Origin: Longimicrobiales bacterium
GTDB taxonomy: Bacteria > Gemmatimonadota > Gemmatimonadetes > Longimicrobiales > Gaopeijiaceae
DNA: 64,000 bases
Direction of reading: 5' to 3'
Assembly (NCBI GenBank): GCA_965203485.1
Contig: OZ241892.1
Location: forward strand, 1,632,001-1,696,000
Shown here piece by piece: positions 1-64,000 of this stretch. The position numbers were made by a program, and so were the translations under genes. The stretch's first letter is position 1, and each line of letters opens with the position of its first letter. Below the pieces are notes generated by a model. It was not told where the DNA came from. It worked only from the letters and a program-made list of their open reading frames with translations, and searched no databases.

Positions 1-922
1 GCTCGAAGACGCGCACGAAGCGTTCGCCGATGACCCTTCGCTTGCGCTCGGGGTCGGCAATGCCCTCCAAGGCTCCGAGGAACTCCGCCGCCGCGTCGAC
101 GACGACCAAGCGGGAGCTCTCGAAGGCCCGCTCCACCAGCGCTCGCTCGCCCTTGCGCAGAAGCCCCGTGTCCACGAAGACGCACGTCAGCGCGTCTCCG
201 ACGGCCCGGCCGACCAACGCGGCCGCCACGGCCGAGTCGACGCCTCCGGAGAGTCCCGCCACGACGGCCGCGTCGCCCACCGCCGCCCGGATCCGCTCGA
301 CCGCCTCGGCCGCGAACGCTCCCGGCGTCCAATCTCCCGCGCATCCGCAAATGCGGAAAAGGAAGTTGCGGACGATCTCGGCGCCCCGGGGCGTGTGGGC
401 GACTTCGGGATGGAACTGCACGCCGTAGACGGGCCTGCCGGCACGCCGGAAGCCGGCGACGGGAAGGTCGGGCGTGGACGCGAGAACTTCGAAGCCGGGC
501 GGCGGCTCGTCCACGTGATCGCCGTGGGAGCACCAGACTTCCGTCGTCTCGCCGCGCGCGAAGCCGTGGAAGAGGTCGCCGGGCTCGTGGACGCGAAGCG
601 AGGCACGCCCGTATTCGCGCTTGCCGGCGCGAACCGCCCCGCCGGCGTCCAGCGCGAGAAGCTGCATCCCGTAGCAGATTCCCAAGACGGGAACGCCCAA
701 CGACAGCAACCGAGGATCCAGGGCCGGGGCTCCGTCGCCGTACGCCGACGCCGGACCACCCGACAGGACCACGCCCTTCGGCGCGGCGTCCAGGGGCACG
801 GCGTCCAACGCTTCCGGCGGCCGTATCTCGCAGAACACGTTGGCTTCGCGAATCCGCCGGGCAATGAGCTGAGTGAACTGGGAGCCGTAGTCGACGACGA
901 GGACGCGCTCGTGCACGGTCAT
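1..922 (-). CDS. guaA: GMP synthase (glutamine-hydrolysing), 3' part runs off the window
   Basis: Manual translation from ATG at 922: MTVHERVLVVDYGSQFTQLIARRIRE...LGICYGMQL...VQFHPEV...LSGGVDSAV; GATase plus ATP-PPase motifs. Confidence 0.95.
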   Translation of the reverse strand, partial: MTVHERVLVVDYGSQFTQLIARRIREANVFCEIRPPEALDAVPLDAAPKGVVLSGGPASAYGDGAPALDPRLLSLGVPVLGICYGMQLLALDAGGAVRAGKREYGRASLRVHEPGDLFHGFARGETTEVWCSHGDHVDEPPPGFEVLASTPDLPVAGFRRAGRPVYGVQFHPEVAHTPRGAEIVRNFLFRICGCAGDWTPGAFAAEAVERIRAAVGDAAVVAGLSGGVDSAVAAALVGRAVGDALTCVFVDTGLLRKGERALVERAFESSRLVVVDAAAEFLGALEGIADPERKRRVIGERFVRVFE

Positions 923-1062
923 CTCCGGGGTGGCGCAAGCGGGCTCGCCCATCGGCGAAGGAGGCGTTGCGGACGGTGGAGCGCGGAGCGGCGAACGACC
1001 GCCCGTGGACGCCCAAACTTATGCCGCGCGGCGCCGACGGCGCGCAAGGCGCCGACGGATGT

Positions 1063-2415
1063 TCAGGGCCTCGGAGCCGCCGTCGGCCGCCGGGCCGGCT
1101 CCTCCGCGCGTCGGGTGGTCTCTACCGGACCGGGAATGCCTCCGCGCCCAGTTGGGCGCCACGCCGTCTCGCCCCGGACCAAGTCCTCGTAGGCCTCTCG
1201 CGTCCGAACCAGCCGGGGCACGCCTTCGTGCACCATGACTTCGGCGGGCCGCGGACGGGAATTGTAGTTGGACGCCATGGAGAAGCCGTACGCGCCGGCG
1301 GCCCGCAAGCACAGGAGAGCGCCCGGACGCGGCAACGGCAGGCACCGGCGCCGGGCCAGGAAGTCGCCGCTTTCGCAGACGGGGCCGACGACGTCCACGC
1401 GGCTGGGCGCTCCCTGCCCTGCCGGGTCCACGAGCTCGAGGGGGTGGGCGGCGCCGTAGTAGCTGGGCCGCACGAAGTCGGTCATGCCCGCGTCCACGAC
1501 CACGAACGTCTTGCCGCCGGACCGCTTGACGTGCAGGACGCGCGTCAAGAGCACGCCCGCGCCGGCGACGAGCGAACGCCCCGGCTCGACCACCAGCGAC
1601 AGTCCGCTGCCGGCGATCAGGCTCGATGCCGCGCCGCCGAGTTCGTCCAGGTCCAGCTCGGCGCCGTCCCCGTCCGCGACCGCAAATCCGCCTCCCAGGT
1701 CCGCGTAGCGAAGCTGGGCGTCGCCATCCCGGCGGCACCGCTCGGCCACGGCAAGCGTCGTCTTCAAGGCGTCCAGGAAGGGACGGATCTCCCGCACTTG
1801 GGAGCCGATGTGGACGCAGACGCCCACCGGATCGAGAAAGGCGTCGTTGCGCGCGGCGCGGTACAGCTCGGCGGCTTCCGCAGGAGGAACGCCGAACTTC
1901 GCGGCGGCGTGGCCGGTCTGCGTGTACTCGTGAGTGGGACTGCGCACGCCTGGGTTGACGCGCGCGGCGAAGCGGGCCGGCCTTCCGGCGCGGCGGGCGA
2001 CGGACGCAAGCAACGCCATCTCCGCCGCGCTCTCGACGTGGAACGACAGGATGTCCGCCTCGAGGGCGCGTTCCATTTCGCGGGCCGTCTTGCCCACGCC
2101 CGCGAAGACGATGCGCTCCGCCGCCATTCCGGCCCGAAGGCAACGATACAGCTCGCCGCCGCTCACCACGTCGGCGCCCGCCCCGTGGCGTGCCAGCAAG
2201 TCGAGCACCGCCAACGACGAGTTGGCCTTGGCGGAGTACGCGACCAGGGGATTCTGCGGCGCGAACGCGCGGCGCATCGCCTCGAGGCGTCCTACGATCT
2301 CGCCGCCGCCGTACACGTAGAGCGGCGTGCCGTGCTCGTCCGCGAGCGCGGCAAGCGAACAGGGGCCGCAGTGGAGGACGCCCCCGCGCCGCGCGAAGGA
2401 GCCGCCGTCCTTCAA
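1063..2415 (-). CDS. lysA: Diaminopimelate decarboxylase
   Basis: GTPLYVY, YSAKANS (PLP Lys), HIGSQ, EPGRS, GPVCESGD, GAYGFSMASNYNSR; TTG start at 2415 overlaps proS stop. Confidence 0.93.
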   Translation of the reverse strand: MKDGGSFARRGGVLHCGPCSLAALADEHGTPLYVYGGGEIVGRLEAMRRAFAPQNPLVAYSAKANSSLAVLDLLARHGAGADVVSGGELYRCLRAGMAAERIVFAGVGKTAREMERALEADILSFHVESAAEMALLASVARRAGRPARFAARVNPGVRSPTHEYTQTGHAAAKFGVPPAEAAELYRAARNDAFLDPVGVCVHIGSQVREIRPFLDALKTTLAVAERCRRDGDAQLRYADLGGGFAVADGDGAELDLDELGGAASSLIAGSGLSLVVEPGRSLVAGAGVLLTRVLHVKRSGGKTFVVVDAGMTDFVRPSYYGAAHPLELVDPAGQGAPSRVDVVGPVCESGDFLARRRCLPLPRPGALLCLRAAGAYGFSMASNYNSRPRPAEVMVHEGVPRLVRTREAYEDLVRGETAWRPTGRGGIPGPVETTRRAEEPARRPTAAPRP

Positions 2416-3878
2416 TAGGCGCGCGCCCAGACGACTTCCATGCGCGCCTTCCCGCCGCCAGCGCACTTCTCCGGCGCCCTGGGCGAGCGGAACTCCTCGT
2501 CCGGAACGACCCGGATCGTGGCCTTCGCCTCCTCCTTGGCCCGCTTCTCGACCTCGGGATCGCCGCTCCAGCCCGAGTACACGAAGCCGGCGCCCTCGTC
2601 CAGCAGCCCCGCAAGCTCCGCGACCGACGCCACCTCCTGCCGCACCGTGAGCGCTTCGCGACGGGCCAAGGCTTCTCGCCGCAACTGGTTCTGGAGAGCG
2701 GCCAGCCGCGCCGCCATGCCGCCAACCGCGGCCGCTTCGGGCAACGTCTCCTTGCGGGGCGTCCCGTCGACGGCCACGCGAGAGACGACGACCACTTCGC
2801 CCCGCGCCATGTCGCGGGGACCGACTTCCAGCCGTACCGGCGCACCCTTTCGCTCCCAGTCGAAGAAGCGGGCGCCGAGCGACATGTCGAGCCGCTTGTC
2901 CAGCCGGACGCGCACGCCTTCGCCCTGCAGAGCGGACACCAGCTCCGCGCCCTTGGCCAGCACGCCCGCGGCCTCGCCGCCGGCGGCGATCGGCAGCGCC
3001 ACGACCTGCGAGGGCGCCAGCTGCGGCGGGACGACGACGCCCGCGTCGTCGCCATGGGTCATCACGAGCCCGCCCACCAAGCGGGTGGACGCGCCCCACG
3101 AGGTGTTCCACGCGAATTCCTCCTTGCCGTCCCGGTTCTGGAAGGTCAGGCCGAACTGCTTGGCGAAATTCTGCCCCAGCATGTGCGACGTGGCGGCCTG
3201 GAGCGCCTTTCCGTCCTGCATGAGGGCCTCGCACGCGTAGCTGCGCACCGAGCCGGCGAACCTCTCGGCGTCCGTCTTCGTGCCCGTCACGGGGGGCATG
3301 GCCATCCAGTCCTCCATGAAGCGGCGGTAGCAACCCAAGATGGTGCGCGCCTCGGCGTCGGCCTCGTCTTCGCAGGCGTGCGCGGTGTGGCCCTCCTGCC
3401 AGAGGAACTCGGCGGTGCGGAGAAAGAGCCGCGTGCGCAACTCCCACCGCATGACGTTGCACCACTGGTTCAGCAGCAGCGGCAGGTCGCGGTAGCTCTG
3501 CACCCACTTGGCGTACATCGAGTAGATGATGGTCTCCGACGTGGGGCGGACGACGTACGGCTCGTCGAGCTCCTTGCCGCCGGCGTGCGTGACCACGGCG
3601 AGTTCGGGCTTGAAGCCCTCCACGTGCTCCTTCTCGCGCTCGATGAAGCTCATGGGAATGAGCAGGGGGAAGTAGGCGTTCTCGTGTCCCGTGGCCTTGA
3701 ACATGTCGTCGAGAGCGCGTTGCATGCGCTCCCATATCCCGTAGCCCCACGGACGGACGACCATGCTTCCCCGGACCGGGGAGTAGTCCGCGAGCTCGGC
3801 GCGCTGCACCACTTCGTTGTACCAAGCGCTGAAGTCCTCGCTCCTCGGCGTGAACCCCTTGCCCTTTCGCTTCGCCAT
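2412..3878 (-). CDS. proS: Proline--tRNA ligase (archaeal/eukaryote-like type)
   Basis: DFSAWYNEVV, RPTSETIIY, FLRTAEFLWQEGHT, SWGASTRLVG, C-terminal ARAY. Confidence 0.95.
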   Translation of the reverse strand: MAKRKGKGFTPRSEDFSAWYNEVVQRAELADYSPVRGSMVVRPWGYGIWERMQRALDDMFKATGHENAYFPLLIPMSFIEREKEHVEGFKPELAVVTHAGGKELDEPYVVRPTSETIIYSMYAKWVQSYRDLPLLLNQWCNVMRWELRTRLFLRTAEFLWQEGHTAHACEDEADAEARTILGCYRRFMEDWMAMPPVTGTKTDAERFAGSVRSYACEALMQDGKALQAATSHMLGQNFAKQFGLTFQNRDGKEEFAWNTSWGASTRLVGGLVMTHGDDAGVVVPPQLAPSQVVALPIAAGGEAAGVLAKGAELVSALQGEGVRVRLDKRLDMSLGARFFDWERKGAPVRLEVGPRDMARGEVVVVSRVAVDGTPRKETLPEAAAVGGMAARLAALQNQLRREALARREALTVRQEVASVAELAGLLDEGAGFVYSGWSGDPEVEKRAKEEAKATIRVVPDEEFRSPRAPEKCAGGGKARMEVVWARAY

Positions 3879-5176
3879 CAGCTGTCTCCCTGTGCGTAGA
3901 GCGATTCCAGGGGCACGGTCTCTTGCGCGCCCGTCCCCAAGTGGCGGACGGTGGCCGAGTCCGAAGCGGCCTCGCGGGGGCCCACGACCACGGCGTGCCG
4001 GGCTCCCGACCGGGCCGCCGCGGCCAGCTGCTTGCGAAGGCTGCTCGACCGCAAGGCGCACGAGACCGAGCGTCCCGCGTCCCGCAGGCGCCGGCAAGCC
4101 TCAAGCGCGAGAAGCCGCTGCTCGTCCCCGACCCACGTCACGAAGTAGTCGAGTGGCGGCGCGCCGCCGGGAGCCAAGCCGCGGGCCGCGAGCAGTTCGC
4201 CCAGCACGACGTCGCCCATGCCGAATCCGGCGGCGGGCAGCGGCTCGCCCCCGAAGCGGCCCAGCAACCCGTCGTAGCGGCCGCCGCCGCAGACGGCGCG
4301 CAGCTCGCCCGCCCGGTCGAATATCTCGAAGACGATGCCGGTGTAGTAGGCCAGTCCGCGCACGATGGCAAAGTCGAACCGGGTGAAGTCGCCCGCGCCC
4401 AGCGCACCCAGGATTTCGGCATGCTCCTCGAGCGGCTCGGCCGCGGCGCGGACGGCCGGGGCGTCGCCGAAGCGGCGGGCAAGACCGGATGCGGACGCCG
4501 GGCGACCACCGGTCCCGGACGCCAGCCCGAGCAGTTCCTCCGCGGCGGCGGGCGGCGCGCCGGCCTCCTCGAGACGGCGGCGGGCGGCTTCGCGCGGCGT
4601 TCGCCCCGCCTTGTCGATCGCGGCCAAGCAGGCGTCCTCGCTTCCGGGCGGCACGCCCAGCGCGCCCAGCACGGCGGCGACCAGGCGGCGGTCGTTCACG
4701 CGGGCCACGAAGTCGTCCGGGCCCAGCCCGAGCGCGCGCACCGCGTCCACCGCCACCGCCAGGACTTCGGCGTCGGCCGCGACGCCCGCTTCGCCGACGA
4801 TGTCGACGTTGAGCTGGAAGTGCTCGCGCAACCTGCCCCGCTGGCTGCGCTCGTAGCGGAACAGCTGAGGAATCGAGAACCAGCGGATCGGCTTGGCCAT
4901 GGCCCGGCTGCGCGACCCGAGCATGCGCGCCAGCGTGGGCGTCATCTCGGGCCGGAGCGCGACGTGGCGGTCGCCTTGGTCGCGAAAGGCATAGAGCTGG
5001 CCGGCGATCTCGGGACCGCTCTTCTCGGCGTAGAGGGCGAACGGCTCGAGCGGCGGTCCGTCGTACTCCGAAAAGCCCCAAGCGCGCGCGACCTCGCGCC
5101 ACCGCGCGAACACGTAGTTGCGGACGGCCATCGCGTCGGGGCCGAACTCGCGAAAGCCCGGCAGCTTGGCGGTCAC
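3878..5176 (-). CDS. hisS: Histidine--tRNA ligase
   Basis: LRPEMTP, FRYERSQRGRLREHFQ, IVRGLAYYTG, GGGRYDGL. Confidence 0.95.
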   Translation of the reverse strand: MTAKLPGFREFGPDAMAVRNYVFARWREVARAWGFSEYDGPPLEPFALYAEKSGPEIAGQLYAFRDQGDRHVALRPEMTPTLARMLGSRSRAMAKPIRWFSIPQLFRYERSQRGRLREHFQLNVDIVGEAGVAADAEVLAVAVDAVRALGLGPDDFVARVNDRRLVAAVLGALGVPPGSEDACLAAIDKAGRTPREAARRRLEEAGAPPAAAEELLGLASGTGGRPASASGLARRFGDAPAVRAAAEPLEEHAEILGALGAGDFTRFDFAIVRGLAYYTGIVFEIFDRAGELRAVCGGGRYDGLLGRFGGEPLPAAGFGMGDVVLGELLAARGLAPGGAPPLDYFVTWVGDEQRLLALEACRRLRDAGRSVSCALRSSSLRKQLAAAARSGARHAVVVGPREAASDSATVRHLGTGAQETVPLESLYAQGDS

Positions 5177-5192
5177 GACGGCGGCGCCAATG

Positions 5193-6527
5193 CTACTTGG
5201 AAGGGACCGGGGTCTGCCCCAGGACCGAGAGCACGTCGCCCACCGTGTGGCACGAGCCGGTCACCACGACCGTGCCGCCGTCCTCGGCCAGGTCCCGGGC
5301 CCGCTTGGCGGCGACGGCAACCTGCTCCACGATCTCGATTGGGGCGCCCGTGCCCGCGCCCTCGGCCACCACGCGCGGGTTCCAGACGCGCTCCCGGGGC
5401 GCCGAAAGCGGGACCGTGAAGACGGCGTGGTCGGCCCGCTCGAGCAACGGGGGCAACATCCGCGCCCAGTCCTTGTCGCCCAAGACGCCCAGGAGGACCA
5501 CGAGCGGCCGCTCCAGGCCCAGGTCGTCCAGAGCCCGCGTCAGCGCGTGGACGCCCGCGACGTTGTGGGCGACGTCGAAGAGGTAGCGGACGCCTTCGAC
5601 GTCGCGCACGTCGCTTCGGCCCGGCCACTCCACCTCGGCCACGCCCCGCAACACGGCCTCTCGAGAAGGAGGCGGCGACAGGAGCTCCAGGGCCCGGAGC
5701 GCCACGGCGGTGTTGGCGGCTTGGTGCGCCCCGGCCAAGGGCGTCCCCACCTCGATCTCGCCCCACTCGGCGGAGACGTAGCGGAAGCGGCTGCCTCCCG
5801 CCGCCACGCGAAGGTCGATCACGTCGCGCTCCGGGTCGACGCGGTGGAGAGGAGCCCCTACCCTGTCGGCACGCGCCTCGATCTCGTCCATCACCTCGGC
5901 GGCGCTCTCGACGGTCACGGCCGGAATCCCGGGCTTGACGATGCCGGCCTTCTCGCGAGCGATTGCGGCCAGCGTTCGTCCGAGGTGCTCCTGGTGGTCC
6001 ATCGCAACGTTGGTGATCGCGACCACGTCGGGCGAGACGACGTTGGTAGCGTCGAGCCTGCCCCCGAGTCCGACCTCGATGCAGGCCACGTCCACGTCCT
6101 CCTCGGCGAAGATCGAGAATGCGAGCAACGTCCACGACTCGAAGAAGGACATCTTGAGGCGGGCGGCGAGCGGGGCGACCAGCGCGTTCGCGGTGCGCGC
6201 GAGCCGAGCCGACGACAACGGGCGGCCGTCGACCAGAATGCGCTCGCGGAACGAGCACAGATGGGGCGACGTGTAGAGCCCGACGCGCGCGCCGTCCTTT
6301 GCCAGCACCGAGGCCCAGGTCGAGGCCACGGACCCCTTGCCGTTCGTGCCGCCGACGTGCAGGGTGCGGTACTTGCGGTGCGGCGAAGCGAGGGAGGCCA
6401 GCGCGGTGGTCATGCGTTCGAGCCCCCAGTCGATCCGCATCTCCACGCCGGGGAACAGCGCCTCGCCCAGCCGGTCCGACCGGGGCACGCGCCCGTGGCG
6501 TTGCCCGTACGAGACGCGTTGCGTCAT
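5193..6527 (-). CDS. folC: Folylpolyglutamate synthase/dihydrofolate synthase
   Basis: HVGGTNGKGS, YTSPHL, EVGLGGRLDATN, AREKAGI, DVAHN; ATG overlaps accD stop (ATGA). Confidence 0.93.
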   Translation of the reverse strand: MTQRVSYGQRHGRVPRSDRLGEALFPGVEMRIDWGLERMTTALASLASPHRKYRTLHVGGTNGKGSVASTWASVLAKDGARVGLYTSPHLCSFRERILVDGRPLSSARLARTANALVAPLAARLKMSFFESWTLLAFSIFAEEDVDVACIEVGLGGRLDATNVVSPDVVAITNVAMDHQEHLGRTLAAIAREKAGIVKPGIPAVTVESAAEVMDEIEARADRVGAPLHRVDPERDVIDLRVAAGGSRFRYVSAEWGEIEVGTPLAGAHQAANTAVALRALELLSPPPSREAVLRGVAEVEWPGRSDVRDVEGVRYLFDVAHNVAGVHALTRALDDLGLERPLVVLLGVLGDKDWARMLPPLLERADHAVFTVPLSAPRERVWNPRVVAEGAGTGAPIEIVEQVAVAAKRARDLAEDGGTVVVTGSCHTVGDVLSVLGQTPVPSK

Positions 6528-7381
6528 GCGCGCGGCTTCCAGCCCGCCCAGGCGTGGCGGAGCAGCTGGCCCACGGCGGACTTGAGTTCGCGGCGGTCCA
6601 CGACGCGGTCCACCATGCCGTGCGCTTCCAGGAACTCGGCGCTCTGAAAGTCCGGGGGAAGCTCCTGCTTGATCGTCTCCTCGATGACGCGCGGCCCCGC
6701 GAAGCCGATCAGCGCGCCGGGCTCGGCCAGGTTGAAGTCGCCGAGCATCGCGTACGAAGCGGTGACGCCGCCCGTCGTGGGGTGCGTGAGGATCGAGACG
6801 TACGGAAGTCCTCGTTCGTGCAGCCGCGCCAGCACGGACGAGGTCTTCGCCATCTGCATCAGCGAGAAGACGCCCTCCATCATCCTCGCCCCGCCCGAGG
6901 CGCTCACGACGACCAACGGCGTCTCGCGCTCGATGGCGCACCGGCCGGCCCTGGCGATCTTCTCGCCAACGACCGAGCCCATCGATCCCCCTATGAACGC
7001 GAAGTCCATGACGGCCAGCGACGCCGGGATGCCCTCGATGCGGCAACGGCCCGCCACGACGGCTTCGTTGCGGCCCGTCTTGCGGCGGGCCGCCTCAAGC
7101 CGGTCGGGATAGGACTTGAGATCGCGGAAGCCCAGCGGGTCGCCGCTCTTCATGCCCTCGTCGGCCTCCTCGAACGAGCCCGGATCGGCCAGCAGCTCAA
7201 CGTAGCGGCCGGCCTCTATTCGCAGGTGGTTCCCGCACTCGGGGCAGACGCCCAAGTTGCGCGCGAGGCGCTCGCGATAGAGGATCTCGCCGCAACCGGC
7301 GCACTTCTCGAACACGTCGCGCGGCAAGTCGCGGCGTTCCCGAGCCGTGAGGGGCTTCTTCTGCTGTCTGAACCAAGCCAA
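6524..7381 (-). CDS. accD: Acetyl-CoA carboxylase carboxyltransferase beta subunit
   Basis: CxxC...CxxC zinc finger, GGSMGSVVGEK, SGGARMMEG, PTTGGVTASYA, GFAGPRVIE; TTG start inferred. Confidence 0.94.
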   Translation of the reverse strand: MAWFRQQKKPLTARERRDLPRDVFEKCAGCGEILYRERLARNLGVCPECGNHLRIEAGRYVELLADPGSFEEADEGMKSGDPLGFRDLKSYPDRLEAARRKTGRNEAVVAGRCRIEGIPASLAVMDFAFIGGSMGSVVGEKIARAGRCAIERETPLVVVSASGGARMMEGVFSLMQMAKTSSVLARLHERGLPYVSILTHPTTGGVTASYAMLGDFNLAEPGALIGFAGPRVIEETIKQELPPDFQSAEFLEAHGMVDRVVDRRELKSAVGQLLRHAWAGWKPRA

Positions 7382-7404
7382 CGGTGAGCCCCTTTCGGCG
7401 TCCT

Positions 7405-8640
7405 TCAGGCGTCTTCGCTCGCGAGCCTGACGACCACCGCAGCGGCCAGCCAGGACATCAGGAGGAAGGAGCCGCCGTAGCTGATGAACGGCAACGGGAT
7501 GCCCGTGATGGGCATGATGCCGACGGTCATGCCGACATTGACGAAGACATGCGTCAGCCAAAGCCCTAACGTACCCACGACGAAGAGCGTTGCAAAGTCG
7601 CTTCGCGCTTCCTCGGCCATGCGCAGCATCGTCCAGAACACGTAGCCGAAGGCCGCGATCATCAGCGACGTGCCGAGGAAGCCGAACTCTTCGCCGATCA
7701 CGCTGAAAACGAAGTCGGTGTGCTGCTCGGGCAGGAAGTTCAGGCGCTTCTGCGTACCTTCGGTGAAGCCCTTGCCGAACCATCCCCCGCTGCCGACTGC
7801 CACCTTGGACTGAATGATCTGCCAGCCCGCCGCCAGCGGGTCCTGAAGAGGATCGAAGAAGACGCGTATGCGGTTCTTCTGGTACTCGGCCAGGGAGTTC
7901 CACAACGGTTGCGCGACCGCGCCCGCCGCGAAGTTGGACAGCAGCACGGCAACCGACTCGAACAGGTAGAGACGGAAGCGGTACACGTAGATCAGCACGG
8001 CCAGGAGAACGAAGTAGGCCGACCACGCCCACAGGCTGAAGGCCAGCGCAAGGCCGATCCCCGGCGAAGCGACGAAGAACAGCAGGTGCCCAGGCGTGCC
8101 GGCCCAGAACAGGACGGCAAAGAAGACGCCGACGAACGCCAGGGCCGTTCCCAGGTCCGGCTGGAGCAGCACAGCGACCAGCGGGAGCCCGACGAGCGCG
8201 ACGGGCGCACCCAGCTCCCGCAGGTGCCGCGGCGGATCCTCGCGGGCGCCCAGATGCTTCGCCAGAAGGAGAACGGTGGCCACCTTGGCGGCCTCGGCCG
8301 GCTGGAAGCGGAGTCCCCCCACCGACAGAAAGCTCTTCACGCCCTCGGCCGTGCCCGGCCCGGTGCCGACGACGAGCGTCAGCAGCAGCGCCGCCGTCCA
8401 GAAGACGTAGGCGGGAGCGGCCGCCCATTCGTACCATCGCCCGGGAACGCGCGCGACCAGCGCGAAAAGAACCACGGCCACGCCGAGAATCGCGGCTTGG
8501 CGCATCCAGAGGTCCGCGGTCGAGGGCATCGGAGCATCTATCACGCCCGCCGAGTAGACGATCGCCACGCCGAAGATCGACAGCAGCGCCAGCGTCGCCG
8601 CGAAGGCGAAGCGCGCCCCCCCGCGGCCCCACCGGTCCAT
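7405..8640 (-). CDS. rodA: Rod shape-determining SEDS glycosyltransferase RodA
   Basis: FQPAEAAK, QPDLGT, LPEQHTDFVFSVIGEEFG, PITGIPLPFISYGGS; follows PBP2. Confidence 0.93.
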   Translation of the reverse strand: MDRWGRGGARFAFAATLALLSIFGVAIVYSAGVIDAPMPSTADLWMRQAAILGVAVVLFALVARVPGRWYEWAAAPAYVFWTAALLLTLVVGTGPGTAEGVKSFLSVGGLRFQPAEAAKVATVLLLAKHLGAREDPPRHLRELGAPVALVGLPLVAVLLQPDLGTALAFVGVFFAVLFWAGTPGHLLFFVASPGIGLALAFSLWAWSAYFVLLAVLIYVYRFRLYLFESVAVLLSNFAAGAVAQPLWNSLAEYQKNRIRVFFDPLQDPLAAGWQIIQSKVAVGSGGWFGKGFTEGTQKRLNFLPEQHTDFVFSVIGEEFGFLGTSLMIAAFGYVFWTMLRMAEEARSDFATLFVVGTLGLWLTHVFVNVGMTVGIMPITGIPLPFISYGGSFLLMSWLAAAVVVRLASEDA

Positions 8641-10482
8641 TCAGGAGCCCCGCGCCCGCGCCCAGGCGGTGCTCCGGCCTGCCAGAATGTGCTCGTGCAA
8701 CGTCTGCACCGTGTCTTGCGCGATCCCGTGGCGGGCGCGCAGGTAGTAGTCGGCCGTCTTCGCCACCAGGGGCGCCGCCGTCTCCGAGCCGCTGTCGCCG
8801 AACTCGACCAGCGCGACCACGACGATCTCGGGCTGTGCGTTCGGCGGCCCCGCTATGCCCGCGAACCACGCGTGGTTGGGCTGTCCGCCGCCGGTCTCCG
8901 CCGTGCCGGTCTTGCCCATTAGATCGAAGTGCTCCAGCGAGGACAGGTGCGCAGTGCCGCCGGGGCCCGTCACGCGCCGCATGCCCTCGCGAATCGCCTC
9001 GAGGCTCCCGTGGGACATGTCGAGACGCCAGCTCTCGGGGGCGGCTCCGGCTCGGCGCAGCATCGGGGCCGGAGCCGATCCGTCGCGGGCTACGGCCAAC
9101 ATGAATTGCGCCATCTTGAGCGGCGTCTGGGCGTTCGGGCCCTGGCCCAAGATCAAGTTCAGCACTTCGCCTTCGCCTGCCCGGTACCCGAATTGCCGGT
9201 CCCAGAACTCGACGCCGTCCGGGAAGGTGCCGTCGGCTTCCTGGGGCAGGTCGATGCCCGTGCCGCGGCCGAACCCCATGCGGTTCGCTCCCTCCAGGAG
9301 GCGCTCGAGGCCGAGGGCCAAGCCGAGCTGGTAGAAGTAGACGTTGCAGGAGTGCTGCACGGCCCCGACCAGGTCGAGCCGCCCGTGCCCCTCGGGCTTC
9401 CAGCAACGGAACGCGCGGTTGCCGAACTTGAACGCGCCGTCGCAAGGCTCGGGGAAGTAGTCGGACACTCCCGTCACGCCGGCCTCGAGTCCCAGAGCGG
9501 CCCCCACCAGCTTCCAGGGCGAACCGGGCGGGTACTTGCCCATCAGGGCACGGTTGTACAGCGGGCTGGAGGGGTCCGTGCTCAGACGGGCCCAATCCTC
9601 GGGAGCCACCACGCCCGCGAACACGTTCGGGTCGAACGCCGGCTTCGAGTACATTGCCAGGACCCCGCCCGTCTCCACGTCGAGCGCCACCACCGCGCCG
9701 TTGAGTTCGGACGGAAAGATGTGGTCGATCCACTGCATGAGGTCGAGGTCGAGGTGCAGGTCGACGTCGCCGCCGGGCGAGGCGCCCACTTCGGCCACGC
9801 CTTCGAAGGAGCCAACGATCCGCCCCCGCACGTCCACTTCCACGTAGCGCGTGCCCGACCGCCCCTGCAGGCGGCGCTCATAGAACGCTTCCACGCCGGT
9901 GCGGCCCACGATCGTTCCCGGTTCGGCGGAGGCGAAGCGCGCCAATCCCAGCTCCGCCTCGTTGATCTCGCCGACGTAGCCGATCACGTGCGCCCCTACG
10001 GGGCCGGCGGGATACCGGCGCTTCGGGCGCGACTCCAGGAAGACGCGCGGGAAGGCGGACCGTCTTTCCTCGATCGCCGCGACGGTTGCGAAGGGAACGT
10101 CCACGGCCACGAGGAGCGGCCGCAACGGGCGGGTTCGGGCACGCTCGGCGAGCGCTTCCGCCTGCGCGTCCGGCAACTCCAGGTGCTCGCGAAGCCGGCC
10201 GATCGTGGCCAGCATCGAGTCGGTCCCTGCGGGAAGAACCGAGATCGAGTGGCCCGGAACGTTGTCCGCCAGCGCGCGTCCCGCGTGGTCGCGGACGACG
10301 CCGCGCGCAGGCGGAACCGTCAGCGTCCTGAGGCGGTTGGACTCGGACTGCAGCAGCCAGCCGCTCGCGCCCATGACCTGGATGCGGAAGAACGCCCCGG
10401 CGAGCACGGCCATCAGCGAGGCGATCACGGCGCGGGCCACGCGGCCGCGGAGCACGCGCTGGCGGCGGTCTCGGCGTCTCAT
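8641..10482 (-). CDS. mrdA: Penicillin-binding protein 2
   Basis: N-terminal TM, PARG, SxxK (PGSPWK), SCN, KTGTAE; position in mre operon. Confidence 0.93.
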   Translation of the reverse strand: MRRRDRRQRVLRGRVARAVIASLMAVLAGAFFRIQVMGASGWLLQSESNRLRTLTVPPARGVVRDHAGRALADNVPGHSISVLPAGTDSMLATIGRLREHLELPDAQAEALAERARTRPLRPLLVAVDVPFATVAAIEERRSAFPRVFLESRPKRRYPAGPVGAHVIGYVGEINEAELGLARFASAEPGTIVGRTGVEAFYERRLQGRSGTRYVEVDVRGRIVGSFEGVAEVGASPGGDVDLHLDLDLMQWIDHIFPSELNGAVVALDVETGGVLAMYSKPAFDPNVFAGVVAPEDWARLSTDPSSPLYNRALMGKYPPGSPWKLVGAALGLEAGVTGVSDYFPEPCDGAFKFGNRAFRCWKPEGHGRLDLVGAVQHSCNVYFYQLGLALGLERLLEGANRMGFGRGTGIDLPQEADGTFPDGVEFWDRQFGYRAGEGEVLNLILGQGPNAQTPLKMAQFMLAVARDGSAPAPMLRRAGAAPESWRLDMSHGSLEAIREGMRRVTGPGGTAHLSSLEHFDLMGKTGTAETGGGQPNHAWFAGIAGPPNAQPEIVVVALVEFGDSGSETAAPLVAKTADYYLRARHGIAQDTVQTLHEHILAGRSTAWARARGS

Positions 10483-10952
10483 GGCGCCCTCGGCCTCTTG
10501 AGGAACAGAAAGTGCAGCGCCAGCCCCACGACCGCGGCGTAGAGCGCGGCGAGCGGGGCGGCCATCAGGACGCGGTCGGCGAGCGCGGCCCAACCGGCTT
10601 CGTCCGACGCCAGCCAGCGGATCACGTCCACGACCCACTTGCCCACGAAGAAGTAGGAGGCCACGAAGATCACCGAATCGCCCACGAAAAGCTGGCGCGT
10701 GTAGGAAGCGGCCGCGCCCACGGCCGTCAGGGCCAGCGGGCTCGCGCCGAACCCGCGCTCGGTGAACGCGTCCTGCAACAGCCCCAGTCCGAAGCCGAGG
10801 GCGGCGGCGTGGGACATGCGCATCGACCTCCCGGCGACGAGCACCGCCAGGGCGAACAGGTCGGGGGCGACGTCGCCGATGCCGAGCCCGAACCTGATCG
10901 TCAGATGCGCGGTGGCGAGAACCGCCACGACCACCCCGGGGCTCGCGTTCAT
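10479..10952 (-). CDS. mreD: Rod shape-determining protein MreD
   Basis: Hydrophobic 157 aa with PDL and GLLQD motifs between mreC and mrdA. Confidence 0.85.
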   Translation of the reverse strand: MNASPGVVVAVLATAHLTIRFGLGIGDVAPDLFALAVLVAGRSMRMSHAAALGFGLGLLQDAFTERGFGASPLALTAVGAAASYTRQLFVGDSVIFVASYFFVGKWVVDVIRWLASDEAGWAALADRVLMAAPLAALYAAVVGLALHFLFLKRPRAP

Positions 10953-11893
10953 CGCGAGGACCCAGCGCCGGGCGGCGCGTCCCGGCCGGCCTCGGGCGCG
11001 CGAGGACCGCGCGTCCCGGCCGCCTCGTCCGAGCCGACGGATCCCCCAGGATCGCCTGTGGCTTCCGCCTCGGCGGGGTCCGGCTCCGCCTGCTCCCCCA
11101 GGTCGACGAGCGCGTAGGTGGCGGCGCCGGGCTGGACGGCCGGCTCCACGTGGTAGCTCTTGGACCAGCCCGCCATCGTGGCGGCCACCTCCGTGATCCA
11201 GCCGACGAGGATCCCCCGGGCGTAGGTCCCGCCCCGGCCCGAGGTCACCAGCGCCGTCCCCGCCTCAAGGTCGGAAAGATAGGCCGTGCCGGACAGCAGC
11301 AACCGGTCCTGCTCGCGAAACCGTCCGCGTTCGGCCATGACGAGGCCGTGAACCGTTCCGTCGGGCGTCATCGCCGACACGCGGAAGCCGGGATGAGACC
11401 AGTCCAAGGCCGACGCCGAACGGCCGTCCACCCGCTGGACTTGTCCGAGCAGTCCGGCTTCGGTGACCACGGCGTGGAAGGGACGCACGCCGTCGTCCGA
11501 CCCGACCGCGACGCGGAAGACGCTCCCGTCGGCCGCGCCGGAACGAATCACCGGCGTCGCGACGTAGCGTCGCGGCGCGCTCTCGCGCAATCCGAGCAAG
11601 GCCCGCAACTGGCGGTTCTCCTCGGCTAGCACGCGTTGCGCCGCAACCCGCGAGAGCAACGAGTCCATGTGCGCGCGTTGCAGGTCGAAGTCGCGCGCAA
11701 CGGTTCGCGCCTTGGCGTAGGTCACGTTCATGACGACGAACGGGCGCAGCACGGAGCCTCGCAGCGCCTCGCCCAGCCAGTTCTGGGCGCCGCCCGGAAG
11801 CTTCATCAGGATCGCCACGCAAACCAGGAGCCACGCGGTGACGAGCACGTCGATCCGCTTTGCCAGGCGAACGCCGCTGTCTTGGCCTTCCAT
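10949..11893 (-). CDS. mreC: Rod shape-determining protein MreC
   Basis: TM, coiled coil ENRQLRALLGL, GLLGQV, VTSGRGGTYARGILVG. Confidence 0.9.
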   Translation of the reverse strand: MEGQDSGVRLAKRIDVLVTAWLLVCVAILMKLPGGAQNWLGEALRGSVLRPFVVMNVTYAKARTVARDFDLQRAHMDSLLSRVAAQRVLAEENRQLRALLGLRESAPRRYVATPVIRSGAADGSVFRVAVGSDDGVRPFHAVVTEAGLLGQVQRVDGRSASALDWSHPGFRVSAMTPDGTVHGLVMAERGRFREQDRLLLSGTAYLSDLEAGTALVTSGRGGTYARGILVGWITEVAATMAGWSKSYHVEPAVQPGAATYALVDLGEQAEPDPAEAEATGDPGGSVGSDEAAGTRGPRAPEAGRDAPPGAGSSR

Positions 11894-11945
11894 GCTGGTC
11901 CCTCCCCGCCGCTCCGAGGGCCCGGCCCCGACGACGAGCGAAAGC

Positions 11946-12989
11946 TTACGTCATGAGGACGGGGCGGTACTTGTGGAAGTCGTCCAGGATCTCGCCCACG
12001 CCCCTGACGACGCAGCTCATCGGCTCGGGGTCGACGTGGATGGGGAGCCGCGTTTCGCGCTCGATCAGCTTGTCCAGTCCGCGAATCATGGCGCCACCGC
12101 CCGTCATCACGATGCCGTGGTCGACGATGTCGGACGCGAGTTCGGGCGGCACGATCTCGAGCGCGGCGCGGACCGCCTCCACGATGGCGCGAATCGGTTC
12201 CTGAATGCATGCGCGGATCTCGTGCGCGTGCACCAGCACCATCTTCGGGATGCCCGACACCAAGTCCCGGCCCTTGACCTCCATGCCGCGCTCGTCTTCG
12301 GTCTCCATCGCGGAGCCGATCTGCATCTTGATGCCCTCGGCGGTCGGTTCGCCTATCAGCAGGTTGTAGTTCTTGCGAAGGAACGCCACGATCGACGAAT
12401 CCAGCTTGTCGCCCGCGGTCCGGATCGACGTGTCCAGCACTATCCCCGACAACGCGATCACGGCGATCTCGGTGGTGCCCCCGCCTATGTCGATGACCAT
12501 GTTGCCGCGCGGCGTGTCGATCGGGAGCCCGACGCCGACGGCGGCCGCCATGGGCTCGGCGACCATGTAGACGTCCTTGGCGCCGGCCGCCTGGGCGGAC
12601 GAGCGGACTGCGCGCAACTCCAGTTGCGTGATGCCGGAGGGGACGCCCACCACCACTCGCGGCTTCATGCGGAAGATGCGCTTCGCCGTCACTTGGCGAA
12701 GGAAGTGGCGAAGCATCAGCTCGGCGATGTCCACGTCGGCGATCACGCCGTCCTTGAGCGGGCGGATGGCCGTAATTCCCTCCGGCGTGCGCCCCAGCAT
12801 GCGCTTCGCCTCGAGGCCGACTCCCATGATCTGCTTGGTGCCCTGCGTGACGGCGACGACCGAAGGCTCGTTCAGGACAACGCCTTCTCCCCTCACGTAG
12901 ACGAGCGTGTTCGCGGTGCCGAGATCCACGCCGATGTCGCTCGTGGGCACCAGCCGCTTCGAGTCGAACAATCCGGAGAAGTAGGACAA
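11946..12989 (-). CDS. mreB: Actin-like rod shape protein MreB
   Basis: DLGTANT, RPLKDGVIAD, EPMAAA, DIGGGTT, GIVMTGGGA. Confidence 0.96.
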   Translation of the reverse strand: MSYFSGLFDSKRLVPTSDIGVDLGTANTLVYVRGEGVVLNEPSVVAVTQGTKQIMGVGLEAKRMLGRTPEGITAIRPLKDGVIADVDIAELMLRHFLRQVTAKRIFRMKPRVVVGVPSGITQLELRAVRSSAQAAGAKDVYMVAEPMAAAVGVGLPIDTPRGNMVIDIGGGTTEIAVIALSGIVLDTSIRTAGDKLDSSIVAFLRKNYNLLIGEPTAEGIKMQIGSAMETEDERGMEVKGRDLVSGIPKMVLVHAHEIRACIQEPIRAIVEAVRAALEIVPPELASDIVDHGIVMTGGGAMIRGLDKLIERETRLPIHVDPEPMSCVVRGVGEILDDFHKYRPVLMT

Positions 12990-13054
12990 CGCGCGCCGGC
13001 AACCTTAAGTGACGGTCGTGTCGCGAACGGTCGTATCGCGGGGAACCAGCCGGA

Positions 13055-13083
13055 AACATAAGATTCCACAAGCCGTCCGGCAA
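13055..13083 (-). promoter_or_regulatory. Putative sigma-70 promoter of the mre operon
   Basis: Minus strand TTGCCG-N17-TATGTT in an AT-richer patch upstream of mreB. Confidence 0.55.
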
Positions 13084-13135
13084 TGGCGGATCGGCCTCGC
13101 CGCCGGGCGAAGCGCGGCCCAGCCCGGCGCCGCGC

Positions 13136-14686
13136 TCACCGCGCGCCCGTGCTGCCGAACGACCCGGACGCGCGGCTGGTCTCGGAGACCACCTCGGTCT
13201 CCTCGACGGCCGGCGCGAGGAAGCGCCCGAAAACGAGCTGGGCGATCCGGTCGCCGCGCCGGATGTCGAAAGCCTTCTCGCCGGTGTTGCCGAGAAGAAC
13301 CTTGAGTTCGCCGCGATAGTCCGGGTCGATCGTGCCGGGACTGTTCGGCAAGGTGACGCCGTGGCGCGCCGCGAGTCCGGACCGGGGCCGCACCTGGCAT
13401 TCCACGCCGGACGGCAGCTCCATGACCCAGCCGGTCGCGACCGCGTGCGCCGCGCCAGGATCCAGCCGGACATCCTCTGCGGAGCGCACGTCGTAGCCCA
13501 CGGCGTCGCTTGTTGCCCGGGCCGGCAACGGCAAATCGGGATTGGACGGCAGGCGCTTGAAGCGAACCCGGCATTCGCGACCGAAGCCGGCGTCCGCCAG
13601 AGGCGTGCCGAACGCCTCGGCCACTCTTCGGTGCAGGACGCGTCCGGCCGAGACGTTGACGCCCTTCGCCAGCGCCGGGTCCGCCGCGCACGCCCCGCGC
13701 CAGCCCTCGTCCGCGAGACGCAGGGCGTACGGCAACGTCGCGTTGGTGAGCGCCAGGGTCGACGACCTGGGCACGGCCCCGGGCATGTTGCTCACGCCGT
13801 AGTGGACGATGCCGTCCACTACGTACACGGGGTCCTCATGTGTCGTCGGCCGAATCGTCTCCACGCACCCGCCCTGGTCGACGGCCACGTCCACGATGAC
13901 CGATCCGGGCCTCATGCCGGCCAAGTCGGCCCTCTCGACCAAGCGGGGCGCCTTGCCGCCGGCGACCAGCACCGCGCCCACCACCAAGTCGGAGTCGCGC
14001 AACTGCTTCCGGACGGCGTAACGGGTCGAGTAGAGGACCTGCACGTTGCCGGGGAGCATCTCGGCCAGCTGCCTCAAGCGCGGCAACGAGACGTCCATCA
14101 CCGCAACCCGCGCGCCCAGTCCCGCCGCCATCAAGGCCGCGTGCGTGCCCACGACGCCGCCGCCCAAGACCAGCGCCTTGCCCGGCGCCACGCCCGGCAC
14201 GCCGCCCAGGAGGACGCCGGAGCCGCCCGCAGGCCGCCCCAGGTGCTTGGCGCCTTCCTGCACCGCCATCCGTCCGGCCACCTCGCTCATCGGCGTGAGC
14301 AGCGGCAGGTCGCCGTCCGCCGTCTCCACCGTCTCGTACGCGATGGCGGTGGCCCCGCTGTCCAGCACGGCGCGGGTGAGCGGCTCCGAGGCGGCGAAGT
14401 GGAAGTACGTGAAGATCACCTGGCTCTCGCGCATCAGCGGCCATTCCCGCGACACCGGCTCCTTCACCTTCAGGATCATCTCGGCCCGGGCCCAGACCTC
14501 TTCGGCCGTCGTGGCCACGCGCGCGCCGGCGGTTTCGTAGAAGTCGTCCGTGAAGCCGCTCTCGGCGCCGGCGCCGGCCTGCACGAGCACCTCGTGGCCA
14601 GCCTGCGACAGCGCGTCCGCGCCTGCCGGCGTCAGGGCGACGCGGTACTCGTTGTTCTTTACTTCGGTGGGAACGCCGACGAGCAT
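13136..14686 (-). CDS. ald-dut: Alanine dehydrogenase-dUTPase in-frame fusion (516 aa)
   Basis: Ald motifs (VGVPTEVKNNEYRV, KVKEP, FTYFHFAA, GGGVVG, DVAVDQGGC, NMPGAVP) continue without a stop into trimeric dUTPase motifs (GYDV, RPRSGLA, GTIDPDYRGE, GDRIAQLV, GSFGSTG). Confidence 0.9.
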   Translation of the reverse strand: MLVGVPTEVKNNEYRVALTPAGADALSQAGHEVLVQAGAGAESGFTDDFYETAGARVATTAEEVWARAEMILKVKEPVSREWPLMRESQVIFTYFHFAASEPLTRAVLDSGATAIAYETVETADGDLPLLTPMSEVAGRMAVQEGAKHLGRPAGGSGVLLGGVPGVAPGKALVLGGGVVGTHAALMAAGLGARVAVMDVSLPRLRQLAEMLPGNVQVLYSTRYAVRKQLRDSDLVVGAVLVAGGKAPRLVERADLAGMRPGSVIVDVAVDQGGCVETIRPTTHEDPVYVVDGIVHYGVSNMPGAVPRSSTLALTNATLPYALRLADEGWRGACAADPALAKGVNVSAGRVLHRRVAEAFGTPLADAGFGRECRVRFKRLPSNPDLPLPARATSDAVGYDVRSAEDVRLDPGAAHAVATGWVMELPSGVECQVRPRSGLAARHGVTLPNSPGTIDPDYRGELKVLLGNTGEKAFDIRRGDRIAQLVFGRFLAPAVEETEVVSETSRASGSFGSTGAR

Positions 14687-14744
14687 GGTTTTGCTTCCGC
14701 CGAGTGGAGGGGGTGGACGTGGGGCGTGCTGGAGGGGCCGCGGC

Positions 14745-16016
14745 TCAACGGCGGTCCGGCTCCGCGCCGCGGGGGCCGAGACAGAGGAGGTTCTCGCGGC
14801 CGGGCCGAAACGCGGTCTGCGCAACGCGGACGACATCGTCCGCCGACACGGCGTCGACGCGCCGTTCGAGTTCGTCGAGGGGCAGGAACGGCAAATCGTG
14901 CAGGGCCAGGTCGGCAAGCCGGTGAAGCCGGCCGCCCGGCGACTCCAGAGCCAGCAGGAGCTGGCCCTTGACCTGCTCCTTGGCGGCCCAGAGCTCGTCG
15001 TCCGGCAGACCGCCCGGCAGGAGTTCGGCCAGGACCCCGGAGAGCGCGTCCGTGGCTTCGGCGACGCACTCCGGACGGGTCGCCAAGTACGCGCCCGCCA
15101 TCCCGGCCCGCGCGTAGGCCGAATGGAAGGAATGCACCGAGTAGGCGAGGCCCAGGTCCTCTCGGATCCGCTGGAAGAGCCGGGAGCTCATGCCGCCGCC
15201 GAGCGCGGTCGAAAGCAGCAGGGCGGCGTAGCGGTCCGGGTGCGCGCGTCCGGGCGCGGGCCACCCCGCCACGACGTGCACCTGGGCTCCGTCGCGCTCC
15301 ACCCAGCGCGTGGCAGGCTCGGGAGCGGCCGGAACCTCCGCCGGCGGAGCGCGGACGCCCGCGGGCAGATCGCCGAACGCCCGCCCGGCAAGCTCCAGGA
15401 GCGCGTCGTGGTCCAGTCGGCCGGCCGCGGCAACGACGAGGTTGGCGCCCTGGCGGTATCCGTGGTGCTGGCGGCGGAGGTCGTCCCCGCCGAGGGCCGC
15501 CAGCGATTCGGAGGCGCCCAGAATGGGACGGCCGTACGGGTGGTCCCCCCAGAACTCGAGACCATGGAACTCGAAGACCAGGTCGTCGGGCGTGTCCTGC
15601 ACGGTCGCGATCTCTTCGGCGACCACGTCCTTCTCGCGGTCCAGGTCCTCTTGGCGCAACGAGGGACGGCGCACCAGGTCGGCCAGGACGTCGACGGCGG
15701 CGGAGAGTCGCCGGGCGGGCGCGCGCGCCAAGTAGCAGGTGTGCTCGCGGGCCGTGTACGCGTCCAAGGATCCGCCGATGCTCTCGAGCGAGAGCGCGAT
15801 GTCGCGGGCCGAGCGTGTCGCCGTGCCCTTGAAGACCATGTGCTCCAGCAGATGGGCTGCGCCCCCGAGCCCGGGCGGGTCGTGCACGGCGCCTTGCCGC
15901 ACCCACACGCCCACCGCCGCCGAACGGATCGCGTCCATCTGCTCGGAGAGCACCCGCACGCCATTGTCCAGCGTATTCGAGCGGAACGATCCGCCGGGCG
16001 AGACCGCCGCGGCCAT
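14745..16016 (-). CDS. M16 family (pitrilysin-like) zinc peptidase
   Basis: Inverted zincin HLLEHMVFKGT, GGGMSSRLFQRIREDLGLAYSV. Confidence 0.92.
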   Translation of the reverse strand: MAAAVSPGGSFRSNTLDNGVRVLSEQMDAIRSAAVGVWVRQGAVHDPPGLGGAAHLLEHMVFKGTATRSARDIALSLESIGGSLDAYTAREHTCYLARAPARRLSAAVDVLADLVRRPSLRQEDLDREKDVVAEEIATVQDTPDDLVFEFHGLEFWGDHPYGRPILGASESLAALGGDDLRRQHHGYRQGANLVVAAAGRLDHDALLELAGRAFGDLPAGVRAPPAEVPAAPEPATRWVERDGAQVHVVAGWPAPGRAHPDRYAALLLSTALGGGMSSRLFQRIREDLGLAYSVHSFHSAYARAGMAGAYLATRPECVAEATDALSGVLAELLPGGLPDDELWAAKEQVKGQLLLALESPGGRLHRLADLALHDLPFLPLDELERRVDAVSADDVVRVAQTAFRPGRENLLCLGPRGAEPDRR

Positions 16017-16034
16017 CGCGTTCGCGGCTCGCCG

Positions 16035-18161
16035 TCAGGCCGGGCTCCCGGCTCCCCCGGCGGCGCGGCTCTCTTCCCGCCCGGCCGCCTTCAAGGAGAG
16101 CCGCATGCGCCCCTTCTCGTCGATCGACAGCAGCTTCACGCGGACCACGTCGCCTCGTTGCACCACGTCCTCGGTCTTGCCGACCCGCTGGTCCGAGAGC
16201 TCCGAGATGTGGCAGAGTCCTTCGACCCCGGGCATGATCTCGACGAAAGCGCCGAAGGTCGTCGTGTTCTTGACCGGGCCTTCGTAGATGCGGCCCACTT
16301 CGGGGTCCTGCGCGATCGCCTCGACCATCTCGCGAGCTCGGTCGCCGGCTTCCTGCGAGACCGCCGCAATCTTCACGGTGCCGTCGTCGTCAACTTCGAT
16401 CGTGGCGCCCGTGTCGTCTTGGATCGCCCTGATGTTCTTGCCCTTGGGTCCTATGATGTCGCCGATCTTCTGCGGGTTCACGCGGATGGCCACGATGCGC
16501 GGCGCGTGCGGGGAGAGGTCCGCGCGCGGCGCGGCGAGCGCCGCGTCCATCTCGCCCAGGATGTGCATCCGGCCCTTGCGGGCGCGCTCGAGCGCGTCGG
16601 CGAGGACTTCGGTCGTCAGCCCTTCGATCTTGATGTCCATCTGAATCGACGTGACGCCCTTGCGCGTGCCCGCCACCTTGAAGTCCATGTCGCCCAGCGC
16701 GTCCTCGAGTCCCAGGATGTCCGTGAGCACCTCGAAGCGGCCGTCGTGCGCTACGAGTCCCATGGCCACGCCCGCGCATGCGGCGCGCAACGGCACGCCG
16801 GCGTCCATGAGCGACAGCGACGCGGAGCACACGGACGCCATCGACGACGAGCCGTTCGACTCCAGGATGTCGGAGACGATGCGGATCGTGTAGGGGAACT
16901 CGTCCGGGTCGGGCAGCAACGGGCGAATCGCGCGTTCGGCCAGGGCTCCGTGCCCCTTCTCGCGCCTCGAAGTCGCGCGGATCGGACGCGCCTCCCCGAC
17001 GGAGAACGGCGGGAAGTTGTAGTGGAGCATGAATGCCTTGGTGACCTGTTCCGCGGAGTCGATGGAGTCGATTCTCTGCTCGTCGCGCGACGTGCCCAGC
17101 GTCACCACGCCCAGCGACTGCGTCTCGCCCCGGGTGAAGAGCGCGGAGCCGTGAGTCCGGGGAAGCACTCCGGTCTCGCAGCCGACCGGACGGACATCGT
17201 CGGGCCCTCGCCCGTCGGCGCGCACGCCCTCTTCGAGGATCCGCGCCCGCACATGCTTCTTCTCCAACCCCCGCAAGACGTCGCGCACCGCGTCCGGCGG
17301 CGCTTCCACGCCGGGAGCGTCCTCTGCCAGGCGCGCCGCCACCTCGGCGGCCACCGACGCCAATGCGGCGTTCCGCTCCCGCTTGTCCGCGATCCGCGCG
17401 CCTTCGGCCACGCGCCCGTCCGCCAGCGCCTCCACGCGCTCCCGCAGGTCCGCGGCCACCGCCTTGGGCTCCCACGTCATCTCGGGCTGCCGGCGCGCCT
17501 CGATCAGTTCCTGCTGGAACTCGACCAGCTCCTGAATCGCCTGATGAGCCACGCCGAGGCCCTCGAGTATCTCGGTCTCCGGGACCTCGACCGCGCCGCC
17601 CTCCACCATCGTGATGGCCTTGGCGGAGCCAGCGACCACGATGTCCACGTCGGCGTATTCGAGCTGGCGGAAGGTGGGGTTGACCACCCAGTTGCGCTGG
17701 ATTCTCCCGATGCGCACCGCCGCCACCGGCGTGCGGAACGGAACGGCGGACGAGTTGAGGGCCACCGACGCGCCCAAGAGCGCCAGCACGTCGGCGTCGT
17801 TCTCCTGGTCGGCGCTCAGGATCGACGCGTGCACCTGCGTCTCGTGGAAGTAGCCGTCCGGAAACAGCGGACGGAGCGCCCGGTCCGTAAGCCGCGCCGC
17901 AAGAACTTCCTTTTCCTGCGGCGCCCCCTCGCGCTTGAAGAAGCCGCCGGGGATCTTGCCGCCGGCGTACGCCTTTTCGCGGTACTCGACCGTGAGGGGG
18001 AAGAAGGGCAGCGTCGTGGGCCTGTCTTGGGCGGTCGCCGTGACGAGCACGACGGTCTCGCCGAATTCCACGAGACAGGCGCCATGCGCCAAGCGGGCCA
18101 TGCGGCCCGATTCCAGCGCCAATCGCCTCCCGGCGAACTGGCGTTCAATTCTGTGCGTCAT
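16035..18161 (-). CDS. pnp: Polyribonucleotide nucleotidyltransferase
   Basis: FFPLTVEYRE, GKIPGGFFKRE, RTHGSALFTRGETQ, ESNGSSSMA, GDMDFKVAGT, KH and S1 domains. Confidence 0.97.
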   Translation of the reverse strand: MTHRIERQFAGRRLALESGRMARLAHGACLVEFGETVVLVTATAQDRPTTLPFFPLTVEYREKAYAGGKIPGGFFKREGAPQEKEVLAARLTDRALRPLFPDGYFHETQVHASILSADQENDADVLALLGASVALNSSAVPFRTPVAAVRIGRIQRNWVVNPTFRQLEYADVDIVVAGSAKAITMVEGGAVEVPETEILEGLGVAHQAIQELVEFQQELIEARRQPEMTWEPKAVAADLRERVEALADGRVAEGARIADKRERNAALASVAAEVAARLAEDAPGVEAPPDAVRDVLRGLEKKHVRARILEEGVRADGRGPDDVRPVGCETGVLPRTHGSALFTRGETQSLGVVTLGTSRDEQRIDSIDSAEQVTKAFMLHYNFPPFSVGEARPIRATSRREKGHGALAERAIRPLLPDPDEFPYTIRIVSDILESNGSSSMASVCSASLSLMDAGVPLRAACAGVAMGLVAHDGRFEVLTDILGLEDALGDMDFKVAGTRKGVTSIQMDIKIEGLTTEVLADALERARKGRMHILGEMDAALAAPRADLSPHAPRIVAIRVNPQKIGDIIGPKGKNIRAIQDDTGATIEVDDDGTVKIAAVSQEAGDRAREMVEAIAQDPEVGRIYEGPVKNTTTFGAFVEIMPGVEGLCHISELSDQRVGKTEDVVQRGDVVRVKLLSIDEKGRMRLSLKAAGREESRAAGGAGSPA

Positions 18162-18257
18162 TCTCTCTTCCGAGGTTGCCGCCGGGAAGCGGCGGCGAGT
18201 AGTTGCGCGCCAACGGGAAGGAAGCGCGGCGGCTTGGCCGCCTGCGCTCGCTCTCGC

Positions 18258-18515
18258 TCAATGGCGCAAGCCGAGGTCTTTGATCAGCTCCCGGTACCGC
18301 TCCACGTCGGTGCGCTTCAGGTACTCCAGGAGACGCCTCCTGCGCCCGACCATCTTCAACAGGCCCCGGCGGCTGTGATGGTCGTGCTTGTGAGCGTCGA
18401 AGTGCGCGCGGAGGTGATCGATCCTGGCCGTCAACAGGGCCACCTGGGCGGACGCGCCGCCCGGTCCCTTGCCGTCTTCGTGCTTGCCGATGATTTCCGC
18501 TTTGTCGATTCCCAT
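18258..18515 (-). CDS. rpsO: 30S ribosomal protein S15
   Basis: [12 protein letters not shown]...[25 protein letters not shown]...LGLR. Confidence 0.96.
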
Positions 18516-18627
18516 GCGATTCCGTGCTCGGCGCGCCTTGCGCTTCGCCGACTGGGGCGCACCGGCGGCCGGTCCGTCTCGGCGCGCGCGTCTCCGTTCC
18601 GCGAACAGCAACCCGTAAAGCTAACCC

Positions 18628-19674
18628 CTAACCCGCCTCGACGCCCCGTTGGCCTTCCAGCGGGCCGTCTCGAGACGAGGAGCCCAGGGCTTCGCGCGCC
18701 CGGGCCACGTCTTGGCGCATCCGGACCGCCAGCGCCGCCGCGGACGGGAAGTCGGCCACGGGACGCAGGCGCTTGGCCAGCTCCACGCGGAGGCGTCGTC
18801 CGTAGATGTCGCCCTCGAAGTCGAGCAGGTGTATCTCGACGGAGTCGCCGGCGCCCGCGAAGACGGGGCGGGGGCCGACGTGCAGCGCGCCCATCAGGCT
18901 GGGACCGTCCGCGCCCGAACCCGGCGGCGACGCTCCGGCCACCGCCGCCCAGCACGCGTACACGCCGGGCGCGGGGACCAGCTTGTGCTCTCCCGCGATG
19001 CGGAGGTTGGCGGTGGGAAAACCGAGCGTCCTGCCCCGCCCGTGCCCCCGCTCCACGACGCCCTCGATGGAATAGAGCCGACCCAACCCCCGGTTCGCGT
19101 CGTCCAAGCGGCCATCCGCGAGCGCGCCCCGGATCGAGGACGACGACACGGGACGGCCGCCGGCCTCGAGCGCGGTCACGACATCCAGGCGAAAACCGGC
19201 CTCGTCCGCGATCGCGCGCAACGTGTCCGCATCGCCCGAACGCCCCCTGCCGAAGCCGTGGTTGTAGCCGATCACGAGTTCGCTCGCGCCCAGGCCCGCC
19301 AGCAGGACCTCGTGCACGAAGCGTCGCGGCGAGTAGTTGCGCAACTGCGGCGTGAACGGCAGGAAGACCGCGTAGTCGATGCCGCTCTCCGCGAGGATGG
19401 CCTTCTTCTCGTCCACCGTCGTAAGCAGGTCGGGCGCGGCCTCCGGGCGCACGACGCGCAGCGGATGCGGCTCGAACGTCACGAGCACGCTGGCGCCGCC
19501 GCGGGCACGGGCGCGGGCACGTATCTCGGCGAGCACGCGCCAATGGCCCCGGTGGACGCCGTCGAACGTGCCGACCGTGACCACGACGGGGCCGTCGCCG
19601 AACGGCAGGTCCGGGCGCGGCCGGCCGGGTCGGGGCGCCGCGGGCGCGGGCGCGGACCGGAGGGCGTCAGGCAC
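18628..19674 (-). CDS. ribF: Bifunctional riboflavin kinase/FAD synthetase
   Basis: GTFDGVHRGH, TFEPHP, VSSSSIR, GRTLGFPTAN. Confidence 0.95.
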   Translation of the reverse strand: MPDALRSAPAPAAPRPGRPRPDLPFGDGPVVVTVGTFDGVHRGHWRVLAEIRARARARGGASVLVTFEPHPLRVVRPEAAPDLLTTVDEKKAILAESGIDYAVFLPFTPQLRNYSPRRFVHEVLLAGLGASELVIGYNHGFGRGRSGDADTLRAIADEAGFRLDVVTALEAGGRPVSSSSIRGALADGRLDDANRGLGRLYSIEGVVERGHGRGRTLGFPTANLRIAGEHKLVPAPGVYACWAAVAGASPPGSGADGPSLMGALHVGPRPVFAGAGDSVEIHLLDFEGDIYGRRLRVELAKRLRPVADFPSAAALAVRMRQDVARAREALGSSSRDGPLEGQRGVEAG

Positions 19675-20560
19675 GGGCGAAGACCTTCTTCGGGCGAAGG
19701 ATGCCTTCGCTCACGCTGCAGACGGCGACCAGCTCGCCCGTCTTCGAGAACGCCGCGGCCGCGCCGGCGTCCGGGACCACGGCGCCGGCATCGCAGTCGG
19801 CGGCGGGAATTCGCCTGCCGCGCGCCAGCGCGGCGCAGGCCTCCGCGCCGACCCGGATCCGGGGCAAGTGGGCGAGCGCGTCGGCCAGCGGCACGCGCGC
19901 CGACGCCGGCGGCTTCCCGCGGCGAAGCGAGTCCAGCGAGGCCGCGCCGCGCACGCCGAAGCTCCCCGCGCTGGTGCGGCGCAGGGCCGCAAGGTGGCAT
20001 GCAGTGCCCAGACGCGCGCCGAGCTCGACGGCGAGCGAGCGCACGTAGGTCCCGCTGGAGCAGGACACTCGGAAGCGGACCTCCGGCAACGCGACGCCGA
20101 GCAAGTCCAAGGCGTGGACCGTGCAGGGGCGCGGCGCCAAGCGCACTTCTTCGCCCCGCCGGACCAGCCGGTGGGCCGCCGTTCCCCCGACCTTGACCGC
20201 CGAGAAGACGGGCGGCGGCAACCGGAGGGACCCCACCAAGCCGCGCGCCGCGGACTCGACGTCGGCGTTCGTCAGCGAAGTCCACCGCTCGTCCTCGGCC
20301 ACGAGGCGTCCTTCGGGGTCCTGTGTGTCCGTGGCCTGCCCAAGCCGAGCCGTGGCTTCGTATTCCTTGTCCAGGCCGGACAAGTATTCCAGGAGGCGCG
20401 TCCACCGCCCCAGGCCCAGAAGCAGCAGGCCGGTCGCGAACGGATCGAGCGTGCCCGCATGGCCGGCCTTGGACACGCGCAAGCCTCGCCGGGCGGCCGC
20501 CACCACGTCGTGCGAAGTGGGACCCGCGGGCTTGTCCGCCAGGAGAACGCATTCCGTCAT
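19667..20560 (-). CDS. truB: tRNA pseudouridine(55) synthase
   Basis: DKPAGPTSHDVV, GHAGTLDPFATG, CSSGTYVRSLA. Confidence 0.95.
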   Translation of the reverse strand: MTECVLLADKPAGPTSHDVVAAARRGLRVSKAGHAGTLDPFATGLLLLGLGRWTRLLEYLSGLDKEYEATARLGQATDTQDPEGRLVAEDERWTSLTNADVESAARGLVGSLRLPPPVFSAVKVGGTAAHRLVRRGEEVRLAPRPCTVHALDLLGVALPEVRFRVSCSSGTYVRSLAVELGARLGTACHLAALRRTSAGSFGVRGAASLDSLRRGKPPASARVPLADALAHLPRIRVGAEACAALARGRRIPAADCDAGAVVPDAGAAAAFSKTGELVAVCSVSEGILRPKKVFARA

Positions 20561-20928
20561 GCGTCCTTCTCCCCTCCGGCGGGACCGGCCGGCAGCACGT
20601 CGGCCAGGATCGACTCGACTCGCCGCCCCGCCGCGGCCGAGTCGTCGCGCAGGAAGCGCAACTCCGGCATCCGCCGGACATGCAGCCCGGCGCCGATCCG
20701 CGAGCGCAGGAACGGCGCGGCCCGGCGCAGTCCCGCCAGGGTGCGATCCTGGGCGTCGGGCGAGCCGTGCAGCTCCACGTGCACGCGCGCCACCCAAAGG
20801 TCCTCGGTGACGTCCACGCCGGTCACCACGTGCGGGCCGACCCGCGGGTCTTGGACGCGCGCACGGATGGCGCTCGAGATCTCGCGGCGCAACTGCTCGC
20901 CCAGCCGGGCGCGGCGGCGGCCCGGCAT
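20557..20928 (-). CDS. rbfA: Ribosome-binding factor A
   Basis: RREIS...DPRV...VTGVDVTEDL...RRMPELRF; canonical position. Confidence 0.92.
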   Translation of the reverse strand: MPGRRRARLGEQLRREISSAIRARVQDPRVGPHVVTGVDVTEDLWVARVHVELHGSPDAQDRTLAGLRRAAPFLRSRIGAGLHVRRMPELRFLRDDSAAAGRRVESILADVLPAGPAGGEKDA

Positions 20929-21218
20929 CACCAGCGGTCGGTGGAGCAACCCACGACGCGCACGCCTCTCGAGTCCGCCATCTCGCGGTCGACGGCGGCC
21001 AGCACGGCGTCCGCCTGAGCGTTGTGCGCGGCCAGAAACGCCACCGAGACCCTGGCCCGGTCGCGCGCCTCCTGCAGGCCGCACTCGGCCACGGAGACGT
21101 TCATGGCCGCCAATCGGTCCTTCAACGAGCGCAACGCCGAACGCTTCCGCTTGAGCGAGCGGGACCCGGGGATCTCGAGCTCCCAGGTGCCGACGGTGAC
21201 AATCGCGCGTCCGGCCAT
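20928..21218 (-). CDS. DUF503 (YlxP-like) protein
   Basis: SRSLKRKRSALRSLKDRL...NVSVAE; between infB and rbfA. Confidence 0.85.
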   Translation of the reverse strand: MAGRAIVTVGTWELEIPGSRSLKRKRSALRSLKDRLAAMNVSVAECGLQEARDRARVSVAFLAAHNAQADAVLAAVDREMADSRGVRVVGCSTDRW

Positions 21219-21319
21219 TCAGCTTCCGGGCTGGCCGCGCCGGGCGCATCGCGGCGCGACGGCCTTTCCGGGCCCTACGGCGGCTTCAGGGCGGCGGTCG
21301 GAACGCCGGCGAGCGGCGC

Positions 21320-23913
<2,594 letters not shown>

Positions 23914-23914
<1 letters not shown>

Positions 23915-25266
23915 TACGTCGCCTCCTTGGCCTCCGCCGCGGGTTCGCTGGACGCGGATGCCGCAGCCTCGGAATCGACCACCGTCAGGTCCTCGATCAG
24001 CGACAGAAGGGCCGTTGCGGCTTCCTCGGTGACGCCCTCCACGGCCAGCAAGTCGGCCCGATCCAGGTCGATGATGTCCAGGAAGCTGCTGTAGCCGGCC
24101 TCTTCCAGAGCCGCCAGCGTCGTCTTGTCGACCGAGAGCTCGCTCAGCGGGAAGTCGGCGGTCTCGTACGCGGTTTCCTCGGTCTCGTCGTCGAAGATGG
24201 ACATGTCGGCCCCGCGCTCCATCCAGTCGCGCGATCCGAACAGGTCGATCTGCCAGCCGATCAGCTGCGACGCCAAGCGGACGTTCTGCCCGTTGCGCCC
24301 GATCGCAAGCGACAGCTGGTCTTCGTCCACGATCGCGGTGACGACTTGGCTTTCGCGGTCCGAGACCACCTTGGCCACTCGCGCCGGCGCCAGCGCCCGC
24401 CGGGCGAAGACCTCCGGCTCGGGATGCCACGGCACGATATCTATCCGCTCCCCTCCGAGCTCGGACACGACCGCCTGCACGCGCGAGCCCCGCAGGCCGA
24501 CGCAGGCCCCGACCGGATCGATCGAGTCGTCGCGGCTGTGGACCGCGATCTTGGTCCGGCCTCCCACCTCGCGCGCCAGCTCCTTGATCTCCACGATGCC
24601 CTGGTATATCTCGGGCACCTCGAGCTTGAACAGCGCGGCGACGAAGAGCGGGTCCGCCCTGGAGAAGACCAGCCGCGGCCCCTTGGACGTCTCCTCCACC
24701 TTCTTGAGCACTGCCCGGATCGACTCGCCCTGGCGGAACCGCTCTCGGTAGTTCTGCTCCTTCCACGGGATGACCGCCTCGGCCTCGCGCGAGCGGTTCA
24801 GCAGGAGAACCAGCTTGCCGCGCTCGATCTGCTGAACCTCGCCCGACAGCAGCTCGCCCACGCGCCCGCTGTACTCGTCGCGGATGCGCTGGCGCTCGCC
24901 TTCCCGCACCAGCTGCACGATGCGTTGCCGGGCCGCCATGACGGCGTTGCGTCCGAACGACGAGAACTCGACGGGGAGCTCCATGACGTCTCCCGTCTCG
25001 TACGTCGGATCGTCCCAGCGCGCCTCCTCCAGGGACACTTCCGTGGCCTTGTCGTCGACCGAATCGACGACCCGCTTGAGCACCACTATGTCGATGTCGC
25101 CCGCCACGTCGTCGACGGTGATCTCGGCGTCCACGGTCGGCCCGTGGATGCGGGCCAGCCCGGCCAGAATCCCTTCTCGGATGAGCTCGTTGACTTCCTC
25201 GGGCTCCAGGCCCTTGGCGGCAGCCACGTCCCTGAGCGCGGCGATCACGCGCCCCGTGTCCATCAT
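23914..25266 (-). CDS. nusA: Transcription termination/antitermination factor NusA
   Basis: [45 protein letters not shown]; stop overlaps infB start (TAATG). Confidence 0.96.
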
Positions 25267-25325
25267 CGCCTCCCCGCGGGGGCGTGCCGAACCGGCGCCC
25301 AGAACCCCGTCCGATCTTCGTTCAT
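25263..25325 (-). other. 20-codon mini-ORF ([20 protein letters not shown]) where rimP is expected; possible rimP remnant or leader peptide
   Basis: GGAGAG upstream of ATG 25325; its TGA overlaps the nusA ATG (ATGA). Confidence 0.4.
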
Positions 25326-25350
25326 CCGGCTCTCCGCCCGTCGCAGGGAC

Positions 25351-25381
25351 AAAAAAAGCGGGGGCGGACCCGCTCCCCCAC
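25351..25381 (-). terminator. Intrinsic terminator/attenuator in the leader of the nusA-infB operon
   Basis: Minus strand GTGGGGG-AGCGGGTCCG-CCCCCGC-TTTTTTT, preceded by a second hairpin (25389-25418) and a TATATT -10 box (25430-25435). Confidence 0.75.
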
Positions 25382-25534
25382 TTCGGCCAGGGAGCGACAT
25401 GGCCGGCCGCCGCTCCCTCCACAGCTCCGAATATAGTGCCGCCGCCGGAGGGGAGCGACCCCAGCCGCCTCCGCTCGATTGGCCGGGCGCCACGGGCGCC
25501 ACGGGCGGCGCGCGCGCGTCGTGCTCCGCTTCGG

Positions 25535-26371
25535 TCACCTTCGCTGGACCGCTCGGCCCCGAGACAGCAGCGATCCGACGACGCCGAACCCGCCCGTCAC
25601 GTTCTGCACCGGATGGACGTCGTGCAGGGCGCCTTCGTGACCCGTCGTAAGGAATGCATGCAGGTGTCGTTCCACGGCCACGACCTCGAGAACAGCGTTC
25701 GGACCCGCCGCGTCGACGCTGCTTCGCGGCACGGAGCCGTCGTACTGCGTGCCGTCGATGTCGGCGTACCATGCGCGCTCGCAGGTGAGGCAAGTCGGGT
25801 CAAAGAGCCTTCTGATGCCCATGAAGTACCGGTGGGCGGCGGCGCTGGCCGTCCACTCGGCGGACAGCGACCGCGAGGCCAAGGCAGCCCGCACGACCTC
25901 GAAGTCGCCGACAACTTGGGTCTCGCCCCGGGCCGGCGAGCGTCCATCGGCCGTGACCTCGACGCGGTACGAAGCGCCCGCCTGCAAGCGAGCTTCGGGC
26001 TTGAAGCAATAGGCGCCGCGATCGGACAGGTTGACGAAGAGGGGCACGACCGTCATCAGTTCGCAGTCCTCTTGGTACGGATCTTGCCAATGGCCCACCG
26101 ACGCCCATTCGGGAGCGGAGGCGCCTTCTACGCGCTGGTGGATCGTCAGCTCGACGCCGGACAGATCCGGCCGGGCGACTCCGTCCGCGGCCGCGACCAG
26201 GACGTGGTGCCTCGACGTGTCCGGGAGCAACAGCGCGTAGACGATGAGTTGATCGCTCAGCGGGTCGGTCGGCCGCCGAGGCGCGGCCAGTTCGCCGCAG
26301 GCCCCGAGGCAGACCGCAACGACGGCCGCCCATGCGAAGCGGGGCCTGGGAACGACGCTGTTCTGGGACAT
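25535..26371 (-). CDS. Lipoprotein, DUF4249-like TonB-receptor partner
   Basis: Lipobox LGAC; C-terminal NVTGGFGVVGS resembles DUF4249 ends; directly downstream of the receptor. Confidence 0.6.
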   Translation of the reverse strand: MSQNSVVPRPRFAWAAVVAVCLGACGELAAPRRPTDPLSDQLIVYALLLPDTSRHHVLVAAADGVARPDLSGVELTIHQRVEGASAPEWASVGHWQDPYQEDCELMTVVPLFVNLSDRGAYCFKPEARLQAGASYRVEVTADGRSPARGETQVVGDFEVVRAALASRSLSAEWTASAAAHRYFMGIRRLFDPTCLTCERAWYADIDGTQYDGSVPRSSVDAAGPNAVLEVVAVERHLHAFLTTGHEGALHDVHPVQNVTGGFGVVGSLLSRGRAVQRR

Positions 26372-26389
26372 TGATCGAAGCCCTTGGAG

Positions 26390-28699
26390 CTAGAACCGAA
26401 AGTCGATTCCTATGGTGGGCAGCACCGGAAGTTGCCGGATGCGCTCGAAGAAGAAGTCGCCGTCGCCCTCGTCCGGAAACTCCGTCAAGCCGGCAAACCG
26501 GTAGCCCAAGACGTTCCTGCGGTTGGCCAAGTTGACGACGGACAGATAGGGAGTCAATTCCCACGATCCCCAGCGAAACCCGCGCCGCGCGGCCAAGTCG
26601 AGGCGCGCATAGGTAGGCAACCTTGCCTGCACGTCAGACCAAATCGTGTACAAGTCGTCCGTCCACAACTGCACGCCTCCCCCGTCCTTCTCCGAATTGA
26701 CCAGGTCGATTCGCAGCGCTCCGTACTTGCCGGCCGGATACCAGAACGGCGTGCCGGTTCCCACGGTGGCGCGCAGAGAAAGCTCCACGCCGCCGGGCGC
26801 GAGCGCCACGGCCACGCCGTCCAGCTCGTGGCGCCGGTCCCACTGCGGACGGTACTCGGAACCCTCCGCGTCCGTGAACGCCGAACGCGCCCACTGATAC
26901 GATATCCATCCCCGTACCCGGCCGGAATGCCTCTGCACCATGACTTCCAAGCCGCGGGCCGCGCCGTCATGGAACTCCAGGCCCACTGCGTCCCGCGACT
27001 TGCTCGGGCGCCAATGCGGAGCGTCGGCAAACCGTCGCGTCCAACCCGCGACCGATGCGGTCCAACTCGCTCCGCGCCACAGATCCAGCGACACGCTGGC
27101 GCCGTCCGCGACCGACAAGGGCTGGTCGGCGCCGTGCACGAACCACATGGGCGCGCCGGGCTCCATGGCGTACGCGTCCCGGAACACGGAGAGGAACTGG
27201 TAGGTCCGGTCCACGCTGCCGCTCAAGGCGAATCCCGCCGTTTCGAGCCGCACTGAAAAGCGAGGCTCGACGAAGCTGCGCATGCTCTCGCGCTCGGTGC
27301 CGGCGCGCAGCCCAGGCGCGAACCGGAGCGGGCCAAGCCATCCCTCGATTTCGGCGAACGCCGACGCGTGGAGGTAGGAACGAGAGATCTCGCCGTCCAC
27401 GTATCCGCCGACGCCCGACGTCTCCAGGTCCGCTGGGCCGCCTTGGACGGCGACGCCCACGCGGGCGCCCTTCCGCTCGGCCCTGAAGGTCCACTCCGTG
27501 CGCAGTCCCAAGGCCGAGACAAGGTTGTCCGTCACGGGACTGCCCGGCGTGCCTCCCGTGCTGCGGGAACCCTTGTAGCGACTGTAGTACGCGGTCACCT
27601 CTCCGCTGGCACGGGCGTCGCGGACCCAGGACCACGTCGCGGAAGACGCCAAGTTGGTCCAATTCGAGCCGAACGAAGCGTCGTCGAGCCTCTGCGACAC
27701 CAAGTCCCAGGCAAACTCGTCGCGCGAGGCGAACACGGACAGGCGCAACCTGTGGTCTTCGGCCGGATGCATCGCCAGCGCGAAGTTCACGTCGCTGAAG
27801 GAGTACGGGACGTTGATCCGCGCCACGTCGGCCGACGCCACGCGGCCTGCGGCAAGCCAATGAAGCGAGCCCTCGGCCAGAGCGCCGTCGGCGGCGACGC
27901 GCAAGCCCAGGAGGCTGAGCCCGCCTTGCACTCGGGCGCCCTCGGTTCCGCCCGTTCGCTGGTGCGCGGACACGACGCCGGAAAGCGCCCCGCCGTAGCG
28001 CGCCGGAAGCGAACCGCGGTAGAACTCGGTCGATTCCACGGCGTCGGCATTGAAGGCGCCGAACAGGCCGAACATGTGGTAGGGCGCAAAGACGGGTGCG
28101 CCGTCGATCAGGACCGCCACTTGATCGCCGCCGCCGCCGCGCACGAACAGTTCGCCCGAATAGTCGTTTACGCTCGTCACGCCGGCGAACGCTTGCAAGC
28201 TGCGCACGAGGTCGGGCTCGGCCACTGGCGGCACCGCCTTGATCTCGGCGCGGGTCACGCCCAGCGCACCGACAGCGAGTTCGCGCTTGAAGAGAAGATG
28301 GTGCAGTTCGCGTGAAGTCGTTCTGCGTTCCGCCGCAATCGTCAGCGGAGCCAATGCGATGGCGGTCCGCTGAAGACGAAGCTCCACCACGCCCCCGTTC
28401 GCGGGAACGACGACCAGCGTGTCCAAGTCCGCGTAGCCCAGTCGGCTCGCCACCACGCGGACCTCGCCGCCGGCCCCCTGGCCCGGCGCCAGTCCGCCGG
28501 CGCCGGTGACCCTGGTCGCGCCGGTCTCGGGGAAGGCGACGAGCACGCCCTCCAGCGGGTTGCCCGTGGGATCGTCCAAGGCCCGAACGGCCCAGGCCCC
28601 CGGAGCGGGGACCTGGGCCAACGACGCGTGCGGCCGCGCGAGAACTCCCAGCGTCGCAACGAGCAGCGCCGCGGCCGATGCCGCGCGGGTCGCAGTCAC
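26390..28699 (-). CDS. TonB-dependent outer-membrane receptor-like protein
   Basis: Signal peptide, N-terminal beta-sandwich, plug motifs (EPDLVRSLQAFAGV, VRGG, LIDG, PARYGGALSGVV), barrel ending in terminal Phe (DFRF). Confidence 0.85.
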   Translation of the reverse strand: MTATRAASAAALLVATLGVLARPHASLAQVPAPGAWAVRALDDPTGNPLEGVLVAFPETGATRVTGAGGLAPGQGAGGEVRVVASRLGYADLDTLVVVPANGGVVELRLQRTAIALAPLTIAAERRTTSRELHHLLFKRELAVGALGVTRAEIKAVPPVAEPDLVRSLQAFAGVTSVNDYSGELFVRGGGGDQVAVLIDGAPVFAPYHMFGLFGAFNADAVESTEFYRGSLPARYGGALSGVVSAHQRTGGTEGARVQGGLSLLGLRVAADGALAEGSLHWLAAGRVASADVARINVPYSFSDVNFALAMHPAEDHRLRLSVFASRDEFAWDLVSQRLDDASFGSNWTNLASSATWSWVRDARASGEVTAYYSRYKGSRSTGGTPGSPVTDNLVSALGLRTEWTFRAERKGARVGVAVQGGPADLETSGVGGYVDGEISRSYLHASAFAEIEGWLGPLRFAPGLRAGTERESMRSFVEPRFSVRLETAGFALSGSVDRTYQFLSVFRDAYAMEPGAPMWFVHGADQPLSVADGASVSLDLWRGASWTASVAGWTRRFADAPHWRPSKSRDAVGLEFHDGAARGLEVMVQRHSGRVRGWISYQWARSAFTDAEGSEYRPQWDRRHELDGVAVALAPGGVELSLRATVGTGTPFWYPAGKYGALRIDLVNSEKDGGGVQLWTDDLYTIWSDVQARLPTYARLDLAARRGFRWGSWELTPYLSVVNLANRRNVLGYRFAGLTEFPDEGDGDFFFERIRQLPVLPTIGIDFRF

Positions 28700-28709
28700 G
28701 AGTCCACCG

Positions 28710-29843
28710 CTACCAGCTCAGCCCCACGATCATCCACCAGCTCAGGTACAAGATCGGGCTGGAGTCGTGTCCGAATGCGGCAGATCCCAGGAAGTCGTCC
28801 CGGCCCCAATCGGTCTCATGGGCCTCGACGTGGAAAACAGCCCCCTGTGGCTTGGGGGACACTGGAAGCAGTTGGAACATCGCTCCCCGCCAGTTCCTCG
28901 GGCTATACCATCTGCGCTCTCGGATGCCGGTGCGCCTCATCTTCCCTTGCACCCGATTGCCGTCGTGATTCGTGTACCAGACGACGATTTCGACCTCTTC
29001 GGACCCCCACTCGGTCGAATGGCGCAGCAGAAACTTGTCGAGCAGTGTTGGAGAGTACGCGACCGACGGGTCCACAGAGGTCCGATGCCGCCCCACTTCC
29101 GTGTCGGCAGACGTGGACGGCCCGCCCATCGCTTGCCCAAGCGCAACTTTCAGCGCTTCGTCCGAGTCGTACAGCCCGTAGTCCACCGACACCGGCGGCT
29201 TGCCCTCCTCCTCGTAGGTCCACACGACCGCGTGCTCGCCGTCGCCAGGGTCCTGAATCACCGGGCCCGGACCCTCCGGCTGGCGGCCGATCCGCGTGCC
29301 CCAGCTCTCCTGCGGCCGGATCAGGAAGAAGGCGTCGTAGCCCTCGAGCGCCTCCACCGTCCCGGCCTTCCGCTTGCCGCCGCCGGGCTCGTGCACGACG
29401 AATCCCAGCGCGTCCGAGTCCCACGCGCCAGCGACGCCGACGTCGGCGGAGCCGCGCCAGTTGAGCCGGTGCTCGCGCAGAGGAACGGCGATGACCACTT
29501 CAGCCACCTGCCGGAGCCTGTCCACGCGCGCCAGCAACTCGCCGCCGCCGCCGCCGAACGCCTGCGAGGCTCCGGCCAGCAAGCCGGCGCCCTCGGGGCT
29601 GCGCAGGTAGTCGGCCAGGATCAGCCGGTGCTCGACGGCGCGCGACGCGCGCATCGCCGCCAGGATGCTCCGGCGGGCGGCGGGCTCGGCCAGCCCCTTC
29701 GAGACGGCCTGGGCCAGCTCGGGGAGGTCGGCGTCCGCCAGCGTGGGCTCGGCCGGGTCGTACGGAGCGACGGGGCGCGCGGCCTCGTCGCAGGCCGCCG
29801 CCAGCACGGCGGCCGCGAGAATGCTCAGCTTCGCGTACTTCAT
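28710..29843 (-). CDS. Lipoprotein of unknown function (377 aa) with C2-like acidic motif near the C-terminus
   Basis: RBS AAGGAG, signal MKYAKLSILAAAVLAAAC; C-terminal VEAHETDWGRDDFLGSA. Confidence 0.75.
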   Translation of the reverse strand: MKYAKLSILAAAVLAAACDEAARPVAPYDPAEPTLADADLPELAQAVSKGLAEPAARRSILAAMRASRAVEHRLILADYLRSPEGAGLLAGASQAFGGGGGELLARVDRLRQVAEVVIAVPLREHRLNWRGSADVGVAGAWDSDALGFVVHEPGGGKRKAGTVEALEGYDAFFLIRPQESWGTRIGRQPEGPGPVIQDPGDGEHAVVWTYEEEGKPPVSVDYGLYDSDEALKVALGQAMGGPSTSADTEVGRHRTSVDPSVAYSPTLLDKFLLRHSTEWGSEEVEIVVWYTNHDGNRVQGKMRRTGIRERRWYSPRNWRGAMFQLLPVSPKPQGAVFHVEAHETDWGRDDFLGSAAFGHDSSPILYLSWWMIVGLSW

Positions 29844-29880
29844 GTTGCTGCTCTCCTTGGATTGATCGATGGATTGCCGC

Positions 29881-29957
29881 ACGGGCGGAGCCGAGAGATT
29901 CCCCGGCGCAATCTCCGCCCGTACCCCCTGCTACACCAGAGCCCGCGAGAAAGTTCC
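29881..29957 (-). promoter_or_regulatory. ECF-sigma-like promoter and 5' UTR hairpin
   Basis: Minus strand GGAAC-N16-GTGTAG; perfect 10-bp inverted repeat ACGGGCGGAG/CTCCGCCCGT at 29881-29922. Confidence 0.45.
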
Positions 29958-30231
29958 CGCGCGGCCCGCGCGCCGGTGCTCTGGAGGCGCCGATCCCCGC
30001 GGAAGGAGCCGCGCATCGCAGCGGGCGGGCGGCCCCCACGGCGTGCAACCAACTCCGCGCACGACCACGGGATGACGAAGCCGGCCAACTTCTGGGGCGA
30101 GAGGCCGAACCCGACGCATCGTCGTGGACGGCGCGGACGACATCCGCGCGCACCCGGCCGCTTCCCGCGCGGGTCGCGGCGCCGCGCCACCGGGGCGAGG
30201 CGCCGCCCGCCCGCTCAACGCCTCGGGGCGC

Positions 30232-33200
30232 CTACCGCCGTAGTTGCAGGAAGCCCCCGCGCGTCTCCAGGACGCCATCGGCCTTCAGTTCGTCCAGCGC
30301 TTGGCGGAGACCTGCCTGCACCTTCGCGCCCGCCCGCTTGAAGCCGAACAGCCGCGCCGCCTCGCGCACGACGTCGCCGTCCTCGATGCCGCGGCTCGCC
30401 CGCACCGCGTGCAGCAGGGCCTCGCGGATCTCCTCCGGCGCGATGTTGCCGACTTGGCGCAGCGAACCGGGCACCGTCTCGCCGTCGCGACGGCGCACGG
30501 CCACGTCGCCGTGATCCGGACGCCACAGATAGCCGTTGCGCTCCACGAACTGTCCCCTCCGCGCGCCCAAGCGAGCGGCGTTGCGTGCCCACTCCATGAT
30601 TCGAGAGCCTGTGCGTCTCGCCCCTGCCGCTCTGGCGAGCCGGGCGGCCGCCTCCTCCAGGCGAACCGGACTCTCGACGGCAACGACCTGCGCAAGCCAT
30701 TCGGCTCCCTGCGGCCACGGGCGCTCGTGCAGCTCCCCCAGGGCGAGACGCACGTCCGGCTCCGCCACGCGATACGGGACGGACGGATCCGCAACCTCGT
30801 GGATCCGCACGGGAGGCCCTCGGCGCAGGCCCTTGCGCTGCTCGCGCTCGACCCCGCTGGAAGGAGCCCCGCGCTGCGAATCGGGCGGCGCCGACTCGAC
30901 GGCCTTCGCGCGACTGCCCGCTCCACGGCGGCTCCCTGCTCCGCCACCGGACACTGCCTGCGCAGACCGGTCCGCCTCCCCGAGCCCGCGCTCCGCCGCT
31001 CGGTCCCGGCCGGCCGACAGGCGCTCCGTCGGCGGCGGCCCGTGTCGCGGAGCATCCGATCCGCCGGCCGCCTCTCCCGGACGCGACGAGGCTGGTGGCC
31101 GGCCAGCCGCCGTGTCCTCTCCACGCACCGTGCCAGCCGTCCGCCGCCTGGAGGCCGCCTGCTCGGCCACGCGTATGATCGCCTCCTCGGCGCGGTCCGT
31201 CTCGCGCTCCGGGCGCATGAACCAATCGGTGCTCCAAATGCGGTGAATCGTCCAGCCCAGGCCCTCGAGGACTTGCTGGCGAAGGCGGTCGCGGTCCCTG
31301 GCCGAGCGCGCGCTGTGGTAGGTCGCGCCGTCGCATTCGATGCCCAGCAGATAGCGTCCGGGGCGGGCCGGATCGACGACCGCCAGGTCCACGAAGAATC
31401 CGGCCGAGCCGATCTGGTGCTCGACTTGGTGGCCGCGCGCGCGCAACGCCGACGCCACGGCCTCTTCGAACGGAGAGTCCGCTTCCCGGCCCGTTGCGGT
31501 CGGCACGTCCAGCTGTCCAGTGCGGGCGTAGTACAGGAACTTCTTGAGGGCCTGCACGCCTCGCGACGAGGTTCGGCGCAAGTCCAAGTGGTCGGCGTCG
31601 AAGTTGGCGTGGACGACGCACCTCCGCCGCGCGCGCGTGATCAGCACGTTCAGGCGCCGCTCGCCTCCGTCGTTGTTGAGCGGGCCGAAGTTCATGGACA
31701 TGCGTCCGTCCTCCGTCCGGCCGTACCCGACGCTGATCAGGATCACGTCGCGCTCGTCGCCCTGCACGTTCTCCAGGTTCTTGACGAAGAACGGCTCCTC
31801 GGGATGCTCCGAGAAGAACGCTTCGGCGGACGGGTCGCCGCGGCGCAGAATCTCCAGTTCGTCCTCGATGCACCGCGCCTGCGCCACGCTGAACGCCGCG
31901 ACGCCCAGCGTCTGGCCGGGCTCGTCCCTGGCGTGCCGCATGGCGGCGCGCGCCACGGCCTTCGCCTCGCCCCGGTTCACGCGTCCTCCCGCGCCTCCCT
32001 TGTAGAAGGACTCCGAATCCCCGGCCAAGCTCAGCCCGGAGTTCTCGCGGCCCTTGTCGGGGCTGGGGAAGACCACGAGGCGGCCGTCGTAGAACTCGGC
32101 GTTGGAGACGGCGATCAGCGACTCGTGGCGGCTCCGGTAGTGCCAGCGGAGCATTCGCTGGGGCGCCTGCTGGGCGCAGAACATGCCCAGGACGCTCTCC
32201 AGGTCGGAGGTGAGCGAATGGTCCGCGTCCTCGTCGTCCTCGTCGGCGATGCGGTCGAAGAAGGTGGTCGGAGGAAGCTGCTTGCTGTCGCCCACGACGA
32301 CGGCTTGGCTTGCGCGCATGATCGCGCCCAGGGCGTCGACGGGCCGCACCTGGCTGGCCTCGTCGAAGATCACCAGGTCGAAGCGGACCGATCCCGGCGG
32401 CACGAACTTGGCGATCGACAAGGGGCTCATCATGAATACCGGCTTGATCGCCTGAATCGCCGCGCCGGCCCGTTGCATGAGCTTGCGGACGGGCAAGTGG
32501 CGGCGCTTCTTCTCGAACTCGCGCAGCAGGACGCCCATTTGACCTCCCGCGCCGTCCCGCGGCACGCCCTCCCAGTGCTTGAGCGCGACGCGGGCGCGGT
32601 TGTGGGCGAACTGCTCCTCGTCCAGCCGGCGGAACCGGTCCACCACGTCCTGATGGGCCACGCCGTCGAACTCCGCGAGAACCGGCCGCTCCCGCCACGC
32701 CGCCTCGATCCACACGGCGCAGCAACGGTTGCGGAAGAGCCGCGCGAGCTGTCGGCCGGCGTCCTCCCAGCCCGCGGCCGCCTCGGCCACCGCAACCAAT
32801 CCGCCCTCCTCCATGCGCTTGGCGATGCGGTTGAAGCGAACGGTCCCCTGCAGAGCGTCCACGTCGGCGGCGGCCCGCGCCAGCCACGCCTCGGTCTCGG
32901 CGAACGGTCGCGCGGCGGGCGGGCGCAACGGCGCGAAACGGGCTTCGTCCAGCTCCAGGACCGCGGCCAGGGCGTTCATCGCCTCGGCCCACTGCTCGGC
33001 CGACCGGCGGCAGGCGCTCGCCGCGGCGCTCAGGGCCTCCGCGTCCAGCGAATCGTCCAGCAGGGCGGGCGCCCGCGCGTGAACGGCGCCCGAGGCCACG
33101 TCCCCGTGCATCCGCAACAGCCATTCGGCCGTCTCGCCGATCCGCCGGCTGGCGTCGGCGTCCCATCCCGGGGCCGGCCCGTCGAACAGCCGCGCCAGCA

Positions 33201-35472
33201 GGGGCCGCGCCCGCTCGACGGCGTCCTTCAGGCGCTGGGCGATCAAGACGGCGTCGACGAGGATCAGGCTCGCCCGGTGGTCCTTCGGAGGCTCGTCCCT
33301 GCACAGTCCCCGCAACTCCTTGGCGGCCCTCCGCCAACCGGGCGAGAGGAATCTCAGCCAGGAACCGCCGCTGGACGCCAGTCCTTGGCGAAGCACCAGC
33401 ACGCCCGGCTGCTCCCACGCCTCCGGGATCAACGCCGAGTCGTGCTCGGTGCGAAGGCGAGCAAGTTCGAGCGCGTCGCTCGCCAGCGCTTCGATTTCGC
33501 CGACTCGCTCCGTCCACTCGGGCGCCCCGTGCCGGACGCCCGCCAAGTCCGGCGCTTCGGCAACGCGCGCCGCGGTCGCGAGGAGCGTCTCGGTAGCGCG
33601 TCGGCCGAGCCTCTCGGAGCCCGCGCCAAGCATTTCGCCGAGTCGCTCCGCGTCGGCCCTGTGGCGGCGAAGCGCCGCGGTCGCGGCATCCAGCGCCTCG
33701 GCGACGCGGCTCCTGTCGGCCGGCATGTAGCGCGACAACGCGCTGCCCCAGAACGGGAGCTTTCTCGGGACGCCCGTCGTCGCCACCAGACTCTCCAGCT
33801 CGCTCACGCCTTCGGCGCGCTGGTCGAACTCGTCCCGGCTCCACGAAGCCGCGCCCGGCAACTCCAGCGGCGGGGCGCCCGCCGGACCGTCGGGGCCGCC
33901 CGTCCTCGCCAACTCGCCGATCAGCTGCTGGGGCGTCAGCTTGGTGAGCCCGACGGGCGAGTTCACCGCCCGCGAGTACTCGTTGAGGCGGTCCCGGCTC
34001 CGCTCGAGCTGGACCGTCGCGTCCTCGGCGTCCGGCGGCTGCGGCCGTCCCAGGTGCAGCGTGCGCTCGAGTTCGGCCAGCACGGCGGCCTTGTTCGCGT
34101 TGTGGCTGTGCAGCTCCAGGCAGGCGTCGCCCGCGTGCGCGCCGTCGAGCCTGCGCTTGACCACCTCGAGCGCCGCCATCTTCTCCGCGACGAAGAGCAC
34201 CGTCTTGCCTCGCGCCACGCATTCGGCGACCAAATTCGTGATCGTCTGCGATTTCCCCGTCCCCGGCGGCCCCTGGACGACCAAGTTCCGCCCCGCCACC
34301 GCGTCCAGCACGGCCAGCGTTTGCGAGCTGTCCGAGTCCAGCACCTGGTGCATCTCTCCGGCCTCGGGCCGCTCGTCCAGCCAGGGGCCGCCGTCGTCCG
34401 GATCCGCGGCGCTCGGATCCCTCTCGAAGCCGTCGCCGTAGAGCGAGCGCACGACCGGGTGCTGATCGGGAGCCTCCTCGCCGGGCCAGGCGTCCACGTC
34501 CAAGTCCTTGTAGATCAGCAGCTTGCTGAAGGAAAAGAAGCCCAGGTGGACGGCCTGCCTGTCCACCTTCCAGCGCGGCAGACGCGACACGGCCTGCTCG
34601 ACCTGGTCGAAGTAGACGTCCACGTCCAGGTCCTCCGCGTCCTCCAAGTCGGGCAACGGCACCTGGAAGTCGCGCCGCATCTTGGCGTCCAGCGAGAGGT
34701 TGGCCTCGATCTCGTCCTCGTTCCAGCGTACCCGGAAACGTGCCCGCAAGCTGGCCCGGTCCAGTTCCACAGGCACCAGCACCAAGGGCGCTCGGCGCTC
34801 CGTCTCGCTCGAGTCGGATTCGTACCAGACCAGCATCCCCAGCGCCAGGTAGAGAATGTTGACGCCTTGCTCCTCGATCGACGAGCGCGCATGGCGCAAC
34901 GTGTTGCGCAACAGCATCTCCATGCGGTCCTCGACGTGCGCGGTCTGCAACTTGTTGTCCAGCTGGCGCTCGGCGGGATCTTCGGCGGCGGTCGGCTCGT
35001 GGCCAGTGGCGTCGTCTCCGCGCGGCCCGACCGGCGGCGGCGGGACGCCCCCCGTCTGGGACGGCGGACGTGCCGGGGAGTCGGCCACGGGGTCTCCGCG
35101 CCCGCTTCCGAGCCCTCCGAGCCCGTTCAGCGCGGGCTCGTCTCCGGCCGGCGGGAGCTGCCCGGCCCGCGTGGCCCCCTGCGGCTCGGGCGCACCCGGG
35201 CCGGCGGCCGGCTCGGTCTGGTCCGGCGCCGGCACGAAGTACATGCCGCTCTTCTTTTCGACGAGGCGGCGAAAGACTTCGCGGGGCGACTCGTCCACGA
35301 CCTGCACGCCCTTGGCCCGCAACGGACGAAATGACAGCAACGGGTTGCGCAACGTGATGTCGAGGAGGTCCCGGCGCGACGTCGACAGCAGGCCGGCGAT
35401 CGACGCGGGGCTCGCGCCGGCCGAGTCGTTCACCGGGGCTCCGCCGCTTCGCTGGGATCGTTCGTCGTTCAT
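30232..35472 (-). CDS. DUF4011-SF1 (Upf1/Dna2-like) helicase-Vsr-like nuclease-DUF3320 protein, Hhe-type anti-phage candidate
   Basis: LLDITLRNPLL and EEQGVNILYLALG (DUF4011); QGPPGTGKSQT, IFDEASQ, HYRS, VQGDERD, RRLNVLITRAR (helicase); GIECDGATYHS...GWTIHRIWSTDW (nuclease); VVAVESPV C-terminal domain. Confidence 0.85.
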   Translation of the reverse strand: MNDERSQRSGGAPVNDSAGASPASIAGLLSTSRRDLLDITLRNPLLSFRPLRAKGVQVVDESPREVFRRLVEKKSGMYFVPAPDQTEPAAGPGAPEPQGATRAGQLPPAGDEPALNGLGGLGSGRGDPVADSPARPPSQTGGVPPPPVGPRGDDATGHEPTAAEDPAERQLDNKLQTAHVEDRMEMLLRNTLRHARSSIEEQGVNILYLALGMLVWYESDSSETERRAPLVLVPVELDRASLRARFRVRWNEDEIEANLSLDAKMRRDFQVPLPDLEDAEDLDVDVYFDQVEQAVSRLPRWKVDRQAVHLGFFSFSKLLIYKDLDVDAWPGEEAPDQHPVVRSLYGDGFERDPSAADPDDGGPWLDERPEAGEMHQVLDSDSSQTLAVLDAVAGRNLVVQGPPGTGKSQTITNLVAECVARGKTVLFVAEKMAALEVVKRRLDGAHAGDACLELHSHNANKAAVLAELERTLHLGRPQPPDAEDATVQLERSRDRLNEYSRAVNSPVGLTKLTPQQLIGELARTGGPDGPAGAPPLELPGAASWSRDEFDQRAEGVSELESLVATTGVPRKLPFWGSALSRYMPADRSRVAEALDAATAALRRHRADAERLGEMLGAGSERLGRRATETLLATAARVAEAPDLAGVRHGAPEWTERVGEIEALASDALELARLRTEHDSALIPEAWEQPGVLVLRQGLASSGGSWLRFLSPGWRRAAKELRGLCRDEPPKDHRASLILVDAVLIAQRLKDAVERARPLLARLFDGPAPGWDADASRRIGETAEWLLRMHGDVASGAVHARAPALLDDSLDAEALSAAASACRRSAEQWAEAMNALAAVLELDEARFAPLRPPAARPFAETEAWLARAAADVDALQGTVRFNRIAKRMEEGGLVAVAEAAAGWEDAGRQLARLFRNRCCAVWIEAAWRERPVLAEFDGVAHQDVVDRFRRLDEEQFAHNRARVALKHWEGVPRDGAGGQMGVLLREFEKKRRHLPVRKLMQRAGAAIQAIKPVFMMSPLSIAKFVPPGSVRFDLVIFDEASQVRPVDALGAIMRASQAVVVGDSKQLPPTTFFDRIADEDDEDADHSLTSDLESVLGMFCAQQAPQRMLRWHYRSRHESLIAVSNAEFYDGRLVVFPSPDKGRENSGLSLAGDSESFYKGGAGGRVNRGEAKAVARAAMRHARDEPGQTLGVAAFSVAQARCIEDELEILRRGDPSAEAFFSEHPEEPFFVKNLENVQGDERDVILISVGYGRTEDGRMSMNFGPLNNDGGERRLNVLITRARRRCVVHANFDADHLDLRRTSSRGVQALKKFLYYARTGQLDVPTATGREADSPFEEAVASALRARGHQVEHQIGSAGFFVDLAVVDPARPGRYLLGIECDGATYHSARSARDRDRLRQQVLEGLGWTIHRIWSTDWFMRPERETDRAEEAIIRVAEQAASRRRTAGTVRGEDTAAGRPPASSRPGEAAGGSDAPRHGPPPTERLSAGRDRAAERGLGEADRSAQAVSGGGAGSRRGAGSRAKAVESAPPDSQRGAPSSGVEREQRKGLRRGPPVRIHEVADPSVPYRVAEPDVRLALGELHERPWPQGAEWLAQVVAVESPVRLEEAAARLARAAGARRTGSRIMEWARNAARLGARRGQFVERNGYLWRPDHGDVAVRRRDGETVPGSLRQVGNIAPEEIREALLHAVRASRGIEDGDVVREAARLFGFKRAGAKVQAGLRQALDELKADGVLETRGGFLQLRR

Positions 35473-35635
35473 GGGGGACTTCCGCCGTACGCGCCGCCCG
35501 GCTCGCGAGCGGCCGTGATCACGGGCGCCGGGCGCCAGAACTCCCGCCTACGCGGCGCTCGGTTGGTCCTTGGCGCGGCTCCGCGCCGGCTTGGGCACGC
35601 AGGCCGCCGCTCTTCCGGGAGTCTGGGGCGCAAGG

Positions 35636-36913
35636 CTACGGTTCGCGTTGAATGTCCGCCCCCAAGGCCGCCAAGCGCTCGTCGATGCGCTCGTATCCGC
35701 GCTCGATCTGCCCAGCGTTGCGAATGACGCTCCGGCCGCGGGCGCACAGGGCGGCGATCACCATGGCCATGCCGGCGCGGATGTCGGGGCTCTCCAGGAC
35801 GGCCCCGCGCAACGGAGCCGGGCCCGTCACCACCACGCGGTGCGGGTCGCACAGGATTATGCGCGCGCCCATCCCCACCAGCTTGTCCGTGAAGAACATC
35901 CGCGATTCGAACATCTTCTCGTGAACCAGGACGGTGCCCTTGGCCTGCGTGGCGACGACGACCGCGATCGACGTGAGGTCGGCGGGAAAGGCCGGCCAAG
36001 GCCCGTCGTCGACCTTCGGGACGTGGCCGAAGGCGTCCATGCGGACTTCGGGCGCCTCGCGTCCGTCCGCGACGAGGGCGCGTCCTCGCACGCTGCACCG
36101 CACGCCCAAGCGAGCGAAGCCGATAAGCGTCGAGTCCAGGTGTTCGATGGGAGCGTCCTCGACGACGATCTTGCCGCGCGTGGCCGCGGCGAGGCCGATG
36201 AAGGAGCCGGTCTCGATGTGGTCGCGCCCGATCGTCACCTCGGCGGGCTGCAACGCATCGACGCCGCGAACGGTCAGCGTGGAGCCGCCGGTCCCCTCGA
36301 TCCTCGCGCCCATGGCGTTCAGCGCGTGGCACAGGTCCTGGACGTGCGGCTCGCACGCCGCGTTGCGGACCACGGTGCGCCCGTCGGCCAGCGCGGCCGC
36401 CATGACGGCGTTCTCCGTCGCGGTGACCGACGGCTCGTCCAGGAAGATGTTCGCGCCCGCGAGCCGCCCGGCCTTGATCTCCACGTCGGCAGGCGTGTGG
36501 ACGTCGGCCCCAAGCGCGCGGAAGGCGAGCAGATGCGTGTCGAGGCGGCGGCGGCCGATGACGTCGCCCCCCGGAGGCGGCAACGAGACCGAGCCGAATC
36601 TGGCCAGCAAGGGCCCCGCCAGCAGAACCGAGGCGCGGATCCGCTGCGACAGCCCCCGGTCCAGCTTGGACGGCTCCACGCCGGCGCCGTCGATCTCCAC
36701 TTCGTTGGCGCCGGTCCACTCGACGCCCGCGCCCAACGACTCGGCGATCTCGAGCAGCGTCAGCACGTCGCGGATGCGCGGCACGTTGCGAACCTTGGTT
36801 CGCTCCGGCGACATGAGCGTGGCGGCCAGAACCGGGAGCGCGGCGTTCTTGTTCCCCGCCGGAACGACGCTTCCGCCGAGGGGGCGCCCGCCCGAGATCA
36901 CAAGCGAAGGCAT
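35636..36913 (-). CDS. murA: UDP-N-acetylglucosamine 1-carboxyvinyltransferase (Cys-to-Asp type)
   Basis: GNKNAALP, RASVLLAGPLL, PGGDVIGRR, SVTATEN, DIRAG, IERGYE. Confidence 0.95.
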   Translation of the reverse strand: MPSLVISGGRPLGGSVVPAGNKNAALPVLAATLMSPERTKVRNVPRIRDVLTLLEIAESLGAGVEWTGANEVEIDGAGVEPSKLDRGLSQRIRASVLLAGPLLARFGSVSLPPPGGDVIGRRRLDTHLLAFRALGADVHTPADVEIKAGRLAGANIFLDEPSVTATENAVMAAALADGRTVVRNAACEPHVQDLCHALNAMGARIEGTGGSTLTVRGVDALQPAEVTIGRDHIETGSFIGLAAATRGKIVVEDAPIEHLDSTLIGFARLGVRCSVRGRALVADGREAPEVRMDAFGHVPKVDDGPWPAFPADLTSIAVVVATQAKGTVLVHEKMFESRMFFTDKLVGMGARIILCDPHRVVVTGPAPLRGAVLESPDIRAGMAMVIAALCARGRSVIRNAGQIERGYERIDERLAALGADIQREP

Positions 36914-37121
36914 GGCGGGCCTCGGGTTTGGTGGACGCGGCAAGAAGGAGCGCGACCAAGATAGTGCGGCGGGACGACGACGGCACGCCGGGCCGCCCTC
37001 CGTTCCCTGCAGGTCCGCCGGCCCCGGCCGCCCGGCCCGAGCGGCATCCGTGGAGGCGCGGGACGAGGGAACCGGCCCCGCGCGGTTTCGCGGCTCGCGG
37101 CGGCGGGCCATATTCCGAGCC

Positions 37122-37742
37122 ATGAGCCTCCATCCTTCGGCGTTCCAGGCGCTGGCGGGCGCGGCCAACGGCGGCGGCGCCTGGATCCCCTGGGCGAATC
37201 TGGGCATTTTGGCGGCGCTGGCCGCCATCCTGGGCGCCCTGATCCTCGTCTTGCTGGAAGTGCGCAGGTTGGCGAAGGAGTGGGGTGGCTTCCTGGAGAT
37301 TGCGCGCGACCGCACAGGCCCGCTGGTCGACCACGCGGCTAACGCGGTCCGCAACTTGGACCACGTGTGCAAGGCGGCCCGCAAGGGCGTCGACCGGATC
37401 GACGGGACTGCCAGCCGCCTGGCGGACGACGCGGACAAGGCCGCGGAGCACGTGCGGGGCCGGCTGGGCGAACTCAAGGCGCTGGCCGACTTGGCGCAGT
37501 CCGAGGCGGAGGACGCCGTGCTGGACGCCGCCGCCAAGCTGCGCCTGCTGCGGCGCGGAGCCGGACTGACCGGATTGTTGCAGAGAGTGGGGGCGCACGT
37601 TGCGCCGCCGGACAAGGCGGACGGCGAGGCCCCCGGCGAGCGTCCCCCCGCATCGCGACCATTGGACGGCACGCCGGACGCCGACGGCGACGACCCCTCC
37701 GATCAACATGAGAAGGGCGTGCCGCGCTCGGTTCAGACGTAG
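37122..37742 (+). CDS. Membrane-anchored coiled-coil protein (DUF948-like)
   Basis: One TM helix (LGILAALAAILGALILVLL) followed by amphipathic helices; fills the gap between murA and pcrA. Confidence 0.65.
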   Translation: MSLHPSAFQALAGAANGGGAWIPWANLGILAALAAILGALILVLLEVRRLAKEWGGFLEIARDRTGPLVDHAANAVRNLDHVCKAARKGVDRIDGTASRLADDADKAAEHVRGRLGELKALADLAQSEAEDAVLDAAAKLRLLRRGAGLTGLLQRVGAHVAPPDKADGEAPGERPPASRPLDGTPDADGDDPSDQHEKGVPRSVQT

Positions 37743-40096
37743 TCCTTCTGCAGTCCCGCGTAGCGCACCAGCAGCTTCTTGCGCCCCGCGTCTCCGAAGT
37801 CCACGACGACCTTGAGGTCCGCGCCGAAGCCGGACAGCTCGACGATCGTGCCCGAGCCGAACGTCTGGTGGACCACGGCTTCCCCCTTGGCGAACTGCGG
37901 ACGGTCCTGGTCGAAGCCTTCGTCGTCCCACTCTCCGGCGCCCAACCGTCCCGACGGCCGGTCCGCCATGCCGTCGTTGGCGGCCGGCCCGCCGTCCCGC
38001 CGCCACCGCCCGCGGCGCCCCGGCGCCGCCCAGGAAGCCGGCCGGGTCGCCGCCCACTCGACTTTGTCCAGGATCGGGTCCGCGAACGACGACAGTTCCC
38101 GCGACGAGTACTCGCCGAAGCGACGGCGACGGCGAGCGTACGTGAGGTACAGCCGGTCCTGCGCGCGCGTGACGCCGACGTAGCACAACCTGCGCTCTTC
38201 TTCGACGTGTTCCGATCCCTCCTCTCCGGCGCCCAGCGGCAGGAGCCCTTCTTCCAGGCCGCTCACGAACACGATGGGGAACTCGAGCCCCTTCGCCGTA
38301 TGCAACGTCATGAGCACGACCGCGTCCGCGCCCGCGTCGTGATTGTCGACGTCGGTGACCAGCGCCATCTGCTGAAGGAAGAGCTGCAACGGGGTCGGAT
38401 CGCGCGACGCGTCCTCGTCCATATCCTCCATGCCGCCTCCTTCGAGTTCATCGGTCACCCCCTCGTCGAACAACTCCGCGGCGGCGATGAACTCCTTGAG
38501 GTTGTCTATGCGGTCGCTTTCTTCCGGCGCCTCGTTGCGCAATAGCGAAATCAGTCCCAGTTCCTCGACCATCCGCTTCAGCAAGTCGCCGACCCCGATG
38601 TTCTCGGACAACGCGGCATAGTCGCGTATCAGCTTCGCGAAGCCACGCGCGCCGCGCACCGCCGCGGCCGCCAGTCCGGGGGCCTCGCGGGCGCTCTCGG
38701 CAGCTTCGAGCAAACTCATGGCCCGTTCGGTCGCGAACGACGACAACCGGTTCACGGACACTTGGCCCAGTCCGCGACGAGGGTAGTTCACCACGCGCTC
38801 GAAGGCGTTGTCGTCGCGGGGGTTCGCTACAAGGTTCAAGTACGCCAGCACGTCCTGAATTTCCCGGCGTTCGTAGAAGCGCAAGCCGCCCACGATCTGA
38901 TACGGCACGCCACGACGGCGCAAGCGGTCCTCCAGCGCCCGCGACTGCGCGTTCGTTCGGTACAAGACTGCAAAGTCGCCATGCCCGCGTGCGGGTTCGC
39001 TCAGCATGAGCCGCTCGATTTCCTCGACGATCCAGCGCGCCTCGTCCAATTCGTCTTCGGCGCCCGCGAGCGCGACCGGAGCGCCGCCTCGCCGTTGCGT
39101 TCGCATTGTCTTCGCCTTGCGCGTCTCGTTGCAGTCGATGACCGCATTGCCTATGTCCAAGATGGCCTGCGTGGACCGGTAGTTGCGCTCCAGCTTGACA
39201 ACGCCCGCGCCTTGAAACTCGGCCTCGAAGTCCAGGATGTTGCGAATGTCGGCGCCGCGCCAGCCATAGATGGCTTGATCGTCGTCGCCGACCACCATCA
39301 GGTTGCGGTGTCGAGAGGCAAGCAAGCTGAGAAACTTGAACTGAACAGCGTTCGTATCCTGAAACTCGTCGACCAGAACGAAGGCGAAGTGCTCGCCGTA
39401 TCGATTCCTGAGCGCTTCGTCCTTCTCGAGCAGCCGCACGGGCAACACCAGAAGGTCGTCGAAGTCGGTGGCGTCCTGGGCACGCAACGCTCTTTCGTAG
39501 GCCGGGTAGACGCGCGCGGCGGCGCCGACGTGCGGGTCCGCTTCCCCCGCTGTGCTCTCGGCGTACTGGGCCGGCGTCAGAAGCATGTTCTTGGCGGTGG
39601 AAATGAGCCAGCGAAGATTCTTCGGGGCATGCCGCTTGTGGTTCACGCCGACTCCGGCCGCCGCGCGCTTGATCTCGCGCAACGACTGTTCCGCATTGCG
39701 GATCGTGAACGCCGGAGTCAGCCCTGCCGCGGGCGCGTGGCGCCGCAGGAGGCGCGCCCCGATCTTGTGGAACGTCCCCATCCAAATGCCCTTTGGCGCC
39801 CCGCCGAGCATACGCGTCACGCGCTCGCGCATTTCCGCCGCCGCCTTGTTGGTGAACGTGACTGCGATGATGCGCTCGGGCGGCACTCCGTGGTCCAGGA
39901 TCAGCCGGCAGACGCGCGTGGTGAGGACGCGCGTCTTGCCCGACCCCGGGCCGGCCAGCACCAGGCACGGGCCCTCGAAGTGCTCGACGGCTTGCCGCTG
40001 CTCGGGGTTGAGACCGGCCAGGATGCCGTCCGTCCGCTCCAGCAGGGTCGGCGGCGCGTCGCTACGGGCGGTCACGGGCCGCTCCGCCCCGTCCAT
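37733..40096 (-). CDS. pcrA: UvrD/PcrA-family ATP-dependent DNA helicase (start could be GTG 40075)
   Basis: LNPEQ, AGPGSGKT, VDEFQDTN, VGDDDQAIYGWRGA, NYRS, TLHTAKGLEF, EERRLCYVGVTRA, C-terminal Tudor-like HQTFGSG. Confidence 0.94.
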   Translation of the reverse strand: MDGAERPVTARSDAPPTLLERTDGILAGLNPEQRQAVEHFEGPCLVLAGPGSGKTRVLTTRVCRLILDHGVPPERIIAVTFTNKAAAEMRERVTRMLGGAPKGIWMGTFHKIGARLLRRHAPAAGLTPAFTIRNAEQSLREIKRAAAGVGVNHKRHAPKNLRWLISTAKNMLLTPAQYAESTAGEADPHVGAAARVYPAYERALRAQDATDFDDLLVLPVRLLEKDEALRNRYGEHFAFVLVDEFQDTNAVQFKFLSLLASRHRNLMVVGDDDQAIYGWRGADIRNILDFEAEFQGAGVVKLERNYRSTQAILDIGNAVIDCNETRKAKTMRTQRRGGAPVALAGAEDELDEARWIVEEIERLMLSEPARGHGDFAVLYRTNAQSRALEDRLRRRGVPYQIVGGLRFYERREIQDVLAYLNLVANPRDDNAFERVVNYPRRGLGQVSVNRLSSFATERAMSLLEAAESAREAPGLAAAAVRGARGFAKLIRDYAALSENIGVGDLLKRMVEELGLISLLRNEAPEESDRIDNLKEFIAAAELFDEGVTDELEGGGMEDMDEDASRDPTPLQLFLQQMALVTDVDNHDAGADAVVLMTLHTAKGLEFPIVFVSGLEEGLLPLGAGEEGSEHVEEERRLCYVGVTRAQDRLYLTYARRRRRFGEYSSRELSSFADPILDKVEWAATRPASWAAPGRRGRWRRDGGPAANDGMADRPSGRLGAGEWDDEGFDQDRPQFAKGEAVVHQTFGSGTIVELSGFGADLKVVVDFGDAGRKKLLVRYAGLQKDYV

Positions 40097-40268
40097 GCTG
40101 GTTGCAGAGGGCCGCTGTCGCGCGACGCCATCCGTGCCCGCCCGAGCCAACCCCGCGCAGTCTTGGGCTGCTCCGTCCCGTCCATGCTGTCGGCACAGCG
40201 CCGCTCCGCTCGACCCTCTACGGCCGACGAAAGGCCGACGCGCGCGGTCGGTTCGGCGCTCGCCCAGC

Positions 40269-41552
40269 TCACGCCGTCTGCGCCTTCGGCAACCGGATCT
40301 GGAACGTCACGCCGCGATCGCCAACGTCCAGCAAGTTGATGCGGCCGCCGTGCACGCCCTCCACGATCCGCCGGGTCAGCGTGAGTCCCACGCCCCACCC
40401 GCCCGACTTGCTGGTCACGCCGGGCTCGAAGAGTCGGTCCCGGATCTCGGCGGCCACGCCCGGGCCGGTGTCGCGCACGCGGACCACCACCCACCGGCGG
40501 TCCTGGGCGCGGGCCGACACCGTGATGGCTCCGCCGGTCCCGGCCATCGCGTCGAGCGAATTCTTGACGACGTTCTCCAGCGCCCAGGTCAGCAGCACTT
40601 CGTGGCCCACGACGTCGGGGAGGTCGTCGGGAACGTCCACGTGGAGCGCCACCCCGGCCCCCAGCCTGGGGAGCCTGGCCTCGAGGTAGCCCCGCAACTC
40701 GGAGACCACGTCGCGCACCGAGACGCGGCCGAGTTCGGGGTGGCGTCCTATCAGCTCGAAGCGGCGGCTCACCCGTTCCAGACGGACGAAGTCTTCCTTG
40801 AGCGCCGACGCGATCTCGGTGCGCGGCATGAGCGCCGGACGGTCGCCGGGCTCCGGCGCAAGCACTTCGATCCACCCCTGCAACGAGCTGATCGGCGTGC
40901 CGAGCTGGTGGGCGAGTTCGCGCGCCATTGACGTCCAGGCCAGCTCGGACGCGGCGCGGCGCTGGAAGCGGAAGGCCGTCGCTGCGAGCAGGATGGCCAG
41001 GACGAGGCCGGTGGCCCAGAGGAAGGGCATCCACCGGAGCCGCGCCGCCTCCGGCGTCATTCCGTAGTGGATGAGCTGGCCGGCGGGGTCGCCGACGGGA
41101 ACGTTCCGGGCGTCCAGCTCGGCCGCGTAGCGAAGGATGCGGTCCTCCTCCTCCGCGGTCGGGGGATCGCCGACCGGGAACGGCAGGTTCGCCGAGGTCT
41201 GGTAGGCGCCGCCGGGCTCGGTGGTCACCACGAACGGAACGCCAAGCTCGAGGATCAGGCTCTGCAGCCTCTGCAACGCGGCGAGCTCGGCTCCGGACTC
41301 CGGGCTGGCCAGCCCGCGCTGAACCTCCGCGTAGACCCTCGTGAACGTCTCCTTGTCGGCTTCGCTCGAACGCACGATTTCGGCAGTGAACACCAAGTAC
41401 CACGCCAGCAACGCCACGAACAGGGCGCCCAGCGCCATCAGCAGCGTCCGGGAAGCGAGACGCTCTGCCCGCCCCCGGATCCGGCCCGGCCTGGCCGTTC
41501 GCGAGCCCGTCGAGACCGAGCCCGCGCCGGCGCCTGTCCCGGTCGGCGTCAT
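40269..41552 (-). CDS. Membrane sensor histidine kinase (no adjacent regulator)
   Basis: Two TMs, H-box ELAHQLGTP, N-box ENVVKNSLDA, DTGPG, GWGVGL. Confidence 0.9.
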   Translation of the reverse strand: MTPTGTGAGAGSVSTGSRTARPGRIRGRAERLASRTLLMALGALFVALLAWYLVFTAEIVRSSEADKETFTRVYAEVQRGLASPESGAELAALQRLQSLILELGVPFVVTTEPGGAYQTSANLPFPVGDPPTAEEEDRILRYAAELDARNVPVGDPAGQLIHYGMTPEAARLRWMPFLWATGLVLAILLAATAFRFQRRAASELAWTSMARELAHQLGTPISSLQGWIEVLAPEPGDRPALMPRTEIASALKEDFVRLERVSRRFELIGRHPELGRVSVRDVVSELRGYLEARLPRLGAGVALHVDVPDDLPDVVGHEVLLTWALENVVKNSLDAMAGTGGAITVSARAQDRRWVVVRVRDTGPGVAAEIRDRLFEPGVTSKSGGWGVGLTLTRRIVEGVHGGRINLLDVGDRGVTFQIRLPKAQTA

Positions 41553-41646
41553 CCCCGCGCCGCCCTGGGCGCCCGCCCGGCGGGGTCCGCGAAACGCCCG
41601 CCTGCTCCGCCAGTCGCCGCCGCCGCTCCCGCCCGCGAACCCCGGG

Positions 41647-42927
41647 TCACGCGCCGGGAGATATCTCTGCGAATCCCAGGACCGGGGCCAGCGCCTTCGG
41701 CAGGCGCACCGATCCGTCCGCCTGCAGGTGCGTCTCCAGGAGCGCCGCCATCAGCCGCGGCAACGCCAAGCCCGACCCGTTGAGCGTATGGACGTGCTCC
41801 GTCGCTTGGCCGGGGCGCGGGCGAAATCGAATGGAGGCCCGCCGTGCCTGGAAGTCCGTGAACGTCGTGCAGCTCGACACCTCCAGCCAACGCGCGACGC
41901 CGGGCGCCCAGACCTCGATGTCGTAGGTGAGCGAGGCGGAGAATCCCAGGTCCTCTCCGGCCAGCAGCACGATGCGATGCGGCAACCCCAGCGCCTCGAG
42001 TGCGCTGGCGGCCTCCGCGACCAGCTCGTCCAGCGCCCCGCTCGTCTCCGGACGCTCGAACCGCACGAGCTCGACCTTGTCGAACTGGTGCACGCGCAGC
42101 AATCCGCGCGTGTCCCTCCCAGCCGCCCCAGCCTCTCTGCGAAAGCAGGGCGAGTACGCGACATACTTTCTGGGGAGCGCGTCGCCTGCAAGTATTTCCT
42201 CGCGATGCAGGTTCGTGACCGACACTTCAGCGGTCGGAATCAGCCACAGGCCGCCGCGGTCCACCGAGTACGAGTCCTCGGCGAACTTGGGCAGCTGTCC
42301 CGTGCCCGTCATTGCATCCGCGGTAACCAAGTACGGCACCCGGACCTCGGTGTAGCCGTGCCGCGAAACGTGAAGCCGGATCATCCAGTCGATCAGGCCG
42401 CGCTGCAGGGCTGCCCCTGGCCCGCGGAGCACCGGAAAGCCGGACCCCGATATCTTCGCGCCCGCGGCAAGGTCCAGGACGCCCAGCGTCTCGGCGATTT
42501 CCCAGTGCGGGCGCGGCGCGACGCCCGGTTCGCCCGTCTCGCCCCACTGCCTTACGATCACGTTGGCGTCCTCGTCGCCGGCCGGAACGCTGGGATCCGG
42601 AAGGTTGGGAAGCCGGAGCAACAGTTCGGAGGCCGCTTCCGCCGCCTTTCCGGCGCGCGCGTCCAGTTCGGCGATCCGCCTGCCCACCTCCCGCATGCGC
42701 TCGACCTCGGCACCCGCCCGGCGACCTGCCCGCTTGGCCTCCCCTATTTCCCTGGAGACGCGATTTCGCACGGCTCGAAGCTCGCTGGCCTCGCTGAGCG
42801 CCTTGCGCCGCTCCTCGTCGTGACGCAACAGCACGCCGATTTGGCGCGCGGCGTCCGTCGCGCCCTTGCGCTCCAGCGCCGCCGCGGCGCCCTGCGGATC
42901 GCGGCGCAACAGCCTGATGTCGAGCAT
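41647..42927 (-). CDS. serS: Serine--tRNA ligase
   Basis: MLDIRLLR, TGQLPKF, LIPTAEV, CFRREAG, RVHQFDKVE, HTLNGSGLA. Confidence 0.96.
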   Translation of the reverse strand: MLDIRLLRRDPQGAAAALERKGATDAARQIGVLLRHDEERRKALSEASELRAVRNRVSREIGEAKRAGRRAGAEVERMREVGRRIAELDARAGKAAEAASELLLRLPNLPDPSVPAGDEDANVIVRQWGETGEPGVAPRPHWEIAETLGVLDLAAGAKISGSGFPVLRGPGAALQRGLIDWMIRLHVSRHGYTEVRVPYLVTADAMTGTGQLPKFAEDSYSVDRGGLWLIPTAEVSVTNLHREEILAGDALPRKYVAYSPCFRREAGAAGRDTRGLLRVHQFDKVELVRFERPETSGALDELVAEAASALEALGLPHRIVLLAGEDLGFSASLTYDIEVWAPGVARWLEVSSCTTFTDFQARRASIRFRPRPGQATEHVHTLNGSGLALPRLMAALLETHLQADGSVRLPKALAPVLGFAEISPGA

Positions 42928-42933
42928 CCAGCC

Positions 42934-43488
42934 TCAGCCGGGAGGAACCAGAGACCGGTTGTTGCAGGCCGGGCTGATGTCGTACTGCATGCGGATCGCG
43001 GCGCCCGGCACGTCGACATCCAGCGCCTGCATCTTGCCGTAGTACGTGCAGGTTCCGTATCCGCCCGCATGCCGCCGCGTGCGCAGAGCGTAGACCCGGC
43101 CGGGCTCCACCGGCAATGGACGGTTCCTCGCATAGCGCGCCGTGTCGGCGGGCGCAACCCTGGCAGCATCGAAGTTCGTCTCGTCGAGTTCAGCGATGCC
43201 CGCCTGCGACGTGATGCCGAGCACGCCGGGCGGCAACCACACGAAGCGTCCGCCGGCCGTGTCCACGGCAACATCCCATTGGCCCCCGGTCGAAGCCGCC
43301 TCGACGCGGACCGCGCGGCGCGGCACGGCGTCGAGAGCCGAGACGAGGTTGTGCTCGGGATGCGACAGCGCGAACAGCCGCAACGTGTCCGGGGACGGTT
43401 CCCACGGGAAGGCGAACGGATCGTCGCCGCATCCGTAGAGCGCGGCGGCCGAGACGGCTCCCAGAGCGAGGAGCGTGCGGGTCTTCAT
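42934..43488 (-). CDS. Lipoprotein, possibly HmuY-like
   Basis: Signal MKTRTLLALGAVSAAALYGC; WDVAV and YALRTR...YYGKMQ segments. Confidence 0.6.
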   Translation of the reverse strand: MKTRTLLALGAVSAAALYGCGDDPFAFPWEPSPDTLRLFALSHPEHNLVSALDAVPRRAVRVEAASTGGQWDVAVDTAGGRFVWLPPGVLGITSQAGIAELDETNFDAARVAPADTARYARNRPLPVEPGRVYALRTRRHAGGYGTCTYYGKMQALDVDVPGAAIRMQYDISPACNNRSLVPPG

Positions 43489-43768
43489 GCCTGAAAGCTG
43501 TTCGATCCGCCCGCCTGCGGTCAACCGTCCGGCCGTGCGCAAGCCGCTCGCGGCCGCCTGCGGCTGCAACCGGACGGCGGACGCCGGCCCCAAACGCGCG
43601 GAGCGGCCAGACGCTTCCGACCCGCCCCAACCCCCCCCCCAACAGCCGCCCACGTCCGCCCGCCAGAACGCACGCGGCGATATCGTTCATGGCTTCGATG
43701 CCGAGTTGCGGCTTTGGCGCCACCGCCCCCCGGGGCGCGCAGGACTCCGAGCCCGCATATTGGAGGAC

Positions 43769-44860
43769 ATGACGACCCGAGCACGCGACAGCGCTTCGGC
43801 GGCGGGCGGCCTGGGCGAGCGCCTCTGGGCAACCGTGCTCGCCGGCGGCGTCGGCTCCCGGTTCTGGCCGGCGAGCACTCCGGCCCGTCCCAAGCAGCTT
43901 TTGCCCCTGGCTGGTCCCGACCCTCTGGTGGCGGACGCCCTCCGTCGCGCGAAGAAGCTTGTGCCGCCCGAGCGGTTGCGCGTCCTGGCGCCCCGCCGCC
44001 TCGTGCAGGCGATCGCCGCGGCGACCGGACTGAGCGACGACGCGTTCGTCGTGGAGCCCAGGCCGCGAGGTACCGCGCCCGCGTTGGTGCAGGCCGCTTG
44101 GGAGATCGCGCAGGCCGACCCGCGCGCCGTGTTGGTGTCGCTTCACGCGGACCAGCTGGTGCGGCCCGGCGCCGCGTTCCGGGAGACCGTGCTCGCGGGC
44201 GCCGAGATCGCCGTGCGCGAAGGTCTGCTCATGACCGTCGCGTCGCGCCCCGACCGCCCGGAGACGGGCTACGGCTACATCCGTCCCGGCTCGGCGCTCG
44301 ACGCTCCCACGGGAGCCCATGCCTACCGCGTGGACGAGTTCGTCGAGAAGCCTCCGGAGCCCGAGGCGTCCAGGCTGAAGGCGGACGGCGCGCGCTGGAA
44401 CACGGGCATCTTCATCTGGACCGCGAAGGCGTTCCTCGACGAAGCCGCCGCGCGGTCTCCCGAGATCGCCGTTGCGCTGCCCGAGCTGGAACGTGGAGAC
44501 GCGGCGGCCTTTTTCGAGCAATGCGCCGCGATCTCCGTGGACGAAGCGGTGCTCCAGCGCAGCCCAAGGGTGGGCGCAGTGGACGCGTCGTTCCACTGGG
44601 ACGACGTGGGCAGCTGGGAGTCGCTGGCGCGGACCCGCGGCGCCGACCGCAGAGGCAACGTCTGCCAGGGAGACGTGGTCGCGTCCGGCGCGTCGCGCAA
44701 CATTGCCGTGGCCGTGGAAGGCCAAGTGGTGCTCCTGGGCGTGGAGGGCATGCTCGTGGTGCGCACGGGCGACACGACGCTGGTGATGCCCCGCGAGGAG
44801 TCCCCGAACCTGAAGGCATACTTGGACGCGTTGCCGGAACTTCGCGAGGAAGAGGGGTGA
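43769..44860 (+). CDS. manC: Mannose-1-phosphate guanylyltransferase
   Basis: LAGGVGSRFWPAS...PKQLL, EPRPRGTAPA, PETGYGYI, FVEKP, WNTGIF, WDDVGSW. Confidence 0.9.
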   Translation: MTTRARDSASAAGGLGERLWATVLAGGVGSRFWPASTPARPKQLLPLAGPDPLVADALRRAKKLVPPERLRVLAPRRLVQAIAAATGLSDDAFVVEPRPRGTAPALVQAAWEIAQADPRAVLVSLHADQLVRPGAAFRETVLAGAEIAVREGLLMTVASRPDRPETGYGYIRPGSALDAPTGAHAYRVDEFVEKPPEPEASRLKADGARWNTGIFIWTAKAFLDEAAARSPEIAVALPELERGDAAAFFEQCAAISVDEAVLQRSPRVGAVDASFHWDDVGSWESLARTRGADRRGNVCQGDVVASGASRNIAVAVEGQVVLLGVEGMLVVRTGDTTLVMPREESPNLKAYLDALPELREEEG

Positions 44861-46098
44861 GCTTTCGGTTCTTGATGGCGGCCGACGGCGCGGCGCGTTC
44901 CTGGGTTCCCTTCGGGCTCACGCGGCCCGTCGGCGAGCTCCTCTTCGGCGTGGAGACGCTGCGGGCTCGGTGCGAGCGGATCCTGGGCGTCCGCTGCGAG
45001 GGGCACCTCGGCTGCGCGGCGCTGGCTGGATTCGAGGAGCCGGGCGCGCCGCCCTGCTTGGCCGAGCCCCCCGGCCCGGAGGCTCCCGGCCAAGCAGGCA
45101 CCCTGGTGCTCTCCGGCCGCTTGGCTCCCGAGGAGGACGCCTTCGCCGCGCTCCTCGCGCGCGGCGAGAGGAGCCTGGGGCCAGCCCCGGCCGCGCTCTT
45201 CGCGGGCAACGAGATTGCCGGCGTCTGGTTGCCGGCCGGCACGGCCGTGGCCGACGACGCGCTGTCGCCGCCCCCCAAGTGGCCCCGGATTCCCGTGAAC
45301 GGCGACGTCCTGGACTCCGTCTGGCAGCTGATGACGGCCAACGGCGCCCGCATCGCCGCCGACGCCGAGCGCTTTCCGGACCGGGGCACGCCGCCGGGGA
45401 CCCACCGCGTCGGCCCGCACCGCCTTGCCGTTGCCGACGGCGTCCGCGTCGACCCCGGCGTGGTCTTCGATCTCTCGGAAGGACCGGTGGCGCTCGACGA
45501 GGGCGTTCGCGTCCGCGCTTTCTCCAGGATCGCCGGCCCGTGCTACGTCGGACCCGGGTCGGCGATCCTGGGCGGCGCGATCGCCCAGACAAGCATCGGT
45601 CCAGAGTGCAGGGTGCACGGCGAGGTCTCCACGTCCGTGCTGCTCGGCTTCGCCAACAAGGCTCACGCCGGCTTCCTCGGGCATTCCGTGGTGGGGCGAT
45701 GGGCCAACCTGGGCGCGGGCGCCACGAACTCGAATCTCAAGAACACTTACGGATCCGTTCGCTACGAGACCGGCGAGGGGTCTCTCGACACCGGGCTCGT
45801 CAAGGCTGGATGCCTATTGGGCGACCATGTGCGCGCCGGCATCGGCACGCTCTTCGACACGGGTTCCGTGATCGGCGCGGGCTCGTTCCTTTTCGGCGGC
45901 GCGATGGCGCCGAAGTGGACGCCGCCGTTCTCGTGGGCCGGACCGCTGACGGGCGAACTCGGCGAGTGCGACATCGACGCGTTCCTCCGGGCGGCCGGAC
46001 GCGCGATGGCCCGTCGCGGCGTGCCGTTGAGCGACGGAATGCGCACCCTCTATCGCCGCGCCTTCGCGGATACTCGGCCACGGCCAACCCCGAGCTGA
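44857..46098 (+). CDS. GlmU-related putative sugar nucleotidyl/acyltransferase with left-handed beta-helix
   Basis: PFGLTRPVGEL N-terminus, hexapeptide repeats, NKAHAGFLGHS, NLGAGATNSNLKNTYG; GTG overlaps manC stop. Confidence 0.8.
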   Translation: MSFRFLMAADGAARSWVPFGLTRPVGELLFGVETLRARCERILGVRCEGHLGCAALAGFEEPGAPPCLAEPPGPEAPGQAGTLVLSGRLAPEEDAFAALLARGERSLGPAPAALFAGNEIAGVWLPAGTAVADDALSPPPKWPRIPVNGDVLDSVWQLMTANGARIAADAERFPDRGTPPGTHRVGPHRLAVADGVRVDPGVVFDLSEGPVALDEGVRVRAFSRIAGPCYVGPGSAILGGAIAQTSIGPECRVHGEVSTSVLLGFANKAHAGFLGHSVVGRWANLGAGATNSNLKNTYGSVRYETGEGSLDTGLVKAGCLLGDHVRAGIGTLFDTGSVIGAGSFLFGGAMAPKWTPPFSWAGPLTGELGECDIDAFLRAAGRAMARRGVPLSDGMRTLYRRAFADTRPRPTPS

Positions 46099-46308
46099 GA
46101 AAGCGCTTGCGGACCTCGCCGGCGAACCCGAGCGGGGCGGGCGAGGGATCGAAGCCCTCGCGGCGCCCGGACCACGGCTAGCGGCGGTCCTTGCGCTTTT
46201 CCGTACTGGGCAGCAGCAGCCGCGGCAATGCCACGCTGGCCACCAACGGCCGGACGCACGTCCTCGTCGACGCCGGGTTCAGCCGGGCGGAGACGCGCCG
46301 CCGACTAG

Positions 46309-48052
46309 GAGCCTGTAGCGCATAGCTCGTTTCTTCTTGTGGCGGGATGTGGCGGGGGGGCAATATTGGGGGTGTGCGGGGGAGGCGAGCGATTCTTCAA
46401 CGGGGGGGTCGAGTGAAGAAGCAGTACCAGGCGTGGAGGCTGGACCAGCTGTACCTGATGCCGCCGTCGATGCGGGACTGGTTGCCGGAGGACCACTTGG
46501 TGTGGTTCGTATTGGACGTGGTGTCGGAGCTGGACATTTCGGGGATCGAGGCGGCGGTTCAGGCGAAGGACGCGCGGGGCCAGCGGCCGTACGATCCGAG
46601 GATGATGGTGGCGTTGCTGGTGTACGCGTACAGCTCGGGCGTGTACTCGTCGCGGCGCATGGCTCGGGCGTGCCGGGAGCATGTGGCGTTTCGTGTGCTG
46701 ACGGGCAACGCGGAGCCGCACTTCACGACGATCAACGAGTTTCGCCGTGTGCACCGCAAGCGCTTCGAGCGCTTGTTCGTGGAGGTGCTGAAGCTGTGCG
46801 GGGCGGCGGGGCTGGTGAAGCTGAAGCACGTGGCGGTGGACGGGACGAAGGTCGAGGCGAACGCGAGCAAGCACAAGGCGATGAGCTATGCGCGCATGGT
46901 GGCCGAAGAGAAGCGGTTGGCCGAGGAGGTGGCGCGGATGCTGGCGGAGGCGGAAGCGGCGGACCGGGCCGAGTCGCAGGGGGAGGGAAGCGCGGAGGGA
47001 TTGCCGGAGGCGCTGAGCCGGCGCGAGGGCCGGCTGGCGCGGATCCGGGAAGCGAAGGCGCGATTGGAGGACGAGGCGCGGCGGGCGCGGGCGCGCAAGT
47101 TGCGGGCACAAGCGCAGGGCATGGAGCGGACGGCGGCGCGCTGTGGGAGTTCGGTCGTGGCGAAGGGATTGCGCACGAAGGCGGCGCGGCGGCGGGCGCG
47201 TGCGGACGCGCTGGACCCGCAAGGCGGCGCGTCCGCGAGCGAGCCGGGACAGTTGCCGCGCAAGGAGACGCCGGCGACGCCGGGCGGGCGACCGGTCGGC
47301 GGGGCGCAATGCAACTTCACGGACCCGGAGAGCCACATCATGATGGGGGCGCACGGATTCGTGCAGGCGTACAACGCGCAACTGGCGGTCGACGACGCCG
47401 CGCAGGTCGTCGTGGCGCACGGCGTGACGAACCAGCCGGCCGACTGCCGCAATCTGGAGCCGGTGCTCGAGCGGGCCAGGGCGAACCTGGGCGAGGCGCC
47501 GGCGAACGCGACGGCCGACGCCGGATACTGGCGTCCGGGCGTCGAGGCGCAAGCGCGCGCCCTGGGGACGGAGGCCTGGGTCGCGACGGCGCGCAAGCCC
47601 CAAGGGACATCTCCGAAAACGGACGCCGCCGCGCGGCAGGACGCGTCGCCACGGGAGCGGATGCGGGCCCGGGTCGCCAGCGAGGACGGACGAGCGTTGT
47701 ACGCGCGCCGCAAGGCCGTCGTCGAGCCGGTCAATGGCCAGATCAAGCAGGCGCGCGGCTTTCGGCGCTTCTCGTTCCGAAGACTCGAGGCGGTCGAGGC
47801 CGAGTGGGCGCTGGTCTGCGCCTGCCACAACCTGCTCAAGCTCTTCGCGAACCGTACGCCCCCCAGGCGTCGTGCGCCCAAACGCGACGCTCCGCACGCC
47901 CCGCGCGCCCTTTCCCGCCCAAAATCGGCCTCGCGTCGTCCGTTGCACGCCCGCCGACGCCCCATGCCGCCCATCGCCCGACCCGTCCGCCTAACGCCTG
48001 CCCGCCGCCCCGTCTGCTACGCCCCGGCCCCTTCCCTACGGCCTACAGACTC
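46309..48052 (+). mobile_element. IS1182-family insertion sequence (1744 bp)
   Basis: Terminal IRs GAGCCTGTAG (46309-46318) and CTACAGACTC (48043-48052), 9/10 match; CTAG direct repeats at 46305-46308 and 48053-48056. Confidence 0.92.
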
Positions 48053-48056
48053 CTAG
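46413..48056 (+). CDS. IS1182-family DDE transposase
   Basis: PPSMRDWLPEDHL, YDPRMMVALLVYAY, SSRRM, VAVDGTK, TDPES, YNAQ, ADAGY, RKAVVEPVNGQIK, HNLLKL; GTG start inferred. Confidence 0.92.
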   Translation: MKKQYQAWRLDQLYLMPPSMRDWLPEDHLVWFVLDVVSELDISGIEAAVQAKDARGQRPYDPRMMVALLVYAYSSGVYSSRRMARACREHVAFRVLTGNAEPHFTTINEFRRVHRKRFERLFVEVLKLCGAAGLVKLKHVAVDGTKVEANASKHKAMSYARMVAEEKRLAEEVARMLAEAEAADRAESQGEGSAEGLPEALSRREGRLARIREAKARLEDEARRARARKLRAQAQGMERTAARCGSSVVAKGLRTKAARRRARADALDPQGGASASEPGQLPRKETPATPGGRPVGGAQCNFTDPESHIMMGAHGFVQAYNAQLAVDDAAQVVVAHGVTNQPADCRNLEPVLERARANLGEAPANATADAGYWRPGVEAQARALGTEAWVATARKPQGTSPKTDAAARQDASPRERMRARVASEDGRALYARRKAVVEPVNGQIKQARGFRRFSFRRLEAVEAEWALVCACHNLLKLFANRTPPRRRAPKRDAPHAPRALSRPKSASRRPLHARRRPMPPIARPVRLTPARRPVCYAPAPSLRPTDS

Positions 48057-48840
48057 CTCTCGCCGGCTTGGCTCCGGGCGACCTCGCCGCGATCGTGCTC
48101 ACTCACGAGCACGGCGACCATGCGCGCGGATCGGGCGTGCTTGCCCGGGCCGACGGCATTCCACTGTGGATGACGGCGGGGACGCGCGACGCCGCGCGCC
48201 GGTTCCTCCGCGGCGCGGAGACCGTCCACGACCTGCGCCCCGGCCGCGAGGCGCGCATTGGCGACTTCGCGATTCTGCCCTTCGCCACGCTCCACGACGC
48301 CGCCGAGCCCGTTGCCGTGGTCGTGGAGGATCGCGCCACCGGCATCCGCTTGGGCGTGGCCACCGACCTGGGCAGGCCGACAGCGCAGGCCCGCCACTTC
48401 CTGCAGGGCTGCGACGGTCTGGTCGTCGAAGCCAACTACGAGGAACGCCTGCTCTGGACGCAGGCTCCGTATCCGGCTTCCGTGAAGAACCGGACCGCCT
48501 CCAGCCATGGCCATCTCTCCAATCACGCCGCTGCCGGCCTCCTGCGCGATCTTTGGAGTCCGCGCCTCCGCGCGGTCGTGTTGGCGCACGTGTCCGAGGA
48601 GGCCAACACGCCCGATTGCGCGAAGCGGACCGTCGAAGCGCCGTTGCGCAGGCAGGGATTCGTGGGCACGCTGCACGTCGCCGACGCGAGCCGGCCCACC
48701 CCGCTGATCGACTTGGCGGATTACGAGGGCGAAGCGCGCCGGGCGCAACCGTCGTTCCTGTAGCTTCCAGGGCGAGGCCAAGCGGCTCCCCGGCAGGGGC
48801 GCTCTCCGCGCGATGCCGGCCGCCGCCAAGCCGCAAGCCG

Positions 48841-50076
48841 ATGCAGACGCTCGAAGACTCGATCTACGCCGACCACGCCGCCACGACGCCGATTCGCCCC
48901 GAAGTGGCGCGCGTCATGGCCGAGTGCCGCGACCACGCTTTCGGCAATCCGTCGAGTTCCCATCGCTGGGGCAGGTGGGCGAGGCGGCGGCTGGACGAAG
49001 CGCGAGAAGAGGCGGCAGCCGCGCTGGGCACGCGCCCCGACCGCGTCTTCTGGACGCGCGGGGGCACGGAGTCCGCGAACATCGCCGTCCTGGGCCGGAT
49101 GAGACGCGTTCGCTGGGCGGGCGACGGCCGCGGTCGGGCGGTCGCGACTTCGTCCGTGGAGCACCCGGCGGTGACCGAGGCGGCCAAGCAGGCCGAAGCG
49201 GAGGGGGCCGAGCGCATTGGCATCGCCGTCGACGACGGGGAGCTGGACATGGACGCGCTCGATCGAGCCCTGACGCGACGAACGGCGCTGGTTTCGTGCA
49301 TGTGGGTCAACAACGAGACGGGTCTTCGCCTGCCGGTGGACGAGGTCGCCGCCAGGTGCCGGCGCGCAGGCGTGCCGCTGCACAGCGACGCCGTGCAGGC
49401 CGTCGGCAAGATCCCGGTTCGCCTCGACCAGACGCCCGTGGACATGCTGACGATTGCCGGACACAAGATCTACGGCCCGCGCGCCGTCGGGGCGCTCCTG
49501 GCGCCGGCGGCCGACTTCCTGCAACCGCTTCACTACGGCGGCGGCCAGGAGCGCGGGTTGCGCCCCGGCACCGAGGACGTGGAGGGAGCCGCCGGAATGG
49601 CCGAGGCGCTGCGGCTGGCGGCGGCCGAGGCGTCCACTGAATCGGCCCGGCTCGAGGCGTTGCGGACCGCCGTGGAGTCGCGCCTGCGGCCGCGCGTGCA
49701 CGGACTGCGGATAGTGCACGCCGACCGGCCGCGTGCTCCTCACGTCTCGTCGCTGGCGATTCCCGACACCGACACGGACACGTTGTTGGCCGCCCTGGAC
49801 ATGGCAGGCGTCGCGGCGTCCTCGGGCTCGGCGTGCGCGAACGGCGCGGGCGGGCCGAGGACCGCCCGCCCGCCCAGCGCCCAACGGGAAGCGACGCTTC
49901 GCCTGAGCTTCGGGAGGCTCACCGGCGAGCGGCACGTCGATCGGATCGTAGAGTCCGTGGCTGAGGCGGCGGGGCTCGCGCGGGAAATTGGCCGGACGCC
50001 TCCGTCCGAGCTGTCCGACGACGCAACTGCGGCCCAGGCGGACGCGGGCGCGCCGGGCCGCGAGGACGGGCCGTGA
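48841..50076 (+). CDS. iscS: Cysteine desulfurase (IscS/NifS type)
   Basis: DHAATTP, GNPSS, GGTES, NNETG, DAVQ, GHKIYGP, SSGSAC; directly upstream of mnmA. Confidence 0.88.
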   Translation: MQTLEDSIYADHAATTPIRPEVARVMAECRDHAFGNPSSSHRWGRWARRRLDEAREEAAAALGTRPDRVFWTRGGTESANIAVLGRMRRVRWAGDGRGRAVATSSVEHPAVTEAAKQAEAEGAERIGIAVDDGELDMDALDRALTRRTALVSCMWVNNETGLRLPVDEVAARCRRAGVPLHSDAVQAVGKIPVRLDQTPVDMLTIAGHKIYGPRAVGALLAPAADFLQPLHYGGGQERGLRPGTEDVEGAAGMAEALRLAAAEASTESARLEALRTAVESRLRPRVHGLRIVHADRPRAPHVSSLAIPDTDTDTLLAALDMAGVAASSGSACANGAGGPRTARPPSAQREATLRLSFGRLTGERHVDRIVESVAEAAGLAREIGRTPPSELSDDATAAQADAGAPGREDGP

Positions 50077-51290
50077 CCGCAGGAACACCGGCGCGCGGGA
50101 CCGCAGGCGAACGGGTGGCGGGCAAGCCCGCATCCCGTCCCGCCCGCCGGGAACGCGTGCTCGCGGCCATGTCGGGGGGCGTCGACTCGTCGGTGGCCGC
50201 GGCGATGCTGGTGGAGGCCGGGCACGACGTCGTGGGCGCGACGATGAAGACGTTCTGCTACAGCGGCGGCGGCGCTTCAAAGACGTGCTGCGGCCTCGAC
50301 GGCATCCGCGACGCGCGACGCGTGGCCGACGTCCTGGGCATTCCTCACTACGTGTTCGACGTCGAGGAGGCGTTCACCCGCGACGTCATCGACGACTTCG
50401 TGGACGAGTACGGCCGGGGACGCACGCCGAACCCGTGCGTCCGCTGCAACTCCAACACCAAGTTTCGCGACCTGCTCGCGCGGGCGCGGGCGCTGGGGTG
50501 CGACGCCGTGGCGTCCGGCCACTACGCGAGACTCGACCTCGACGGCTCCCGCCCGCGGCTGCTGCGCGGCGCGGACGCATCCAAGGACCAAGCCTACTTC
50601 CTGTGGGCGTTGCCGACCGCCCTTCTCGGTCGCCTCCGCTTCCCGCTTGGACGCCTGACGAAGGCCCTGGTGCGGGAGCGCGCGAGGTCGCTGGGTCTCG
50701 CAACGGCCGACAAGCCCGAGTCGCAGGAAATCTGCTTCGTGCCCGAGGGCCGCTACCGCGACTTCTTGGCCACGCGCCTCCTCCCCACGCATCCGGCGCT
50801 CTCGCCGGGCCCATTGGTGGACCATGCGGGCCGGGTCGTCGGTCGCCACGACGGCTACGCAGGCTTCACTGTAGGCCAGCGCAAGAGGATCGGAGGCGGA
50901 ATGCCGGAACCGTACTACGTCCTGGAGATACGCCCCGGCGCCCGCGAGGTCGTCGTCGGTCCGAAGCGCCTGCTGTACGCGGGCGCCGTCTCGGTGGAGA
51001 ACCTCAACTGGCTGGCCCCCCCGCCCCGCGCCGGCGACCGCCTGCAGGTCCAGCTCCGCCACCGCGCGAAGGCGTTGCGCTGCCGAGTCGCGGCCCGCGA
51101 CGCCAACCGGCTGCGCCTTTCCTTGGAGGAGCCGGCCCGCGCGGCAACGCCCGGCCAGTCGGGCGTCCTGTTCGGCGGCGACGAGGTGCTGGGGGGCGGA
51201 AGAATCTGCTCTCCAGGCGAAGCCGTCGCCGTCGCGGAACCTACAGGGGCAGGAAGCGCACCAAGTCGTTGCCCAGGGCCAGCACCATGA
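50073..51290 (+). CDS. mnmA: tRNA 2-thiouridine(34) synthase MnmA
   Basis: AMSGGVDSS, TPNPCVRCN, GHYA, KDQAYFL, ESQEICF, TVGQRK, TPGQ. Confidence 0.95.
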   Translation: MTAGTPARGTAGERVAGKPASRPARRERVLAAMSGGVDSSVAAAMLVEAGHDVVGATMKTFCYSGGGASKTCCGLDGIRDARRVADVLGIPHYVFDVEEAFTRDVIDDFVDEYGRGRTPNPCVRCNSNTKFRDLLARARALGCDAVASGHYARLDLDGSRPRLLRGADASKDQAYFLWALPTALLGRLRFPLGRLTKALVRERARSLGLATADKPESQEICFVPEGRYRDFLATRLLPTHPALSPGPLVDHAGRVVGRHDGYAGFTVGQRKRIGGGMPEPYYVLEIRPGAREVVVGPKRLLYAGAVSVENLNWLAPPPRAGDRLQVQLRHRAKALRCRVAARDANRLRLSLEEPARAATPGQSGVLFGGDEVLGGGRICSPGEAVAVAEPTGAGSAPSRCPGPAP

Positions 51291-52611
51291 TGCCCACCAC
51301 GACGACGAGTCCGACTTGGCTCCAGCGGAGCCGCTGCTTGGCGGTGACTTTCTTGCCCCGCGCGGCTTCGATCGCCAGGAAGACCATGTGCCCGCCGTCC
51401 AGCACGGGGATCGGCAACATGTTCAGCACCGCCAAGTTCACGCTGAACAGCGCCATGAACCGGAGGTAGTACGGCAGTCCCGCGCGCGCTGCGTCGTTCG
51501 ACATCACGGCTATCGTGCCGATCGATCCCAAGGAGCGGGGCGACGCCTGCAACGTGACCAACGCGCCGACGAACCCGAGTATCTGCCGCGTCCTCGAGAC
51601 CGTCTCCTCGAATCCGGCGGCCACGGCGCCGGCGAGGCCCACCGGCGCGTCGACCACCCTGCCGGCGGAGCGCACGCCGAGAGAGCCCCGCATCTCTCCG
51701 GTCTCCGGGTCGCGAACCGTGGCGATCTGCACGGCGCGGACCAAGTCGTCGTCCCCCCTGGACAAGCCGACTTCCACCCGCTCTCCTCCGCGGCTTCGAA
51801 CGGTGGTGGTGAGGTCGTGCCAGCTGTGGACCGGAACCCCGTCCACCGACGCGATGCGGTCGCCCACCTCGATGCTGGCGGACTCGGCCGGCGAACCCGC
51901 GGCTACCGATCCAACGACCGGATCGATCCACGCCTCCAGCGCGCCTCGGGATGCGCCGCGCGCGAACGGATCGGCCACTACCGCTCGGCGGGCGCTGGGC
52001 GCGGCCGGCACTTCGACGTGAAACTCCGCGCTCGGTCCTTCGGTGACCACCGTCGCCGGACCCGCCGGCGCCTCCAGGAAGAACCGGCGCACCTGGCCCC
52101 ACGTCTCCGGCTCCACGCCGCCGACCCTCGCCACCTTCGCACCGGGCTCGATCCCGGCCAGTTCCTCCGTCCCGGCGGGCAGAAGCGACTCCTCCACGGC
52201 CATGACGCGCGTAGTGGCCAGATCGGGCACGCCCCAGACGACGGGCACGAACACGTAGACCGCCAAGGCGAACAGCATGTTCATGGCAACGCCGGCCGAG
52301 ATCACGAACGCCCGTGCCCACAGCGGCTGAGCGTCGAAGTCGTCGGGCCGGGGCTCGCGCGGTTCGCCGTCGCCCCCCTCCAGCCTTTCCATCATGTCGT
52401 CGTGCATGCCCTGCATCTTGACGTAGCCGCCCAACGGCACGGCCGCCAAGACGTACTCGGTGCCTCCGCGCTCGAAGCCCCAGAGGCGCGGCCCGAGTCC
52501 GACGGAAAAGCGCTCGACAGCGATGCCCACGGCCTTGGCCGCGCCGAAGTGTCCCAACTCGTGCACGAAGATGAGCACGCCCAGGAGCACCAGCGCTGCG
52601 AGTACGAGCAT
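51241..52611 (-). CDS. rseP: RIP metalloprotease RseP
   Basis: HELGH, PLGGYVKM, PDZ region, NMLPIPVLDGGH. Confidence 0.94.
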   Translation of the reverse strand: MLVLAALVLLGVLIFVHELGHFGAAKAVGIAVERFSVGLGPRLWGFERGGTEYVLAAVPLGGYVKMQGMHDDMMERLEGGDGEPREPRPDDFDAQPLWARAFVISAGVAMNMLFALAVYVFVPVVWGVPDLATTRVMAVEESLLPAGTEELAGIEPGAKVARVGGVEPETWGQVRRFFLEAPAGPATVVTEGPSAEFHVEVPAAPSARRAVVADPFARGASRGALEAWIDPVVGSVAAGSPAESASIEVGDRIASVDGVPVHSWHDLTTTVRSRGGERVEVGLSRGDDDLVRAVQIATVRDPETGEMRGSLGVRSAGRVVDAPVGLAGAVAAGFEETVSRTRQILGFVGALVTLQASPRSLGSIGTIAVMSNDAARAGLPYYLRFMALFSVNLAVLNMLPIPVLDGGHMVFLAIEAARGKKVTAKQRLRWSQVGLVVVVGIMVLALGNDLVRFLPL

Positions 52612-52626
52612 GTAGCCTCCCCCCCG

Positions 52627-53790
52627 CTATCCCGTCGCGGCCGACGCGGCCTCGACCGCCTCCGTGGCGCAACGGCGTGCCGCGCCATCGGCGCCGAGGA
52701 CCTCTTCGACGCTCCGGGCTTCCCGCCCCGTCAGCGCGTCGAGCGCCGCCCGCACCACGTCCGCCATTTCTCCAAAACTAACCTTGGCCTCCAGGAAGGC
52801 TTGGACCGCCACCTCGTTCGCGGCGTTGAAGACGGCAGGCGCGGCGCCGCCCGCCCGCCCGGCTTCGACCCCGAGTCCGAACAGCGGGAAGCGGGCCGAA
52901 TCGACCGGCTCGAATTCCAGCGGGCCGGAGCGGACTGGATCGAAGGTGCACAGCGCCGGGTCGGCGAGGCGCCGCGGCCATGTCAGCGCGTGCAGGATGG
53001 GAAGCTCCATGGTGGGCTCGCCCAACTGGGCAACCACGGAGCCGTCCGCGAACTCGACGAAGGAGTGGACGATCGACGTCGGATGCACGACGGCTTCGAT
53101 CCGGTCGTAGGGGACGCCGTACAGGTAGTGCGCCTCGATCACTTCGAGCGCCTTGTTCGCCAATGTGGCCGAATCTATGGTGATCTTGGCGCCCATGTCC
53201 CAGGTCGGATGCTTCATGGCCTCGGCGGCCGTGACGCGCTTCAGCAGCTCGCGCGGCGTGCGCCGAAACGGACCCCCGCTGGCCGTCAAGATGATTCGGC
53301 GCGCGTCCCGGGGCGCCGCCGCGCCGAGGCACTGCAGGATCGCCGAGTGCTCGCTGTCCACCGGAACCAACTCGCCGCCGCCGCGCCGCGCCGCCTCGAG
53401 GACGAACTCTCCGGCGCAAACGAGCGACTCCTTGTTGGCCAGCGCACACCGCTTGCCGGCCTCCAGCGCCGCCAGCGTGGGAGCCAATCCCGCAGCCCCC
53501 ACGATCGCGTTGACCACTACGTCCACGCCGGGAAGCGCCGCCAACGCCCGCACCGCGCCGGGGCCGCTGGTCCAGCCCGCCGAGCGGAGGTCGGGGCGGC
53601 CGTCCAGCGCCTCGGGCTGGGCCACCGCCGCGTGCGTCGCGCCGCACCGGCGCGCGATATCCTCGAGGGCGCCGACGGAACCGCCCGCCGACACCGCCAC
53701 GACATCGAACTCGCCCGGATGCCGGGCGGCCACGGCCAGCGTGGATCGACCCACGGACCCGGTGGCGCCGAGGACCGCAAGCCGCTTCAC
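52627..53790 (-). CDS. dxr: 1-deoxy-D-xylulose-5-phosphate reductoisomerase
   Basis: LGATGSVG, LANKES, PVDSEHSA, TASGGPF, HPTWDMGAKITIDSA, NAANE. Confidence 0.96.
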   Translation of the reverse strand: MKRLAVLGATGSVGRSTLAVAARHPGEFDVVAVSAGGSVGALEDIARRCGATHAAVAQPEALDGRPDLRSAGWTSGPGAVRALAALPGVDVVVNAIVGAAGLAPTLAALEAGKRCALANKESLVCAGEFVLEAARRGGGELVPVDSEHSAILQCLGAAAPRDARRIILTASGGPFRRTPRELLKRVTAAEAMKHPTWDMGAKITIDSATLANKALEVIEAHYLYGVPYDRIEAVVHPTSIVHSFVEFADGSVVAQLGEPTMELPILHALTWPRRLADPALCTFDPVRSGPLEFEPVDSARFPLFGLGVEAGRAGGAAPAVFNAANEVAVQAFLEAKVSFGEMADVVRAALDALTGREARSVEEVLGADGAARRCATEAVEAASAATG

Positions 53791-54662
53791 GCCAGCGACC
53801 GTGCCAGCAGAGCCAGACCGTACGCCGCGGGCAACGCGAAGTAGACGCCGTCGAAGCGGTCCAGCACGCCGCCGTGGCCGCCGAGAAGCGATCCCGAGTC
53901 CTTCACGCCCGCGCCTCTCTTGAAAGCGGACTCGGCCAGGTCTCCGATCTGACCTGCCGCGCCCAGCGCCAACCCGCCCGCCAGCCCGCTCCAGGGCGAG
54001 AGCGGCAGGTTGGGCAGGTCGCCGAAGGCCAAGCCCGCCGCCCATCCGGTCGCGGCCGCCGCCGCCAAGCCCGCGATGCAGCCTTCGACCGTCTTGCCCG
54101 GACTGACCCGGGGCGCCAGCCTCCTGCGGCCCGCCTTGCGCCCTACGGCATAGGCCGCGCTGTCGCCGACCCAGACCACGGCAAGCGGCAGCAGCGCCAG
54201 CAACGGACCTTCCCACGCCCCGGGGGCGCCCTCGGCCCACGTCCCCGGAAGCCCCCGCAGGAACACAGCGAACGAGAGCGTCCCGCCTGCGTAGACGGCC
54301 GCGGCGACCGCGACGCACGTGGACGCGAGCGGTTGCCCGCCGCCGTCCCAGCAGAGGGCCGCCGTCCCCGACGCCACGAGGGCCAGCGCCACGAGCAGCA
54401 CGGCCGCCGCACCGCCCCAATCCGCGAGCGCAGGCGCCGCGCCGGCCGCCACGACGAGTCCCGCGGCGCCGACGACGCCCAGCGCTCCGATTCGGCGGTC
54501 GGCCTGCCGGTCCGAAAAGAGGTGGCAGAACTCGTGCGCCGACCACGCGGCAAGCCCCGCCAGCGGAACGACCATTGCGCCGCCGCCGACGTAGACGGAC
54601 GCGACACCGACCGGAGCGCCGAGCCCCGCGATCGCCAGCCGGGAGCGCAGGTTCGCGGTCAC
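53787..54662 (-). CDS. cdsA: Phosphatidate cytidylyltransferase
   Basis: DSAAYAVG, SPGKTVEG, GDLAESAFKR, KDSG, GHGGVLDRFD. Confidence 0.92.
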   Translation of the reverse strand: MTANLRSRLAIAGLGAPVGVASVYVGGGAMVVPLAGLAAWSAHEFCHLFSDRQADRRIGALGVVGAAGLVVAAGAAPALADWGGAAAVLLVALALVASGTAALCWDGGGQPLASTCVAVAAAVYAGGTLSFAVFLRGLPGTWAEGAPGAWEGPLLALLPLAVVWVGDSAAYAVGRKAGRRRLAPRVSPGKTVEGCIAGLAAAAATGWAAGLAFGDLPNLPLSPWSGLAGGLALGAAGQIGDLAESAFKRGAGVKDSGSLLGGHGGVLDRFDGVYFALPAAYGLALLARSLA

Positions 54663-54774
54663 GCCCGGGCCGCCGAAGGGGCCGCTGCGGCCCCCGCCAC
54701 GTCGAGCCCGCGAGCTCCCGCGAGCTCCCGCGACGGCCCGTCTCCGGCGCCCGCCGGCGGCACCGGCCGGCCGC

Positions 54775-55503
54775 TCACGCTGTCGGAACGCGGCCGAAGC
54801 GGCGCTCCCGGCGCTGATAGTCCAGGATCGCTCCGTAGAGGTGCTCGCGAGTGAAGTCCGGCCAGTACGCGCCGACGACGTGCATTTCGGTGTATGCCAT
54901 CTGCCAGAGCATGAAGTTGCTGACCCGCTGCTCGCCGGACGTGCGAATGAGCAGATCGGGATCGGGAACGCCCCGAGTGAGCAACGAGGCGGAGAACAGG
55001 CCGGCGTCGATCTCGCGGTGGTCCAGCGTGCCCGCGGCCACGCGGCCGGCCAACGCCCTGGCCGCCGCAACGATCTCCTCGCGGCCTCCGTACGACACCA
55101 TGAGGTTGAGCTGTAGCGCCGTCCCTCCTCTCGTTGCGGCTTCGATGCGCCCGACGGCGGCCTGGGACAACGCGTCCAGCCGCTCCGTCTCGCCCAGCAC
55201 CCGCACCTCGACGCCTTGCTCGACGAGGGCGCGCCGCTCCTTCTCGGCGTAGACCTGCAACACTCCCATCAGGGCCGCCACTTCGGCCTTGGGACGGTCC
55301 CAGTTGTCCGTGGAGAAGGCGTAGAGAGTGAGGATCCGCACGCCAGCGTCGCAACAACCGGCGACCGTCTCGCGGACGGCCGCCATCCCGTGGCGGTGGC
55401 CCAGGGTTCGCGGCAGGCCTCGTTCCTGCGCCCACCGCCCGTTGCCGTCCATGATCACGGCGACGTGGCGGGGGACGTCTCCGGCGGCCCGGACGCGAAG
55501 CAA
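54775..55503 (-). CDS. uppS: Undecaprenyl diphosphate synthase (start uncertain)
   Basis: HVAVIMDGNGRWA, YAFSTDNW, YGGREEI, DLLIRTSGEQRVSNFMLWQ. Confidence 0.95.
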   Translation of the reverse strand: MLRVRAAGDVPRHVAVIMDGNGRWAQERGLPRTLGHRHGMAAVRETVAGCCDAGVRILTLYAFSTDNWDRPKAEVAALMGVLQVYAEKERRALVEQGVEVRVLGETERLDALSQAAVGRIEAATRGGTALQLNLMVSYGGREEIVAAARALAGRVAAGTLDHREIDAGLFSASLLTRGVPDPDLLIRTSGEQRVSNFMLWQMAYTEMHVVGAYWPDFTREHLYGAILDYQRRERRFGRVPTA

Positions 55504-55523
55504 GCCCTCAGACGGCGAGTCCT

Positions 55524-56075
55524 TCAGATCGCCATCACCTCCTTCGTCTTGCGTTCAAGCAGATCGCCGATCTTGTCGCCGTGCTCGCGGGTCAGCTTCT
55601 GCACTTCGTCCAAGAGCCGCTTGGCTTCGTCTTCGCCGATCTCGCCGTCCTTCGACTGCGTCTTGACCGCGTCGTTCGCGGCGTGCCGGGCATGGCGCAC
55701 CGACACGCGGCCGTCTTCGGCCATCTTGTTGAGCAGGCGAACGAATTCCCTGCGGCGCTCCTCGCTCAGCGGCGGGACGGGCACGCGGACGAGGCTGCCG
55801 TCGTTCGACGGATTCAGTCCCAGATCCGCGGACGCGATCGCCTTCTCGACGGCTTGCGTCAGAGACGGATCGAAGGGCATGACCGCCAGCAACGACGGCT
55901 CGGGAGCCGTTACGGTGGCCACTTGGTTGAGCGGCATCCGTCCACCGTAAGCCGGCACCACGACCGTGTCGAGCAGAGCGGGAACGGCCTTCCCCGTCCG
56001 GACGGTGGCGAACTCGCGGCCCACCGCCTCGACCGCCTCCCGCATCCGTTGCCTAGCCTGTGCCAGAACCGACAT
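55524..56075 (-). CDS. frr: Ribosome recycling factor
   Basis: VRTGKA, LGLNPSNDG, PPLSEERRRE. Confidence 0.95.
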   Translation of the reverse strand: MSVLAQARQRMREAVEAVGREFATVRTGKAVPALLDTVVVPAYGGRMPLNQVATVTAPEPSLLAVMPFDPSLTQAVEKAIASADLGLNPSNDGSLVRVPVPPLSEERRREFVRLLNKMAEDGRVSVRHARHAANDAVKTQSKDGEIGEDEAKRLLDEVQKLTREHGDKIGDLLERKTKEVMAI

Positions 56076-56141
56076 TGGCGCGCTCCATCAGCGGCTGGCC
56101 GCAAGGCCGCCTGTTTCGCAGACCCGAGGACGCGCGCGTCC

Positions 56142-56864
56142 TCACGACACGAGCGTTCCGACGCGTTCTCCGCAGATTGCGTCGCGCACGGCGCCGGCAT
56201 CCTCCAAATTGAGCACAATAATGGGAAGCTCGTTCTCGCGGCAAAGCGCCACCGCCGCGGCGTCGATGACGCGAAGGTCTCGGGCCACCACCTCCTGGAA
56301 GGTGATGTCCTCCACGAAGGCGGCCGACGGATCGTGCGCCGGATCGGCCGTGAACACGCCCGCCACCTTCGTCGCCTTGATCACGACTTCCGCTCCCACC
56401 TCGATCGCCCGGAGCACGGCCCCCGTGTCCGTCGAGAAGTAGGGGTTGCCCGTGCCGCCCGCGAAGATGACCACCCTTCCCTTCTCAAGGTGCCGCACCG
56501 CGCGGCGGCGAATGTAGGGCTCGGCGACCTGCTCCATCCGGATGGCCGTCATGACCCGCGTGTCCACCCTCTTCTTCTCCAGCAGGTCCTGCACGGCGAG
56601 CGCGTTGATGATCGTCGCGAGCATCCCCATGTAGTCGGCCGACACTCGGTCCATCCCGTCTTGGCTGGCCACCGCTCCGCGCACGATGTTGCCGCCCCCG
56701 ATCACCAGCCCGAGCGCAACGCCCAGCTCGTGAATGGCGCGCACCTCGTCGGTGATGCGGTCCACGACGGCCGGATCGACGCCGAATCCGGCCTGTCCGG
56801 CCAAAGACTCGCCGGACAACTTGAGAAGGACGCGCCTGTACCGGGGACCCGCCGTCTCGCTCAC
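56142..56864 (-). CDS. pyrH: UMP kinase
   Basis: RVLLKLSGE, GGGNI, DYMGMLAT, GNPYFSTD. Confidence 0.96.
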   Translation of the reverse strand: MSETAGPRYRRVLLKLSGESLAGQAGFGVDPAVVDRITDEVRAIHELGVALGLVIGGGNIVRGAVASQDGMDRVSADYMGMLATIINALAVQDLLEKKRVDTRVMTAIRMEQVAEPYIRRRAVRHLEKGRVVIFAGGTGNPYFSTDTGAVLRAIEVGAEVVIKATKVAGVFTADPAHDPSAAFVEDITFQEVVARDLRVIDAAAVALCRENELPIIVLNLEDAGAVRDAICGERVGTLVS

Positions 56865-56881
56865 CGGGGGCGCTCCGCCGG

Positions 56882-57475
56882 TCAGGCCCCCACGCGAAAA
56901 CGCGCGAACCGCGCCACCGCGATCTTCTCGCCCGTGCGCGCGGACACCTCCGTTACCAGTTCGCGGACCGTCCGGCCGGGGTCCTTGACGAAGGGCTGCT
57001 CCATCAATACGCGTTCCCTGAAGAACTTCGCCAGCTTGCCTTCCACGATGCGGTTGCGCATCCGCTCGGGCTTGCCCTCGTCCGCTACCTGTTCCTCGTA
57101 GACGCGCCGTTCGCGCTGCACAACCTCCTCGGCCACCTCTTCGGTGCGCACGGCGATGGGGTCCGCCGCCGCCACGTGCATCGCCAAGTCGCGGGCCAGA
57201 GCGCGAAAGTCGTCCGTGTTGGCCACGAAGTCCGTCTCGCAATTGAGTTCGACCAGCGTGCCGATGCGACCCCCGTGGTGGACGTAGCTGGCCACGACGC
57301 CTTCCCCAACCGCGCGGCCCGACCGCTCGGCAACCTTCGCCGCGCCCTTGCTCCGCAGGTGGTCGACAGCCTTTTCGAAGTCGCCGCCGGTCTCCTGGAG
57401 CGCTCGCTTGCAGTCCATCATCCCGGCCCCCGTGCGGTCGCGCAAGGACTTGACTGTCGACGCCTCTATCGGCAT
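56882..57475 (-). CDS. tsf: Elongation factor Ts (short, 197 aa)
   Basis: LRDRTGAGMMDCK, ELNCETDFVA, LMEQPFVKD. Confidence 0.95.
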   Translation of the reverse strand: MPIEASTVKSLRDRTGAGMMDCKRALQETGGDFEKAVDHLRSKGAAKVAERSGRAVGEGVVASYVHHGGRIGTLVELNCETDFVANTDDFRALARDLAMHVAAADPIAVRTEEVAEEVVQRERRVYEEQVADEGKPERMRNRIVEGKLAKFFRERVLMEQPFVKDPGRTVRELVTEVSARTGEKIAVARFARFRVGA

Positions 57476-57580
57476 CGCAACGCTCCAGCCGCCCTCGGCG
57501 GGATTCGCGTCTCGGGAGCGGGAGCCTTCCGGAGCCGTCCTCGGGCGGGTGCGCACCCGGGACACGCGGCCGCGGCCGAC

Positions 57581-58642
57581 CTACTCCGCACCGGACGAGG
57601 CGGACCCGGCCGCCGCCTTCTCGCCGGCCGCCGGCTTTGCCGCCGCGTCCCCGGTCTTCGCCGGCCGGTCGTTCTCGCCGCCCGCCGCGCCCAGCACTTG
57701 CGCGATGGCTTCGGGGCGCGGCCGCCGCCGCTTGCGCTTCCGCATGCGCCGCGGCTCCCGTCCGTCCGCCGACTTCTCGCCGGTCTCCGTGGAGTAAGTG
57801 GTCGCTTCCAGATCGGCCTGCCGCTTCAGATGCTCGTCCGGAACATCCTGGCGCGCCGCGGCGATCGTCTCGGCGATGGCTCCCATGATGAGGCTGACGG
57901 AGCGAATCGCGTCGTCGTTGCCCGGAATCGGATAGTCGATGAGGTCCGGGTCCACGTTCGTGTCGGCGATCGCGATCACCGGTATGCCCATCCGGTGCGC
58001 CTCCCGTACGCCGATGATCTCGCGCTTGGCGTCGACGACGACGACGGCGCCCGGCAAGCGAGCCATGTCGCGCACGCCCTGGAAGTACTTCTCCAGCTTG
58101 AGCCGCTCCCGGTCGAGCAGAAGCCGCTCCTTCTTCGTGTAGAACTCGAACGCGTTTTCCTCCTGGCCCCGCTCGAGCTCCCTCATGCGCCTGATCTGCC
58201 GCCGGATCGTGCGGAAGTTCGTCAGCATGCCACCCAGCCACCGCTCGGTCACGAAGAGCGCCCCGCAACCAGCGGCGTGCTCCTCCACGATGCGGCGCAA
58301 CTGGCGCTTGGTGGACAAGAAGAGGATGCGCTCGCCTCCCAGCACGGTGCGGCGCACGACGCCCAGGGCCGTGTTGAGGCGGTCCAGGGTCTTGCGGAGG
58401 TCGACGATGTGGATCCCGTTGCGCTCGCCGAAGATGTACGGGCGCATCTTGGGGTTCCACCGGCGCGTCTGGTGGCCGAAGTGAACGCCCGCCTCGAGCA
58501 GCTCCCTGAGGCCGACGCTCGGCCCGGCCTGCTTCGGCGGCACGCGGTCGTCCGCTACCGGCCGCGCGCGCTCCGTCCCGGCTGCAGGACGAACAGCCGA
58601 TGCGCCGTCCGCCGCGGCCACCGACACCCCTTCCTTGCTCAT
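57581..58642 (-). CDS. rpsB: 30S ribosomal protein S2
   Basis: [38 protein letters not shown]. Confidence 0.96.
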
Positions 58643-59055
58643 CGCTTGCTGAACTGGAAGCGCTTGCGCGCCTTGGGACGCCCGGGCTTCTTGCGTTCGA
58701 CGCGGCGCGGGTCCCGGGTGAGCATGCCGCTCTCGCGGAAAGCGCGTCTCTCGTCTTCGCCGATCGTGGAGAGAGCGCGCGCCAAGCCCATCCGCACGGC
58801 GTCGGCTTGCCCGGTCAGTCCGCCGCCGCGCACGCGGACCAACACGTCGAAGCTTTCCCGGGGTCCAGCCACTTCAAACGGCTCCTCAGCCCGCATCCGG
58901 TGGGCGGGCCGGGGGAAGTAGTCGTCAAGCTCACGTCCGTTGATCGTCCACTTGCCGTTGCCGGGCCGAAGCGCCACCCGGGCCACCGCCGCCTTGCGAC
59001 GGCCCACGCGGCTGACCCTGCCCGCGAACGGCCCGCGCTGCTCCTCGCCGCTCAC
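58639..59055 (-). CDS. rpsI: 30S ribosomal protein S9
   Basis: [32 protein letters not shown]...FQFSKR. Confidence 0.96.
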
Positions 59056-59483
59056 AGCTCGAGCGGCCGAGGCCGCTGGCCGACGTGCGGATGCGCTTCG
59101 CCGGCGTAGACCTTGAGCTTCCGGCGCATCTGCCGCCCCAGCTTGTTCTTCGGCAACATGCCCCGCACCGCCAGCTCGATCACGCGGTCCGGGAACCTCT
59201 CGATCATGGTGCGGAACGGAACATGCTTGTCCCCACCCATGAATCCGGAGTGGCGGAAGTACGTCTTGGTCTCGGCCTTGCGGCCCGTCAGCCGGACCTT
59301 GGACGCGTTGACGACCACGACGTAGTCGCCGGTGTCCAGATGGGGCGTGTAGAGGGGCTTGTGCTTGCCGCGCAGAATGCGGGCCACCTCGCTGGCCAGC
59401 CTGCCCAAGGGCTTGCCCGCCGCGTCGGCAACCCACCATGCACGAGCGATTTCGGCCGGCTTCGGGGTGATGGTCTTGGTCAA
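59052..59483 (-). CDS. rplM: 50S ribosomal protein L13
   Basis: [38 protein letters not shown] start inferred. Confidence 0.95.
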
Positions 59484-59585
59484 GCGCGTTGCGTGATCTA
59501 GGGCGAGCGCGTCTTCCGCCCCCGCGTGCACCCGGGGCGGCTCCGAACGGGGCCCCCCCCCGTCTCGGAAGAACGACAGCGTCGG

Positions 59586-59614
59586 AGTTTCGCACCTCCG
59601 TGCGCGCGTGTCAA
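59586..59614 (-). promoter_or_regulatory. Sigma-70 promoter of the rplM operon
   Basis: Minus strand TTGACA-N17-GAAACT with TG before the -10. Confidence 0.6.
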
Positions 59615-59876
59615 CCGCCACTCGGGCGGCGTCATTCCAGGATCGTTGGGGCCGCGCACCTCCGACGCGCGAAAGCCGACTCCTATGGGTTTCGGACGTG
59701 TGCCGGCGCGTCGGGCGGAGGTCTCCGGGCGTCCGGGCCCGACCGTCACCGACGCGTCCGGCGCGTGAGCCGACCGGGGGAGGGGCTCCAGGCGGGCCGA
59801 CTCCGGCGGCCACTCGCTTCGTCGCCGCCTCTCTTTCGTCCGGTCAACGGAACGCCCGACGCACGGGACGAGCCGC

Positions 59877-60731
59877 TCAAGGCGACGCGAAGGTCTCCAG
59901 CCTGCGGGCGTGCGAGTCCGCGCGCAATTGGCACAGAGCGGATTCCTTTATCTGGCGCACGCGCTCGCGGGTGACTCCGATGATGCCCCCTATCTCCTCC
60001 ATCGGCTTCGGCGTCTCGCCGTCGAGACCGAAGTAGTGCCGCAGGACCATCGCCTCGCGCCCGGGCAGCGCGGCCAAGGCGTCGGAGATGGCGTCGGCGA
60101 GGGCGCGCCCCAAGGCCGCGTCTTCCGGGCTGGGCGACATCGTGTCCGGCAGGTAGTCCATCACCTGGGCATCGTCGGCGTCGGCCACGGGTCCTTCCAG
60201 CGACACGGGCGGACGCGCCGCCGCCGCGGCGATCTCGATCTCTTCCGGGCTCACGTTCGACGCCTCGGCCAGCTCGCTGGTCGTCGGCTCGCGCCCCAGC
60301 TCCGCCCGCAACTCGGCCGCGCACTTCGCAACGCGTCCAAGAGCCGCGGCGCGGTTCGTCGGCAAGCGCACGATGTTGCTCTGCTCCACCAACGCCTGCC
60401 TGATCGCCTGGCGAATCCACCAAACCGCGTAGCTGATGAACTTGACGCCCTTGGTCTCGTCGAACTTCTGCGCGGCGCGAATCAGCCCGAGGTTGCCCTC
60501 GTTGATCAGGTCCGGCAAAGGGACGCCGCGGTTCTGGTACTTCTTGGAGACCGACACCACGAAGCGGAGGTTCGAGCAGACAAGCTTGTCGAGCGCGCTC
60601 TTCTTGCCCTCGCGAATGCCCTGGGCGAGGCGTGCCTCCTCGGCTCGGTCGATGAGCGGATACTTGGCGATCTCGCGCAAGTACTGGTCCAAGGAGCCGT
60701 CCGAAGGCTCGATGCCGGGCGCAGGATTCAT
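59877..60731 (-). CDS. RpoD/SigA-family sigma-70 factor lacking region 1.1
   Basis: YLREI, NLRFVVSV, DLINEGNLGL, KFISYAVWWIRQ, TRERVRQI; 284 aa. Confidence 0.92.
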   Translation of the reverse strand: MNPAPGIEPSDGSLDQYLREIAKYPLIDRAEEARLAQGIREGKKSALDKLVCSNLRFVVSVSKKYQNRGVPLPDLINEGNLGLIRAAQKFDETKGVKFISYAVWWIRQAIRQALVEQSNIVRLPTNRAAALGRVAKCAAELRAELGREPTTSELAEASNVSPEEIEIAAAAARPPVSLEGPVADADDAQVMDYLPDTMSPSPEDAALGRALADAISDALAALPGREAMVLRHYFGLDGETPKPMEEIGGIIGVTRERVRQIKESALCQLRADSHARRLETFASP

Positions 60732-60801
60732 CTCGTCTCTCCTTCCGCGGACTTGAAGAAATAGTCGCGAACCGGCGCCCGAAGCGCAACTCGGCGACGG
60801 A

Positions 60802-62157
60802 TCACTCGCGCCGCAGCCCGTGGCGTTCCATCTTCCTGTAGAGGCTGGACCGTTGCAACCCGACGCGCCGGGCAGTCTCCGCCACGTTCCCTTCGTGCTC
60901 CTGCAACTTGAACCCGATGAACGCCTTCTCCGCGGCCGTGGCGAAGTCGCGGATGGAGTCCATGGCGAGCAGGTGCGCCAAGCTGTCGTCGCGACGGGCG
61001 CCGGACGCCAGCTCCACGACGTCCGCCCGCTCGACGGTTCGCCCCGAGCAAAGAACGAGCAGGCGCTCGACCGCGTTCTTGAGTTCCCGCACGTTGCCGG
61101 GCCAGCTGCGTTCGCCCAGCGCTTCGACCGCGGCCCGGCTGAACTCCTTCTCCTCCGCGGCCCCGGCCCGGGCCATGAGACCGGTGAAGTGGGCCACCAG
61201 CATGGGAACGTCTTCGCGGCGGTCCCGCAACGCGGGCATTCGGACGGGCACCACGTTCAAGCGGTAGAAGAGGTCCTCCCTGAACTCGCCGGTCGCGATG
61301 GCGTCCTCGAGCACCTTGTTGGTCGCCGCTACGACTCGCACGTCCACCTCGGCGGCGCGAATGCCGCCAACCCGCGTGACGCGCCCTTCCTCGAGCGACC
61401 GCAAGACCTTCGCCTGGGCCGAGAGCGACATGTCGCCCACTTCGTCCAGGAACAGCGTGCCGCCGTGCGCCTGCTCGAACTTGCCCGCGCGGTCGGCAAC
61501 CGCGCCGGTGAACGAACCCTTGACGTGGCCGAAGAGCTCCGACTCGATGAGTTCGGACGGGATCGCCGCGCAGTTCACCTCGACGAAGGGCCCTCGGGCG
61601 CGGGGGGAAAGACGGTGCAGCGCGCGAGCGACCAGTTCCTTGCCCGTGCCGCTCTCGCCCGTGACGAGCACGCGGGCCTGCGTCGGACCGACCCTCTCGA
61701 TCAGCTCGATGACTTCCCGAATCACGCCCGAGGCGCCGACGATCTCGTGGCGCACCTCGACTTCCTGCTTCAGGCGCTCGACGCTCGCGGAGAGCCCGCG
61801 CACCATCAGGGCATTGCGAACGGTAACCAGCAACCGGTCCGTGTCCAGGGGCTTCTCGAGAAAATCGAAGGCGCCCCGGCGGGTGGCCTCCACCGCCGTG
61901 CCGATGGTGCCGTGGCCGGATATCATGACGACGACCCCGGACGGGTCCTCCCGCCGGATTTGCGCCAACACGTCCAGACCGTCCATGTCCTGCATCTTCA
62001 CGTCCAGGAACACCACGTCCGGATCGATGTCGGGGTAGTCCACCAGCGCGGCCGGGCCGTTGGGCGCCAGGTGCACCTCGTGTCCTTCGTACTCGAACAC
62101 CCGCTCGAGGGCCCGGCGAACTGATTCCTCGTCGTCCACGATGAGAATCTTCGCCAT
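60802..62157 (-). CDS. Sigma-54-type (NtrC/NtrX-like) response regulator
   Basis: Receiver (VDDE, LDVKM), GESGTGKE, ESELFGH, GSFTGA, LDEVGD, WPGNVREL, Fis-type HTH. Confidence 0.93.
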   Translation of the reverse strand: MAKILIVDDEESVRRALERVFEYEGHEVHLAPNGPAALVDYPDIDPDVVFLDVKMQDMDGLDVLAQIRREDPSGVVVMISGHGTIGTAVEATRRGAFDFLEKPLDTDRLLVTVRNALMVRGLSASVERLKQEVEVRHEIVGASGVIREVIELIERVGPTQARVLVTGESGTGKELVARALHRLSPRARGPFVEVNCAAIPSELIESELFGHVKGSFTGAVADRAGKFEQAHGGTLFLDEVGDMSLSAQAKVLRSLEEGRVTRVGGIRAAEVDVRVVAATNKVLEDAIATGEFREDLFYRLNVVPVRMPALRDRREDVPMLVAHFTGLMARAGAAEEKEFSRAAVEALGERSWPGNVRELKNAVERLLVLCSGRTVERADVVELASGARRDDSLAHLLAMDSIRDFATAAEKAFIGFKLQEHEGNVAETARRVGLQRSSLYRKMERHGLRRE

Positions 62158-62187
62158 CGACGGCCTCGTTCCTCGGCGGCGGAAGAC

Positions 62188-62832
62188 TCAGGTCCGCACC
62201 AGCACGAGCGCCCCGTCCTCGACGCGGACGCTGCGAATCGCGGCGGGCGCCGTGACCACGACCGAGTTGGGAGGCAGACCGGGCGCGCTGCGGCGCCCGA
62301 TCGCCTCCAGAATCCTCGGCGCCAGCCGTTGCGGCAACGGGAACGGGACGCCGACCACGCCGATCCTGTCGATCAAGAACATCGCGGTGCCGCCCTCGAC
62401 GACGTTGACGGCGCCCTCCACCTCGACCCCCACGGTGTCGGCCAGGATGCCCAGAACGGGGGCGAGAATGCCGGGCAGCGACGGGATCTTGGCCGGTTGC
62501 GACCGGAGGCGGACATCCACCACGTCCTGCCGCAGCAAGACCCGGACGTCGCTCACGCCCTGGGGAAGCGCGTAGTCGTACGTGTGGCGGAGGAGCGCCG
62601 TGACCTCGGTCTCGCTCAGCCGCAGTTCCGCTCCGCCCTCGCCCTGGAGGAACCCGACCAAACGCTCTTCGGCGGCTCGCGCCACGGCCGGGGTGGCGGC
62701 GTCCTCGACCGCGGCTCCGATCCCGTCGTCCTCGGCCGCGTACCACCGCCAGCCGAAGTAGCCGGCCGCCGCCGCGACGGCCGCGACCAAGACGATGCCC
62801 ATCCAGTTGGGTCCCTTCCTCGATCTCGCCAT
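62188..62832 (-). CDS. Hypothetical membrane-anchored protein
   Basis: RBS AAGGAG, N-terminal TM, normal composition, co-oriented with neighbours. Confidence 0.7.
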   Translation of the reverse strand: MARSRKGPNWMGIVLVAAVAAAAGYFGWRWYAAEDDGIGAAVEDAATPAVARAAEERLVGFLQGEGGAELRLSETEVTALLRHTYDYALPQGVSDVRVLLRQDVVDVRLRSQPAKIPSLPGILAPVLGILADTVGVEVEGAVNVVEGGTAMFLIDRIGVVGVPFPLPQRLAPRILEAIGRRSAPGLPPNSVVVTAPAAIRSVRVEDGALVLVRT

Positions 62833-62853
62833 CTGCGGCTCGGTCTCCTTTGC

Positions 62854-64000
62854 TTATGTCCGTTCGTCAGCGGTTGCTGGGCGAGCCCCCGCTCGGACGG
62901 CCGCGCGCGCGAAGCTCGCCCGGCCGACCGGCGCCGCCGCAGGCCGGCAGGCGGCGTCGACCGCGTCCACCGCCGCCTCCACGTCCGCCCGCGTCGAGGC
63001 CCAGCCGAGGGAAAAGCGTACCGCGCCCCGCTCGTCGGTGCCAAGCACCCGGTGCACCTCCGGAGCGCAGTGGAGTCCGGCGCGGGTTTGAATTCCGTGG
63101 TCGCGGTCCAGCCGCTCCGCCAACGCGGAAGGACTCGACCGCTCGCAGGCGACCGTCACGACCGGAACCCCGTCGGGCCCCGCCGGAGACACGACGCGCA
63201 CCCCCCGCACACCCGACAGCCCCTCCCGCAGGCAGGCCTTGAGCGCCATCTCGCGCGCATGCACCCGGCCGATTCCCTCCTCGGCCAGAAACTGGCACGC
63301 CGCGAGCAGTCCCGCCAATCCCGGCGCGTTGCCCGTGCCCGCCTCGAGGCGGTCCGGCATGGCGCTCGGCATCCGACGCCGCACCGACTCGCCGCCGGTG
63401 CCGCCGCGCATAAGGGGGTCCACTCGGATTCCCTCCCGCACCCAGAGGCCCCCCGTGCCTTGGGGACCGAGCAGGCCCTTGTGGCCCGTGAACGCCACGA
63501 CGTCCGCACCCAGAGCCGGCAACGATTCCTCCCAGTGGCCCGCCGACTGGGCCGCGTCCGCGACGACGACCGCTCCGACGGCCCGGGCGGCGGCGGCCAA
63601 CGCCTCGAAGGGCGTCTTGGTGCCCAGCACGTTCGAAGCGGCGTTGACGACGAGGACGTCCGCCCCAGCCAGCATCTCCTCCGCCCGGGACATGTCGACG
63701 CCGCCGTCGGGACGGCCCGGGAGCATCCGCACGCGCACGCCCCGGTCGCGAGCCAAGTGATGCGCGGGCCGCAGCACGGCGTTGTGGTCGTACTGGGAAA
63801 CCACGAGGACGTCGCCCTTCCCCAAGAGACCGCACAGGGCCGTGTTCAGCGCGTGCGTCGCGTTCTGCATGAAGGCGATGCGGGCCGGATCGCCCGGCAG
63901 GCCCATGGCCGAGGCCAGCGCGCGCCGGCACCGAAAGGCGATGCGGGCCGCGTCCACCGCCCCGGAATGGCCGCCCCGGCCGGGCGAACAGCCCACGCCC
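62854..64000 (-). CDS. Class V PLP-dependent aminotransferase/cysteine desulfurase family protein, start lies outside the window
   Basis: SPGRGGH, NATHALN, DHNAV, DAAQSAG, FTGHKGLLGPQGTGG, RAGLHCAP. Confidence 0.88.
   Translation of the reverse strand, partial: GVGCSPGRGGHSGAVDAARIAFRCRRALASAMGLPGDPARIAFMQNATHALNTALCGLLGKGDVLVVSQYDHNAVLRPAHHLARDRGVRVRMLPGRPDGGVDMSRAEEMLAGADVLVVNAASNVLGTKTPFEALAAAARAVGAVVVADAAQSAGHWEESLPALGADVVAFTGHKGLLGPQGTGGLWVREGIRVDPLMRGGTGGESVRRRMPSAMPDRLEAGTGNAPGLAGLLAACQFLAEEGIGRVHAREMALKACLREGLSGVRGVRVVSPAGPDGVPVVTVACERSSPSALAERLDRDHGIQTRAGLHCAPEVHRVLGTDERGAVRFSLGWASTRADVEAAVDAVDAACRPAAAPVGRASFARAAVRAGARPATADERT

Follow-up and report, generated by a model that had tools for sequence, protein, structure and literature searches.

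A fused ald-dut gene and its surroundings

In the window, that is, the whole 64,000-nucleotide stretch of a Longimicrobiales bacterium genome analyzed here, we identified on the minus strand a fused ald-dut open reading frame (13136..14686), which starts with the ATG at 14686, ends with the TGA at 13138-13136, contains 0 internal stops and encodes a protein of 516 aa (P0001). Pfam places AlaDh_PNT_N at residues 4-137, AlaDh_PNT_C at 141-352 and dUTPase at 386-514, while the NCBIfam models alaDH TIGR00518 and dut TIGR00576 match residues 1-365 with 512.3 bits (cut-off 391.85) and residues 378-514 with 153 bits (cut-off 103), respectively; PRK00601 gives 154 on the dUTPase half against a cut-off of 103. 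The preliminary description of this DNA had read a complete alanine dehydrogenase (Ald) running without a stop into a complete dUTPase, and the translation and the two family cut-offs bear this reading out. The junction of the two halves reads ...VAEAFGTPLADAGFGRECRVRFKRLP....

The fused gene is preceded by an M16 peptidase gene (14745..16016, minus strand) and by pnp (16035..18161, minus strand), and is followed by mreB (11946..12989, minus strand); pnp and mreB also served as tree markers. The recurring order pnp, M16 peptidase, dut, given in the preliminary description, is found here as pnp - M16 peptidase - ald/dut - mreB. The source genome is a single contig of 3.56 Mb with 95% completeness, and the fused gene is its sole match to either ald or dut (one PF00692 match), the other matches to the Ald half being a distant pntA-like ORF. 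Neither a dimeric dUTPase nor thyA was found in this 95%-complete genome, which harbors thyX and three UDG matches. A promoter and terminator scan returned 0 sites. As a separate observation, a short near-identical sequence occurs at scattered places and on both strands of G000 (e.g., on C1 near 715311, 738505, 1069238 and 1559583), which suggests a repeat family.

Since the genome is a single-contig assembly, and since frameshifted versions of the protein occur in the database (P0094 and P0390), an assembly artefact or a decaying read-through confined to one genome could be suspected. Yet the junction is bridged, at depths of 29-502, by contigs of 4 of the 4 public runs without a single difference or gap, and these contigs show neither an indel nor a stop there. 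These four runs belong to one study with at most two samples and are possibly the source of this genome, so that the independent proof of the fusion has to be comparative and comes from other genomes. With the same architecture in 61 genomes and 77 protein clusters (see below), the artefact is refuted, and we give it virtually no weight.

Domains and active sites of the fused protein

The alanine dehydrogenase domain covers residues 1-359 (13610..14686, minus strand), the family match extending to about residue 365, and is assigned by TIGR00518 and by its matches to solved AlaDH structures (8hye and 2voe, E~1e-127 by phmmer). It is followed by a linker of 14 aa, residues 360-373 (13568..13609, minus strand), which belongs to the shortest class seen and would correspond to the former Ald tail plus the dut leader. 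The trimeric-type (all-beta) dUTPase domain covers residues 374-516 (13136..13567, minus strand) and is assigned by PF00692 and TIGR00576; its dN/dS is low. Each half of P0001 was matched separately among solved structures, and no chain there spans both halves. An AlphaFold2 model of the P0001 monomer reached a pLDDT of 76.8 and a pTM of 0.51, and deviated from AlaDH structures by about 8 A rmsd, too much for any reading of geometry; a complex prediction with the Ald domain and three dUTPase domains scored 0.00.

We aligned 75 of the 77 fusion clusters (leaving out P0008 and P0016) and found R15, K75, H96, E118, M133, D198, D270 and N300 of Ald to be invariant in 75/75 fusions, P0001 included. 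Likewise invariant in 75/75 are D399, R435-S436-G437, D454, Y457, Q483, R505 and F510-G511-S512 of the dUTPase, which we assume to belong to its motifs according to the general motif consensus. The catalytic roles of His96 and Asp270 of Ald are described in PMC4691113, and the five-motif layout of dUTPase in PMC12524310. On these residues the fused protein carries two intact, conserved active sites. All five dUTPase motifs that the preliminary description had listed are present; motif V of P0001 reads RASGSFGSTG, however, with G506A and G509S relative to the clade majority. The replacement of G506 by Ala is seen in 5 of the 75 fusions, P0001 included, and genus g1 has Ala at this usually invariant glycine and Ala or Ser at 509 (residues 505-509, window region 13166-13175), while 11 of 75 other fusions carry Arg at position 509. 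The dUTPase activity may be altered by these changes in motif V.

Distribution of the fusion

The fusion is present in 61 of the 62 genomes of five related genera, all of them uncultured Gemmatimonadota: 3/3 in g1, 53/53 in g36, 3/4 in g38, 1/1 in g49 and 1/1 in g50. This count is based on stop-free full-length matches in a search of 314 genomes of the family, on direct translations, and on a separate check of G088, where a contig break falls inside ald and the junction is nevertheless stop-free. The other 252 family genomes gave no stop-free full-length match among the matches listed. As this search shows matches only in part, and fusions with long linkers show up in it as two matches, we relied on direct inspection of the loci. 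By such inspection, ald and dut are separate in 40 of the 40 outgroup genomes that have both halves in the locus. Among 80 loci of a genome collection, ald and dut lie side by side as separate genes in 46, dut is missing from the locus in 33, and one (Longimicrobiales bacterium) is fused. Across the phylum (401 genomes), the full-length matches outside the clade all contain a stop, among the matches listed; this tally includes the unpublished G465, on which no claim rests alone. Candidates for an in-frame ald-dut outside the clade, such as G027, G031, G039, G126, G141 and G155, were rejected because of a stop in every one of them.

The protein databases agree with the genomes. Within its best 120 matches, a protein search returned 77 clusters, the query among them, with full-length Ald plus dUTPase (501-550 aa, 68-87% identity), together with one partial; the nearest named unfused matches come from Gemmatimonadota. 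A search with the dUTPase part returned, within the best 120 of 241 matches, 82 Ald-dUTPase proteins with identities of 61% or more over this part, and no further Ald in the remaining 38 of these 120. Among representatives clustered at 50% identity, no dUTPase was seen in the best 150 matches; fusions clustered under an ordinary Ald cannot be revealed by this search, because even the present Ald-dUTPase family is absent there. Two fused members in NCBI nr carry the name 'alanine dehydrogenase' only. The Ald-dUTPase fusion is therefore real and clade-wide. The preliminary description had proposed to look for the same architecture elsewhere, and had held that the fusion would fall if all close relatives had separate genes; with 61 of 62 genomes fused, they do not.

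A probable single origin and one reversion

In Gemmatimonadota, ald and dut are usually distinct genes, with ald immediately upstream of dut in the cluster pnp - M16 peptidase - ald - dut - mreB, and in unfused relatives the dut start often overlaps the ald stop (as in GTGA, TTGA or ATGA) or follows it closely. In a pnp+mreB tree (60 rows, quick search; G027, lacking both markers, was left out), 28 fused genomes and G116 lie on one side of a branch with an SH-aLRT of 100, and the unfused G024 is their sister; the placement of G134 is less sure owing to its long branch. A single fused clade is also seen in a pnp+M16+mreB tree (37 rows), from which four rows, including G134, were dropped as they had no M16 match. 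In the ald+dut tree, G134 falls outside the fused clade with weak support.

In G116, the one unfused genome of genus g38, Ald ends at 377 aa and an ATG in the dut frame overlaps the end of ald. Its stop recurs in two sequence clusters, P0090 with 14 members and P0114 with 9 (93% identity to G116), so that the split form comprises 23 sequences in these clusters, and in the Ald tree G116, P0090 and P0114 are nested among fused g38 sequences. Judged from the sequences, the reversion to two genes in the nested G116 lineage is real. The fusion likely arose once, and one gain plus one loss would be the simplest history. We also considered several independent fusions inside the clade, and rejected them since about seven gains would be needed instead of one gain and one loss, and since the tail of the split lineage resembles the linkers of fused g38 members.

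Selection on the two domains and the linker

In 13 disjoint close pairs, dN/dS was 0.12 in ald and 0.10 in dut, which shows both domains to be under purifying selection, whereas the drifting linker reached 0.63; being Nei-Gojobori counts at high GC, these values are approximate. Between F359 and V374 the linker, in which Ala, Gly and Pro abound, varies from 14 to 48 aa, with 17 length classes among the 75 proteins, none of which has a linker shorter than 14 aa. A geometric floor could account for this minimum. Had a docking surface been created by the fusion, extra changes would be expected on the stem branch in both domains; however, fewer were found than in the control genes. Clade-fixed columns (28 fused versus 27 other rows) number 0/140 in dut and 4/359 in ald, against 13/708 in pnp and 5/347 in mreB, and the stem branch relative to the outgroup length is 0.003 in dut, 0.019 in ald, 0.035 in pnp and 0.045 in mreB. 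At the fusion, clade-specific changes are not in excess in either domain. When the larger set is considered, Q36, S156 and H352 of Ald are nearly clade-specific, with H352 lying near the junction. Neither a conserved linker nor newly fixed interface residues, by which a pathway-coupled bifunctional enzyme may be recognized, were thus found.

Possible separate synthesis of the dUTPase

Much of the dUTPase might be made separately, either by internal initiation at a Met or Val codon after the last helix of Ald or by proteolysis of the linker, so that the fusion would be partly cosmetic. Of 51 fused genomes, 23 have a start codon at position 361 that is preceded by SD-like letters (GAGG, GGAG or AGGA), and the first Val of the dUTPase core is GTG in 32 of the 51, compared with 48% of the Val codons in ald. 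NCBI also holds stand-alone 'dUTP diphosphatase' calls of 160-163 aa that begin at linker methionines, although these reflect choices of a gene caller and not expression; thus P0349-P0352 and P0363 are fused-type sequences of which only the C-terminal 160-163 aa are annotated. On the other hand, the SD-like letters belong to Ald codons that are conserved, and unfused genomes have them just as often (29/41), no start position is conserved over the clade, and 4 of the 51 fused genomes, including the source genome, have no ATG, GTG or TTG in the linker. In the source genome a latent internal-start site (13604..13618, minus strand) consists of GAGG, 8 nt and an ACG (T361, 13606-13604). The absence of any in-frame ATG, GTG or TTG at the junction, as stated in the preliminary description, holds from 13620 to the dUTPase core; the in-frame GTG at 13624-13622 (V355) falls just beyond the range considered there. 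With no such codon between F359 and V374, ACG at 361 and an SD-like motif derived from Ald codons, internal initiation would be possible in some members of the clade but unlikely in the source genome, and we consider separate synthesis as a general explanation of the fusion to be quite unlikely.

A passive tether as the preferred explanation

Ald converts pyruvate, NH3 and NADH to alanine, and dUTPase converts dUTP to dUMP and PPi, so that the two enzymes have no metabolite in common; by this established chemistry, the shared intermediate of a channelling enzyme is lacking. Our best explanation is that the two enzymes probably work independently on a flexible, passive tether, which became entrenched when dut lost its own start. 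In the ancestor, ald and dut would have overlapped or lain close together, and their frames would have been joined by a small indel or a stop loss. Subsequently, dut would have lost its own start in many lineages, whereupon any linker mutation that introduces a stop or shifts the frame would silence dut and be purged, and such purging would entrench the fusion without any benefit. As dut without its own start requires the frame to be kept, persistence is explained without a benefit. Ald would keep its hexamer and the dUTPase its trimer, the simplest arrangement being three tails capping each three-fold face; the argument of the preliminary description that a D3 hexamer and a C3 trimer are compatible in symmetry is right in principle. 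Reversion would become possible once the dut frame acquires a new start, for which the G116 lineage is an example.

Several observations weigh against this passive tether. Persistence over five genera and at least 14 length classes of the linker, with one reversion found, could be explained equally well by a weak benefit. A fully neutral tether, moreover, appears to be at odds with a linker dN/dS of 0.63 rather than 1, with the lack of linkers below 14 aa, and with the nearly clade-specific Q36, S156 and H352. A weakness of the ratchet is that it assumes dut to be needed, yet PF00692 was not found in 5/5 near-complete genomes of genus g6 in the same family (G007, G052, G054, G056 and G058).

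The weak benefit, which would involve no allostery, might lie in a fixed stoichiometry, in a stabilized or co-localized dUTPase, or in hexamers cross-linked by trimers whose tails come from different hexamers. It would agree with a frame kept despite many linker indels, and with a median dUTPase dN/dS of 0.09 in fused pairs (86) versus 0.17 in separate ones (14), the pairs being non-independent and unmatched. However, co-expression is already given by neighboring, translationally coupled genes, and the reversion persisted through at least one lineage split. We rate a weak benefit as very unlikely.

A regulatory coupling of the two enzymes is a more elaborate alternative. The substrate-binding domains of Ald are located at apical positions of the hexamer. 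The C-terminal tails of Ald might move with coenzyme binding and pull on or release a capping dUTPase trimer, such that dUTP hydrolysis and the supply of dUMP to ThyX would follow NADH/NAD+; we find this unlikely. It is just as unlikely, in our estimate, that dUTPase trimers cap the three-fold faces of a D3 Ald hexamer, one trimer per face (or cross-link the hexamers into a lattice), and that closure of Ald on coenzyme binding tunes the dUTPase. This would make dUTP sanitization and the dUMP supply to ThyX redox-gated, a kind of dUTPase control that we did not find described. In favor of coupling, residues 309-371 of Ald lie in the mobile substrate-binding domain, for which PMC4691113 describes a rotation of 16 degrees on coenzyme binding, and an Ald-fold hexamer in Thermus is described as an NAD+-dependent regulator of an unrelated enzyme encoded by a neighboring gene (bioRxiv 10.1101/2025.10.31.685773); the presence of thyX without a detected thyA in the source genome and the long persistence of the fusion would also fit. 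Nevertheless, near-neutral linkers of 14-48 aa would pass on motion poorly, the dUTPase has 0 clade-fixed columns, and a natural split lineage exists. In addition, the Thermus regulator (ADLP) has, according to the same preprint, Ala in place of the catalytic lysine, whereas K75 is kept in 75/75 fusions, so the loss that marks an ADLP-type pseudoenzyme is not seen here. The preliminary description had inferred a bifunctional enzyme tying NADH/alanine metabolism to dUTP sanitization. This proposal finds no support, given the lack of a common metabolite, a near-neutral linker of variable length, no excess of clade-fixed changes, and the nested split lineage.

Relation to known systems

The Ald half matches M. 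tuberculosis Ald Rv2780 (TIGR00518; PDB 2VOE/2VHX) over its full length with about 54% identity, and the residues for catalysis and NAD contact, R15, K75, H96, M133, D198 and D270, are kept; the C-terminal tail is free in bacterial Ald, whereas in the fusion the dUTPase takes its place. The other half resembles the homotrimeric all-beta Dut (TIGR00576/PRK00601) in its motifs I-V, in passing both cut-offs and in being under purifying selection. Unlike an ordinary Dut, it has its N-terminus tied to a presumably oligomeric enzyme of 360 aa, lacks its own start codon in the source genome, and carries Ala and Ser at two usually-Gly positions of motif V.

The NC-dUTPase of Mason-Pfizer monkey virus is likewise a natural N-terminal fusion on a trimeric dUTPase with a flexible linker, and the fusion of this retroviral domain is reported to leave kcat and KM unchanged (PMC1802613). 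Its partner, however, is described as a small monomeric nucleic-acid-binding domain with a plausible role, while here it is a metabolic enzyme, presumably hexameric, sharing no substrate with dUTPase. The ADLP-CoA transferase pair of Thermus thermophilus also links an Ald-fold hexamer physically to an unrelated neighbor-encoded enzyme (bioRxiv 10.1101/2025.10.31.685773), but ADLP is presented there as a non-covalent, catalytically dead NAD+ sensor, whereas the present Ald is joined covalently and has both K75 and H96. Many other unrelated domains occur in fusions with dUTPase, which, like the unchanged kinetics of NC-dUTPase, would agree with a passive tether (CoaBC/DFP, NUDIX, dCMP deaminase, PFK, LptF/G, ThiF and others); these sporadic fusions are mostly singleton proteins in single-member clusters, some probably errors, in contrast to the Ald-dUTPase, which is fixed across five genera.

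The preliminary description had not recognized the fusion as one already described, and our full-text literature search, the coverage of which lies largely outside subscription journals, found no description of it either. It is apparently an undescribed fusion of two known enzymes, and an architecture fixed in about 60 species-level genomes has been hidden in databases under the name of 'alanine dehydrogenase'. If the tether is passive, it would represent a clean natural case of a gene fusion born of adjacency alone and then entrenched, and a warning that such fusions are not to be read as evidence of functional linkage; if coupling is true, it would be a new way of regulating dUTPase. The unfused sister group, the series of linkers of 14-48 residues and the natural reversion make neutral and adaptive accounts of the fusion directly testable.

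Other observations in the fused clade and its relatives

P0210 (704 aa) and P0191 (561 aa) are remote Ald proteins that carry either a long C-terminal extension of unrelated sequence or an internal insertion, neither being a dUTPase. All 19 genomes of genus g6 have one match only in the family-genome search, and at one g6 locus (L097) ald, pnp, M16 and mreB are in place. In genus g54 (G161-G169), the only strong match is dut-sized in score in 8 of 9 genomes, and likewise in G011, which suggests that ald was lost in those g54 genomes and in G011. Four fused loci, L063 (G104), L085 (G102), L088 (G106) and L072 (G134), lack an M16 peptidase match in the interval from pnp to the fused gene, and the M16 peptidase thus seems to have been lost more than once inside the fused clade. 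In family f3 (L013, L017, L020, L021 and L028), the dut beside ald is 42-47% identical to the query, compared with 59-72% in f1 and f2, suggesting that the f3 dUTPase is faster-evolving or was replaced.
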